A stretch of DNA of 64,000 nucleotides from assembly GCA_963739455.1 (NCBI GenBank), contig CAVUAK010000003.1:352001-416000 (forward strand), given 5' to 3'. The notes below the pieces were generated by a model. It saw only the letters and a list, made by a program, of their open reading frames with translations, did not search any database and was not told the DNA's origin. The position numbers and the translations under genes are program-made. Below are positions 1 to 64,000 of the stretch, in pieces. The stretch comes from an uncultured Gemmatimonadales bacterium. Lineage in GTDB: Bacteria > Gemmatimonadota > Gemmatimonadetes > Gemmatimonadales > GWC2-71-9. How positions within the stretch are numbered: position 1 is the stretch's first letter; every line of letters starts with the position of its first letter.

Positions 1-18
1 TGCTTGCGGGGCGCCCGG

Positions 19-1515
19 TTACCGAATGGTGATCCGAACTCCCGGCGGGGGGGCAATCCGACCTCCGAGGCGCGTCCCGAAGTGGGTCACGACCAGGTCG
101 GCGACTCGCGGTGCCGTGGTGAGGTCGCCGCAGGGACCGGCCGCCTCGGGAATGTTGTAGCCATCCCCCCCGCGGCACGCGAGGTACGCCGGGATGCTGA
201 GCCGGATGATCTGGTCAGGATAGATCGAATTGCCGAGCTGCGTTGTCACCGGGCCGGCGATGCGCGATCCCGAGGGCCGGCCGCGGTCGAACGTGAACTT
301 GATGCCCGACACCTGCAGGAACCCCCCATTGCCGAAGTTCCGGTCCGACACGCTGTTCTCGAGGATGTCGCGCAGTCGCTGGCCCGAGACCGGGACGGTG
401 ACGATGCGGGTTTCGTCGGCGAACAGGAAGATTGATTCAATGGTGTAGAACCAGATCGGTCCCGGAGGGATGATCTCGTTGAGCCGCAGCGCGCCGCCGT
501 TGATGACGCCGACGTCCGTGGCGGTGCCCAGCCGGATCGCATCGGTGACCAGGTCGCCCAGGACGGTCTCCTGTGATCGCTGTGGCTCGTCGCGCGCGTC
601 GATGGGCTGCATGACGATGCCCACCGTGTAGTTCGGCCCCAGCCTGAGGCGGAGGCTGTCCTGCCAGCGGGCCACCACCGCCCCCACGGCCGTATCCATG
701 GGGAGGTTCGGCGCCACATCGAGGAGTCGCGGCGCGGTCTTCCAGTCGTTCTTTGCCCCCCAGATCGTCATGAACTGCGTCGACACGGCGTTGGCATCGG
801 CCTTGAGCACATAGCGCGTTCCGACCGCCACGGTGTGCGCATCATGGGTGTTCCCGCCGAGCACGAGCTCGAGGTCTCCCTCACGATTCAGCAGCGCCAC
901 GTCGGCGGCGAGTGCCTGGTGCGTGAGGGCCACGATCATGTCGGCACCCATCGCGGCCAGTGAGTCGAGGGCCACCGTCGCGGCGCTGTCCGGCGATCCA
1001 CACTGCACATACCTCGGATACTGGCCCTGCAAGGTGAGGCCGAAGATCCCGATCTTCTTGCCATACACGCGGACCGTGTCCCACGGCAGCACGCCCGGGA
1101 AGCGCGAGCCATCGGATTGCACGCAGTTGCTGGACAGCCACTTGAACTTCGACTCATCGATCCGTGCCAGGAGGGTGTCGAGCGGAAGGTTGAACTCGTG
1201 GTTGCCGAACGTGACGTAGTCCAGCCCGGCGGCGTTAAGAGCCTCGACCATCTGCGCGCCGTTGTAGTAGCGGCTGAGCAGGCTCGGCCCCAGGAAATCG
1301 CCGGCCAGCACGAACAGCACCGGGCCCTCCGCCGAGATCCGCTGCTTGAGGGTCGCGAGGCGGGCCAGGCCCCCGTTGCCGTCGGGCAGCGTGTCGGCGA
1401 CGTAGACGTCGTTGATCGACAGGAATCGCGCCGGGTTGGTCGGTGCCGCTGCCTTGGGCAGTCCAGTGCAGGCAACCGCCGCAAGGGCGGTGATCGCGAG
1501 GAACAGGTTTCGCAA
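19..1515 (-). CDS. 5'-nucleotidase / bifunctional metallophosphatase, lipoprotein
   Basis: Lipobox-like LAAVAC; metallophosphoesterase motifs NDVY, LAGDF, FGNHEF; C-terminal 5'-nucleotidase domain (ETVLGDLVTDA, NGGALR, GGFLQVSG, GGDGY). Confidence 0.85.
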   Translation of the reverse strand: MRNLFLAITALAAVACTGLPKAAAPTNPARFLSINDVYVADTLPDGNGGLARLATLKQRISAEGPVLFVLAGDFLGPSLLSRYYNGAQMVEALNAAGLDYVTFGNHEFNLPLDTLLARIDESKFKWLSSNCVQSDGSRFPGVLPWDTVRVYGKKIGIFGLTLQGQYPRYVQCGSPDSAATVALDSLAAMGADMIVALTHQALAADVALLNREGDLELVLGGNTHDAHTVAVGTRYVLKADANAVSTQFMTIWGAKNDWKTAPRLLDVAPNLPMDTAVGAVVARWQDSLRLRLGPNYTVGIVMQPIDARDEPQRSQETVLGDLVTDAIRLGTATDVGVINGGALRLNEIIPPGPIWFYTIESIFLFADETRIVTVPVSGQRLRDILENSVSDRNFGNGGFLQVSGIKFTFDRGRPSGSRIAGPVTTQLGNSIYPDQIIRLSIPAYLACRGGDGYNIPEAAGPCGDLTTAPRVADLVVTHFGTRLGGRIAPPPGVRITIR

Positions 1516-1539
1516 CGGTGATCCCGGGATGGAAGTCAG

Positions 1540-2151
1540 TCAGTCCTCATGCGCGCGGAGCGCACGCACGACGTCCGTGCTCAGCACCCGCAGTTCCTCG
1601 AGCATCTCGGGCCGTTGCCAGTCCGATCGCTCCTCCAGCAGCTCGAGCAGCGAGCGATACCACCATACCGTCTGCTCAGACGACGCCGACGACACTGTAC
1701 GCACATACTCGGCGCCCAGGCGCCGCAGGGCGGTCAGGGTCAGTCCGGCGCAGTGGATCTCGTCTGCCACGCAGATGTCCACCGCGCGTGGCTCGGCCAC
1801 CCCGAGGTGCGCGAGGTAGTCGTGCTTCACTGCCCGCCACGGCAGCTCGCATCCACGCGCGTCGAAGCGCGTTTCCACCGCATCGCGCGCGATCGCCAGC
1901 ACCACGGAGCCGAACTTGATCCCGATGTTCTGCTCCATGCCCTGGCGCGCATCGGGCGCCGTCTCCTCCAGCACCAGGTGGAGCACGCCGGCCACCACTG
2001 TCGGCTGGTCGGCGCTGTACCGGCTCAGGATGACGGCGAGGTTGCCCGGGTGCGCGATGAAGTCCGCGCTGCCGGTCGCCGGCGCGCGCGGGACGTAGTG
2101 CTTGGCCGCGAAGGCAAAGGCATGATGAATGCGATCGGAGTAACCGTGCAT
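1540..2151 (-). CDS. HD-domain protein, RelA/SpoT hydrolase (Mesh1/SAH)-like fold, degenerate active site
   Basis: Pattern AFAFAAKH...FIAHP..LAVIL...VVAGVLHLVLEET...IGIKFG..V resembles HD_4 hydrolases, but LHDxxED reads LHLVLEE. Confidence 0.65.
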   Translation of the reverse strand: MHGYSDRIHHAFAFAAKHYVPRAPATGSADFIAHPGNLAVILSRYSADQPTVVAGVLHLVLEETAPDARQGMEQNIGIKFGSVVLAIARDAVETRFDARGCELPWRAVKHDYLAHLGVAEPRAVDICVADEIHCAGLTLTALRRLGAEYVRTVSSASSEQTVWWYRSLLELLEERSDWQRPEMLEELRVLSTDVVRALRAHED

Positions 2152-2188
2152 GCGGGCGGCTAGCCGTCCAGTCGGTCGCGCGGGATGG

Positions 2189-2824
2189 TCAGGGAATCCC
2201 CAGAAGTTTATGCGTCTGGAGGCTCATCTTCCAGCGGGGATGCGCCAGGCAGTAGCGCACCGCCGCCGCGGTGTTGGCCTCGCGATGGGGCCCGTCCATC
2301 GGCTGCAGGAAGAAATGGTCGAACGCGAGACCCTCGAAACGCTCGGGCATCGCCAGCGGCTGGGGGTACACGAGCTTGAGCTCGTTGCCGGCTGCCAGCA
2401 CCATGGGGGCCGCCGCCTTGGGGCTGACGCAGATCCAGTCCAGGCCCGATGGCGGCAGCTGCGTCCCGTTCGTCTCCACTGCCACCAGGATGCCCCGCTG
2501 ATGCAGCGCCTCGACCAGCGGCTCGTCGAGCTGCAGCAGCGGCTCGCCACCGGTGCAGACCACGTAAGGTGACCCGCCGCCGCCCGCCGGCCATGCCGCC
2601 AGTACCGCGTCAGCCAGCGCCGCCGGAGTGGCGAACTTCCCCCCGCCCGGGCCATCCGTGCCCACAAACTCAGTGTCGCAGAAGTCGCAGATGGCGGTGG
2701 CTCGGTCTGCCTCGCGTCCGCTCCACAGGTTGCACCCGGCGAAGCGGCAGAACACCGCCGCGCGGCCCGTCTGCGCCCCTTCACCCTGGAGCGTGTAGAA
2801 CAACTCCTTCACCGCATATGTCAT
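2189..2824 (-). CDS. queE: 7-carboxy-7-deazaguanine synthase (radical SAM, Cx14CxxC type)
   Basis: [19 protein letters not shown]...CDFCDT (C-x14-C-x2-C), [20 protein letters not shown]; overlaps queC stop. Confidence 0.95.
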
Positions 2825-3517
2825 GAGGTGCGTGCGTACGGCGCCGGATCAGTGAGCCCCGCCTCGGCAAAGCCCCTGAGCCGCAGCAGGCACGCATCGC
2901 AGCGCCCACAGGCGTTTCCGTGCGCATCGGGATCGTAGCAGGTGCGGGTCAGCGAGAAGTCCACGTCCAGCTCCCGGCCTCGCTCGACGATCTGCCGCTT
3001 GGTCATCCGGATGAGTGGCGCATGGATCGTGATCGCACGCCCCTCCGTCCCCATCCTGGTGCCTAGGCGCGCCATTGCCTCGAAGGCCCGCATGAATTCC
3101 GGCCGGCAGTCGGGGTAGCCGCTGTAGTCGATCGCGTTGGCACCGATGAACAGGTCGCTCGAGTCCAGGGTCTCGGCCCAGCCCAGCGCCAGCGAGAGGA
3201 AGATGGTATTGCGCGCCGGCACGTACGTCACCGGGATGGCGGCATCCATTGCCGCGAGCGGGCGGTCCTTGGGTACGTCGATGCCGGCGGTGAGTGCCGA
3301 GCCACCGAACGCAGCCAGGTCGATGTCGAGCACGGCGTGGCGCGCGACGCCGAGCGCCGCCGCCACCCGGCGCGCCGCGTCCAGTTCGATGGCGTGGCGC
3401 TGGCCATAGCGGAAACTCAGCGCGTACACCTCGAATCCCTGCTCCCGGGCGATCGGCGCCGGTGGTGGCGGAATCCATGCCCCCCGAGAGCAGCAATACG
3501 GCACGACGCGTGGTCAT
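2821..3517 (-). CDS. queC: 7-cyano-7-deazaguanine synthase (frameshift near 3460, probably sequencing error)
   Basis: N-terminal LLSGGMDS in one frame; YGQRH, TYVPARN, YPDCR, CGRCDAC in the next frame. Confidence 0.93.
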
Positions 3518-3534
3518 GCCGTAATTCTAACGGG

Positions 3535-4901
3535 CTAGCGCCCGAGGACGTGCCGCAGCGCGGCCTCCAGCTGCCCATGTCGGTGACGGTAGCGGTACTC
3601 CTGCAGCAACTCCGGTAGCACGCGGGTGCTGGCGAGCAGCGTTGCCTCCGCCATCTCCCCGAAGACCAGCTTGACTGCCGCTGCCGGCAACGGCAGGATC
3701 GCCGGCCGCTCCAGCACGCGGCCCAGGGTGCGCGCGAGGTCGGCGTTCCGCGCCGGCGCAGGGGCGACGGCATTGAACGCGCCCCGCACCTGCTGGTTGG
3801 TGGCCGCGAGGTACAGCATCGAGATCGCGTCGTCGATCGAGGCCCACCCGAACCATTGGCGCCCGCCGCCGACCGGTCCTCCCACGCCGGCGAGAAAGGG
3901 AGGCAGGAGCTTGTGCAGCGCGCCGCCCGCAGGGCTCAGGACGATGCCGAAGCGCGGGTGGGCCACGCGCACTCCGGCACCCGTGGCCTGGTCCGCCGCG
4001 CCTTCCCACGCCTGCACCAGGGAGGGGAAGAACCCGGCACCGGGCGCCGCCTCGTCGCCCAGCGGCTCATCGCCCCGGTCGCCGTAGAATCCCGAGGCCG
4101 ATACCGACACGAGCACCGGTGGTCGCGGCGTCGCGCGCGCCACCGCCTGCGCGAGCAGCCCCGCCGAGCGCACCCGGCTGTCGATCAGCTCCTGCTTCCG
4201 CTCCGATGTCCATCGCCCGCCGGCCACGTTGGCACCGGCGAGGTTGATGACGGCGTCGGCGCCGGCCAGCACTGACGAGTCGATCGTCCCGCGGGCTGGA
4301 TCCCAGAGGGAGTCGCCCGGCCCGGGTTGCTCCGCACCAGCCGGGTCACCTGGTGGCCGCCACTGGTAAGGAAGGGCACCAGCGCCGAGCCGATCATGCC
4401 GGTGGCGCCGGCCACGACGAACCGCTTCGGCGGCACGCCCGCGTGCGCCGCGAGGTCGGCCGCGAGCGTGGCGTGACGATAACGCAGCATCCGCTCGAGC
4501 CGCGCCCGCAGCGTGGGCCCGCTGAACAGTGCCCCGGCACCGCCCAGCGGGGGCACGCAGGTGATGCAGTCGCTCAGCAGGGTGGCGCCCGCGCCGTCCG
4601 CCGTCATGTCATGCTCGTGCACCCAGCTCGTGAACGGGCCTTCCTCCTGCACGTCCACGAACCCGCGCCCTGTCACCACGTCGCGGTGCACCGCGACCCA
4701 GCGAAGCGGCACCGGTCCCAGCTTCACCTCCATCACCACGCGGGCCCCGTTTTCGATCCCGCCGGTGCGCTCCAGGACGCGCGCCTCTTCCCAGGGAGGC
4801 ACCAGCCGCTCGAGCGCGCCCGGCCGGGTGTGCCACTGCCACACCTCGTCCACCGGCCGCTCGATACGGGTCGTTCGCTCGACAACCAGTTGGTTGGTCA
4901 T
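3535..4901 (-). CDS. SRPBCC domain + TIGR01777 family NAD-dependent epimerase fusion (frameshift near 4320)
   Basis: N-terminal WHTRPGALERLVPPW / GPF..W.HEH SRPBCC part; GATGMIG Rossmann motif; AVINLAG, RW...RK, SASGFYG, GGPVGGGRQW of TIGR01777. Confidence 0.85.
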
Positions 4902-5033
4902 GGTCCCGGTACCCCGCATGCGAGCCGCGGGTTCCGGCGACTCGGGAGCGGCAATCGGTATCGTGCGACGGCGGGATCGTTTAACTTTGCGCTCCGTTGT
5001 ACGCAGGCTCACGCCGCACCAGAGGAGGCGACC

Positions 5034-6974
5034 ATCACGACCACCGTTGCCGCCCCGGTCTGGACGCCGAAGGACGCCGAGAAGCTCTACAACATGAGCG
5101 GCTGGGGTCTCGGTTACTTCCGGGTGAACGCCGAGGGCCACGTCACCGTCCATCCCGACGGCGATCCCAAGCGTGGGCTCGATCTCTACCAGCTCGCCAC
5201 CGACCTCGATGCCCAGGGCGTGGGTCTCCCGCTGCTCCTGCGCTTCTCCGACATCCTCCGGTCGCGCATTGCCACCCTGGCGGGGCACTTCGCGCACGCG
5301 ATCAAGGAGTTCGGCTACGAGGGGCGCTACACCACGGTCTACCCGATCAAGGTGAACCAGCAGCGCCACGTGGTGCAGGAAGTCGTCGAGTTCGGTGAGG
5401 AGTTCGGTGTGGGCCTCGAGTGCGGCAGCAAGCCGGAGCTGATGGCCATCCTGGGCCTGAGCGATGCCAGCCATCACCTCATCGTCTGCAACGGCTACAA
5501 GGACGAGGAGTTCATGCGCCTGGCCATGATGGGCCAGAAGCTGGGCCATACCGTCATCATCGTCATCGAGCAGCTGAACGAGCTCGACGTGCTGCTCAAG
5601 GTCGCCAATGAGATGCAGGTGGAGCCGAGCGTCGGCGTGCGCATCAAGCTCTCGAGCGAGGGCTCGGGGCGGTGGGCGAAGAGCGGCGGGGAGAAGTCGA
5701 AGTTCGGCCTGTCGCCGGTGGAGCTGGTGCAGCTGCTCGACCGCCTCAAGGCGATGAACCGGATGAGCATCCTCAAGCTGGTGCACTTCCATCTCGGCAG
5801 CCAGATCACCGACATCCGCTTCGTGAAGGCGGGGCTCGACGAGGCCTGCCGCTACTACATCGAGCTGCGTCGCATGGGTTTCGAGGTGGGGTACGTGGAC
5901 GTGGGCGGTGGCCTGGGCGTCGACTACGACGGCTCACGCTCGACCCGCACCGCCAGCATGAACTACACCATGCGCGAGTATGCCAACGACGTCATCTACA
6001 CCCTGGGCACCGCCTGCCGCAGCGAAGAAGTGCCCATGCCCAATGTCATCTCCGAGTCGGGCCGTGCCATCACCGCGCATCACGCGCTGCTGCTCATCAA
6101 CGTCATCGATGTCGAGACGCTGAACGAGACCTCGGCGCCGGAGCTGGGCGACGATCCGCACCAGCTGCTGGTGGACATGAAGGAGAGCCTCGAGTCACTC
6201 ACCCTGGAGCGGGTGGCCGAGGTGTTCCACGACGCCATCTTCGCCAAGGAGCGCTCGCAGGAGTACTTCGGCAGCGGCATCTTCTCCCTGCGCGATCGCG
6301 CGCATGCCGAGCAGCTCTATCTCTCCACGCTTGGCCGGCTCGCCGAGGTCATCGCCGAGGATCCCACCGCCTATCCCGAGATCGCGACGCATCTCGAGGG
6401 AGCGCTGGTCGATCGCTACTTCTGCAATTTCTCGGTCTTCCAGTCGCTGCCCGACAACTGGGCCATCGACCAGCTCTTCCCGATCATGCCGATTCACCGG
6501 CTGCTCGAGAAGCCCAATCGCCGTGGCACCATCCAGGACGTCACCTGCGATTCCGACGGCGTCATCGATCGCTTCGCGGGCGGGCGCAAGGGTAAGCCGA
6601 GCCTCGAGCTGCATCGCTGGGAGGAATCCCAGACGTACATCCTCGGCATCTTTCTCACCGGGGCTTACCAGGAAATTCTCGGCGACCTCCACAACCTGTT
6701 CGGGGACACCAACGCGATCCACGTGCGCCTGAAGAATGGCGGCTACGAGATCACCGACCTGGTGCATGGGGATACCGTCACCGAGGTGCTCAACTACGTG
6801 CAGTTCCACGCCTCCGATCTCCTGGCCACCTTCCGTCGCAAGGTGAGCGCGGCGAAGGACCTGTCGCGCCAGGATTCCAACACCTTCATCGCCGACTACG
6901 TGGCGGGGCTCGAGGGCTACACCTATCTCGAGGGCGACATGTCGGTGCCCGCATCGGCACCAGCGCCAGGCTGA
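5034..6974 (+). CDS. speA: biosynthetic arginine decarboxylase
   Basis: WGLGYF, PLP lysine motif YPIKVNQ, CNGYKD, SGGEKSKFGL, HFHLGSQI, DVGGGLG, ESGRA, DVTCDSDG, GAYQEILG. Start placed at an in-frame ATC after GGAGG; the exact start is uncertain. Confidence 0.93.
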   Translation: MTTTVAAPVWTPKDAEKLYNMSGWGLGYFRVNAEGHVTVHPDGDPKRGLDLYQLATDLDAQGVGLPLLLRFSDILRSRIATLAGHFAHAIKEFGYEGRYTTVYPIKVNQQRHVVQEVVEFGEEFGVGLECGSKPELMAILGLSDASHHLIVCNGYKDEEFMRLAMMGQKLGHTVIIVIEQLNELDVLLKVANEMQVEPSVGVRIKLSSEGSGRWAKSGGEKSKFGLSPVELVQLLDRLKAMNRMSILKLVHFHLGSQITDIRFVKAGLDEACRYYIELRRMGFEVGYVDVGGGLGVDYDGSRSTRTASMNYTMREYANDVIYTLGTACRSEEVPMPNVISESGRAITAHHALLLINVIDVETLNETSAPELGDDPHQLLVDMKESLESLTLERVAEVFHDAIFAKERSQEYFGSGIFSLRDRAHAEQLYLSTLGRLAEVIAEDPTAYPEIATHLEGALVDRYFCNFSVFQSLPDNWAIDQLFPIMPIHRLLEKPNRRGTIQDVTCDSDGVIDRFAGGRKGKPSLELHRWEESQTYILGIFLTGAYQEILGDLHNLFGDTNAIHVRLKNGGYEITDLVHGDTVTEVLNYVQFHASDLLATFRRKVSAAKDLSRQDSNTFIADYVAGLEGYTYLEGDMSVPASAPAPG

Positions 6975-6997
6975 CGCGGCCGCAGGGTCACAGCAAG

Positions 6998-7027
6998 AAG
7001 GGGCGGGCCTTTGCGGCCCGCCCCTTT
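6998..7027. terminator. bidirectional intrinsic terminator between speA and gltA
   Basis: AAGGGGCGGGCC-TTTGC-GGCCCGCCCCTTT hairpin between convergent genes. Confidence 0.75.
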
Positions 7028-7045
7028 GCTTTGGATACCGTCGTC

Positions 7046-7166
7046 GTCAAATCCACTGGAGCGATCCCGGCGTACCTCAAGTGTCGAACTGATGGCCCTG
7101 GCTGCTCAGGTGGGCCAGGTCGTGAGCGGGGGAGCGCCGGATGGCCTCCTCCAGGACATCCGTGAC
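7046..7166. ncRNA. candidate structured RNA (rod-like, bulged) in the gltA 3' region
   Basis: Nested complementary blocks GTCA/TGAC, CTGGAG/CTCCAG, CCGGCG/CGCCGG, CTCA/TGAG, CCTGGC/GCCAGG. No family assigned. Confidence 0.35.
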
Positions 7167-7208
7167 TTCCACTGCACGGCTTGCGGCCTGTGCCCACCCC
7201 CAGCGCTG

Positions 7209-8499
<1,291 letters not shown>

Positions 8500-8541
8500 G
8501 CGAACTCCTCACGGCTGGATGATCACGCTAAGATAATATCC

Positions 8542-9377
8542 TTGCCACTCTCACTTTCCTCACGGGCCTCGGGCCTCCTGCTCGGCCAGGTCGCAGCCGC
8601 CGGTTCGGGCCAGCCGCCCGCGCGGGGCCCCGGCGCGTCTGGCGCTTGCCCGGATCCTTGGCGAAGTGCTGCTCGTTCCCGACCCAGACCTCGCTGCACT
8701 GGCTCGACGCTGGGCGGCCGCGGCCCCGGACGATGCCTCCCTCGACGCCGGATCCCTCGCCGGATTTGCGCACCTGCGGGAGACCGGCGTGCCGCGTGAG
8801 GCGGCGCCGGCAGGGGAGCAGCCGACGCTGCCGCCGCACCTCATTCCGGTGGCGCTTGCTCGCCTTCGACAACCCGCGCACCCTCACCAGCCTCACCTGG
8901 CACCTCGCGGTGCTGACTCATCCCGACCCCGAATCCACCTGGGGCGCGGTTGCCGTGAATGTCGCCGCCGCCCGCCTGCTGCAGGGCCATCGCGACTTCG
9001 TGCCCGACGTCATCGAGGCCCTGCGCAACAACGAGGCGCCCACCCTGCTGCTCGAGACTGTTCGCCGGCTGCCGCTCCTCCGGCGCGAGAACATTGACGG
9101 CCTCGCCGGCTCGACGTCACCGGCCATTGGTGCCACCTGCGCCGCGCTGTGGGCGGCCCACACCGAGCCGCGCACCAGCACGGCCATCGAGTGGCTCGAG
9201 CGGCTCCCTGCGCCCGTGGCGGCGTCGGCGGCAGCCGCTGGTGCCGGGCTCCTTGGCGCGCGGGACGGCATCGAGGCGCTGCGGATCGCCCTCGGTGAGC
9301 GCGGCGTGGACCTGAACGCGCTCAAGCGGCTGTCCGACCAGCTCGCCCGGATCGCGGCGCCCGACGGGCGCGCGTGA
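8542..9377 (+). CDS. ADP-ribosylglycohydrolase-like protein (degenerate; frameshifts in 5' half)
   Basis: LTHPDP...GAVAVN..AARLL and A.AGAGLLGARDG..A resemble the ARH/DraG fold; acidic catalytic motifs not recognisable. Confidence 0.5.
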
Positions 9378-10852
9378 CGCGGACAAACACTGGAGTGCTG
9401 GTGCTGCTGCTTGCCGCGGCAGTGCGACTGGCTGTGGCAGCGGTTGTCCCGCTTCATCCCGACGAGGCCTACTACTGGGAATGGTCCCGGCACCTCTCGG
9501 CCGGCTACTTCGACCATCCTCCCGTCATTGCCTTCCTCATTCGCGCCGGCACGCTGTTGCTGGGCGACACCCCGCTCGGCGTACGATTCTGGCCGGTGCT
9601 CTGCGGCCTCGCCGGTGGATGGGCCATCATGCGGCTCGCGTCCAACCTCGCCGACCGCGCCGCGGGTGACGGTGCCGCACTGGCCTTCGTGGCGCTCCCA
9701 GTCATGTCGGGCGTCTTCCTCCTGGCCACACCCGACGCACCCCTCCTCGCATTCGTCGCACTCGCCCTGCTTCGCGGTAGAGCGCGCGATGGCATCGGCG
9801 ACGCCGACGGCCTGGTGGCTCGCAGCCGGGGTCGCGACCGGGCTCGCCATGGCATCCAAGTACACCGGGATTGTCCTGCCGCTCGGACTCCTCGCCGGCA
9901 TGCCTGGCATCTGCTTCGTCGCGTCGTGTGCTGCGGACGCCCGGTCCCTGGCTCGCGGTGCTGGTCGCAAGCCTGGTGATGCTGCCGGTGCTGCGCTGGA
10001 ACGCGCTGCACGACTGGAGCTCGTTCCGCTTCCAGCTGGAGCATGGCCTCGGGCAATCCGGTGGGCGGCGCGGCGTGGCGCCGTGAACTGGAGCTGCTCG
10101 GCGGACAACTGCTGCTGGCGTCGCCAGTGCTCTTTGTGCTCGGTGTGGTCGCGGTGCTGCGGGCCGCGCGTGGTGCTGATCGAGTACAGCGAGTACTGGC
10201 AGCCGTTGCGATCACCACCGCAGCGCTCTTTGCATACAGCGCGCTGCGTCGGCGTGTGGAGGCCAACTGGCCAGCGCTGGCCTGGGTGCCGATCGCCGCA
10301 CTCCTCGGAACGAGCCGGTTCGCCGGCGCATCGCAGCTGTGGCGCCGCGTCGGCCTGGCGATGGGATTCATCGGTACCGCGGCACTGTATCTCCAGTCCG
10401 TAACACCCGTCGTTCCCCTCGCTGCGCGTCGCGATCCGACGTCGCGCGCCTACGGCTGGGCCGATCTCGCCACCGCGGTCGACACCACGCTCGGTGCCGC
10501 CCAGCGGCGGCCGTGGGTGGCGGCCGACCGCTACCAGGATGCCGCCGAGCTCGCCTTCCTGCTGCCGGCCCATCCCGCCGTCTTCTCCCTGAACTTGGGC
10601 GGCCGCGACAACCAGTACCGTTACTGGCCCGCCTTCCGCGACAGCGCGCAGGCGGGCGACGACCTGCTGCTGGTCCTCGCCGACCGCTCCGACGACGACC
10701 CGGAACCCGTCATCGCGACCCTCGCACCCCTCTTCGCTTCGGTGGAAAAGGGCGAGCGGGTAGTCATGCGCCGGGGCGCCGCCCAGGTCACCTCCCGACG
10801 TCTCTGGTTGCTACGCGACTGGAGGGGCGCGTGGCTGCCGCCGCCGCAGTAG
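9374..10852 (+). CDS. GT-C glycosyltransferase family 39 / ArnT-like membrane protein (frameshifts 9770-10070)
   Basis: PDEAYYWEWSRHL..GYFDHPP, ATPDAPL, SKYT, WNA.HDW.SF.FQ, EANW motifs distributed over frames; hydrophobic. Confidence 0.8.
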
Positions 10853-10883
10853 ATTCTTCGCCCATCCCTATCCCTATCGGACC

Positions 10884-12431
10884 ATGAAGACACGCTCTCT
10901 CCTCACATTGCTCGTCCTGTCGCTGCCGCTCGCATCACTGCGCGCCCAGACTGCTACTGCACCTGCGCCCGTCATCACGGTGGACACCGCCGGCGTCGGT
11001 GCCGTGCTCGACCAGGCGCTGAACCATTCGGAGGTCATGCAGAACCTGGCCTACCTCTCGGACATGATCGGCCCGCGGCTCAGCGGATCGCCGGCAATGA
11101 AGCGAGCCAATGAGTGGACCATGGAGCGCTTCAAGGCTTACGGGCTCACGTCGCACCTCGAGTCCTACATGTTTGGGGTGACGTGGGAGCGCGGCGACGC
11201 CTCCCTCAAGCTGGTGCAGCCGTTCCCGCACACCATCACGGCGCACAGCTGGGCCTGGACCGCCGGTACCAACGGCAAGACCCTCACCGGCGAAGTGATC
11301 CGCATCAATGGCATGCCGGGCGACAGCCTGAACGCCTACTTGCCGAAGGTGAAGGGCAAGTGGGTCATGCTGAATGATCCCGCGAGCATCTGGAATCCCG
11401 ATGGCCCGGCGATGACCGCCGCCGATTCGCAGGCAGCGAAGGAAGCGCAGGAAAAGCGTCAGGCCGCGTTCCCACGGCCGACGGACCCGAAGGCGATCCA
11501 GGAATTCCGTCAGGCAGCGTATGATCGCGCCTGGCGCCTCAAGGCGGCCGGTGCCCTCGGCGTCCTGACCGATGGCTCGAAGGAACTGGGCCTGATGAAC
11601 ATGAGCGGCTCGCCGAACTCGGTGAGCCCGCTGCCGAACCTCGTCATCTCGCATGAGGACTACGCCACGCTTGATCGCCTCATCAAGCGCGGCAACCCAC
11701 CGGTCGTCGCCGGCAATGTGACCAACACCTTGGGCACCAAGCCGGTGGAGCAGTGGAACACCATCGCCGAGATCAAGGGCAGCGAGAAGCCGGACGAGGT
11801 CGTCATCCTCGGCGCGCATCTCGACAGCTGGGACCTCGGCACCGGCGTCACCGACAACGGCACCGGGTCGATGGTCGTGCTCGAGGCCGCCCGCGCTATC
11901 GCGCAGTCGGGCGTGAAGCCAAAGCGCACCATCCGCTTCATCCTGTTCAGCGGTGAGGAGGAGGGCTTGCTGGGTTCCGCTGCCTACGCGGCGCAGCACG
12001 CTGCCGAGGCCGACAAGATTCAGGCGGTGCTGGTGCTCGACAACGGGACCGGCATGATCACGGGGCAGGCACTGCAGGGGCGGCCGGAGTTCCAGCAGTT
12101 GTGGACCGACCTCCTGGCGCCGGTCACCTCACTGGGCGCCAAGACGGTGCGCGATGCCAACAAGGGCGGCACCGATCACCTGTCGTTCATTCCGTATGGC
12201 GTGCCCGGGTTCAACTTCGACCAGGAAACCCGCGGCTACAATCACACGCACCACTCGCAGGTGGATACCTACGATCATGCGGTCCCGGGTGACCTGATCC
12301 AGGCATCGGCGGTGATGGCGGTGACGGCGCTTCAGCTGGCGAACCTGCAGGACCTGCTGGCGCGTGGACCGAAGAAGGATGTGACGCCGCCGGCGCCGAT
12401 GAAGCCGTCGCCGGGAGTAGCGATGAAGTAG
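10884..12431 (+). CDS. secreted M28 family metallopeptidase (carboxypeptidase Q-like)
   Basis: Signal peptide; IGPRLSGS, GAHLDSWD, TDNGTG, GEEEGLLGS, GTDH, HHSQVDT. Confidence 0.9.
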   Translation: MKTRSLLTLLVLSLPLASLRAQTATAPAPVITVDTAGVGAVLDQALNHSEVMQNLAYLSDMIGPRLSGSPAMKRANEWTMERFKAYGLTSHLESYMFGVTWERGDASLKLVQPFPHTITAHSWAWTAGTNGKTLTGEVIRINGMPGDSLNAYLPKVKGKWVMLNDPASIWNPDGPAMTAADSQAAKEAQEKRQAAFPRPTDPKAIQEFRQAAYDRAWRLKAAGALGVLTDGSKELGLMNMSGSPNSVSPLPNLVISHEDYATLDRLIKRGNPPVVAGNVTNTLGTKPVEQWNTIAEIKGSEKPDEVVILGAHLDSWDLGTGVTDNGTGSMVVLEAARAIAQSGVKPKRTIRFILFSGEEEGLLGSAAYAAQHAAEADKIQAVLVLDNGTGMITGQALQGRPEFQQLWTDLLAPVTSLGAKTVRDANKGGTDHLSFIPYGVPGFNFDQETRGYNHTHHSQVDTYDHAVPGDLIQASAVMAVTALQLANLQDLLARGPKKDVTPPAPMKPSPGVAMK

Positions 12432-12573
12432 CTAGTTCGTCTCGCCGGTGACGCCGGCGAGCTTCTTCTTGACCTTCGCGACCTGCGGCTGAAGCACAGG
12501 ATCTGCTTCACGCCGCAGGTCGATGTATTTCTGGTAGTACTCAGCAGCTTTCGCGCGATCACCCTTGTCGGCG
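12420..12573. repeat. copy 1 of ~155-bp imperfect direct repeat (peptidase 3' end plus orphan kinase-TPR 3' end)
   Basis: Aligns to 13587-13743 with 11 substitutions and one 3-nt indel. Confidence 0.9.
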
Positions 12574-12585
12574 CTGAGGTTGGCG

Positions 12586-13560
12586 CTAGGGACCCAGCGC
12601 CACCACCGACACGAGCACGAGCGCCATGCCGGGCTGGGCCGTCAGCAGGTACTCGATGGTGTTCGGCTCGGTGTAGGGCGCGGCGGGAATCCGAATGGCC
12701 ACGGTCGCGGGCTGCGTGGGATCGGCCGCCATCACCGCCCGCGTGACATTCGAGGAAGCGGTGATCCACTCGTTGCCGACATAGAGCTCGTCCGTGGTCC
12801 AGGTCGCCGCGGTGTCGGTGCCCGCCACCGTGACGGGCTGCTCCAGGTGGACAACCCACTTGGCATCGAAGGGCAGGCCCGTCGGCACCCGGGGCACCAC
12901 GAGGCGCGGCACCCGGTCCACGAGCCGGCCGGTCTGCTTCGCGATGAGCATGGCCGCCGTCTCTGGAGTGACGGACACGCCGCTCTGCCAGCCGAGTGGG
13001 AGTCCCCGCCAGAGGAACTCGTCGCCGCGCGGCCCGAACGCCGGCGACCCAAAGACGCCCACGCTGTCCAGCGAGAGGTTGGTCGCATAGGCCGCGACCG
13101 CGATGGCGATCGTCGGCGTGCGACCGCGGCAGAAGGTCACGATCCAGCGCGGCCCGAAGAGCCAGTGGGCATAGGGCAGCACTGTGGCAGGGACCACCGC
13201 ATTGGGCTGCTCGGCCCAGACCTGGCCACACACGCTGAGGTTGGAGAGCGGCACGTGCCGCTGGGCCGTCTCATCCAGGAAGCCCTGCACCATGGGCATC
13301 AGGATGGTACTCGCCCAGACGGCGAGTGCCTGGGTCTCCTCCCGACCAAGATGGGGATTGGTATCGACCACCTCCGGAAGGAGGAAATGCCCGTCGGCGT
13401 CGATCTGCGCTGCCAGCTCGGGTGTGACGGCCGCCAGGAGCGCCGCACGCGGATCCACGGGGTCAGCCGTGTCGGAGCAGCCCGCCGCGAGGACCAGTGT
13501 TACGCCCAGCACGACAAGCAGCCGAGGCCAGCTGGGCACCACCGGTGACGATCCGTCCAC
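12586..13560 (-). CDS. hypothetical lipoprotein
   Basis: Hydrophobic signal followed by lipobox LAAGC; 324-aa open frame; no family recognised; start uncertain. Confidence 0.6.
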   Translation of the reverse strand: MDGSSPVVPSWPRLLVVLGVTLVLAAGCSDTADPVDPRAALLAAVTPELAAQIDADGHFLLPEVVDTNPHLGREETQALAVWASTILMPMVQGFLDETAQRHVPLSNLSVCGQVWAEQPNAVVPATVLPYAHWLFGPRWIVTFCRGRTPTIAIAVAAYATNLSLDSVGVFGSPAFGPRGDEFLWRGLPLGWQSGVSVTPETAAMLIAKQTGRLVDRVPRLVVPRVPTGLPFDAKWVVHLEQPVTVAGTDTAATWTTDELYVGNEWITASSNVTRAVMAADPTQPATVAIRIPAAPYTEPNTIEYLLTAQPGMALVLVSVVALGP

Positions 13561-13586
13561 AGAAGAGTCTTTCCGTGCGGGGTGTC

Positions 13587-13743
13587 GCGATGAAGTAGCG
13601 GTTACTTCGTCTCGCCGGTGACACCGGCGAGCTTCTTCTTGACCTCCGCGACCTGCGGCTGAAGCACAGCATCTGCTTCACGCCGCAGGTCGATGTATTT
13701 CTGGTAGTAGTCAGCCGCCTTCGCCCGGTCGCCCTTCTCGGCG
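13587..13743. repeat. copy 2 of ~155-bp imperfect direct repeat (contains the functional 3' end of the kinase-TPR gene)
   Basis: Matches 12420-12573. Confidence 0.9.
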
Positions 13744-16500
13744 GCGATGTCACCCTGCCGCACCAGCAGCGCCGGCATCTCGCGCCAGTCTGTGTTCAAT
13801 CGCGCGCGGCTCGTGCTGGTCAGGTAGCGATCGCCCCAGAAGGAGGCCGAGTCGGTGTTGCCGGCTGCATCGAAGGCTCGCGCCATCGCTGCGGCAAAGC
13901 AGGGAAAGCAGGTGGCGTTGTTCGCAAAGCTTTCCCGGAACCGCGCAATTGCCTCAGTGGGCTTACCCTCGAGCAAGGCAATCTCCCCGAGCGCGGCGGC
14001 GCGCGTCTCTACGGCATCGCGCAGCTGGATGGAGTCGAGGGCACTGGCCTCCTCGCTGAGAAGGCTGCGCGCGCGGGTGGCATCACCCAGGCGAGCGTAC
14101 CGGGCCGCGAGGTCGGTGTAGGGTCGTTCGGCCGGGAGCGCGGACTTGAACGGGCCAGCGGCGATGGCCGAATCCAGGAGCGTACGGCCGGTTCGGGGGT
14201 CACCGGTACGCATCGCCTCCACTTCGGCCAGGACGCCCGCAGCACGGTAGTAGTCCGGTGCCCGGCCTCGCGTCGCTTCGAAGCTCAGCGCCTGCCGGCC
14301 CAGCTCGTTCGACTCTCGCAGGTGGCCCTCGAGCGCCGGCGCCCGGCTCGCGAAGGTGAGCGCGAGTGAGCGGAGCATCGGAGGGGTTTGCGCATCCTGA
14401 CCAATCTGCAGCGCCAGTCGTTTCGCGTCGGCTCGCCTTCCCTCGGAATAGGTGACCATGACGTCGGTACTCTGGAGCGAGCGGTCGGCGGGATAGCGCG
14501 CGAGGCCCTCCACTACCATGGCCCGCGCCGAGTCTATCTGGTCGGCATCGAGCCACGACATCGCGGCATTCCGGTATCTGCCGGGCCCGAGAGCGCTGCC
14601 GGAATCGTGGACGACGCGGCTCATCATGATGGCAGCATCACGGTACTGGCCCTGATCCTCCAGGAGGATCGACAGGTTGTTGTTGGCCGTGGCATCGAGG
14701 GAATCGATCTCCAGCACCGAGCGGTAGGCCGCGATGGCGCGCGGTGTATCGAATACCGCCGACGTGTAGTAGCTGCCGTCAGTGAGGTATCGCTCCAACT
14801 CCGTGAGCCGGTCCCGGTGGGCGAAGGCCTGGCGCAGCGGCTCCACCGCCTGGGCCCTGTCACCAATGTTGCTATACGCGACACCCATCTTGCGCCACGC
14901 CATGGCGAACGCCGTGTCGATGGTCACCGCTTCCTTCAACAGGACGATGGCGCGCTCGTAGTCCTCGCGCTCGAAGGAATTCTGCGCCTGGGTGTACTTC
15001 TGCAGCGCCAGCATCGAGGCCGTCGTCACCTGCTGCATCGGCGGGCTGGCTCGCACGTTCTTGAGCGACTCGCCGATGCGCCGCCGCAGTTCCTTGGAGG
15101 CCCGGTCGAGCGCGGGGAGCAATTCGTTCTGGCTGGCGGCAGTTTCGCGGAACGCCGCCAGGTCGTCGCCCGACTCGGCGGAGATGAGCCGCAAGGTCAC
15201 GACGTACTGTCCCGCCACCGGTTCGGCTCGTCCTACCACTACCGCCTTGGCCCCGGTCCGGATCGCAACCTCACGCGCCACGACGGCATCGGGATCCGAC
15301 TCGACGGGGCGCCGCATCATCGTCAGCGCGCTTTTCACCTGCGACGTCGGCACCAGAGTCAGCACGCCCGACTGCCCGAGATCGATGCGCAACGCCTCGG
15401 TGAGGGCGCCACTCATCCCGGAATCGCCCACCACATCAACTCGTGCCAGCATCACCGCGTCGCGAGAAGTGAACTTTCCTTCGGCGACCAGTGAGCGTGG
15501 GCCCAGCACCCCAGTGCCCCAGAGTCCGGCGAGCACCACGACCAGCGCCGCCGCCCCAGCGGCAAACGGAACCCAGCGCGGGCGCCCCTTCGTGGCGAAC
15601 GATCCGCTCGCGAGAGTGCCCGGCTGCGGAGTCGGGCTGCACGACCTGTTCGAGTTGCCGCAGCAGGTCGCTTGCGCTCACGGGGCGGCCTGCGGGGTCC
15701 TTGGCGAGACAGCGGCGAACGAGTGGCGCCAGCGCAGGAGGCAGGTCACTGCGGAGTGTGTCGAGCGACGGCGCTTCCTGCGTGAGGTGCGCGGCGAGAA
15801 CTGACTGTGCGGTCGGTCCGGTGAAGGGCGCCTTTCCGCCGAGCATCTCGTGCACCGTGGCACCAAGCGCGTAGATGTCGGCCGCCGGGCCGACGTTCGG
15901 GTCGCCGGTGACCTGCTCGGGCGACATGTAGGCCGGCGTACCAATCACCATCCCGACGCTTGTGGCCGTCAGCGCTGGGTCCGTCGAGTTGGCGGAACTC
16001 AGCGCCTTCGCCACACCGAAGTCGGCCACCTCGGCGTGACCACCCGAGAGCAGGATGTTGTCGGGCTTGATGTCACGATGAACCACGCCCTGGCCATGAG
16101 CGTAGGCCAGCGCGTCCGTGACTTCGCGGAAGATGCGCAGCGCTTCGGCGGGCTGGAGCTTGCCGTCACGAGCCAGGCGGGCGCGGAGCGACTCACCATC
16201 CACCAGCGGCATGGTGTAGTAGAGCAGCGTCTGGTCGCCGTCGAGCTTCACCTCACCGGCGGCGAGCAGTGGCACGATGTGCGGGTGGTGCAGCCGTGCG
16301 GCGAGCTGGATTTCCCGGCGGAAGCGGTCGGCGCTCACGCCGGCCGCGAGTTCCGGCGCCAGGAACTTGATCACCACTTTTCGGTTGAGCGCCGTCTCCG
16401 TTGCCACGAAGACGCGACTCATCCCGCCTCCCCCAAGCTCACGCTCGAGTCGGTAGGCGTCTCCCAGCGCTGCCTGTATCTGGGTCTGGAGGTCGCTCAA
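13602..16500 (-). CDS. membrane-anchored Ser/Thr protein kinase with extracytoplasmic TPR region (frameshift near 15590)
   Basis: [39 protein letters not shown] segment; TPR-like FAMAWRKMG...Y.N.G in the downstream frame. Confidence 0.85.
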
Positions 16501-19380
16501 TGCTCCCCCACGACCTTCGCCAGCTTCTTCTTCGCGTCCGCCACCTGAGGCTGCAGGTCGGCATCGGCGTCGCGCCAGAGGTCGACGAACTTCTGGTAAT
16601 AGCTCGCGGCCTTGGTCGGGTCACCCTTCTCCTCGTACAACTCACCGAGTCGGCGGTACGTGGGCCCGAGGGACATTACATCTTCGTACGCCCTGTTTTC
16701 CTCGGCACTGGCCAGGTATCGCTCACTCCATGCGATCGCTGAATCCGGTTGCCCCGTCGCGTCGAAGGCCCTGCCTATGGCAGCGGTAAGACACGAGCGA
16801 CAACCCGACAGCCGCGGATCGATCTTCTGGTATTCCTTCAGCGCATCGGCTGGCCGCTTCTCTGCCATCGCGATCGTCGCGAGGATGTAGGTCCTGAACG
16901 GCACTGACGCACGAGCCTCGGTCGTATCCGCGGTGGCTGCCGACTCGGCCATCAACGCACGCGCCTTCGCTACATCGCCAAGCATGGCGTAGGTCCAGGC
17001 AAGCGTCAGGTAAGGCCGCTGATTCGCCGGGATGCCCGCAAGCGGCCGTGCCGCCAGGACGGAGTCGATGAGCCGCTTTCCGCGCGCGGGATCATTGCGG
17101 TAAACGGCGTCCTGTACCGCCAGGTCGCTGAAGGGGGAATACGCTTCTTCTGGCCGCCCCTCGCTGATGGCCAGGTCCACCACGTTTCGCGCGTCATTCG
17201 TCGCCTGATCCAGGCGCCCTTGCAGCGACGCGAGCGACTGGCCGGCGTACAGGCCAAAGCGGCGAAGCTCAGCCGGCACGTTCTGGTCCTGCAGGCCACG
17301 TGCGAGCTTTTCGGCGTCGGCGAAGTTGCCCTGCGCGTAGGCGATGTAGGGCGCGCTCAGCCGGAGACGCATATGCGCCGGGAATCGTGTTTCGGCGAAC
17401 GCTCTCAGCGCGGCGGCGCTATCCGTCTTGCCCGCGGCGATCAAGGCAAGAATGAGGTTGGAATAGCCCACGACACTCGAGTCGCGCGCGGTCAGCGCGC
17501 GGCCGTAGTACTCGAGCGCGCCGAGCGAGTCGCCCTGCTGCTGCAGCGCGACGGCGAGGTTGTTCGTGGCAACGACGTCCATGGAGTCGATGGCGAGCGC
17601 CGAACGCCACGCCGCCGCAGCCTTGTCGTTGTCCAGCCCAACGGTGCTGTAGTAGCTCCCTTCGGCCAGGTAGCGCTCCCGGTCCGGAAGGCGGTCCCGG
17701 AACTGGAACGCTCGCGTGAGCGGCTTCTTTGCTGCCTCGGAGTTGCCTTGGTTGGTGTACACCACTCCGAGCTTGCGCCAAGCCATGGCAAAGCCGGAAT
17801 CGATGGCGAGGGCGTCCGTGAGGAGCTGCTGCGCCTGGGGATAGTCACCCCGATCGGTGGCGGCCACAGCCTGCGAGTACTTCTGCAGCGCCACCAGGGA
17901 AGACGTCGTGACCGCCTCCATCGGCTGGCTCGCGCGCACCTTGCCCAGTGATTCTCCTATCCGGCGGCGCATCTGCTTGGTGACGGCGTCGAGGGCGCTC
18001 AGCAACTGGGTCGAATCCTTCGCGGTTTCGCGGAAGGCCGCGAGGTCGTCACCCGATTCCGGTTCCACCAGCCGGAGGGTGACGATCATCTGCCCTCCCA
18101 CCCGCTCGACTCGACCCGCGATGACGCCCTTCGCACCACTGCGCACTGCCACCTCGCGCGCCGGCGTGAAGCCGAGGGCGCGATCCTCTGGTTGCTGCAT
18201 CAGCCGGAGAGTCGACCGGATCTGTGAGGACGAGAGCAGTTGCAGCACGTCCGACTGCGAGAGGTCGACCCGCAGTGCCTCGGTCAGTGCACTGCCAAGT
18301 GCCGAGTCACCCGAGACATCCACGTCGGCCAATACGACCCGGTCACGCGAACCGAACTTGCCCTCCGACACGCAGTGTGCGCGTCGGGAGGAGACCCGCC
18401 GCACTCAAGCCGAGCACCAGCGCACCGAGTACGGCTGCGCCGATCAAGCCCATCTTGAGCCCGCTCATCCGCTTGGGGCGAAGGGCCATGGGCGGGGAGA
18501 TGAGTGTCCCGGGTGCTGGCGTCCCGACTTGCTCCAGCAGCCCGAGCAGTTCGGCCGCGGAGGGCCGGTCGCCAGGCTCCTTCGCGAGGAGGCGCTTCAC
18601 CAGCGGGGGCAGGGCGGGCGACAGGTCCTGCCGGATGGTGTCGAGCGCCGGTGCTTCACTGGTGAGCTGGGCCGCGAGGATTGCCCGCGGGGTGACGCCC
18701 TTGAACGGCGTCTGACCCGTCAGCATCTCGAAGCCGGTGACACCCAGCGCGTAGATGTCCGCCGCCGGTCCAACATCGGGATCGCCGGCGCCCTGTTCCG
18801 GCGCCATGTAGGCCGGCGTGCCGATCACGGTGCCGACGCTCGTGGCCGTGGCGTTCACGTCCATCGACGTGGCAGTGCTCAATGCCTTGGCCACGCCGAA
18901 GTCGGTGACGACGGCGTGACCATTGGAGAGCAGGATGTTGTCGGGCTTGATGTCGCGATGAACGATGTTCTGCCGATGGGCGTAGTTCAGGGCATCGGCC
19001 ACTTCCCGCATGACCCGCATCGCCTCGACCGAGGGCAGGGGACCCTTCGACAGCCGCGAACGCAGTGACTCGCCTTCCACGAAGGGCATCGTGAAGTAGA
19101 GCAGGGAGGTGTTCGAGCCCTCGAGCTTTACTTCACCGGCGGCCAGGAGCGGCACGATATGCGGGTGCTGCAGCCGCGCCGCCATCTGGATCTCGCGGCG
19201 GAATCGGTCGGCACTGATCCCCACGCCCAGTTCCGGCGACAGCAGCTTGATCACCACCCGGCGGCCCAGCGCCGTTTCCGTCGCCACGAAGACCCGGCTC
19301 ATCCCGCCGCCACCGAGCTCGCGCTCGATCCGGTAGGTGCCGCCTAGTGCTGCCTGCAGTTGCTCCTGGAGGTCACTCAC
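16497..19380 (-). CDS. paralogous Ser/Thr kinase-TM-TPR protein (frameshift near 18380)
   Basis: Same kinase motifs ([21 protein letters not shown]), TM helix, TPR region with similar C-terminus ([25 protein letters not shown]). Confidence 0.85.
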
Positions 19381-19764
19381 TTCGGGAGCGTCACCGTGCA
19401 GGTGGTGTCGAACCCACCCCGCGTGTTGTAGACGGTCGTCACCGCCAGCTTCTGCGGCGCCAGCAGGCGGAAGAGGTCCTCAGCCAGCCTGGCGGTGGCG
19501 TGCTCCTGGAAGATGCCGACACTCCGGTAGCTCGTGATGTAGTACTTGAGGCTCTTGAGCTCGACGCAGCTATCGTGAAGGGACATAGCTGATGCGCAGC
19601 AGCGCGAAGTCCGGCAGTCCGCTGTAGGGGCAGACCGCGCTGAACTCGCGGGTTTCGGTGACGATTTCCTGGTCCGGCCCCTCATAGGGGAACGTCTCGA
19701 GGACGGCGACGTCGATCGCCTCGGGGCCGGTAAACGGGACGGTCCTGCCTTCGGCGATTGCCAT
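19377..19764 (-). CDS. queF: NADPH-dependent preQ0 reductase, type I (frameshift near 19575)
   Basis: [15 protein letters not shown], then in the shifted frame [17 protein letters not shown] and RGG. Confidence 0.9.
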
Positions 19765-19827
19765 TGGTGCATTCCGGTGGATGAGATCCGCCGGAATATA
19801 GTGTCACCGACCAGCGTTGCCGGGGGG

Positions 19828-21701
19828 TCAGGCCCCCCGGGTACCGACCATCCCCTGCTCGAGCCAGGTGTACCCGCCGTCGAGCACTTTCCTCGCGATG
19901 GCATACGTCGCCACGTCGTCGTTGCTCCACACCGCCGCAAACTTCTCGTCCACCCGCCGCCGGGCCTGCTGACAGAAGACGTCGGCCAGTTCCACGGCGT
20001 CTCCTGCCGACTTCCTGCCGCCTTGCCACTTCCTGCCGCGCGCGAGCACGTCGCCGCCATCGCAAACAGTTCCGCCCCGATCTCCACGATCCGCCCCAGC
20101 ACCGCCTGGCGCTTCTCCAGCCTCGGGCCGAACCGCACCATGCAGTGGAAGATCGTCCGCGCCAGCTTCCGGCTGCTTCGCTCCACGAAGCGCATGTGAG
20201 TGGCGAGTGTCCCGAACTCGCCGAAACCGAGGCGGCCACGAAGGCCGAGCCACAGCCGCGGGTACCAGGTGCCGTAGAACAGAGCGGACTTGAGCAGGGC
20301 GTTCAGCTTGGCCTTCATCGGCGCCTTCGGGTCGATCAGGGCGCCCGCGATCTTGAAGTGGGTGTCCACCGCCTCGCGGGCGATGAACAGCCGCATGATC
20401 TCGCTCGATCCCTCGAAGATCAGGTTGATGCGGAAGTCGCGCATCATCCGCTCCACCGGGTCGGGCTTCTCGCCTCGCGACCGCAGGCTGTCCGCCGTTT
20501 CGTAGCCGCGCCCGCCCTTGATCTGCAGGGTGTCGTCCACGATCCGCCAGCCGATCTCGGTGTTCCACATCTTGGCGAGCGCCGCCTCGAGGCGAATGTC
20601 CACCTTGCCCTCGTCGGCCATGAGTGACGCGAGGTCGCTCACCGCCTCCATGGCGTACGTCTCCGCGGCCATGCGCCCGATCTTCTGGGCAATCGCATCG
20701 TGCTTGCCGACCGGCTGGCCCCACTGCACCCGCGTCGACGCCCATTCGCGGCAGATCTGCAGCGCGCGCTTGGCGCCGGCCACCGAGGATGCCGGCAACG
20801 TGAGCCGGCCGGTGTTGAGGGTCACCAGCGCCAGCTTGAGGCCGCGTCCCTCACCCCAGAGGACATTTTCCCGGGGCACCTTCACGTTCGTGAACCGGAT
20901 GATCCCGTTTTCGATCCCCTTGAGCCCCATGAAGTGGAGCCGCTGCACCACCTCGACGCCGGCCCAGTCCACCTCGACAATGAACGCGGTGATCTTCTTG
21001 GGGCCGGTGCGCGCCATGACCACCATCAGCTCCGCCACCGTGCCGTTGGTGCACCAGAGCTTCTCGCCATTCAGGATCCAGTGCGACCCGTCATCCGAGA
21101 GCGTGGCTGTGGTGCTCATTGCCGCCGGGTCCGAGCCGACGTTCGACTCGGTGAGCGCAAACGCAGAAATGGCGCCCTTGGCCAGGCGGGGCAGGTACTT
21201 CTTCTTCTGCTCCGGCGTGCCGAACAGCTTGAGCGGCTGCGGCACGCCGATCGACTGTGCCGCCGACAGTAGCGCCGTGAGGCTTCCGTCCACGCTCGTC
21301 ACCAGGCCGATCGCATGAGTGTAGCTCGTCTGGCTCAGGCCCAGGCCGCCGTACTCCTCCGGGATCTTGATGCCGAACGCGCCGAGTTCACGCAGGCCCT
21401 GGATCACTTCGGCGGGGATCTTTCCCTCACGGTCGATCTTGTCACTGTCCACCCGCTCGTCCAGGAATCGCTCGAGGCGGTCCATGAACGGGCGCGCCTT
21501 GGCAATCTCCTCTGCCGATTGGACCGGGTATGGATGAATCAGGTCGAGCTGCAGCTTTCCCTCGAACAGCTGTCGCACGAAGCTCGGCTTCTCCCATTCC
21601 TTCTCCCGCGCTGCTTCGGCGACTTCACGGGCTTCCTGTTCGCTGGCCAGCGGCGCGCGCGTGACCGGCCTCGCAGGAGCCTCGGGAACGACGCTTGTCA
21701 T
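19828..21701 (-). CDS. acyl-CoA dehydrogenase, long-chain type (frameshift near 20030)
   Basis: [53 protein letters not shown]. Confidence 0.9.
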
Positions 21702-22363
21702 GATGCCTCGGAGGTGGAAATCGGGGTCAGGCGTCCGTGCATGCCGTGCAGCACCAGGTCGATGATGTGCTGGCGACGACTGCTGATGAACGCCGGGTCG
21801 TCGGGGTGGCCGCCCAGGCCAGGCAGGAGGGTGCGGGCGTGAATCAGGGGGAACCAGCAGAGCGCCAGAATGGAAAGAACGAGTTGCTCCGCCTCGCGAC
21901 GGTCCTCCACGCCGAAACCGAGTTCGTCCGCGATGGCGGCGACGGCTTCATGAATGGCACCGAGGTGCGGGCCGCGTTCACCAAGATGGCCACCACCCTG
22001 CAATGCTTCCCACTCGAGCAGGCGCACGAAGTACGGATGCCCTGTGATGAAGTCGAAGTACTCGCCCACCGCGCCCGCAAGGACAACCTCCGGCGGCTCG
22101 CCGCTCCGGAGTGCGCGCTCGCGCCCGCTCTTGACCGCGCCGCGCACCTGCTCGAACGAACGCTCGAGCACCGCGCGATAGAGCTCTGCCTTGCTGCGGA
22201 AGAAGTACGACGGCGTGCCCCGGGACACCCCGGCGGCCGCGCCAACCTGCTGCAGGCTCGTGCCCTCATAGCCCCGGGATGCGAACAGCCGTTCAGCGGC
22301 GTCGAGAATGGCTTCGCGACTTCTCGTCGCGTCCCGGCGGCGATCGGGCGACAGGGCTCCCAC
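21698..22363 (-). CDS. TetR/AcrR family transcriptional regulator
   Basis: [17 protein letters not shown]...VG.AAGVS.GT..YFF.SK..LY HTH; stop overlaps the acyl-CoA dehydrogenase start. Confidence 0.9.
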
Positions 22364-22544
22364 AGGTCTCCAGTTGTTGCTTGTTAACCAGCAAGTTATG
22401 TTGTTGCTGCTCAGACTGCAAGCCCGATCCGGGGCCTGCTCAATGCGGTATCACGACTGGCGACACTTTGGCCCTGTGATGGCTGGCTCGGCCAATGTAT
22501 TGTCAATCAACGACATCAGTGTCCCTGAACCGTGGAAGCGGTGC

Positions 22545-24197
22545 ATGAAGGTGTGGCGACAGCGCGGCCTTGAAGGTCAATCCCTGCGGCGTGTATTCCA
22601 CGCGGCATCGCTCGGCGTGGTCATTGCCATCGCCGGCTGCGGTGGCGGGGAAGGCCCACCCGACGTGACCCTTCAATCCATTGAGCTCACGCCGGCGTCG
22701 GCCACATTGCAGGCAGGCGCCACTCAGGCATTTACCGCCACCGGACATTTCAGTGACGGCAGCAGCGCGGCTGTCGCGGTCACGTGGGCTGCCACGGGCG
22801 GCACCATTTCTTCAACCGGCCTGTACACGGCGGGCCTGGTTGCCGGCAATTACCAGGTGGTGGCGACAGAGCAGGGCGGCACGGTCAGCAAGGGCGGCGC
22901 GGTGACGGTGACCGCTGCCCAGCCGGTGCTCACGAGCATTTCGGTTGCACCGTCGACCATTGCGCTTGGCCCATCGGCGACCCAGCAGTTCACCGCCACG
23001 GGCCACTTCAGTGGCGGCGGCACCGGTAGCGTCGCCGTCAACTGGACCGCAACCGGCGGCACGATCACTTCCACTGGCCTCTATACGGCAGGCTCCACCG
23101 TGGGCCCCTATGTCGTAACGGCCACGCTCGTGGGCGGGTCAACCGCCGGCACGGCCGCGGTCACCATCACTCAGTCGCCTCCGACACTGACGAGCATCAC
23201 GGTGGCACCGGCCACTGTCGTCCTTGCGCCAGGCATCGCGCAGCAATTCACCGCTACTGCGCACTACAGCGACGCGAGTACCGCAACCATTCCGGTGGAT
23301 TGGACAGCGACCGGCGGCACGATTGACGCGGCGGGCCTCTACACGCCAGGCGCAACCGATGGGCCCTATCTGGTTTCGGCCACTGCGACAGGTACTTATA
23401 TCACCGGTACCGCCAATGTGACGATCACCACGGCACCGCCGAACATTGTGGCTATCGAGGTGTCGCCTGCCGGCGTGCGCATCAAGCCTGGCGATCCCGC
23501 TGCACAGTTTACGGCGGTTGGGCGACTCGGCACGGGTGGCACCGTGCCGGTCGCGGTGAACTGGACCGTCACGAGCGCTTCACCGCCAGCACAATGCTGC
23601 AATACGATCGCCGCTGACGGACGCCTCACGGCGGGGGGTTCGGTGGGGACGTACGTCGTCACTGCAACCCAACAGGCCGGTACGCTGTCGGGCACCATGC
23701 CTTTCAACGTGCACCAGACCGGTGGAAACTCTGTGGTGGGCCCGAACTTCTGGACCCCGACCGCAGGGATTGTCTACCTCTGCACCAGCAATCACTTCAC
23801 CGACGACGCCCTCACCAATGGTGCGGTAGCGACCATCACGGCGCCAACTGGCGTTCAGGTTCCAACCGTCACTTATACCAATGATCACGCGCCGGTACTG
23901 TACCCGAGTGGCGACGGTGAGGTCGCGGTCGTCTGTCAGCAGGTCTGGAGTGCCCCGCTCGGGCTGGTCGGTTCCGTGAATGTCACGATTTCCGTGGCGT
24001 CCAATCGCCCGGGAACCGGCATGGCGAAGGTCTTCAGCTACGAGACCTCGCGGGTCCCCCCACCGCAAGGTCGGGCAGACTTCAGCCAGATACTCGACTA
24101 CTCGCCGGCCATGACCGCGAATCCGGTCGCCATGACGGTTGTCGTAAGCGCCACCGCCGGCGCCAACATCTGGTTCAAGAACACCGACAAGCCGTAG
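22545..24197 (+). CDS. surface lipoprotein with four Ig-like (Big_2-type) repeats
   Basis: Lipobox IAGC; repeats of L.SI.V.PA...L..G.TQQFTATG..S.G....V.W.ATGGTI...GLYTA; Thr/Gly/Val-rich; start uncertain. Confidence 0.8.
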   Translation: MKVWRQRGLEGQSLRRVFHAASLGVVIAIAGCGGGEGPPDVTLQSIELTPASATLQAGATQAFTATGHFSDGSSAAVAVTWAATGGTISSTGLYTAGLVAGNYQVVATEQGGTVSKGGAVTVTAAQPVLTSISVAPSTIALGPSATQQFTATGHFSGGGTGSVAVNWTATGGTITSTGLYTAGSTVGPYVVTATLVGGSTAGTAAVTITQSPPTLTSITVAPATVVLAPGIAQQFTATAHYSDASTATIPVDWTATGGTIDAAGLYTPGATDGPYLVSATATGTYITGTANVTITTAPPNIVAIEVSPAGVRIKPGDPAAQFTAVGRLGTGGTVPVAVNWTVTSASPPAQCCNTIAADGRLTAGGSVGTYVVTATQQAGTLSGTMPFNVHQTGGNSVVGPNFWTPTAGIVYLCTSNHFTDDALTNGAVATITAPTGVQVPTVTYTNDHAPVLYPSGDGEVAVVCQQVWSAPLGLVGSVNVTISVASNRPGTGMAKVFSYETSRVPPPQGRADFSQILDYSPAMTANPVAMTVVVSATAGANIWFKNTDKP

Positions 24198-24317
24198 CCT
24201 CGGGCAATTCGCCCCGCGCCTCCCCGGCGCGGCAGTCCTAAGGTCAAGCGGCACAACACCCTTCACATCGGCATCATCCCTGCACCCGGAAGACATTTTC
24301 CCTTCCGGAGTCGCGTC

Positions 24318-25430
24318 ATGCCAAGAGTTGCGCGTTGGGCCATCTGGGCGCTCCTGCTCGGCGCCTGCAGTGGAAGCGATACCACCGATCCACTTTCGCC
24401 GCAGCTGTGGTCAAGTGCCCAGCCATCCGCCACTGCCGGCAGCGAGTCCATTCGCCTGCACGTGATTCTCGCGCGCGCCGGTGAGGTGTCGTACGCCGTC
24501 TATTCCACACCGCAGTCGAGCCTCACCGCAGCGCAGGTGCGTGAAGATGCCGATGGTCTCGGGGGTCGCGCGCCAGTGCGCGCCGGAAAGAAGGTGATTG
24601 CGCAGGCCCTGGTAGAGGACACCGTCGCCGTGCTCCTGGAGGGATTGACCCCTGCGCAGGCGTATTACGTCTATCTCGCGGGCACGCCCGCTTCCGCCGA
24701 TCCCGCGCCATCCGATATCGAGGAAGTCAGGACACTGAGCACCACGCTGGCCGAGCGCCAGCCGGCGACATCGCTGCAGAGCACGACGGTGAGCGGGGCG
24801 GTAGGCTACTACGCTTACCTGCCCGAGGATCACTACCTCCGCCCAAATGAGAAACTTCCCCTGCTCATCTTCCTCCACGGCTCCGGAGAGAAGGGCAACG
24901 GCACCACCGAACTCACCCGTGTCCTGGTGCATGGGCCACCCAAGCTGATCAAGGCCGGTCGCGACCTGCCGTTCATTGTCATCTCGCCCCAGCTCCCGTC
25001 GGCACAGGGTGGATGGCCCACCGGGCTCGTGGACGAGCTCATCAACAAGGCCATTACTGACTATCACGTGGACACCACCCGGATTTACGTCACCGGGTTG
25101 AGCATGGGGGGCTACGGCACCTGGGCTTACGCCGTCGCGAAGCCGGGCCGGCTCGCCGCCATCGTGGCGATTGCCGGGGCCGGTAACACTGGGCAGGCGT
25201 GCAACATGAAGAGCGTCCCCGCGTGGGCATTTCACGGGGACGCTGATGGCACGGTGAACGTATCGGGATCGGTGAACATGGTGAACGCGATCAACGCATG
25301 CTCACCGCCACCGTCGGTGCTGGCACAGCTGACCATCTATCCGGGAGTGGGCCACGATTCCTGGACCCGCACCTATGACGGCACGGCGGGACATGACATC
25401 TACACATGGATGCTGCAGTACCACCGTTAG
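24318..25430 (+). CDS. lipoprotein alpha/beta-hydrolase (COG4099-like esterase/peptidase)
   Basis: Lipobox LGAC; PLLIFLHGSGE, nucleophile GLSMGG, FHGDAD, YPGVGHDSW. Confidence 0.85.
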   Translation: MPRVARWAIWALLLGACSGSDTTDPLSPQLWSSAQPSATAGSESIRLHVILARAGEVSYAVYSTPQSSLTAAQVREDADGLGGRAPVRAGKKVIAQALVEDTVAVLLEGLTPAQAYYVYLAGTPASADPAPSDIEEVRTLSTTLAERQPATSLQSTTVSGAVGYYAYLPEDHYLRPNEKLPLLIFLHGSGEKGNGTTELTRVLVHGPPKLIKAGRDLPFIVISPQLPSAQGGWPTGLVDELINKAITDYHVDTTRIYVTGLSMGGYGTWAYAVAKPGRLAAIVAIAGAGNTGQACNMKSVPAWAFHGDADGTVNVSGSVNMVNAINACSPPPSVLAQLTIYPGVGHDSWTRTYDGTAGHDIYTWMLQYHR

Positions 25431-25439
25431 GCGAGCGGG

Positions 25440-25847
25440 CTACCGGCGCGCGGGAGGGAGGGCGGGGCGAAACTTGTAGCCGTACACGATGACGCCGTCT
25501 TCACTGTCCTCGCGCACCCGGCGGGTTACCATCTCCACCCGCAGGCCGATGGCGACGTCGTCGTGGCCCACGTCGGTCAATTGTGCCGCAATGAGGGGAC
25601 CCTCGTCCAGGCGCACGAGTGCCACCGGATACGGCGCGAACTCCTCGTGCCCCGCCGGGGGGTGGTACACGAAGGAATAGGAGTAGACCTCGCCCCCGCC
25701 GCAGAACCGGTGCGGTCGCATCGACGAGACCCCGCACTCCGTGCACACGGAGCGCGGTGGGAACATCCGATGGTCGCACGCCGTGCACTGTACGCCCTCG
25801 AGGAGGTATCGCTGCGCCTGCTGGCGCCAGTTGTGCGGGGCGCTCAT
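25440..25847 (-). CDS. DUF35 Zn-ribbon/OB-fold scaffold protein
   Basis: CTAC...FPPR.VCTEC, GEVYSY, PY.VALVRLDEG, YGYKFRP; coupled to the thiolase. Confidence 0.9.
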   Translation of the reverse strand: MSAPHNWRQQAQRYLLEGVQCTACDHRMFPPRSVCTECGVSSMRPHRFCGGGEVYSYSFVYHPPAGHEEFAPYPVALVRLDEGPLIAAQLTDVGHDDVAIGLRVEMVTRRVREDSEDGVIVYGYKFRPALPPARR

Positions 25848-27004
25848 GCCATCGCCTCGAGGATGGTCGTCACCACCGTCGCACCGCTGCCCCCGATGTT
25901 CTGTGTCATGCCGAGGGTTGCGCCGGGTACCTGGTTCACTCCCGCCTCGCCGCGCAGTTGCAGGACAGCCTCCACCAGCTGGTACATCCCGGTGGCGCCA
26001 ACCGGGTGCCCTCGGGCCTTGAGGCCACCCATCGTGGTGATGGGGATGCTTCCCTTGAGCCCGATCTCGCCGTCCAGGCCAAGCCGCACGCCCTCGCCTC
26101 TCACGGCAAAGCCCGACGCCTCGAGTGACAGCACCGACATGATCGTGAATGCGTCGTGCAGCTCGAAGAAGTCGATGTCCGCCGGCTTCACCCCGGCCTG
26201 TTCGTAGGCCCGGGCCGCACTCGTCGCGGCACCGCGCAACTCGAGGATGTCGCGCCGGTCATGAAGGGCAATCGTGTCGGTGCCGATTGCCGATGCTCGT
26301 ACCCGCACCGCCCGGCGGCCCATCGCGCGCGCCGTCGTCTCGCTGGTGAGGATGATTGCGGCTGCTCCATCGCACACCGGTGAACTGTCCAGCAGGCTCA
26401 CCGGGTCAGCGATCATCTTGGCGCGGCTGAAGTCGTCGGCGCTGATGGTGAAGGGGAACATCGCGTGATCGTTGCCCACTGCGTTCTGATGCGCATTGAT
26501 GCAGAAGGGAGCGAACTGCTCTCGAGTCACCTGGTGCTCGTGCATGTACCGGCGCATGAGGAGCGCGTTGAGCGCCACGAAGGAAAGCCCCTGCCGCGCC
26601 TCGTAGTCGCCGTCAGCCGCCATGGCGAGCGAGGCCGTCACCTCGCTTCCCGGGCGATCCGTCATTTTCTCGACACCGACCACCGCCACGACATCTGCCG
26701 CACCGCTGGCAATTGCCATGCATCCGAGCCGGAGCGCCGCGGCCCCCGATCCGCAAGCCGCCTCGACACGCACCGCCTCGATACCCTGCAGCCCTGCGAA
26801 GTCGGCGATGAGCGCGCCGAGATGCTCCTGCCCGGTCAGCTCACCCGCCATCATGTTGCCGACGAACAGGCTGGTGACCCGGGGGGAACCCGCGTCATGA
26901 ATCGCGGCCAGCAGTGCCTCGACCGCCAGGTCGCGGAGCGAGCGATCCCAGTGCTCGCCTACGGCCGTCTGGCCTGCCCCGATTATCGCGACGCCCGGGT
27001 TCAT
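25844..27004 (-). CDS. acetyl-CoA acetyltransferase, archaeal/SCP2-type thiolase
   Basis: VEAACGSG catalytic Cys, [34 protein letters not shown]. Confidence 0.9.
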
Positions 27005-28059
27005 TGGGCGAGCTGCCGGCGGAAGCGGGTGTACGTCGCGTAGTCGATTGGGACACGCCGCTCGATGTACTGGCGCGTCGTGGCCGCGGCATACTGTCGC
27101 TCGGTGATCCGTTCGGTGACGCGGAAGCTGAATGCGTCGCTGCCGGCGCCGCTCCCAAACGAGACGGCGAGGATGCGCTCACCCGGGGTGGCCTGGTCGA
27201 GGATCGCCGTGAGCCCGAGCATCGTCGCACCGGCGTACGTGTTCCCGATATCGTTACTGAGGAGACCGCGCGAGACCTGTTCCTTCGTGAAGCCGAGGTC
27301 GGTCGCCGCCTTGGTCGGGAACTTCTTGTTGGGCTGGTGCAGGACCACATGCGCGTAGTCGCGCGCCGTAGTGCCCAGTGCCCCAAACAGTTCCTCGGCG
27401 GCATGGGCCACGTGCTTGAAGTACCCTGGCTCGCCGGTGAAGCGACTGCCGTGTTGCGGATACCGTTCATGCTGCCGGCGCCAGAAGTCGGGTGTGTCGG
27501 TCACGAACGAGACCGAACCCTCGAAGACCGCGACCGATTCTTCAGCCGGTCCCACGATGATCGCCGCCCCGCCCGCCCCCGCCGTGTACTCCAGGGCATC
27601 ACCGGGTCGCGCTTGCGCGATGTCCATCCCGATCGCGAGCGCATAGTCGGACATGCCGGAGCCGGTCAGCGCGATGGCGGCCTGGAGTGCCTCGGTTCCT
27701 GCCTTGCACGCGAACTGCCAGTCGGCCGCCAGCGTGTACTCCGACACGCCAAGTGCCTCGGCCACGATCGTGCCCGTGGGCTTCACGGCGTAGGGGTGGC
27801 TCTCGCTTCCCACCCACACCGCACCGATGAGGGACGGATCGATCCCGGCGCGACGCACTGCGTTGCGGCCAGCCTCGATGGACATCGTCGCCACATCCTC
27901 GTCCAGCCCCGGCACGGACTTCTCCCGGATCGGGAGCGCCGCCTCGCCACCGTCCCAGATGCGCCCCACCTCGCTCGCCGGGAGGCGATAGCGCGGCACA
28001 TAGGCGCCGTAGCCGGCGATGCCGACTTCACGTGCTGGCTTCATCAGGTGTGATTGCAT
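27001..28059 (-). CDS. hydroxymethylglutaryl-CoA synthase, archaeal type
   Basis: [75 protein letters not shown]. Confidence 0.9.
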
Positions 28060-28211
28060 CGTGATGGGCTGGTCCGGTCCAGGGGAAACCGGCAGCGTGT
28101 TGCGGGCCTCCAACAATGAGAACCACAGTTCCCCTGTTGGACGCTCGAAACCACTGCTCCGGCCCCTGACATGGCAGGCACCATGCCATGTTGGGGCGGA
28201 GGCTCGGACGG

Positions 28212-31200
28212 TTATGCGCTGCGGCGGACCTCGTCGGAGACGAGGGGCTCGACCAGCGACCGGCGCAGGAACGCTGACCGCGTGGCGGCGATGAGCGCGG
28301 GCGCATTCCTCGGCGCAACCCGCCGGAACATCCCACGAACAGCCTCCCACTCGACCAGCAGTGTCCTGGCGCGGGGGCTGGCCGTCTTTTCCTCGTGGGC
28401 ATGGATCAGTCGGTGCAGCAGCTGCTCGTCCTCCTCCTCGAGCGTCTCGAGCGCCACCATGTCGCTATTGACCCGGGAGTGGAACGTGCCCGCCTCGTCC
28501 AGTACGTAGGCCAGGCCGTTCGACATGCCCGCCCCGAAATTCCGGCCGGCCCGTCCCAGCACCACCACGATCCCAGCCGTCATGTATTCGCAGCAGTGAT
28601 TGCCGGCGCCCTCGATGACCGCAGTCGCCCCCGAGTTGCGCACGGCAAAGCGATCGCCTGCCTGGCCCGCGGCGAACAGCAAGCCGCCGGTGGCACCGTA
28701 GAGCGCGGTGTTGCCGAGCACGAGATGCTGCTGCGACTGACTGGCGTACGCCGCACGCCGAAAGTGCCGGATCGTGATCTCTCCGCCCGACAGACCCTTG
28801 CCCACGTAGTCATTCGCCTCGCCCTCGAGTTCGAGGTGCACGCCCTTGCTGAGGAATGCCCCGAAGCTCTGTCCCGCGCTGCCGGTGAAGCGCAGCCGGA
28901 TCCGCCCCTCAGGCAGTCCCGTATCACCGAACCGCCGCGCGATCTCGCCCGACACCCCTGCGCCAACCGCCAGGTGATGGTTCCGGATCGGGTAGTGACT
29001 GGAGAAGGGAAGCCCGCTCTCCAGGTAGGGTGCCAGTTCCTCGATGATCTCGCGATCGAGTGACACGAGACCCGGGCGGTTGTTCCGTGCCTCGGTGCGC
29101 TTCCGCGTCACCGTCGTGGCGCCCTTGGGTGGTGCCAGCAGCATCGACAGGTCCAGCAGCTGAGCCCGCGGCACGTCGGGATGGTCTACTCGCACCAGCA
29201 AGTCGTTGCGCCCGATCACTTCCTCGAGCGTGCGCGCACCGAGCGAGGCGAGGATTGCGCGCACCTCCTCGGCCACCAGAGTGAAATACGCGATGACCTG
29301 CTCCGGCGTGCCCTTGAACTTGGCCCGCAAGTCATCGCGCTGGGTCGCAATCCCCGTGGGGCAGGTGTTGCTGTGACACTGCCGCGCCATGGCACAGCCA
29401 AGTGCCACGAGCGGCGCGGTGCCGAAGCCGTATGACTCGGCGCCCAGGAGCGCGGCGATCACCACATCACGGCCGGTCTTGAGGCCGCCATCGGTGCGCA
29501 CCTCGATGCGATGACGCAGGCCGTTCCGCACCAGCGTCGCCTGGGTTTCCGCCAGGCCCAGCTCCCAGGGCGAGCCCGCATGCTTGATCGACGAGAGCGG
29601 CGAGGCGCCGGTCCCGCCGTTGTGCCCCGCGATGAGCACATAGTCCGCGTACGCCTTGCACACGCCCGCCGCGACCGTACCGACACCGGACTCCGCCACC
29701 AGCTTCACGCCGACACGCGCGCGCGGGTTCACCGTCTTGAGGTCGGTGATGAGCTGCGCCAGGTCCTCGATGGAGTAGATGTCGTGATGCGGCGGTGGCG
29801 AGATGAGCGGAATACCCGGCACTGCATGGCGCAGCCGCGCGATCAGTTCCGTCACCTTGTGCCCCGGCAGTTGCCCGCCCTCACCCGGCTTGGCGCCCTG
29901 CACGATCTTGATCTCGAGTTCCTCTGCGCGAACGAGGTACTCGGTGGTGACACCAAACCGGGCCGACGCCACCTGCTTGATCCGGTTGTCGAGCCGGTCG
30001 CCGTCGGTGGGTGTCCGGAACAGCGCGGGGTCCTCGCCGCCTTCGCCGGAATTCGACTTCGCATTCATCCGGTTCATGGCGATCGTGAGCGCCGCGTGCG
30101 CCTCGGGCGACAGGGCACCGAGCGACATCGCTGATGACACGAAGCGTCGGCGGATCGATTCCATCGGTTCGACTTCGGCCATGGGCACCGGCGTGCCCGG
30201 CCGGATGCCCAGCAGGTCACGCGGACCGGCGGGACGCCGCCCGCGATGCTTCGCAAGGAAGCCGTCGTACGCCTCGTCGTTGGTCGTGCCGCCCTTCACC
30301 GCCTGCTGCAGTGCCACGACCACCGGCGGGGCCCAGCCGTGGTCCTCGCCTTCCTTGCGGAAACGAACCCGGCCAAAGTCGGTCAGCCCTGATCCATCGA
30401 GCGCCGCCTCGTACGCGGCGGCGTGACGCGCCACCACGTCTTCGGCGAGTTCCGCGAAGCCGACGCCGCCTATCGGTGAGGTCGTGCCCGAGAACGCGGC
30501 GTCGATCACCTCGCGGCCCAGGCCCAGTGCCTCGAAGATCTGCGCCCCGCAATAGGACGAGAGCGTCGAGATGCCCATCTTCGAGAGGATCTTGAGCAAC
30601 CCCTTCTCGGCGGCGGTGCGATAGCGCTCCACCGCCTCAGCCGGGGTGGGTCGCGGGGTATCGGTCTGCTTCTTCGGCGCCTCCGCCTCGCCGAACATCG
30701 ACTCGACGCTGGCCAGTGCCAGCCATGGGTGCACCGCTTCGGCGCCGTAGCCGATCAGGCACGCGAAGTGGTGGATGTCGAACGCGTCGCCCGTCTCGGC
30801 GACGAGGCCGACCCGCGCACGCAGGCCGGTGCGCACCAGTTCCTGCCGGACGGCACCAATCGCGAGCAGCATCGGGATCGGCGCGCGCGTGGGACCGGCC
30901 GCGCGGTCGCTGACCACCAGGAGCTTGGCGCCGGCGCGCACCGCGCGTACGGCCTGGCTCGCCAGCAGCTCGAGCGCGGGCCGGAAGCCCTCGATGCCGT
31001 CGGCCGGATCCCAGATGGCATCGATGATCTCGGTGGGGAAGCCCCGCACGTTGAGCAGGCCCGCCATCTCCGTCGCCAGCAGCACCGGGTGCTCCACCCG
31101 CAGCATGCCGGCGGCATTCGGGCGCTCGACCAGCGGCGACCCGCGCCGGCCCAGGTGCATGCGGAGCGACATGACCATCGCCTCGCGGAGGGGATCGATC

Positions 31201-32829
31201 GGCGGGTTGGTGACCTGCGCGAAGCGCTGCCGGAAATAGGCGTACGCGCTCTGCGGGGTGCGCGCGAGCGGCGGAATGGGCGTGTCGTCGCCCATGCTCC
31301 ACACGGCGTCCACGCTGGTGGTGGCCATCGGCTCGAGCACCAGGCGCAGGTCCTCGAAGCCATAGCCGAACAGCCGCTGCCGCACGACGAGTTCATCGCC
31401 GGCGGGAGCGGGCAGTGTGCGGATCGGGTCAGGCACCAGCACCGCCATGTAGCGCCGCACCCACGTCTCGTACGGGTGGCGTCCCGCCACCTCGCGCTTC
31501 GCGTCGAGGTTGCGGATCACCTGGCCACGCTCGAGGTCGGCCACGAGCACCTCGCCCGGGCCCACCTTGCCGGTCTCGACGATCTCTTCCGGCTCGAGGT
31601 CGACCAGGCCCACCTCCGATCCAACCACGACGAGGCCGTCGTGCCGGATCTTGTAGCGGCAGGGCCGGAGGCCGTTGCGGTCCACCGATGCGCCGGCGAA
31701 TCGTCCGTCGGTGTAGGCGAGCGCCGCCGGACCGTCCCACGGTTCGTGCAGGATCTGGTGGTACTCGTAGAAGGCGCGCACCGCAGGGTCGACGTCGGGA
31801 TATTTCTCCCACGCCTGCGGGATCATCATCATCGTCGTGTGCACCGGGTCGCGCCCGGAACGCACGAACAGCTCCATGGCATTGTCCAGGCTCGCGGAGT
31901 CGCTGCCATGCGGCCAGACGACATCCTTGAGCCTGTCCTCGCGCCCTTCCCAGAGCGGTGACTTGAGCATCGGGGTCCGCATCGTCATCGCGTTGCGGTT
32001 GCCCCAGAGGGTGTTGATCTCCCCGTTGTGCGCCAGGAGGCGGAACGGCTGCGCCAGGGGCCAGCTCGGGAGGGTGTTCGTGGAGTAGCGCTGGTGGAAA
32101 ACGGCGACCGCGCTCTCGAACTCGGGGAAACGGAAGTCAGGATAGAACGCCGGCAGCTGGGTGCCCTGCAGCAGCGCCTTGTACACGATGGTTCGACAGG
32201 AGAACGACGGCACGTAGAAGCCGGGCAGGCCCAGCGCTTCGGCCCGCTGCTCCATGGCGCGCCGGGCCAGGAAGAGCGCACGCTCCCACCCGTCATCGTC
32301 GGCGACGCGCTCGGGACGCCCCACCAGCACCTGGCGGATTACCGGCTGGCTCTGGCGCGCGCCTCCACCGAGCGCAGCTGGGGTTGACCGGTACGTCGCG
32401 CCAGCCGATCAGGGGCAGGCCGTCTTCCTCCAGCACCTTTTCCACTACCTGCACCGACTGGGCAAGCGCCTCGGGATCGACCGGAAGGAAGAACACGCCG
32501 ACCGCGAAGGGACGCCCCGCCTCGAGACGCAGCCCGAGGCGGTAGGCATCGCGGTAGAAGAGTCGGTGCGGAACCTGGGTCAGCAGCCCGGCGCCATCTC
32601 CCGAGTTGTCGGTGGAGGCGGCGCCGCGGTGGGCCACGCGGGCCACCGCTTCGAGCGCCATCTGCACCACTTCGTGTGAGCGGGCTCCCGATGACTGGGC
32701 CACGAACCCGACGCCACAGGCGTCATGTTCGCGGAAGGCGTCGAGGCCGGCGGTGTCCGCGACGCGCGAGTGGGCCCCGCGATCGGGGTCGGGAGTGGCC
32801 GAGCGGATCCGCTGCCCTGGTGCGGCCAT
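28212..32829 (-). CDS. gltB: glutamate synthase large subunit (frameshift near 32370)
   Basis: [10 protein letters not shown]-terminal nucleophile, [70 protein letters not shown]. Confidence 0.95.
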
Positions 32830-32876
32830 GCTTCCTCCTGGTGGTGACGCCAGGCTGGCCGGAGAGGCCGGGCCTG

Positions 32877-32908
32877 AAAACGAAAACCCCGCTCGCCTGG
32901 GAGCGGGG
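32877..32908 (-). terminator. attenuator terminator in the gltB leader
   Basis: Minus strand CCCCGCTC-CCAGGC-GAGCGGGG-TTTTCGTTTT, about 50 nt upstream of the gltB ATG and in its sense. Confidence 0.8.
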
Positions 32909-32934
32909 TCGGGGGCGCGCTACTGCACGCTCAA

Positions 32935-33009
32935 CTACCCGGCCGCTCCCAACGAGCGCGGAGAATTGACGAGAATAGCCGTGGCGACCTGAAGTCGTGC
33001 ATTCAACAT
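32935..33009 (-). CDS. putative gltB leader peptide MLNARLQVATAILVNSPRSLGAAG
   Basis: 24-codon ORF rich in AT-rich codons atypical of the window; its 3' part is complementary to the downstream terminator. Confidence 0.55.
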   Translation of the reverse strand: MLNARLQVATAILVNSPRSLGAAG

Positions 33010-33104
33010 GACTGCATACTTATACTGTGGGATGCATGGGTCAAGTGGCGCGCGCCCGCAGCACCACGTTGTGGGGGGCGGTTTCGCCGGGGCAAATGCC
33101 CCAC

Positions 33105-33134
33105 TTGACAGGCGCCCCGGCGCTTGGGTACCCT
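33105..33134 (+). promoter_or_regulatory. putative sigma70 promoter of the leu/ilv operon
   Basis: TTGACA-18 nt-TACCCT upstream of the leader peptide. Confidence 0.45.
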
Positions 33135-33222
33135 CCCAGTCCGGCGCAAGGGTATTTTTATGCAGCCGACGCCGCCCGGCACCCGCGGGTGGCCCAGAAC
33201 CCGATCGCAGTACACGGAAACA

Positions 33223-33330
33223 ATGAATCTGAACGGCTTGCTTCTGGTCCTCCTTGGTGTCCTTCCGGTCCTTCTTATTGGACGGGATGGATTCCGCGGC
33301 GTGCCGGTGGCGAGCAAGATGAGTCGATAG
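33223..33330 (+). CDS. leu/ilv operon leader peptide MNLNGLLLVLLGVLPVLLIGRDGFRGVPVASKMSR
   Basis: 35 codons with 9 Leu (5 CTT), 5 Val and 1 Ile, directly upstream of a terminator and leuA. Confidence 0.85.
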   Translation: MNLNGLLLVLLGVLPVLLIGRDGFRGVPVASKMSR

Positions 33331-33354
33331 CAGGACTCGCTTAGACCAGCAGGG

Positions 33355-33390
33355 GCGCCGCGGACCAACGGGTTCGCGGCGCTTTCGTTT
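33355..33390 (+). terminator. leu/ilv attenuator terminator
   Basis: GCGCCGCGGACC-AACG-GGTTCGCGGCGC-TTTCGTTT; TCCGCGGCGT in the leader ORF can pair with the 5' arm (antiterminator). Confidence 0.85.
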
Positions 33391-33411
33391 CCGGCCCCAG
33401 GGAGAATCGGC

Positions 33412-34966
33412 ATGACGCGCAGGATCATCGTTTTCGACACGACGCTCAGGGATGGCGAACAGGCGCCCGGCAACAGCCTCACCGTGGACGAGAAGGTGCG
33501 CCTCGCCCGGCAGCTCGAGGTGCTCGGGGTGGACGTGATCGAGGCCGGCTTCCCGGCGTCCTCCGAAACCGACTTCCGCAGCGTGCAGGAGATCGCGGCC
33601 CAGGTGCGGCGTCCCGTGATCGCCGCGCTGGCCCGGTGTACCGAACGGGACATCGACCTGGCCGGCGAGGCCATCCGCGGCGCCGAGCGGGGCCGGATTC
33701 ACGTGTTCCTCTCCACCTCCGACCTGCACCTCAAGGCCAAGCTGCGCATGACCCGCGAGGAGGCGGTGGAGAAGATCCGCGAAAGCGTGCGTCGCGCGAA
33801 GTCCTTCACCGACGATGTCGAGTGGAGTGCCGAGGATGCCAGTCGCACCGGGCTCGACTTCCTCTGCCAGTGTGTCGAGGTCGCCATCAGTGAGGGTGCC
33901 ACCACGGTCAACCTGCCGGACACGGTGGGCTATGCCACGCCCGAGGAATACGGCGCGATGTTCCGCGAGGTGCGTCGCCGCGTGCCGTCCAGCGCGGGCA
34001 TCGTCCTGAGCGCCCACTGCCACGATGACCTGGGCCTCGCCGTGGCCAACTCGCTCGCGGCCATCAGTGCGGGCGCGGGACAGGTCGAGTGCACCATCAA
34101 CGGCATCGGCGAGCGGGCAGGCAACGCCGCCCTGGAAGAGATCGTCATGGCGGGTCGGGTGCGCGCATCGCAGTACGCCTTCGAGACCGGCATCGAGTCG
34201 CGCGAACTCTATCGCACCAGCCAGATGCTCTCGCACCTCACCGGCAACTTTCCCCAGCCGAACAAGGCCATCGTCGGCCGGAATGCCTTCGCCCACGAGG
34301 CGGGCATCCACCAGCACGGCGTCCTGCAGAACGGGCGCACCTACGAGATCATCGAGCCCGACACCGTCGGCATCGCCCGCTCGTCCCTGGTGCTCGGCCG
34401 TCACTCCGGCCGCCACGCCCTGGCGCGGCGCTTCCAGGAGCTGGGTTACGAAATCGAGGACGAGCAGCTCGGCAACATCTACAAGGAGTTCCTCCAGCTC
34501 GCCGAGCGGAAGCGGCAGATCCTCGATGAAGACCTGCTGGCGCTCCTGCACGAGAGCTTCCACGATGCGCCGGAGGAGTTCCAGCTGAAGCGAGCTACGC
34601 GTCGTGTGCGGCAGCGGCACGGCCACCGCGGACGTGACGCTTGCCGGTCCGTACGTCGGGGCACGCAGCGCGACCGGTACCGGGGACGGTCCGATCGCCG
34701 CCGCCTTCGCCGCTGTCAGCGAGATCGTGGGAAAGACGGTCGAGGTGGAGAGCCTCAATCTCCGTTCGGTGACCCCCGGCCGGGACAGCGTGGGCCAGGT
34801 CTTCCTCCAGGTTCGCGTTGATGGTCGCACGTTCAGCGCCCACAGCGCGTCCACCGACATCGTCGAGGCCAGTGCCCGCGCCATGGTGAACGCACTCAAC
34901 AAGTCGCGCCACGCCGAGTCGCTCGAGGCGGCGGCGCTGGACAGCAACAGCTACTGGGGAGTCTGA
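33412..34966 (+). CDS. leuA: 2-isopropylmalate synthase (frameshift near 34595)
   Basis: [39 protein letters not shown]-terminal regulatory domain G.GPI.A / TDIVEASA.A in the shifted frame. Confidence 0.95.
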
Positions 34967-34971
34967 CCGCC

Positions 34972-36660
34972 TTGTCCGAGATGCTCACCGGCGCCCAGCT
35001 CATGTGCCGCATCCTCCTCGAGGAGGGTGTGGACGTGCTGTTCGGGTATCCCGGCGGCGCGATCATGCCGTTCTACCACGCGCTGCCCGAGTATCCCGGG
35101 CTGCGCCACATCCTCGTGCGGCATGAGCAGGCGGCGGCGCACGCCGCCGACGGCTATGCGCGCGCCTCGGGTCAGGCCGGCGTGTGCGTGGCTACCTCCG
35201 GACCGGGCGCCACCAACCTGGTCACCGGCCTGGCGACGGCGTACATGGACAACTCGCCGGTCGTGGCCATCACCGGGCAGGTCTCCCGCCCCATGATGGG
35301 TCGCGATGCCTTCCAGGAAACCGACATCATCGGCGTGACGCTTCCCATCACCAAGTGGAGCGTGCTGGTCGAGGACATCACCACGCTCGCCGATACCATG
35401 CGCCGCGCATTCGCCATCGCGCGCGGCGGGCGGCCCGGACCCGTGCTGGTGGACGTGCCCAAGGACGTGCAGAACCAGCGCATCGAGTACACCGCCTCGC
35501 GTCGTCGCTCCGGCGCAGCGTGCCGCCCCGGTGGTCGATGCCGGCGCGCTGGCCGATGCGGCGCGGCTCATCGGCGGCGCCGAGCGGCCGCTGATCCTTG
35601 CGGGACACGGCATCATCCTGGGCAACGCCAGCGAGGACCTGCGCATCTTCGCCGAGCACACCGGCATTCCCGTCATCACCACCCTGCTCGGCATCAGCGC
35701 CTTCCCCGAGGATCACCCGCTGCACCTCGGCATGCCGGGCATGCACGGTGAGGTGCACGTCAATCGCGCCATCCAGCATGCCGACCTGCTGATCGCGGTG
35801 GGTATGCGCTTCGACGATCGCGTGACCGGGAACACCGCGGGCTTCGCCCGTCACGCGAAGATTGTCCACATCGAGCTCGATCCCACCGAGATCGGCAAGA
35901 ACGTGCCTGTCGAGGTGCCGCTGGTGGGCGATGCCGGGCCCATCCTCTCCGCGCTGACGCGCGCGCTGGCGCCGCGCTCCTGCACCGCCTGGTGGGAGGA
36001 GATCGACAGTTCGCGCCGGCCGCCGCACGAGCAGTTCCGCGGCGACATCGCACCCGAGGCGATTCTCCGGGCGCATGCACGATGCGAGCGGCGGGAAGTG
36101 CAGCATCGTGGCCGACGTGGGCCAGCACCAGATGTGGGTGGCCAAGCTCTTTCCCGTACCGCCGCCTCAACACCCACTTCTCGTCCGGTGGCCTCGGCGC
36201 CATGGGCTTCGCCGTGCCGGCGGCCATCGGCGTGCACCTGGCGCGCCCCGACGAGCCGGTGTGGGCCATCTCGGGCGACGGTGGCTTCCAGATGAACATG
36301 CAGGAAATGGCGACGATGGTGCAGGAAGGCCTGCCCATCAAGCTCGCGATCTTCAACAACGGGTATCTCGGCATGGTGCGGCAGTGGCAGCAGTTCTTCC
36401 ACGGCCGCCGCTACTCGGCGACGCCGATCTGGAGTCCCGACTACGTGAAGCTGGCCGAGGCGTACGGCATCGCCGGCTACCGGGTCGAGCAGGGCTCACA
36501 GATCGCCGGTGCGGTCGCGGCGGCACTCCGCGATCCCGGCCCCGCGCTCATCGAGTTCGTGATCGAGCAGGAGGCGAACGTCTACCCGATGATCCCGCCC
36601 GGTGCCTCGCTCTCGGAGGTCATCGAGACGGCGCCCGCGCCGGAGCCGGCGTCGGCATGA
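34972..36660 (+). CDS. ilvB: acetolactate synthase large subunit (frameshifts near 35510, 36070, 36155)
   Basis: [67 protein letters not shown]. Confidence 0.93.
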
Positions 36661-37185
36661 GCGAGCTCCATTGCATCACCGTCGTCATGGACGACAAGCT
36701 GGTGACATTGAACGCGGCCGTCGGGCTTCTCCGGCGCCGCAATCTTCCCGTACGGAGCGTGACCTTCGGACCCCATGTCACCGAGGGACGCTCGAGGCTC
36801 TTTGCGATGATCGAGGCAGATGAAGGTGCGGCACAGCGGGTGGCGCTGCTGTTCGAGAAGCTGATCGGCGTGGACGAGGCGCGCATCGGTGCCGGCGGAC
36901 AGACACCGTGGTGCGCGAGCTCGCCCTGATCCGGCGTCCGTCGCCCAGGCCGAGGCGTACGGCGAGCTGCTCGATGTGCTGGGTCTCTACCACGCGAACG
37001 TCATTGAGGAAGGTCCGGACGGGCTGGTGGTCGAGCTGACCGGTCCCGACACCTTCGTGCTGTCGTGCCTGCGTGCCGTCGAGCGGTTCGGCATTGTCGA
37101 TGTCGCCCGGAGCGGTGCGGTCGCCGTCGAGCGGCCGGCCGAGAATCCGCGCGCACCCACCTCCACTGAGGCTTCCGTATCATGA
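36657..37185 (+). CDS. ilvN: acetolactate synthase small regulatory subunit (frameshift 36900-36940)
   Basis: ACT-like N-terminus (GLLRRRNL...S.T), KLIGV, VVELTG, RFGI.DVARSG.VAV; lies between ilvB and ilvC. Confidence 0.8.
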
Positions 37186-38222
37186 GCTCGACGCTCCAGG
37201 TGTTCTACGACAGCGACGCGAACATCGATCGCCTCCTCGGTCGCACCATCGCGGTCATCGGCTTCGGCAGCCAGGGCCATGCGCACGCGCTCAACCTGAA
37301 GGAGTCGGGGCAGAAGGTCATCGTCGGGCTCCGGCCGGGCGGTGCCTCGTGGAAGAAGGCGGAGGCCGCCGGGCTCGACGTGCGCAGTGTCGCCGATGCG
37401 GCGCGTGCCGCCGACATCATCATGCTGCTCGTGCCCGACCAGGACATGCGCGACATCTACGACAAGGGCGTGGCGCAGGGGTTGTCGGCGGGGAAGACAC
37501 TTCTCTTCGCGCACGGCTTCAACATTCACTTCGGCGAGATCAAGCCGCCCGCCGACGTGGACGTCGCCATGATCGCGCCCAAGTCGCCCGGTCACCTGGT
37601 GCGGAGCGAGTACGAGGGCGGGCGCGGCGTGCCCGGCCTGGTCGCCATTCACCAGGACGCGAGCGGCAACGCGCTCGCAGACGCGCTCGCCTACGCCGCG
37701 GGTATCGGCTGTACCCGTGCCGGCGTGATCCAGACGTCGTTCCGCGAGGAGACGGAGACCGACCTGTTCGGCGAGCAGGCGGTGCTCTGCGGCGGGGCCA
37801 CGGCGCTGGTGAAGGCCGGCTTCGATACCCTGGTCAAGAACGGGTACTCGCCCGAAATGGCCTACTTCGAGTGCCTGCACGAGCTCAAGCTGATCGTGGA
37901 CCTCATGTATCGCGGCGGCATGGGCTTCATGCGGTACTCGATCAGCGACACCGCCGAATACGGTGACTACACCCGGGGCCCGCGGATCATCACCGAGGAA
38001 ACCCGCAAGGAGATGCAGCGGATCCTCGACGAGATCCGGAGCGGCGCGTTCGCGAGGGAGTGGCTCGCGGAGAATCGCGCGGGTGGCCCGAATTTCAAGC
38101 GCATGCGCACGGCAGACCACGACCACCTGCTGGAGAAGACCGGCCGGGCCCTCCGCGTCATGATGCCGTGGAGCGAGGAAGGGAAGGCGGCGGCGGCGAA
38201 GGCGGAGCCGGCCACCGTCTGA
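37182..38222 (+). CDS. ilvC: ketol-acid reductoisomerase
   Basis: [54 protein letters not shown]. Confidence 0.97.
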
Positions 38223-39666
38223 TGAGCGAGCCGCGCACCCTCTTCCAGAAGATCTGGGATGCCCACGTCGTCCATGCGATGCCGGGGGGGCCAGCGCTGT
38301 TGTATATCGACCTGCACCTGGTGCATGAGGTCACGTCGCCGCAGGCATTCGAGGGCCTGAGGCTCGCGGGGCGCCAGGTGCGCCGGCCCGGCCGGACCCT
38401 GGCCACCGTGGATCACAATGTGCCCACCGGCGATCGGCACCTCCCCATCGCCGACCCGATCGCCGCACAGCAGGTGCGGACGCTCACGACCAATGCGCGA
38501 GCGTTCGGCCTGCCGCTCTTCGACCTCGACTCGCCCGACCAGGGCATCGTGCATGTCATCGGGCCCGAACTTGGTGCCACGCAGCCCGGCATGACGATCG
38601 TGTGCGGCGATTCACACACCTCGACGCACGGCGCGTTCGGCGCGCTCGCATTCGGGATCGGCACCAGCGAGGTGGAGCATGTGCTCGCCACGCAGTGCCT
38701 CATGCAGCAGCGCCCTCGCACCATGGAGGTCCGGTTCGAGGGCACGCTGGCCGATGGCGTAACGGCCAAGGACATGATCCTGGCACTCATCGGGCGCATC
38801 GGTACCGATGGCGCGTCCGGGCATGTGCTCGAGTACCGTGGCAGCGCCATCCGGCAGCTGTCCATGGAAGGGCGCATGACCATCTGCAACATGTCCATCG
38901 AGGCCGGCGCCCGTGCCGGGCTGATCGCGCCCGATGACACCACCTTCGCCTACCTGGCTGGACGGCCGCGTGCGCCCAGCGGCGCCGCGTGGACCGCCGC
39001 GGTTGCGCGCTGGCGCGACCTGGCCACCGACGCGGGCGCAGTCTTCGACCGTTCCATCACGATCGACGTCACGTACGCTGGCACCGCAGGTGACCTGGGG
39101 TACCAATCCCGGGATGGTCGGTGATATCACCGGCCGCGTGCCCGTGCCGAGCGATGATGACTCGGCGGATACCAGGGGTGCGCTGGCGCGCGCACTGGAG
39201 TACATGGGCCTGCGCCCGGGCGAGGCGCTCGAGGGACTCAAGGTCGATCGCGTCTTCCTCGGTTCGTGCACCAACGCGCGACTGGAAGACCTGCGCGAGG
39301 CCGCGTCGGTCGTGCGCGGGCCAGAAGGTGGCACAGGGCGTCCGCGCGATGGTGGTGCCTGGCTCGCAGCGGGTGAAGCGCGCCGCGGAGGCCGAAGGAC
39401 TCGACGATGTCTTCATCCAGGCCGGGTTCGAGTGGCGCAACAGCGGCTGCTCCATGTGCCTGGGCATGAACGACGACGTCCTCGGCAGCGGTGAGCGCTG
39501 TGCATCCACCTCGAACCGCAATTTCGAGGGACGCCAGGGCAAGGGTGGTCGTACCCATCTCATGAGCCCGGTGATGGCCGCTGCTGCCGCCGTGGCGGGC
39601 CGGCTCGTCGACGTGCGCGAGGTGGTTCGGAGGAGTGAACGGACAACGGTGGGCGCTGGGCGGTAG
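38222..39666 (+). CDS. leuC: 3-isopropylmalate dehydratase large subunit (frameshifts near 39070, 39320; 3' end approximate)
   Basis: [57 protein letters not shown]. Confidence 0.95.
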
Positions 39667-39735
39667 TTCCGCACTGGCCACGTTCATCGTTCGCCGTTGC
39701 CGTTTACTCCCTTTCTGCTCGAGGAGCCAGGCCGC

Positions 39736-40342
39736 ATGCAGCCGTTCACCATCCACACCGGAGTCGCCGCGATCCTGCCACGGGTCAACGTCGACACCGA
39801 CCAGATCATCCCGAAGCAGTTCCTGAAGCGGATCGAGCGCACCGGGCTTCGGGAAGCACCTGTTTCATGACTGGCGCTACCTCGCGGATGGGTCGTCGAA
39901 CCCGGAGTTCGAGCTGAACGCGGCGGACGCGGAGGGAGCGAGCATCCTGGTGGCCGGCCCCAACTTCGGCTGCGGGTCGTCCCGGGAGCACGCACCCTGG
40001 GCCCTCGGCGACTATGGCTTCCGTGCCGTCATTGCGCCGTCGTTCGCCGATATTTTCTACAACAACTGCTGCCAGAACGGCCTGCTGCCGGTTCAGCTCG
40101 AGGACGCCGCGGTGCGCGAGCTGTTCGCGCGGGCGGAGCGCGGCGGGCCGTTCGAGCTGACCGTTGACCTGCGCAGTGCGCGTGTCACCGCGGCGGGCGG
40201 GTTTGCAGCTACCTTCGACATGGATCCATATCGCCGGCAGATGCTGCTCGAGGGTCTCGACGAGATTGGCCAGACCCTGCGTCAGGAAACGCGAATCACC
40301 GCCTATGAACGGCGCATGGAAGCACTGGGGAGGCTCGTATGA
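39736..40342 (+). CDS. leuD: 3-isopropylmalate dehydratase small subunit (frameshift near 39851)
   Basis: [45 protein letters not shown]. Confidence 0.95.
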
Positions 40343-41427
40343 CGCAGTATCGCATCGTCGTGCTCGCGGGTGACGGCATCGGCCCGGAGGTCACGGAACA
40401 GGCGACGCGCATCCTCAACGCCGTCGCCGACCGATTTGGGTGGCAGGTCGAGCTGGTTCCCCATCTCATTGGCGGGGTGGCTGCGCGCGCCACCGGGTCG
40501 CCCCTGCCGCCAGACGCGCTCGAGGCGGCCCTCGATTCGGACGCCGTCCTTCTCGGAGCAGTGGGCGATCCCTCGATGGACGCTGCGCCGCGCGAGACCC
40601 GGCCAGAGGCCGGGCTGCTGGCACTGCGGAAGCGCCTGGGCGTCTTTGCCAACCTCCGCCCGGTGCGCGTACGGCCGGCGCTGGCCACGGCCTCGCCGCT
40701 TCGGCCGGAAGTGCTGCACGGAGTGGATGTCCTGATCGTGCGCGAGCTCACTGGCGGGCTCTACTATGGTGAGCCGCGGGGACGCTACGGGAGCAGGGCC
40801 GTGAACACTCTCACCTACGACGCCAGTGAAATCGAGCGAGTCGCCCGGGTCGCATTCGAGGCGGCCAAGAGCCGTGGTGGCCTCGTCACGTCCGTGGACA
40901 AGGCCAACGTGCTCGAGGTATCCCAGCTCTGGCGCGAAACAGTGACCCGCGTCGGCAAGGAATTCCCCACTGTCCGGCTGGATCACCAGCTCGTCGACAC
41001 GATGGCCATGAAGCTCATCGCGTCGCCATCGGCGTTCGATGTCGTGCTCACCGAGAACATGTTTGGCGACATCCTGTCCGATGAGGCCGCGGTGCTGGCC
41101 GGATCCCTCGGACTCCTGCCGTCGGCCTCACTCGGCGATGGTCCGGGCCTCTTCGAACCAGTGCATGGCTCCGCACCCGATATTGCGGGGAAGGGCATCG
41201 CCAACCCGATCGGCGCCATCCTCTCGGTCGCCATGCTCATCCGGTTCGGACTCAAGCAGCCGCAGGCGGCAGAACTGATCGAGCGCGCCGTTGATGAGGT
41301 GGCCGAGCGGGGCTTCCGCACCGCCGATATCGCGAAGCCAGGGGAGCGGCCGCTTTCCACGATCGAAATGGCTAACAACATTCACGACTTGGTGTTGCGC
41401 GGTCAGGGAGCACTCGCGGGGCGCTGA
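40339..41427 (+). CDS. leuB: 3-isopropylmalate dehydrogenase
   Basis: GDGIGPEV, LLALRK, RELTGGLY, VDKANVL, NMFGDILSD, EPVHGSAPDIAG. Confidence 0.97.
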   Translation: MTQYRIVVLAGDGIGPEVTEQATRILNAVADRFGWQVELVPHLIGGVAARATGSPLPPDALEAALDSDAVLLGAVGDPSMDAAPRETRPEAGLLALRKRLGVFANLRPVRVRPALATASPLRPEVLHGVDVLIVRELTGGLYYGEPRGRYGSRAVNTLTYDASEIERVARVAFEAAKSRGGLVTSVDKANVLEVSQLWRETVTRVGKEFPTVRLDHQLVDTMAMKLIASPSAFDVVLTENMFGDILSDEAAVLAGSLGLLPSASLGDGPGLFEPVHGSAPDIAGKGIANPIGAILSVAMLIRFGLKQPQAAELIERAVDEVAERGFRTADIAKPGERPLSTIEMANNIHDLVLRGQGALAGR

Positions 41428-41469
41428 TCGACTGGTGGGGACCCCGGGCGGGGGGTACCTTGGAAGATC

Positions 41470-41880
41470 ATGAAAATCTCCTCGTTGGTCCTGGCCCTGG
41501 TGGCTTTGGTCCCTGCCACCGCAGCGGCGCAAGATTCTGCCAGTACTGCTGCGGCGGAGTGCGCCGCGCAGAAGGTCGGCCTGGTATTCAACCAGACCTT
41601 CTCGAGTCCAGCAGACTTTGGTCGGGTGCTGTTCTGCGCCGGAGCCACCTACAAGGGTGAGACGAATCGGGGCGGCGTCAGGCTCAGTGCGCGGTCGATC
41701 CTGCCCGGGGTCCAGTCGCCCCGCATTACGGAACTGCTGGGCGGAAGCGCATCGGCGGGTGTCGGGGGCGGGGGCGGGATGTACAAGTTCCAGGCTTTTG
41801 CCGATGGCGTCTATGAGATCGGCGTCAACGGCGTGCAGGCCGGAGCCTCGGTCACCCTGAAGATCACCCGCACGAAATAA
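41470..41880 (+). CDS. hypothetical secreted protein
   Basis: Sec signal peptide (AAA-Q), two Cys, codon usage like neighbouring genes. Confidence 0.6.
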   Translation: MKISSLVLALVALVPATAAAQDSASTAAAECAAQKVGLVFNQTFSSPADFGRVLFCAGATYKGETNRGGVRLSARSILPGVQSPRITELLGGSASAGVGGGGGMYKFQAFADGVYEIGVNGVQAGASVTLKITRTK

Positions 41881-41881
41881 G

Positions 41882-43553
41882 TCAGTCGGTCACCGCTCCC
41901 CGGCTCGCGCTGGACACCTGCCTGGCATATTTCGCGAGCACGCCGCGCAGGTAGCGCGGGCGGGGTGCGGTCCACGAGGCGCGGCGCCGCGCCATTTCTG
42001 CCTCATCGATTTCCAGTTGAAGCAGTCGTTGCGGCGCGTCGATCGTAATCGTGTCACCCTCCCGTACCAGCCCGATCGGTCCACCCACCGCCGCCTCGGG
42101 CGACACGTGTCCCACGACCATGCCGTAGGTACCGCCTGAAAAGCGCCCATCGGTAATCAACCCGACGCTGTCACCCAGTCCCGCCCCAATGATCGCCGAG
42201 GTTGGCGCCAGCATTTCTCGCATGCCAGGCCCCCCGACAGGGCCCTCGCTCCGGATGACAAGGATATCGCCGGCGCGAACCTGGCCCGCGAGGATCGCGC
42301 CGAGGCACGCCTCTTCCGACTCGAACACCCGCGCCGGTCCCCGCATGCGTGGGTTCTTCACTCCACTGATCTTTGCCACCGCCCCATCGGGTGCCAGGTT
42401 GCCGCGCAGCACGGCGAGGTGCCCCTCGGCGTACAGCGGCCGGTCCCACGGGTGAATTACCTCCTGACCCGCGGGTGAGCTCGGCCGCCTCCGCGATGTT
42501 TTCCGCAAGCGTCTTCCCGGTGACGGTCAGGCAGTGGCCATGCAGCACGCCATGCTCCAGCAGCAGCTTCATCACTGCGGGGACCCCGCCGGCCTGGTGC
42601 AGGTCGGTGGCGACGAAGCGCCCCGAGGGCTTGAGGTCGCACAGCACCGGTACTCGAGCACGAATCCGCTCGAAGTCGTCGAGCTCGAGGGGAACCTCGG
42701 CCGCATGAGCGATGGCGAGCAGGTGCAGCACGGCGTTCGTCGAGCCGCCCAGGGCCATGCACACGGCGATCCCGTTCTCGAACGCCTCGCGTGTCAGGAT
42801 CTGGCGCGCGGTGATGCCACGGCGGATGCACTCGAGCAGGGCGTCGGCGGAGGCTGCGGCACTCTCCGCCTTCTCCGCGTCCTCGGCTGCCATGGTGGAC
42901 GAGCCCGGAAGGCTCATGCCCATGGCCTCGAACACTGACGACATCGTGTTTGCGGTGAACATCCCGCCACAACTTCCCGCCCCGGGGCACGCCTTCCGTT
43001 CCACCGCCTCGAACTCCGCGCGCGGCAGGTTCCCGGCAGCATGCTGCCCTACCGCCTCGAAGACGCTCACCACCGTGAGGTCCCGGCCAGCGTGATGCCC
43101 CGGCTTGATGGTGCCCCCGTAGACGAACACCGCTGGAATCTTCATTCGTGCCATGGCGATCATGGCACCAGGCATGTTCTTGTCGCAGCCGCCCACCGCC
43201 AGCACACCGTCCATGCTTTGCGCGCCACAGGCTGTCTCAATCGAATCGGCGATTACCTCGCGCGACACCAGTGAGTACTTCATCCCCTCGGTGCCCATCG
43301 AGATTCCGTCGCTCACCGTCACCGTGCCGAAGATCTGCGGCATGCCGCCGCCGGCACGGACGGCCGCTTCGGCCCGGTGCGCAAGGACGTCGAGTCCCGC
43401 ATTGCACGGGGTGATGGTGCTGTAGCCGTTCGCGATCCCCACGATGGGCTTGGTGAAATCGGCGTCGCCGAATCCAACCGCCCTGAGCATTGCGCGATTG
43501 GGGGCGCGCTGGTCGCCCTCGGTGATTGCCTTGCTGTGCTCGTTGAGTGCCAT
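41882..43553 (-). CDS. ilvD: dihydroxy-acid dehydratase (frameshift near 42465)
   Basis: [71 protein letters not shown]. Confidence 0.95.
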
Positions 43554-44051
43554 GGCGCCGGGCTGGAGTAAGGAAGCGGTGGATTCTTACGGAAGATCCC
43601 GCCGGGGTATGGGGCGCGGCAAGCTCAACGGCCCGAGGGAGCTGCCTTGCCCGAAGGCCGCGCCGGGCAAGAATTGCAGAAGCCGCCGTTTTTCATGTGC
43701 AGAATGTATAATTTTGCATATGTTTGACCAAATGAAGTTCAAATGACAGCCAATTGTGCATTAAAGTATTGACAAAGCTGCATAGATATGCGAGCTTTCG
43801 GAAGCCATGAACATGCTTGATCGCCTCGCCGGTAACGCCGGCCCCAATCGAAACGCACAGCCGCGCCGAAATACCGGTGCGGCGATCGTTGTGTGCCCCG
43901 AGCGGAGCGGCTGAGGCAGCCCAGAACCAGCACGTGTCCTCACGCCCCCGCGCATACCCGTGCAGGGGCGTTTGCATATTTGCCCACCCGCTGAGCTCCC
44001 GCCGCTCGGCGGGCGGGATCACCCGAGGCGAGGAGTCAAGAAGACAACGCC

Positions 44052-45245
44052 ATGGCCCGACGCTTCCGACCAATGCTTCTCGCGCTGACGCTCGCAGGCT
44101 CGTTCACCGGCACCGCTGTGGCGCAGGAGGTCGCCAAGCCTGACAGCGCCAAGTCCGATTCCGTCATCGCCATACCGGGGGAAGCGACGGCTGGTCTCAA
44201 GCTTGGGTCGCTGCCGTTCTACCTCGGCGGCTTTGTCACGTCATCCTTCACCCAGTCGTTCGCCCCGACCGGCAACATCCTGGTGGGCCGGTTCTACAAC
44301 CGGTACCAGTCGCAGTTCATGCTGAATGCGGCGGAGCTGAGCGTCACCAAGCCGGTTGACACCAGCAAGCTCGACGCGGGCGCTCGAGTGGAGTTGCTGT
44401 TCGGCCAGGATGCGGCGGTGACCCAGTCGCAGGGACTGTCGATCGGACCGAACGGCGACCTTACCGAGGGTTACGTCACGCTGAACGTGCCCACCGGCGG
44501 CGCGGATCACTGGGTCCAGTTCAAGGTCGGCAAGATGTGGACGATCATGGGCTACGAGGTCATCGCCGATGTGCTCGATCCCAACGCCGACGTCGGCAAC
44601 CAGTTCGTGTACCTCGAGAACTTCACCAACACCGGCCTGGGTGTCGACTTCAAGTTCGGGCCGAAGGTGGATGCCCAGCTGCGGGTCATGAACGGCTGGG
44701 ACGTGGTGGTGGACAACAACAGCGCCCTCTCCTTCATGGGCCGGGTCGGCCTGACGCCGACGCCGGCAGTGACGATTGGCCTGCTCGGCTACGTGGGCCC
44801 GGAGCAGCCCGACAACAACGACAACCTGCGATATGGCTTCGAGGGGCTGGGCACGTTCAAGGTCGGCGCGAAGACCACGATCGTGGCGCAGTTCGACTAC
44901 GGCGAGGAGCAGGGGCTGCTGGCGAATCCCGACGAGAACGCCAAGTGGTGGGGCGGTGGTCTCTGGTTCGTCCAGGACATCTCGCCGGTCTTCAACCTGG
45001 GCCTGCGGGGCGACTACGTCGATGACAAGAACGGCGTTCGTACGTCCGGGGTGCTGGGCTATCAGGTGGCGGATGCCCGGAAGTTTGGCAGCGTCACCGC
45101 CACCCTCAACATTCACGCGTTCCCCAAGGCCGTCATCCGTCCGGAGTTCCGGCTCGACTTCTCCAGCCTCGATGACTATGGCGAGCTCGACGACCCGACG
45201 AGCACGCAGCCGTCGATCGGCGTCACGGTGACCTACCAGTTCTGA
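44052..45245 (+). CDS. outer membrane beta-barrel porin (DUF1597/BBP2-like)
   Basis: Signal peptide, alternating beta-strand pattern, GK..T..GYEVI, NGWD...DNN, RPEFRLD, C-terminal YQF. Confidence 0.75.
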   Translation: MARRFRPMLLALTLAGSFTGTAVAQEVAKPDSAKSDSVIAIPGEATAGLKLGSLPFYLGGFVTSSFTQSFAPTGNILVGRFYNRYQSQFMLNAAELSVTKPVDTSKLDAGARVELLFGQDAAVTQSQGLSIGPNGDLTEGYVTLNVPTGGADHWVQFKVGKMWTIMGYEVIADVLDPNADVGNQFVYLENFTNTGLGVDFKFGPKVDAQLRVMNGWDVVVDNNSALSFMGRVGLTPTPAVTIGLLGYVGPEQPDNNDNLRYGFEGLGTFKVGAKTTIVAQFDYGEEQGLLANPDENAKWWGGGLWFVQDISPVFNLGLRGDYVDDKNGVRTSGVLGYQVADARKFGSVTATLNIHAFPKAVIRPEFRLDFSSLDDYGELDDPTSTQPSIGVTVTYQF

Positions 45246-45299
45246 CCTGGAGCCGAAGGTGAGCGCCGCGCGCGGCGCTCACCTCGTCGCGGTTCGGCG

Positions 45300-45791
45300 T
45301 CACGGCGTCCCGCCGAGGATCTCGGCGGCCTCCGCATCCATCTGCTTCCGGTGTTCGACGAGGCGCAGCGCGTAGCGCTCGAGCGCCTTCTCGCGTTCCG
45401 TTTCCGGCACCCACTGCGGTACCTGCATCGGCTTGCCATCCACCCCGAGGGCCACGAACACCGCCAGGCAGTATGCACAGCGGTGCGTGTCCCGTTCCCG
45501 TGGGTCACCCGCGAAGATGTCGATGAAGATGTGCATGCTCGAACGCCCGGTGTGAATCACCTGGCTGCGCATGTCCACCGCCGAGCCAACCATGATCGGC
45601 TTGAGGAAGTGCAGTGAGCCGACGTAGACCGTGACGCAGTAGGTGCCGCTCCACTGCGCGGCGCAGGTATAGCCCGCCTGGTCGATCCACTTCATGACCA
45701 TCCCGCCATGCACCTTGCCGCCGAAGTTCACGTGCGACGGTTCGGTGAGGAACCGGAGCAGGCTCTTGCCGGGGCCGCTGTGGTCCTCCAT
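45300..45791 (-). CDS. hotdog-fold acyl-CoA thioesterase (YciA-like)
   Basis: VNFGGKVHGGMVMKWIDQAG, CVTV, FLKPI.VG, TGRSSM, FVAL..DGKP. Confidence 0.9.
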   Translation of the reverse strand: MEDHSGPGKSLLRFLTEPSHVNFGGKVHGGMVMKWIDQAGYTCAAQWSGTYCVTVYVGSLHFLKPIMVGSAVDMRSQVIHTGRSSMHIFIDIFAGDPRERDTHRCAYCLAVFVALGVDGKPMQVPQWVPETEREKALERYALRLVEHRKQMDAEAAEILGGTP

Positions 45792-45985
45792 CGGGCGTCC
45801 TTTCGTTGTGGGCCGGGGTGGCACTCTTTGTGCACTTTTGCGACAGGTCGAGGCCCTGTCCGGGCGCTCGTTCAGTGCTCACAGTAGTAGTCCAACTTAG
45901 CGTGGAATCAGCGCTTGGATACCCTCAGCGGGGCGCGGAAACTGGCTGGCAACAGGGGCCCCTCAAGGGCGCTCCCAGTGCTGCC

Positions 45986-47893
45986 ATGCACGATGCAACG
46001 ATGACCGCCCCCTCCGAACTGGGCTCGGTGACCCACGTCACCTGTCCGCGCTGCAGTGGTGAGCGCGGTACGACGTGCGTCTGTACGCCGCATGATCCAC
46101 TGCCTGGTGACGCCGAACTCATTCATGCGCTGAGCGAAGCACTTGGCCCGCAGTATGTCGTGGTCCGTCGCCTGGCCCAGGGCGGCTTCTCCGATGTCTT
46201 CGAGATCTGCGACATCGAGCTGGATCGCCGTCTCGCCGTGAAGGTGTTGCGGCCCGACGTCGCCTGGACCCACGGCATGCGGGCCCGCTTCAAGCAGGAA
46301 GCACGCGCGATCGCCAAGCTCAATCACCAGCACACCGTCCCGATCCACTTCGTTGGCGACAGCGAAGGGCTCGTTTTCTACGTGATGTCCTTCGTCGAGG
46401 GTCCGACCCTCGCCGACCTGCTCCTGGCGCAGGGCCCACTCAATCCGCACACGCTGGTCCCGATGGTGCTGCCGGTCCTCGAGGCGCTCGAGCACGCGCA
46501 TGCCCATGGCATCATTCATCGCGACATCAAGCCCGACAATGTGCTTATCGAGGAAGCGACGGGTCGCCCGCTCCTCCTCGACTTCGGCATTGCCAAGTGC
46601 CTCGACGGCATCTCGACGCACACGCAGGTCGGCTTCGTGGTCGGGACGCCCCTCTACATGAGTCCGGAACAGGCGCTCGGCCGTGACACCGTCGATGCGC
46701 GCGCCGACTTGTACGCGTTCGGCGCGATGCTGTTCCAGTTGCTCACTGGCGCGCCGCCCTACGAGGGCAAGACCTCGCAGGAGATCGTCGGGCGCCACCT
46801 GTCGGAACCGGTTCCCGATGCCTCGGTACGCAACCCGCGCGTCCCGGCGTGGCTCACCCAGGTGATCCGCCGGTGCATGGCCAAGGATCCCGCCGACCGC
46901 TACGCGTCGGCGGGTCACGTCATGGAGGCCCTCCGGGCCGGCCTGGCAAGCATGCCTGCGGCGGCGAACGGCCAGACGCCGTCCAGGAAGCCTTCCAGTC
47001 CGATGGCGTCGTTGCCTGTCGAGCTGGTGAGCGTGAAGCGGCAGCCTCTCGGCCGCCTGGGCCTGCGCAGCCGCGGCAGTGCTGCTTGTCGTTGCTGCTG
47101 CCGCAGCCATGTCGCGCCCGGGCACGCCCGTTACCTATGTCGTTGCCAATCGCCTGCTGAGTCCTGTGTGGGTTACCCTGGCCGATGGTCGCCAGCAGCT
47201 CGTTGATCCGGGTGACAGCCTTCGCCTGCAGTGGCCCGCCGGAAGGGAACTGGTCGCCAACTGGTCGATCGTCCGGCCGGTCTCGGCGAACGGGAAGGCA
47301 CTTGGCGAGGAGCTCAAGGGCTCGTTCAAGGACAGCGATCCCAGCGGCGTGGTACGTCACGCCATCGACGTTTCGGCCGCGGGGAACGAAGTGTACTTCG
47401 CACCGCGCGTCACCAACGCGGCAGGCGTATCACTGCGTGTCGCCGTCGAGTCACGGCCGGGGCAGCAACTCTGCGACTGTGATGTTCCTTCCGACGCGTC
47501 ACCAACCTCGCTCGGCTACTACCGGCTCCTGCCGGGTACCACCGTGCGGGTGCGGGACGCCTCGGGACGCGAGGCGGTGTTCGACGGTCTCGATGCGCGC
47601 CTGCAGGCCGGGTCCGGCCTCGTCGCACTCCGCGTCGAGAAGCGTGACCTGCCGTCCCTTGCGCGCGCACCGGAGCGCAGCACGCCACGCACGCGTTCGA
47701 ACACCTATGCCTCACGCGTGTCGGTCGCGGCGCCGGAGCCGGTGATCGAGAGCCAGTGGCCACCGTCTTACCCGAGCCCGTGGTCGAGGCACCAGCACCC
47801 GAGCCGGTGGTCGAGGCACCGCCGCCTCCGCCGGAGAAGAAGCAGGTACAGCGCAGCACCAGCCCGGTCAGCGGCTTCCTCCCCGCGCGCTGA
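45986..47893 (+). CDS. Ser/Thr kinase with TM segment, extracytoplasmic domain and Pro-rich tail (frameshifts near 47070, 47770)
   Basis: N-terminal [34 protein letters not shown]; downstream frames give a beta-rich domain and EPVVEAP repeats. Confidence 0.8.
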
Positions 47894-47941
47894 AGTCTTC
47901 CGGTCGCCACGCGACCGGAACCTCACTCCCGAGCACAAGCG

Positions 47942-49495
47942 ATGGCTGACGACCAGCCCACCGTGACCCAGACGGTCACCATACCGCAGGCCGGCCCGGT
48001 TACGGACCGGCTCGCGTCGGCGCTGGGTGCGCAGTACGAGTTGCGCGGTCGCGTCGGGTCGGGAGGCTTCGCCGAGGTCTACGAAGTGTTCGACCGGCAG
48101 CTGGAACGGAAGCTCGCCGTGAAGGTGCTGCGACCGGACCTGATCTGGGCCGAGGGCACCCTGGCGCGTTTCCGGGAGGAGGCGCGCGCGATCGCTGCAC
48201 TCGACCATCCCAACATCCTGCCCATTCATTTCGTCGGTGAAGGCCAGGGCCTCGTCTATTACGCGATGCCCTTCGTTGACGGTGAGCCGCTGACGGCAGC
48301 ACTCAAGCGCGAGGGGCCGATGCCGGTGGCTCGCGCGGTGCCGCTCGCCCTTGGGTTGCTGGGCGCGCTGGAACACGCACACGAGTCGGGGCTGGTTCAC
48401 CGCGACATCAAGCCCGACAACATCATGCTCGATACCCGAACGGGCCGGCCGCTGCTGGTGGATTTCGGCATCGCCAAGCGACTTGATGGGAGCGCAGGGA
48501 ACACGCAGGCCGGGTTCGTGGTGGGCACGCCCGCTTACATGAGTCCCGAGCAGGCGATGGGGCATGCTGACCTGGACCGGCGCGCCGATGTCTACTCCTT
48601 CGGGGCGGTCCTGTTCCAGATGCTCACGGGCACCCCGCCTTACGACGGCGAGGATAGCCAGGAAGTAGTCCGGCAGCACCTGTCCGCGCCCGTCCCGGCG
48701 CCGGAATCCCGGAAGGCAGGTATCCCGCACTGGCTTTCCGAGGTCGTAGTGCGGGCGCTGGCGAAGGATCGGGGCCAACGGTTCCAGAATGCCGGAGAGA
48801 TGGCGCAAGCACTGCGCACCGGGGGCGGTGGCACTGCGGCGCCCGGGGAACCGGGTGTGCTCCGTATTGCCCTCGGCGTGGTTGGCGCCGCGCTCCTGCT
48901 CGTCATGGCCCTTGGCTACCTGGCCAATCGCAACGTTCCGTTGCTCATGGTGAACCGGCTGTCCGTGCCGATCGGAGTGGTGGTTGGCAACGAGCCCGAG
49001 CGGCGGGTGCCACCAGGTGACTCGAGCATGATCACGGTGCCGCGCACGCCCTCACTTTCGGTGAGCTGGTATGCCATCGGCCCGCGCTCCGGACGGGGTC
49101 AGGCGGCTGGCAGTGACCTCCAGCGAACGCACACCCTCGATGCGCGCCAGCGCGCGCTCCGGATCGAGGCCCGAGCCGATAGCAGTGCGCCGGCGGTATT
49201 CCTGCCCTACATCACCAACGCGACGGGCCAGCCGCTGACGCTCCGGATCAACGTCGGCTCCGCAGCGGAGGAGTCGTGTCGCTGCAGCGTGCCGCCGGGT
49301 GCGGTTCGTGTGCCGCTCGGCTACTTCCCCCTGTACCGCAACAGCAGCGTTCGCGCGATCCTGCCCAACGGACGGATCGCCACCTTCGAGGGCCTGGGGT
49401 CGCAGGTCAACCGGGTGTCGGGAGTGGTGCGGCTGCGTTTTGACGAAGGGGACTTCAAGGATCCCAAGGCGCTGCAGGGAAGGCTGTCAAAGTAG
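47942..49495 (+). CDS. paralogous Ser/Thr kinase with TM segment and the same extracytoplasmic domain
   Basis: [50 protein letters not shown]. Confidence 0.9.
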   Translation: MADDQPTVTQTVTIPQAGPVTDRLASALGAQYELRGRVGSGGFAEVYEVFDRQLERKLAVKVLRPDLIWAEGTLARFREEARAIAALDHPNILPIHFVGEGQGLVYYAMPFVDGEPLTAALKREGPMPVARAVPLALGLLGALEHAHESGLVHRDIKPDNIMLDTRTGRPLLVDFGIAKRLDGSAGNTQAGFVVGTPAYMSPEQAMGHADLDRRADVYSFGAVLFQMLTGTPPYDGEDSQEVVRQHLSAPVPAPESRKAGIPHWLSEVVVRALAKDRGQRFQNAGEMAQALRTGGGGTAAPGEPGVLRIALGVVGAALLLVMALGYLANRNVPLLMVNRLSVPIGVVVGNEPERRVPPGDSSMITVPRTPSLSVSWYAIGPRSGRGQAAGSDLQRTHTLDARQRALRIEARADSSAPAVFLPYITNATGQPLTLRINVGSAAEESCRCSVPPGAVRVPLGYFPLYRNSSVRAILPNGRIATFEGLGSQVNRVSGVVRLRFDEGDFKDPKALQGRLSK

Positions 49496-49526
49496 GGCCC
49501 GCTCACCGCTCACCGCGCACCGCGGG

Positions 49527-50711
49527 TCAGCTCCGCTTCAACCCCAGAATCCCGGCCGGCCCCACCGCATTGTCACCGAATTTCTCTCGCACCTGATCGA
49601 CCGCTCGCGACAACTGCCGGAGCTTCTCTCGTTGCGGGGCCTCGAAGAGGTCTGGTGCCGACGCGCGCGTGAGGTTGGTGGCGCTCACGCCAATCAGCCG
49701 CACCGCACGGTTCCGCTGTCGTACTGCGCTGAATGCGGTCAGGAACAGCGGCCGGACCGCCTCGAAGAGCTCCCGGTCGAGGTCGGTGGCCTCGGGCAGG
49801 GTGGCGCTGCGCGTCACGGTGGTGAAGTCGTCGTGACGCAGCTTGAGCGTGACGGTGCGCGCCATGAGGTGCTCATCGCGCAGCTGTGCCGACACGCGGG
49901 TGACGAACAGCAGCAGCATCGTCTCGAGCTCGTCGGGGTCGCGCACGTCGATACTGAACGTCGTCTCTCGGCTCACCGAGCGCGGCAAGCGATCGCCCCG
50001 CAGCACCGTGCCGCCCCAGCCGTGGGCCCGCAGCTTGAGCGGCCGGGCCTCGTCGCCGATGAGCCGCGCGAGCTGTGCCTCGGGCATCTGCTGCACTTGC
50101 CAGACATCATCCAGCCCAAGCGTGGCAAGGCGCCGCGCCGTGGCTGGACCGATTCCGGGCATCGCGCGGAGTGGCAGGCCGGCGAGAAACCCCTCTTCCC
50201 ATCCGGTGCGTACCTCAGTGATCCCCCGCGGCTTGGCGGCATCGGACGCGAGCTTCGCCACCATCCGGTTGGGGCCGATGCCGATGCTCACGTCGAGCTC
50301 GGCCTCGCGGCGCACGGAATCGCGAATGGATTGAGCCACTGGAAGCAGGGAGACCGGATGCAGGCGCTCGGTGCCGGTGAAGTCGAGATAGCCCTCATCG
50401 AGCCCCGACATGACCACGGTAGGCGAGAATCGCTCGAGGATGGCGCGGACCTGGCGCGAGGCATCACGGTACCAGGCGAACTCGCCAGCGAAGAAGGTGG
50501 CCGCTGGGCAGAGCGCCACCGCGCGGGCAATTGGCATCCCGGCGCGAATGCCGAACTTCCGCGCACCATAGGATGCCGATTGTACGACGCTGCGTGATTC
50601 CCGCCGTCCGCCGACCACGAGCAGGTCGACGGCGCGCAACTCCGGGTTCCGCTGCCGGCACACCTCGACGAAGAACGCGTCGAGATCGACATGCATCAGG
50701 CGTGCGGGCAT
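49527..50711 (-). CDS. dinB: DNA polymerase IV (Y family)
   Basis: HVDLDAFF, SASYGARKFG, GLDEGYLD, AKLASD.AKP.G, PGIG, KLR..DF.T.TRS, VRLIGV. Confidence 0.92.
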   Translation of the reverse strand: MPARLMHVDLDAFFVEVCRQRNPELRAVDLLVVGGRRESRSVVQSASYGARKFGIRAGMPIARAVALCPAATFFAGEFAWYRDASRQVRAILERFSPTVVMSGLDEGYLDFTGTERLHPVSLLPVAQSIRDSVRREAELDVSIGIGPNRMVAKLASDAAKPRGITEVRTGWEEGFLAGLPLRAMPGIGPATARRLATLGLDDVWQVQQMPEAQLARLIGDEARPLKLRAHGWGGTVLRGDRLPRSVSRETTFSIDVRDPDELETMLLLFVTRVSAQLRDEHLMARTVTLKLRHDDFTTVTRSATLPEATDLDRELFEAVRPLFLTAFSAVRQRNRAVRLIGVSATNLTRASAPDLFEAPQREKLRQLSRAVDQVREKFGDNAVGPAGILGLKRS

Positions 50712-50717
50712 CGTGAC

Positions 50718-51773
50718 CTACTGCACGTCGATGGCCGCGATCTGCGCGCCCTTGTACTTCGTCGCGCTGTTGGCTCCCACCGGAAAGTTGAGGTTCGCGA
50801 TGTAGAACGTGTTGCCGATGCGCTTGAACTCGGCCGGGAAGTGGAGCACCGCGGCGGTCGGGTCGTGCGCGACGATGGTGACGACACCGTCCGGCGTGAT
50901 ACGTGCGAGCGCGTTGCGGAAGTTGGCGGTGACCCAGATGTCACCGTTCGGCATGACGTTGATGCCGTCCGCGCCGAGGAGCCGTTCGTCCTTGGCGACC
51001 GAGGTGATGGCTCCCAGCTCGTAGCCAGGCTTTACCTCGATGCGGGTGATCTCGCCGGTGCCGGTATTGCCCGTGTACACATTGCCGGCAGAGTCGATGC
51101 CGAGGCCGTTGGTCACGTAGGCGCGTACCGGCATCGTGGTGTCATTCGACACCATGGTGTACCCCTTGGCGAACACTTTTGCCTGCCCGCCATTTGGCCC
51201 AACGTGGTACACCGCATTGGCGTCTCCGCCCGAGATCCAGAGGTGGCCGTTGGCATCGAACGCGAGGCCATTGGCCCCTGCCGCGCCCGATGCGAATGCC
51301 TCCACGTCCTTGCGCGGCTTGAAGTCTGCCTTGCCCAGCTTCGCTGCGTCGATGCGGTAGATGATGCCTGTCTGGGGTGCGGCGACATAGACATTTCCGC
51401 CCGAATCAGTGGCCACCCCGAGAAGGCTCTCACCCGGCTTGGTTGGCAGCTGCCCCACCCGTTCGACCCGCCCGTCCGCCGCGTCCACGCTGTAGACGCC
51501 GCCGTCCTTCCAGTCCGCCACGTACAGCTTTCCGCCATGCGCCGCGACACCCTCGATCCGGGACGGGGCGTCGCCGATCGTGGCGAAGATGCGCGCCTGG
51601 CCCGCCACCGGGGCCGTGGCGCCGTTGCTGACCGCGGCGCTGTCCTGCGCGACTGGCGCAACGGCTGGGGGCGGAGCGGCCGGGCCGAATGCGCTGCGAA
51701 GGAAATAGATCGCGATCGCGGCGGTGGCGGCGCCCGCGACAAGGCCCAGGGTTCGTCGAGAGGATGATGGCAT
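50718..51773 (-). CDS. SMP-30/gluconolactonase-like beta-propeller protein
   Basis: N-terminal anchor; repeated EG/NG/DG..D..GN.YV blade motifs. Confidence 0.75.
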   Translation of the reverse strand: MPSSSRRTLGLVAGAATAAIAIYFLRSAFGPAAPPPAVAPVAQDSAAVSNGATAPVAGQARIFATIGDAPSRIEGVAAHGGKLYVADWKDGGVYSVDAADGRVERVGQLPTKPGESLLGVATDSGGNVYVAAPQTGIIYRIDAAKLGKADFKPRKDVEAFASGAAGANGLAFDANGHLWISGGDANAVYHVGPNGGQAKVFAKGYTMVSNDTTMPVRAYVTNGLGIDSAGNVYTGNTGTGEITRIEVKPGYELGAITSVAKDERLLGADGINVMPNGDIWVTANFRNALARITPDGVVTIVAHDPTAAVLHFPAEFKRIGNTFYIANLNFPVGANSATKYKGAQIAAIDVQ

Positions 51774-51786
51774 GTGAGGACTGCTC

Positions 51787-52848
51787 CTAGACCAGGTGGA
51801 CGGCGGTTGCCTTCAATCCTAACCACAAGCGGACACCCGCCCGAAGCCCCAGTTCGCTCGCGGTCGCCACCGTAACCGCCGCCACGAGGTCACGCCCCGC
51901 GGCAAGCTGGACCTGCACGACCGGCCCCAGGTGTTCCACCCGCTCGACCACAGCCTCGATTCGGTTGCGGATCGAGGCGGGCAGTGGCTCAGCGCTCAGG
52001 AGCAGGTCTTCTGGACGGATCACCGCATGGGCCGCACCCTCGCGTTCGGCGATGACGTGCAGCTCCAGTGCGCCGCTCGTGAAGCGCGCCGGGAACCGCC
52101 CATCTCCCTCCAGCGGGCCGGTGCGCTCCACCTGCCCGGCAATGACATTGCCGGTGCCGACGAACCGCGCGACAAAGGCAGAGTTGGGGAACCGGAACAC
52201 CTCCTCCGGTCGCCCCTGTTGGACGATGCGCCCGTCGGCCATCACGGCGACCATATCACCAAGGCGCAGTGCGTCATCGAAATCGTGGGTCACCTGCAGC
52301 GTCGTGATGCCCTCGGCTTCATGCAGGGCGCGAAGCTCCCTCCGCAGCAGGGTGCGGGTGGCTGGGTCCACGGCGGCGAACGGCTCGTCCAGCAGCAGCA
52401 CCGACGGTCTTGGCGCGAGCGCCCGCGCTATCGCCACCCGCTGCTGCTCCCCACCGCTCAGGCCATGCACGCTGCGCTCCAGCAGCGTATTGATGCCAAG
52501 CATTCCGGCGAGCGCCTGCACCCGTGACTCGGCGGCGTCACCGGCCGACTGGCCACGCAGGCCATAGGCGATGTTCTCCCGGACCGACAGGTGGGGGAAC
52601 AGGTGATAGTGCTGGTAGACGATGCCGAGCCGGCGCTTTTCCGGGGGCAGGTCGGTGACATCCTCACCATGCGCCCAGACTCGTCCGCCGAGCAACGGGG
52701 TATGGCCTGCGATGGCATCCAGCAGCGTCGTCTTGCCGCTCCCTGTGGGCCCGATGATCAGGGCATAACCACCGGTGGGCACCTCGAAGGTGATATCCGT
52801 CAGGTCGAAGCGTCCGACCCGCAGTCGCAGCCCGTCGAGGCGGATCAC
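51787..52848 (-). CDS. ABC ATP-binding protein with TOBE domain (WtpC/ModC-like)
   Basis: Walker A GPTGSGKT, LSGGEQQR, LLLDEP, VTHD; C-terminal SIRNRI...LKATAVH TOBE. Confidence 0.88.
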   Translation of the reverse strand: MIRLDGLRLRVGRFDLTDITFEVPTGGYALIIGPTGSGKTTLLDAIAGHTPLLGGRVWAHGEDVTDLPPEKRRLGIVYQHYHLFPHLSVRENIAYGLRGQSAGDAAESRVQALAGMLGINTLLERSVHGLSGGEQQRVAIARALAPRPSVLLLDEPFAAVDPATRTLLRRELRALHEAEGITTLQVTHDFDDALRLGDMVAVMADGRIVQQGRPEEVFRFPNSAFVARFVGTGNVIAGQVERTGPLEGDGRFPARFTSGALELHVIAEREGAAHAVIRPEDLLLSAEPLPASIRNRIEAVVERVEHLGPVVQVQLAAGRDLVAAVTVATASELGLRAGVRLWLGLKATAVHLV

Positions 52849-53666
52849 TGGTGCTCCCTCGGCTCGACCAGGCGCACCAGGGCGAAGACGGCCAGGGCGA
52901 CGATGAGGAGAAGGACCGCCGCGGGGATGGCAGCCGGTAGCCCGTACGCGGTAAATCGGTCGAAGATCAGGATGCTGGCAACCTTCGGGTTGTACGTGAG
53001 GATCACGATCGAGCCGAACTCACTGACGCTCCGCGCCCAGGCGAGGATGCTGCCGGCCAGGATGCCGCGGCCGGCAAGTGGCAGCGTGACGCGTCGGAAA
53101 GACCCCCAGGCGGTATCTCCCAGCGAGCGTGCCACCCGCTCCAGCTTCGGGTCCACGGTCGCAAAGGCCTCGCGCGCGCCGCTCACCAGCAGCGGTGCGG
53201 AGACGAACAACATGCCCGCCACGATCCCGGGCACGTGGCTGACAAACTCGAGTCCTGCCGCCGCGAGCGTGCCGCCCACCAGGGAATGCCGTCCGAGAAA
53301 GAGCAGCAGCGCAATGCCGGCCACGGGGTGCGGCACGACCACCGGCAGGTCCACAATGCCCTGCAGCAGGCGGCGCCCGGGGAAGCGGGCGCGCGCCAGC
53401 AGGAAGCCGAGCGGCACCCCCAGCATGGCTGCGATCGCCGTCGCCGCGGTGGCGCAGAGTACGGTCAGCACGATCGACGCTTGCAGCTCGGGGTCGGCGA
53501 GCGCCCGACCGAGGCCCTCGGGCGACGCCATGAACAGGAGGCGCACCAGGGGGCCCACGATGAACAGGATCAGGATCGAGCCGAGCAGTGCGAGCACGAG
53601 TCGCGGCGCGGTGAGGCGGGTAGGGGTCAGGGGTGGCTCCGGCAATTCGGGTAGGTCCGTCGCCAA
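52845..53666 (-). CDS. tungstate/molybdate ABC permease (WtpB-like)
   Basis: IVDLPVVVPH.VAGIALL, ARSLG, WARSVSEFGSI. Confidence 0.85.
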   Translation of the reverse strand: MATDLPELPEPPLTPTRLTAPRLVLALLGSILILFIVGPLVRLLFMASPEGLGRALADPELQASIVLTVLCATAATAIAAMLGVPLGFLLARARFPGRRLLQGIVDLPVVVPHPVAGIALLLFLGRHSLVGGTLAAAGLEFVSHVPGIVAGMLFVSAPLLVSGAREAFATVDPKLERVARSLGDTAWGSFRRVTLPLAGRGILAGSILAWARSVSEFGSIVILTYNPKVASILIFDRFTAYGLPAAIPAAVLLLIVALAVFALVRLVEPREHQ

Positions 53667-53752
53667 CCGGCGGGCATGAGGGGAACCTATATTCGGTCAG
53701 GCCGGTGCGCCCGTTCCTGCCGGCACGGACCCTAGTCGAGGAGCATTGCCCG

Positions 53753-54289
53753 ATGATCAGTCCCAGGATGCAGGACGCGCTGAACGAACAGATCCGGAAC
53801 GAGTTCTTCTCGTCCGTCACCTACCTGTCGATGTCGGCCCACTTCGAGCACCAGAACCTCCCCGGATTCGCGGCCTGGATGCGCGCGCAGGCGGGCGAGG
53901 AGCATGTCCACGCCATGAAGATCTTCGACCATGTGCTCGATCGAGGCGGACAGGTGAAGATGCTGGCGATCGCGCAGCCGCCGGTCCAGTTCGATGCGGC
54001 GCTCTCCGTGTTCGAGGCTGCGCTGCAGCAGGAGCGCGCCGTCACCAAGAGCATCCACGACCTGTACGCCATGGCCATGGAGACAAAGGACTACCCGGCT
54101 CGTGTGTTCCTCGACTGGTTCGTGAATGAGCAGGTGGAGGAAGAGAAGACGGCGGAACTCATCGTGGAGCAGCTCAAGATGGTGGGCGAAGATCGCCCTG
54201 CGCTGCTGCTGCTCGATCGTGAGCTCGGCCAGCGGAAGGGTGACGGCGGCGATCACAAGAAGAAGAAGGACGACGGGCATCATGGCTGA
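53753..54289 (+). CDS. ftnA: non-heme ferritin
   Basis: LNEQI.NE..S...YLSM, EE..HA.K, E..VT..I, FL.WFV.EQVEEE, LLLLD.EL. Confidence 0.9.
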   Translation: MISPRMQDALNEQIRNEFFSSVTYLSMSAHFEHQNLPGFAAWMRAQAGEEHVHAMKIFDHVLDRGGQVKMLAIAQPPVQFDAALSVFEAALQQERAVTKSIHDLYAMAMETKDYPARVFLDWFVNEQVEEEKTAELIVEQLKMVGEDRPALLLLDRELGQRKGDGGDHKKKKDDGHHG

Positions 54290-54307
54290 TGCGCGCGAGG
54301 CATCGCG

Positions 54308-55198
54308 ATGACCACAGTCGCATTCCTCGGGCTCGGTGCGATCGGCCGTCCGATGGCCGTTCGGGTGGCGGCGCGCTTTCCCCTGACGGTGTGGAACCGC
54401 ACCGCGGCGCGCGCCACTGAACTCGCCGCCGAGGTGGGTGCCCGCGCGGCGGCTACGCCCCGCCAGGCCGTGGCGGGTGCCCCGATCGTGATCACCTGTC
54501 TCCCGACTTCTGCTGAGGTCGAGGCGCTGCTCGACGGGCCCGATGGACTTCTTGCCGGCTTCGAGCAGGGCGCACTGCTCGTCGATTGCACGTCGGGTGA
54601 TCCCGCCAGCAGCCGTCGCATCGCGGCGCGACTGGAGCCACTGGGCTTCGGCTTTGTCGACGCACCAGTGAGTGGCGGCACCAACGGCGCGGAGGGCGGC
54701 ACCCTCACGGTCATGGTCGGCGGCGATCCGCAGTTGTTCGACAAGGCTGCGCCGGTGCTCGCGGCGTTCGGCTCGCGGATCGTGCGGATGGGGCCGGTGG
54801 GGACGGGCCACGCCATGAAGGCGGTCAACAACGCGCTCCTGGCGGTCAACATCCTCGCCGTGGGCGAAGGACTCGCCGCACTCATCAAGGCGGGTGTGCC
54901 GGCACGCACGGCGGTCAACGTGCTCAACGCATCGAGTGGCCGGTCGTTCGTGAGCGAGATGCTGGTGCCTGAGCGCGTGCTGACCGGTGCGTTCCCGAAG
55001 ACCTTCAAGCTGACGCTGCTGCAGAAGGATGCCGGCATCGCCGCCGGCCTGCTCCGCGACACGGGTGTTCCCGGGCCCATCATCGATCTCGCGCACAAGC
55101 TCTATGGCGAGGCGCGTGCGAAACTCGGTGACGGAGCCGACTACCTCGAGGCAGTCAAGGTCATTGAGGCACAAGCTGGGATCGAGATTCGGGGATGA
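54308..55198 (+). CDS. NAD(P)-dependent beta-hydroxyacid dehydrogenase (3-hydroxyisobutyrate dehydrogenase family)
   Basis: FLGLGAIG.PMA, WNRT, DAPVSGG, G.L.VMVGG, K.VNN, KD. Confidence 0.88.
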   Translation: MTTVAFLGLGAIGRPMAVRVAARFPLTVWNRTAARATELAAEVGARAAATPRQAVAGAPIVITCLPTSAEVEALLDGPDGLLAGFEQGALLVDCTSGDPASSRRIAARLEPLGFGFVDAPVSGGTNGAEGGTLTVMVGGDPQLFDKAAPVLAAFGSRIVRMGPVGTGHAMKAVNNALLAVNILAVGEGLAALIKAGVPARTAVNVLNASSGRSFVSEMLVPERVLTGAFPKTFKLTLLQKDAGIAAGLLRDTGVPGPIIDLAHKLYGEARAKLGDGADYLEAVKVIEAQAGIEIRG

Positions 55199-55238
55199 CC
55201 TTCCTGCCGCCCCGCCGCCCTGACTCCTTGCCGCTCCT

Positions 55239-56099
55239 GTGAGCCTTCCGGTCCCGGTCCACCTGGTCCTGATCGCACCACAGGACATCGTGAACGTGGC
55301 GAGTGCGGTGCGCATCTGCCGCAACTTCGGCATCACAAGCATGCGGGTCGTGGCGCCGGAGGTGGAGCTCGACGCGTATCGCATCGAGGGCGTTGCGCAC
55401 AACACTGCGGAGTTCATTTCCCGGATCGAGGTATACGACACGCTCGAGCCGGCACTCGCCGATTGTGTGCAGGCGATGGTGCTCACCGGCCGCGAGCGTG
55501 CTGCCAAGCGCCGCGTGATCCGGCCGCGCGAGGCCGCGTCGGAACTGCTCGACTGGGGCGTGAGCGGGCCGGTGGCCATCGTGGCGGGCCGTGAGGATCA
55601 TGGACTCACCAACGAGGAGCTCGACGCCTGCCACACCCTCGTCACGATATCGACCGACCCGACCTACACCTCGCTCAACCTGGCGCAAGCAATTGCCGTG
55701 ATGTGTTACGAGGTGTGGACGGCGGCGGGCGGTGACAAGGTGCCGTTCAAGAAGCCGCGCCGTGCAGCGAAGCCCGCGACGCTGGCAGAGCAGGAACTGA
55801 TGTTCAACGACTGGGTGCGGACGCTGTCCGCCATCGAGTTCTTCAAGACACGGCAGTACGACAACGTGGTGCGATCGCTGCGCGAGACGTTCTTCCGCGC
55901 GGGGCTCGACCAGCGCGAAGCAAAGCTCTTCCGCGCCATGAGCATCGAGGTGATCCATTTCCTCCGGCGCATGGGCGTCACCCTGCCAGACGTCGGGCGT
56001 CCCGGGTCGCTCCCCAGGCTGGTGGAATCGGACGCGCTGAACGAGCAGGTTGAGGCCTCGGCCGGGGCTCCGGGAACGACCAGAGACGCCGCCGGGTAG
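55239..56099 (+). CDS. trmJ: SPOUT RNA methyltransferase, TrmJ/LasT family
   Basis: VL..P....NV....R...NFG, GRED.GLTNEEL, SLNLAQA. Confidence 0.8.
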   Translation: MSLPVPVHLVLIAPQDIVNVASAVRICRNFGITSMRVVAPEVELDAYRIEGVAHNTAEFISRIEVYDTLEPALADCVQAMVLTGRERAAKRRVIRPREAASELLDWGVSGPVAIVAGREDHGLTNEELDACHTLVTISTDPTYTSLNLAQAIAVMCYEVWTAAGGDKVPFKKPRRAAKPATLAEQELMFNDWVRTLSAIEFFKTRQYDNVVRSLRETFFRAGLDQREAKLFRAMSIEVIHFLRRMGVTLPDVGRPGSLPRLVESDALNEQVEASAGAPGTTRDAAG

Positions 56100-56213
56100 T
56101 CTTCCGGAGCCGGAACAGGTAGTGGTTCCTTCCGGATGGCCTGTCCGGGTTGTGTTATCACCATTGGTGACTGTACCTTAGCTGGCCTTCGAGGGTGCAT
56201 CTTGACGGCACCC

Positions 56214-56231
56214 TTGTGATTTTTTTCACAA
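56214..56231. promoter_or_regulatory. palindromic operator TTGTGA-N6-TCACAA (Rex- or CRP-family) upstream of actA
   Basis: TTGTGATTTTTTTCACAA, 79 nt before the actA ATG; candidate -10 TATCTT at 56238-56243. Confidence 0.7.
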
Positions 56232-56309
56232 GATCGATATCTTACCTGTGCCGCGGCGTTCCGCTGCGGCATTCGCGCGGTCGGTTCTCCCCTGAGCGGT
56301 GAAGCGATA

Positions 56310-56888
56310 ATGCGGAAGTCGGCATGGATAATGGTGGGTGCAGGTGCGGCGGCGATCCTCGCGGTCGCGGCCATTGGACGGCCTTCCGGCGCGCAGCAGC
56401 CGGCGGCGCCGCCCAGTGTCGTGCTGGCGGCGTCCGATTCAGCGGCGTTCAAGGGTCCGCGCCAGCCGGTCTATTTCCGCCACGATATCCATGCCGGCCA
56501 GTACCAGATCACCTGCCAGTACTGCCACTACTCGGTGGCGGTGAGCAGCGAGCCGGGCATTCCATCCATGCAGACCTGCATGGGGTGTCACCTCATCGTG
56601 GGCGGCAGCGACAGCGCCAACCAGCTCCAGATCGCGAAGGTGCGGCAGGCGTGGAACGACAAGAAGCCCATCGAGTGGGTTCGCGTGCATTCCCTGGCCC
56701 GTCACGTTCACTTCCCGCATTCGCAGCACATCAAGGCAATGGGGCCGAATGCATGCGCCACCTGTCATGGCGACGTGACCCGCATGCCCCAGGTGTACAA
56801 GGTGAACAACATCAACAACATGGGATGGTGCATCAACTGCCATCTCGCGCGGGATGTGCAGCGCGACTGCACAGCGTGTCACTACTAG
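56310..56888 (+). CDS. actA: alternative complex III pentaheme cytochrome c
   Basis: Five CxxCH motifs (CQYCH, CMGCH, CATCH, CINCH, CTACH), N-terminal TM, QP..F.H..H, MGWC..CH. Confidence 0.92.
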   Translation: MRKSAWIMVGAGAAAILAVAAIGRPSGAQQPAAPPSVVLAASDSAAFKGPRQPVYFRHDIHAGQYQITCQYCHYSVAVSSEPGIPSMQTCMGCHLIVGGSDSANQLQIAKVRQAWNDKKPIEWVRVHSLARHVHFPHSQHIKAMGPNACATCHGDVTRMPQVYKVNNINNMGWCINCHLARDVQRDCTACHY

Positions 56889-56893
56889 GAACC

Positions 56894-56952
56894 AGGACGT
56901 GAGGACGTGAGGACGTGAAGTCATCGAGTCTTCAAGTCCTCACGCTTTCAAG
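56894..56952. repeat. octamer tandem repeat (GGACGTGA)x3 with degenerate inverted copies
   Basis: AGGACGTGAGGACGTGAGGACGTGAAG ... TCTTCAAGTCCTCACG between actA and actB. Confidence 0.8.
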
Positions 56953-56968
56953 CCCCATCGGAGCCTGA

Positions 56969-59983
<3,015 letters not shown>

Positions 59984-59984
<1 letters not shown>

Positions 59985-61335
59985 TGGCCGTGATCGCCCA
60001 GCCGCCCCCGACGCAGACCCACGGCGACGTCACCCGCGACGTCGTCGGCACGCTCTCGCCGGCCACGCGCGGATACAACCTGATGCTGGCGGGGGCCGTC
60101 GGCCTCTTCCTGGTGGGCGTCGTCACCTTCACGCTCATCCTGCGTGACGGACTCGGACTCGCCGGCTACCAGCCGCCGATCTTCTGGTCGGTGTTCATCA
60201 CCACGTTCGTGTTCTGGGTCGGCATCGGCCACGCCGGTACGCTCATCTCGGCGATCCTGTTCCTGTTCCGCTCGCCCTGGCGCACCGCGGTCTACCGCGC
60301 CACCGAGGCGATGACGGTGTTCGCCGTCATGACGGCCGGCCTGTTCCCGATCATCCACATCGGGCGCCAGTGGATCTTCTACTGGCTGCTGCCGTACCCG
60401 AACCAGCGGTACCTCTGGCCCAACTTCAAGTCACCGCTCGTGTGGGACGTCTTCGCGATCGGGACGTACCTCACGGTCTCCACCCTGTTCCTGTTCTTCG
60501 GCCTCATCCCCGATGTCGCCGCGGTGCGCGACAAGGCGACGGGCTGGCGGAAGCAGGTGTACGGCGCGCTCTCGCTCAACTGGCAGGGCACCGACAACCA
60601 GTGGCGGCACTACTCACGGGCCTACCTGTACCTCGCCGCCCTCGCGACGCCGCTGGTGCTCTCGGTGCACTCCGTCGTGTCCTGGGACTTCGCCAGTCGC
60701 TCATCCCCGGCTGGCACGCCACCATCTTCGCCCCGTACTTCGTGGCGGGCGCCATCTTCTCCGGCGTCGGCATGGTGTTCACGCTGCTGATCCCGCTTCG
60801 CAAGCACCTGAAGCTCGAGCACATGATCACCGACTACCACTTCGACAACATGTCGAAGCTGACGCTGTTCACCGGGACGATCCTCTTCTATGCCTACGGC
60901 ATGGAGTACTTCGTCGCCTGGTACAGCGGCGAACACCTTCGAGCAGACCACCTTCTGGCGCCGGGCCTTCGGGCCGATACTGGTGGGGCGGCTGGGCGAT
61001 GATCATCTGCAACGGGTTCGTGTCCGCAGCTGCTCTGGTTCAAGAAGGTCCGGGTCAACCTGACGGCGCTCTTCGTCATCTCGATCTTCATCAACATCGG
61101 CATGTGGTTCGAGCGCTACGTGATCATCAACTCGCTGTCGAACGACTATGTCCCGTATGCGTGGGACAGCATGGTGCCCACCTGGGCGGACTGGGGCATT
61201 CTCGCCGGGTCCTTCGGCTGGTTCGGCATGTGGTTCCTGCTCTTCGCCAAGAACTTCCCGATCGTGGCGATCCAGGAGATCAAGGAGTTCATCCCCATGC
61301 CGCGCAAGCACGCGGCCAGCGCGGGGCATCACTGA
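59984..61335 (+). CDS. actC: ACIII NrfD-family quinol-oxidising membrane subunit (frameshifts 60695-61025)
   Basis: [60 protein letters not shown]. Confidence 0.92.
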
Positions 61336-61853
61336 TGGCCAGGAAGACGGCGGTCACTCCGGGAGTCCTCGCGTCGTTCGAGCACATCGACGTCGCCTGT
61401 GACACCATCAAGGCACTGCGGGCCAAGGGCCGGAAGGACATCACGGTCTACTACTCGCACCCCAGCCATGAACTCGAGGAGGCGTGCGGCCACAAGGTGA
61501 GCCCGGTGCGGCTGTTCACCCTCATCGGCGGCCTCACCGGCACCACCGCGGCCTTCTCCATGCAGATCTGGATGAACCGCAGCTGGCCGTTGCTCGTGGG
61601 CGGCAAGCCAATCGTGGCGATCCCCGCGTTCGTCGTGATCGGGTTCGAGCTCACGGTGCTCATCGGAGCGTTGTCCACCCTCTTCGGGGTGTTCTTCCTC
61701 TCGACCATCCTGCGGCACAAGGGCGTGACCTACGACGGGCGCTTCAGCGACGATCGCATCGGTGTATTCGTGCCGGCCGGCCCCGACCAGGCGGCGGGCC
61801 TCGAGAAGATGTTCAAGGATGCCGGGGCGGTGGAGGTGAAGCGTGCGGCTTAG
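61335..61853 (+). CDS. actD: ACIII subunit D (DUF3341)
   Basis: WPL.VGGKP, FELTVL, RFS.DR, GAVEV; position in the operon. Confidence 0.88.
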   Translation: MARKTAVTPGVLASFEHIDVACDTIKALRAKGRKDITVYYSHPSHELEEACGHKVSPVRLFTLIGGLTGTTAAFSMQIWMNRSWPLLVGGKPIVAIPAFVVIGFELTVLIGALSTLFGVFFLSTILRHKGVTYDGRFSDDRIGVFVPAGPDQAAGLEKMFKDAGAVEVKRAA

Positions 61854-62505
61854 CTCCTGGTTGCGCACCGTGGCGCTGGCGGCGCTCACCCTGTCGACGG
61901 GTGCGTGTGACTACTGGTATAACACCGTGCCGTCGCCCGACCAGCTCTGGTACCACATTCCGTGGTTCGACCAGATGATCTACATGCGGTCGATCCGGCC
62001 GTATTCCAGCAACGATGTGCCGCGCTACACCGTGAAGGGGACGGTTCCCATCGGTGGCGGTGAGGCGGACTGGGACACCGGCGATGCGTCGGTCGGCGCC
62101 TATGCATTCGACGCGGCCGTCGCCGACAAGCTCGCCAACCCCACCACCACGGGTGGCGTGGCGGCGCAGCCCGGTCCCGACCTGCCGGTCATTCCCGGAG
62201 ATCTCGCGGCGAAGGGCGATACCCTCTTCAACACCTACTGCGCCACCTGCCACGGTCACACCGGGGCGGGGAATGGCCCGGTGTCGGCCCGCATGGTGGG
62301 CATTCCCTCGCTGCTGACGGCGCAGGCCCGCGGCTATACCGACGGCTACCTCTACAGCATGATCCGGTACGGGCGGGGGCTCATGCCCAAGTACGGCGAC
62401 AAGGTGCCGAACCCCACCAATCGCTGGGCCATCGTGAATCACCTGCGGACGCTGCAGGCTCAGTCACCACTGCCGGCAGCGGCCCCGACCGGAGGCAAGA
62501 ACTGA
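61843..62505 (+). CDS. actE: ACIII monoheme cytochrome c lipoprotein
   Basis: Lipobox TGAC, single CATCH, DG.LY..I..G.G.MP.Y, RWAIV.HLR.LQ. Confidence 0.9.
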   Translation: MRLSSWLRTVALAALTLSTGACDYWYNTVPSPDQLWYHIPWFDQMIYMRSIRPYSSNDVPRYTVKGTVPIGGGEADWDTGDASVGAYAFDAAVADKLANPTTTGGVAAQPGPDLPVIPGDLAAKGDTLFNTYCATCHGHTGAGNGPVSARMVGIPSLLTAQARGYTDGYLYSMIRYGRGLMPKYGDKVPNPTNRWAIVNHLRTLQAQSPLPAAAPTGGKN

Positions 62506-63851
62506 TGGCGCCGCGCAAGCTCCGCCAGCGCCTGGTCGAGGCATCGCTCGCCGGTCGCTACGACATCCACCTCGGCGTGGGCCTTGGCCTGGCCCTGCTG
62601 GGCCTGGTGCTGTTCCCGCTCGCGCTGCGGGGCGGGAATGCCGATCGCGCCTGGCAGATGTTCCACGTCAACTGGATCTACTTCACCGGCATAACCGGTG
62701 GCAGCATCGCGCTGGCGGCAGTGCACAAGGTGGTGAACGCCCGCTGGTCCGGCATGGTGATCCGCTTCGCCGAGGCCGTGGTCGCCTTCACGCCGATATC
62801 GCTGCTCGGGTGCGTGCTGGTCTACACCGTGGGCTATCCCCACATCTACGGCCACATGCAGGAGCAGTTGCCGGCGATGTCGCACGCCAAGCAGGTGTGG
62901 CTCTCTCACGGTGCCATGTTTGCCCGGATCTTCATCGGCCTGTGCGTGCTGTACTGGGTGGGCTGGAAGCTGATTCGCACTGATCTCGTGCCCGATGTCT
63001 TCGCGGCGAAGGGGCTGGCCACCGGCGGTCGGCGCGCGATGTTCGAGCGCTGGACGAGGAACTTTGACGGGTCGGAAGGCGCCATTGAGCAGGTGGAGCG
63101 CCGGCTCAAGACCCTCGGGCCGATCTACGTCATCATCTACGCTCTTGTGTTCACCATGGTGGCGTTCGACGGCATCATGGCGCTTCAGCCGCACTGGTTC
63201 TCCAACCTGCTCGGCGGCTGGTACTTCATGGGCTCGTTCCTGGGCGCGCACATGTTGCTGGCGCTCAACATGATCTACGGCGGGAAGCACCTGGGCGTCG
63301 AGGACCTGATCTCGGGCAAGCAGCGCCACGACCTCGGCAAGCTCTGCTTCGGCTTCTCGGTGTTCTGGACCTACCTGATGTGGGCCCAGTTCCAGGTGAT
63401 CTGGTACGCCAACCTGCCGGAGGAAACCGGCTTCGTCTTCGCCCGGCTCTGGGGCCCCTGGGTCCCGGTGGCCAAGGCCGTGCTCTCGGGCATGTTCTTC
63501 ATCCCGTTTGCCGTACTGCTCGGCGTGGCGCCGAAGAAGAGCCGGCTCATTCTCGGCACCATTGCCTGCGTCAGCCTCACGGCGCTGTTCCTGGAGCGCT
63601 ACCTGATGGTCATGCCCTCGGTGAGCGAGGAGAACGGTCCCGTGTTCGGCATGCCGGAACTCGGGCCGACGGCGCTCTTCTTCGGCCTCTTCCTGGCAAC
63701 GTACGCGTTGTGGGCCCGCACCTATCCCATGATCTCGCCGCGCCTCGCCGAGATCACGCTCGACCGCGAAGTGCACCATCACGAGACGGAGACCTACGAT
63801 CACGAAGACACGGACAAGGACTTCGTGCACGAAGGGGATCTGGAGAAGTAG
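62505..63851 (+). CDS. actF: ACIII membrane subunit F
   Basis: Polytopic; D..MAL.PHWFS, HDLGKL.FGFS.FWTYL.WAQ...IWYANLPEET. Confidence 0.9.
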   Translation: MAPRKLRQRLVEASLAGRYDIHLGVGLGLALLGLVLFPLALRGGNADRAWQMFHVNWIYFTGITGGSIALAAVHKVVNARWSGMVIRFAEAVVAFTPISLLGCVLVYTVGYPHIYGHMQEQLPAMSHAKQVWLSHGAMFARIFIGLCVLYWVGWKLIRTDLVPDVFAAKGLATGGRRAMFERWTRNFDGSEGAIEQVERRLKTLGPIYVIIYALVFTMVAFDGIMALQPHWFSNLLGGWYFMGSFLGAHMLLALNMIYGGKHLGVEDLISGKQRHDLGKLCFGFSVFWTYLMWAQFQVIWYANLPEETGFVFARLWGPWVPVAKAVLSGMFFIPFAVLLGVAPKKSRLILGTIACVSLTALFLERYLMVMPSVSEENGPVFGMPELGPTALFFGLFLATYALWARTYPMISPRLAEITLDREVHHHETETYDHEDTDKDFVHEGDLEK

Positions 63852-63990
63852 ACGTGAGGACGTGAGGACGTGAGGACGTGAAGAAGGGGGCGGAATCGCG
63901 TGATTCCGCCCCCTTCTTCGCTTTCCCCCGACCTCACGTCTTCACGTCTTCACGTCTTCACGTCTTCACGTCTTCACGTCTTCACGTCCT
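63851..63990. repeat. octamer repeat arrays in inverted orientation flanking the terminator
   Basis: (GACGTGAG/A)x4 at 63851-63882 and (TCACGTCT/C)x7 at 63934-63989. Confidence 0.9.
63880..63919. terminator. terminator hairpin after actF
   Basis: GAAGAAGGGGGCGGAATC-GCGT-GATTCCGCCCCCTTCTTC. Confidence 0.8.
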
Positions 63991-64000
63991 ATTTCACCCT

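Follow-up and report, generated by a model that had tools for sequence, protein, structure and literature searches.

The gltB locus

The window analysed here is a 64,000-nucleotide stretch of a contig from an uncultured Gemmatimonadales bacterium. Its minus strand carries gltB, coding for the large subunit of glutamate synthase (28212-32829; PF00310, PF04898, PF01645 and PF01493, with NF008730 over cut-off), whose ATG at 32829 is preceded by the Shine-Dalgarno sequence AGGAGG (32839-32834). The gene is found in two frames (32829-32293 and 32330-28212), split by a base that an intact relative does not have; since several other genes of the same assembly are likewise in two frames, this split is probably an assembly error. 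No gltD was found over cut-off in the host genome, which is 84% complete. Directly after gltB (25440-28176, minus strand) come HMG-CoA synthase-like, thiolase and ChsH2/DUF35-type OB-fold genes, which we take to be an archaeal-type trio.

In the other direction lies the operon leuA-ilvB-ilvH-ilvC-leuC-leuD-leuB, and gltB is divergent from this leuA-ilv operon in many genera. The operon is preceded by a Leu/Val-rich leader ORF (33223-33330, plus strand) that served as internal control; together with its terminator it forms a textbook Leu/Val/Ile leader (33223-33385), conserved in 24 loci. Next to it, at 33151-33164, is an ARG-box-like site. The gltB leader described below is not a local duplicate of this leuA attenuator, as their hairpin sequences differ.

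A leader ORF and two competing helices

The original prediction had placed, just before the gltB ribosome-binding site, a minus-strand ORF of 24 codons (33009-32935) followed by a GC stem with a U-tract (32908-32877), and both are present in front of gltB. The upstream ORF (uORF) is translated as MLNARLQVATAILVNSPRSLGAAG, followed by a stop codon. Its control region corresponds approximately to codons 7-16 (QVATAILVNS) and includes the announced Ile-Leu-Val run, encoded by ATT-CTC-GTC at codons 12-14, with AAT at codon 15. The codons singled out as atypical are indeed rare within their own families in the host genome (TTG 0.04, CGA 0.07, CTT 0.06, GCT 0.05, ATT 0.12, AAT 0.19, TCT 0.02 and GCA 0.10). 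An open frame of 670 codons runs antisense to leuA and ends with the uORF; it is not a real gene, as relatives have from 2 to more than 155 open codons upstream.

An intrinsic terminator, made of a 10-pair stem (32910-32885) and a U-tract extending to 32877, is the sole terminator-like site between 32500 and 34200. Since shuffled sequences give 0.7 such sites per region by chance, a single site is not significant by itself, and it is conservation that carries the argument. The hairpin has a folding energy of -19.5 kcal/mol, which none of 200 shuffles equalled. The complementarity announced between the end of the uORF and the terminator is longer than described: 32957-32938 pairs with 32913-32891, and the entire leader reaches its lowest folding energy with this antiterminator helix (-64.3 kcal/mol, z -3.1, equalled by 2 of 200 shuffles). 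The 5' strand of the antiterminator (32938-32957) lies inside the end of the uORF, with the core GGGAGCGG at 32950-32943. The switching strand (32891-32913) can pair either with this uORF end or, via 32910-32901, with the 3' arm of the terminator. A small hairpin in the antiterminator loop (32915-32930) varies between genera, and a short element, CGGCCTCTCCGGCC, 3' of the terminator (32857-32870) is kept in several of them.

Conservation of the leader among relatives

Of 41 relatives, 18 were found to contain the gltB N-terminus, as were 61 of 301 genomes of the class; 74 upstream regions were compared, locus L019 being dropped because it had no upstream DNA. The ORF, the antiterminator strand, the terminator and the U-tract were found together in 42 of the 43 family loci, from 15 genera (ORFs were hand-picked from the output of the caller, and by eye for L026, L036 and L043, which it missed). 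The only family locus without leader, L034, has retained ARG-box-like sites. The uORF is 22 to 29 codons long in 41 of the 42 leaders, and its stop codon lies 23-36 nt upstream of the terminator core. Records bearing this type of gltB leader are titled Gemmatimonadales.

Both helices covary. Over 40 aligned leaders (2 near-duplicates omitted), 4 of the 8 pairs of the antiterminator core and 5 of the 10 terminator pairs were changed on both sides, counts that are inflated by the relatedness of the sequences; 90% and 95% of cells, respectively, were paired, compared to 28-64% in slid registers used as control. With one leader per genus, cognate strand duplexes reached -28.2 kcal/mol versus -26.1 kcal/mol for permuted ones (mean p 0.004, maximum 0.028). 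Locus by locus, the cognate duplex was better than the mean of other genera in 20 of 42 cases and better than shuffles (p≤0.05) in 24 of 42, a modest result explained by the core being nearly invariant and G-rich.

Among the other 31 loci of the class, 5 have leaders of a similar kind whose hairpin sequences differ (L017, L018, L054, L055 and L061), and two further ones have a terminator and an ambiguous ORF. In a sample of Acidobacteriota, the best 30 of 110 gltB hits included 2 clear leaders on a related scaffold (L206 and L207) and 1 doubtful one; the gltB of L206/L207 adjoins the Gemmatimonadales gltB clade with a support of 0.92, in a tree of N-terminal fragments with a midpoint root. A distant gltB (L137, 42% identity) likewise has the family scaffold in front of it, suggesting that at this locus the leader has been kept and the gene has changed. 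At L054, from another family, gltB is preceded by a Thr/Ala-rich leader of 66 codons and a terminator, and the L154/L206 and L229 leaders are Thr/Lys-rich, so that other lineages may read other codons. In L042-L047 (genus g25), gltB apparently starts with TTG/CTG directly 3' of the U-tract, and a GGAG is found within the 3' arm of the terminator, so that the hairpin may also mask the ribosome-binding site there.

Folding with a ribosome on the leader

The ribosome was modelled as masking RNA up to an assumed 12 nt from the A site (one leader of the data set, L015, was mis-anchored). When it was placed at the stop codon, the terminator folded in 41 of 42 leaders. With the A site 10-12 codons before the stop, the nascent antiterminator folded in 40 of 42. 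Against the full terminator at equilibrium, the antiterminator won in only 25-26 of 42 leaders, and kinetics must therefore matter. The predicted switching point lies 8-12 codons before the stop, which in the leader of the window falls between codons 15 (AAT) and 17. Untranslated RNA folded as terminator in 31 of 42 leaders, and as antiterminator in the leader of the window. No conserved upstream helix that could act as a 1:2 pause or anti-antiterminator hairpin was found in the aligned leaders, and the untranslated fold varies between loci. The leader thus has a short ORF, an intrinsic terminator (by structure) and a mutually exclusive antiterminator that a ribosome could cover, as classical attenuators do.

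Searching for the RNA motif without the ORF

A pattern made of the three pairing strands only, the ORF being excluded, matched at least 119 loci, of which at least 70 were upstream of gltB, a share that is partly due to construction, as the pattern derives from the family and some genomes are repeated. ORFs were defined as having 14-45 codons and ending 9-27 nt past the motif, and 3 loci with too little DNA were dropped. Among the matches listed, 60 of 67 gltB loci had a uORF starting with ATG (shuffles 8.6, maximum 16), and all 67 had an ORF with any start (shuffles 15.8, maximum 23). As background, 67 of 303 terminator-like sites of the host genome were retained by a short-open-frame filter that left out the gltB leader itself. 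The GGGAGCG motif is read in all three frames (37, 2 and 28 times among the matches listed), which indicates that it is kept as RNA.

The matches listed also included 49 loci away from gltB, 47 of which were scanned. Among these, 28 precede genes for IlvD (16), KARI (2), HMGL-like proteins (4), amino-acid kinase (aspartokinase-like, 5) or aminotransferase IV (1), and most of them carry plain Leu/Ile/Val or Thr leaders. The scaffold is therefore one used by ordinary attenuators. It was also found with an LLHN-type leader upstream of a HAD hydrolase gene in Gemmatimonadales (L097, L159 and L160, with L124 and L202 recognized by their leader), and with a conserved 30-codon ORF upstream of a gene with a sigma-54 activator domain (L098 and L143).

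Predicted promoter and ARG-box-like site

A -35-like hexamer, TTGACC (33039-33044, minus strand), marks the predicted gltB promoter. In 37 of 42 leaders such a hexamer lies 30-40 nt upstream of the uORF start, which is preceded by an SD-like motif in 2 of 42; taken together, these two features suggest that translation of the uORF is probably leaderless. The -10 hexamer of the gltB leader is weak, and a strict promoter scan reported no promoter there. A few low-depth RNA contigs of relatives span the leader (the best runs contained 5-9% of words, as contigs, which show neither ends, strand nor level).

The original prediction contrasted its leader with known control of gltB by protein regulators (Lrp/Nac, GltC/TnrA). 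This contrast was incomplete, as a candidate ARG-box-like palindrome (33013-33026, minus strand) overlaps the predicted promoter at its -10-like hexamer (33021-33016). A match with at most 3 mismatches to an ARG-box consensus was found in 32 of 42 leaders, compared to 0.5 in shuffles (maximum 4). At gltB, a single good box is accompanied by an ATGCA half-site lying 20 nt upstream. A similar pattern was found at four places of the host genome, namely the start of the argG operon, gltB, leuA and the porin/ilvD region. Two ArgR homologues are encoded in this genome (G000:C1:1536827 and C1:1216051), so that, as expected of an ArgR regulon, both the regulator and a motif at an arg operon are present. 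One homologue lies at the end of an arg operon, the other after an amidohydrolase-like gene. According to excerpts of the respective reports, ArgR represses gltBDF in E. coli (PMC4381063), and ArgR boxes are found at leuA and amtB in S. coelicolor (PMC3293853). Given the overlap with the predicted promoter, an ArgR layer and an attenuator layer probably both act on gltB.

Codon content of the leader ORFs

The peptide itself is not conserved: compared to 7 close relatives, which are not independent, the uORF of the window shows 19 synonymous and 30 non-synonymous differences. CGA5, CTT6 and AAT15 are nevertheless invariant in all 8 close leaders. Some codons are strongly biased to the frame of the uORF. 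Among the matches listed, AAT was counted 59 times in frame versus 0 and 3 in the two other frames, ATT 46 versus 3 and 0, CTT 40 versus 3 and 1, GTC 69 versus 6 and 1, and AAG 17 versus 1 and 0; GCC is frame-biased as well. The frame specificity of AAT implies that it reflects neither a DNA motif nor a mere A/T bias.

This bias was quantified again with genus weighting, over the ten codons of the control region. Relative to the genome, Asn reached 12.5% versus 2.5%, Lys 7.1 versus 2.6, Val 13.8 versus 8.2, Ile 6.9 versus 4.4, Leu 15.1 versus 10.3, Pro 8.5 versus 5.6 and Ala 16.7 versus 12.2. Asn is therefore the most enriched residue, 5-fold, with AAT enriched about 19-fold, and enrichment of Leu, Val and Ile is 1.5-1.7-fold. 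Asn is found within the control region of 33 of 42 leaders, and in 56 of 67 leaders of the scan among the matches listed; it is absent from this region in 9 of 42. The gltB leaders contain no homopolymeric run of control codons. Codons matching the product of the pathway are nearly absent, Glu representing 0-0.2% of the control region (Gln 0.8-1.8%), so that the leader resembles an attenuator in its working without being a strict member of the classical class.

The host genome encodes an AsnRS over cut-off, AsnB-type proteins and GatB, and no GlnRS was found in it. Formation of Asn-tRNA by GatCAB, by which the leader would read glutamine directly, was rejected because AsnRS is present, and the link to nitrogen would thus run through free asparagine. 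Gln codons are depleted, although GatB is present and GlnRS was not found.

Proposed mechanism and alternatives

We conclude that the gltB leader is very probably a ribosome-driven transcription attenuator as such. Conservation, covariation, frame-specific codons and geometry, all read from sequence, agree with the original prediction on this point. More precisely, we propose, with a probability of about 0.58, that it permits transcription into gltB under a shortage of charged tRNA for a small group of amino acids, namely Asn, Leu, Ile, Val and some related ones. Transcription would start at or beside the ATG of the uORF, without SD, from a promoter that is probably repressed by ArgR. A ribosome at codon 17 or later would cover GGGAGCGG, in which case computed folding predicts that the terminator forms, and transcription would end 48 nt upstream of gltB. 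With a ribosome held at codon 15 or before, the GGGAGCGG strand would remain free, the computed fold is the antiterminator, and RNA polymerase would read on. The hold-up itself would be caused by rare codons (AAT, ATT, CTT and CGA) and by GTC, GCC and AAG. The amino acids of the control codons get their nitrogen from glutamate or glutamine, so that running short of them together would indicate that glutamate supply is failing. The enzyme's own product would not be sensed, Glu codons being nearly absent.

As to the signal, two possibilities had been put forward originally, branched-chain amino acids or a general limitation in amino acids and nitrogen. The first would correspond to a branched-chain attenuator recruited to gltB, in which stalling at Leu, Ile and Val codons alone drives read-through and Asn is a filler. 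The enriched Leu, Val and Ile share the codons CTC, GTC, CTT and ATT with the leuA leader, from which gltB is often divergent, and the scaffold serves ilv/leu leaders elsewhere. M. tuberculosis ilvB1, according to excerpts of PMC13236596, needs only four such codons. Against it, Leu, Ile and Val make up only 36-41% of the gltB control region, and Asn tops the enrichment and is encoded by the rare AAT in 73% of cases in leaders compared to 19% in the genome. Dense runs are infrequent, only 8 of the 42 leaders reaching 7 or more Leu/Ile/Val codons out of 12 and the median being 5 of 12, compared to about 85% in leuA leaders (24 loci, which were however chosen by a richness filter). Five of the 42 leaders have at most 2 such codons, as in ARNANPVANA, and the neighbouring leuA attenuator has another hairpin sequence. 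We therefore hold the branched-chain-only signal to be unlikely, and the broader sensing of amino acids and nitrogen fits better. Provided that the leader is an attenuator, a multivalent sensor, mixing Asn and aliphatic residues, is the favoured and fairly likely design, as some gltB leaders are nearly devoid of branched-chain codons and others of Asn. Mixed control regions have been predicted to be less sensitive (excerpts of PMC1183508), and altering candidate control codons of S. coelicolor ilvB had no effect (excerpts of PMC1262725).

Slightly less credit goes to a general gauge of translation rate, in which rare codons act as a timer, and slow ribosomes or failed leaderless initiation lead to read-through whatever the amino acid. 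In its favour, many of the codons found enriched are just rare ones, the peptide drifts between leaders, and the leader of the window folds as antiterminator when untranslated. However, the rare codons used form a narrow set, and the common GTC, GCC and AAG are enriched too. Moreover, Phe, Tyr and Trp are absent from the control region, as is Glu, while Gly, Asp and Gln are depleted, and the terminator is the fold of the untranslated RNA in most leaders (31 of 42).

Very improbable is a switch between the two helices operated by a riboswitch or an RNA-binding protein, the ORF being incidental. In favour of it, glutamate synthase genes are linked to glutamine riboswitches and to the gltD motif candidate (excerpts of PMC8632094), and conservation of the core is at the RNA level, whatever the frame. 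Against this, the 6 Rfam matches in 31000-36000 are all weak, below the gathering score and outside the leader core, no conserved aptamer-like sequence was found outside the three pairing strands in the aligned leaders, and the ORF and its frame-specific codons are far above chance. Least probable of all is a fixed terminator merely damping gltB or giving a small RNA, with regulation by ArgR alone, since, despite the ARG-box-like sites in 32 of 42 promoters and the boxes that L034 has without leader, it leaves the covarying antiterminator and a positioned ORF with biased codons unexplained.

A second leader upstream of a porin gene

Elsewhere in the window, another leader ORF (43808-43915, plus strand) has a high content of Asn and Arg; together with a hairpin at about 43940-43972, it lies upstream of a BBP2 porin gene (44052-45245). 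It is divergent from ilvD, and several ARG-like boxes are present on the plus strand in 43700-43975. Of 19 porin loci inspected by eye, 6 have such a leader, which in L243 and L245 is built on the gltB-type scaffold; other porin loci follow amtB-like, glnK-like or gltB genes, as read from upstream sequence. The porin leader of the window did not show a switch in the fold test, and no leader with terminator was seen by eye at amtB and glnA of the host genome. It is possible that the porin leader belongs to the same regulon as the gltB leader.

On a speculative note, Asn codons might be a dedicated nitrogen gauge, by which a shortage of Asn-tRNA is read on leaderless mini-genes. In Gemmatimonadales, this gauge might coordinate a nitrogen 'ribulon' (gltB, the amtB/glnK-linked BBP2 porin, and perhaps more), replacing or standing beside protein nitrogen regulators. 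By the same conjecture, gltB attenuators would have arisen or spread more than once, given the two Acidobacteriota loci and two other gltB lineages.

Comparison with known systems

No leader-peptide attenuator of gltB was found in the literature searched, in which few subscription journals were in scope. The gene is absent from the main text of PMC2965389, PMC3766115, PMC1262725 and PMC5314783, whose supplementary lists could hold a candidate, and the legend of Extended Data Fig. 5 of PMC13236596 names no genes, so that the figure itself could hold one. What we describe is likely a known mechanism, attenuation, on a gene for which no published example was found.

Known amino-acid attenuators sense the product of their own pathway. 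The gltB leader is attached to a central enzyme of nitrogen assimilation, and appears to sense the amino acids that depend on it, chiefly Asn. If true, a ribosome on a mini-gene would be enough for bacteria to assess their nitrogen status, with no need of a dedicated sensor protein. More than 60 naturally occurring leaders are at hand for testing how mixed codons affect the response, and, for an order that is mostly uncultured, the leader gives a first entry point into the regulation of nitrogen metabolism.

Classical ribosome-mediated attenuators, as presented in excerpts of PMC1183508, control trp, his, leu, thr, ilvGMEDA, ilvBN, as well as pheA. Like them, the gltB leader has a short uORF with control codons upstream of the antiterminator strand, a mutually exclusive terminator with U-tract, and a preference for particular synonymous codons. 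Unlike them, its target is nitrogen assimilation, its control codons do not match the product (no Glu), its control region is mixed with Asn most enriched, no conserved 1:2 hairpin was found in it, and it is probably leaderless. M. tuberculosis ilvB1, in the excerpts of PMC13236596, is close to it by its design with two states, the antiterminator being masked when a ribosome sits at the stop codon, and by its few control codons. It differs in sensing branched-chain amino acids for its own pathway, as demonstrated by experiment, whereas the gltB leader is known from its sequence.

The leaders of the ilvD/ilvC/leuA/thrA type found here in Alphaproteobacteria and Fibrobacteria share with it the GGGAGCG / CGCTCC / GAGCG scaffold and the placement of the ORF, but carry plain Leu/Ile/Val or Thr runs. 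Mycobacterial polycysteine sORF attenuators, from excerpts of 10.1101/834739, also have a leaderless sensor ORF in first position and a possible multi-operon 'ribulon'; unlike the gltB leader, they govern access to the ribosome-binding site and sense one amino acid via a run. The glutamine (glnA) riboswitch and the gltD motif candidate also provide control at the RNA level before glutamate synthase genes, but are described, in excerpts of PMC8632094, as aptamer-type elements without sensor ORF. Finally, ARG-box-like sites at the gltB and leuA promoters recall the ArgR-controlled gltBDF of E. coli and leuA of S. coelicolor (excerpts of PMC4381063 and PMC3293853), with the difference that the candidate ARG-box-like site of gltB is combined with a leader attenuator.
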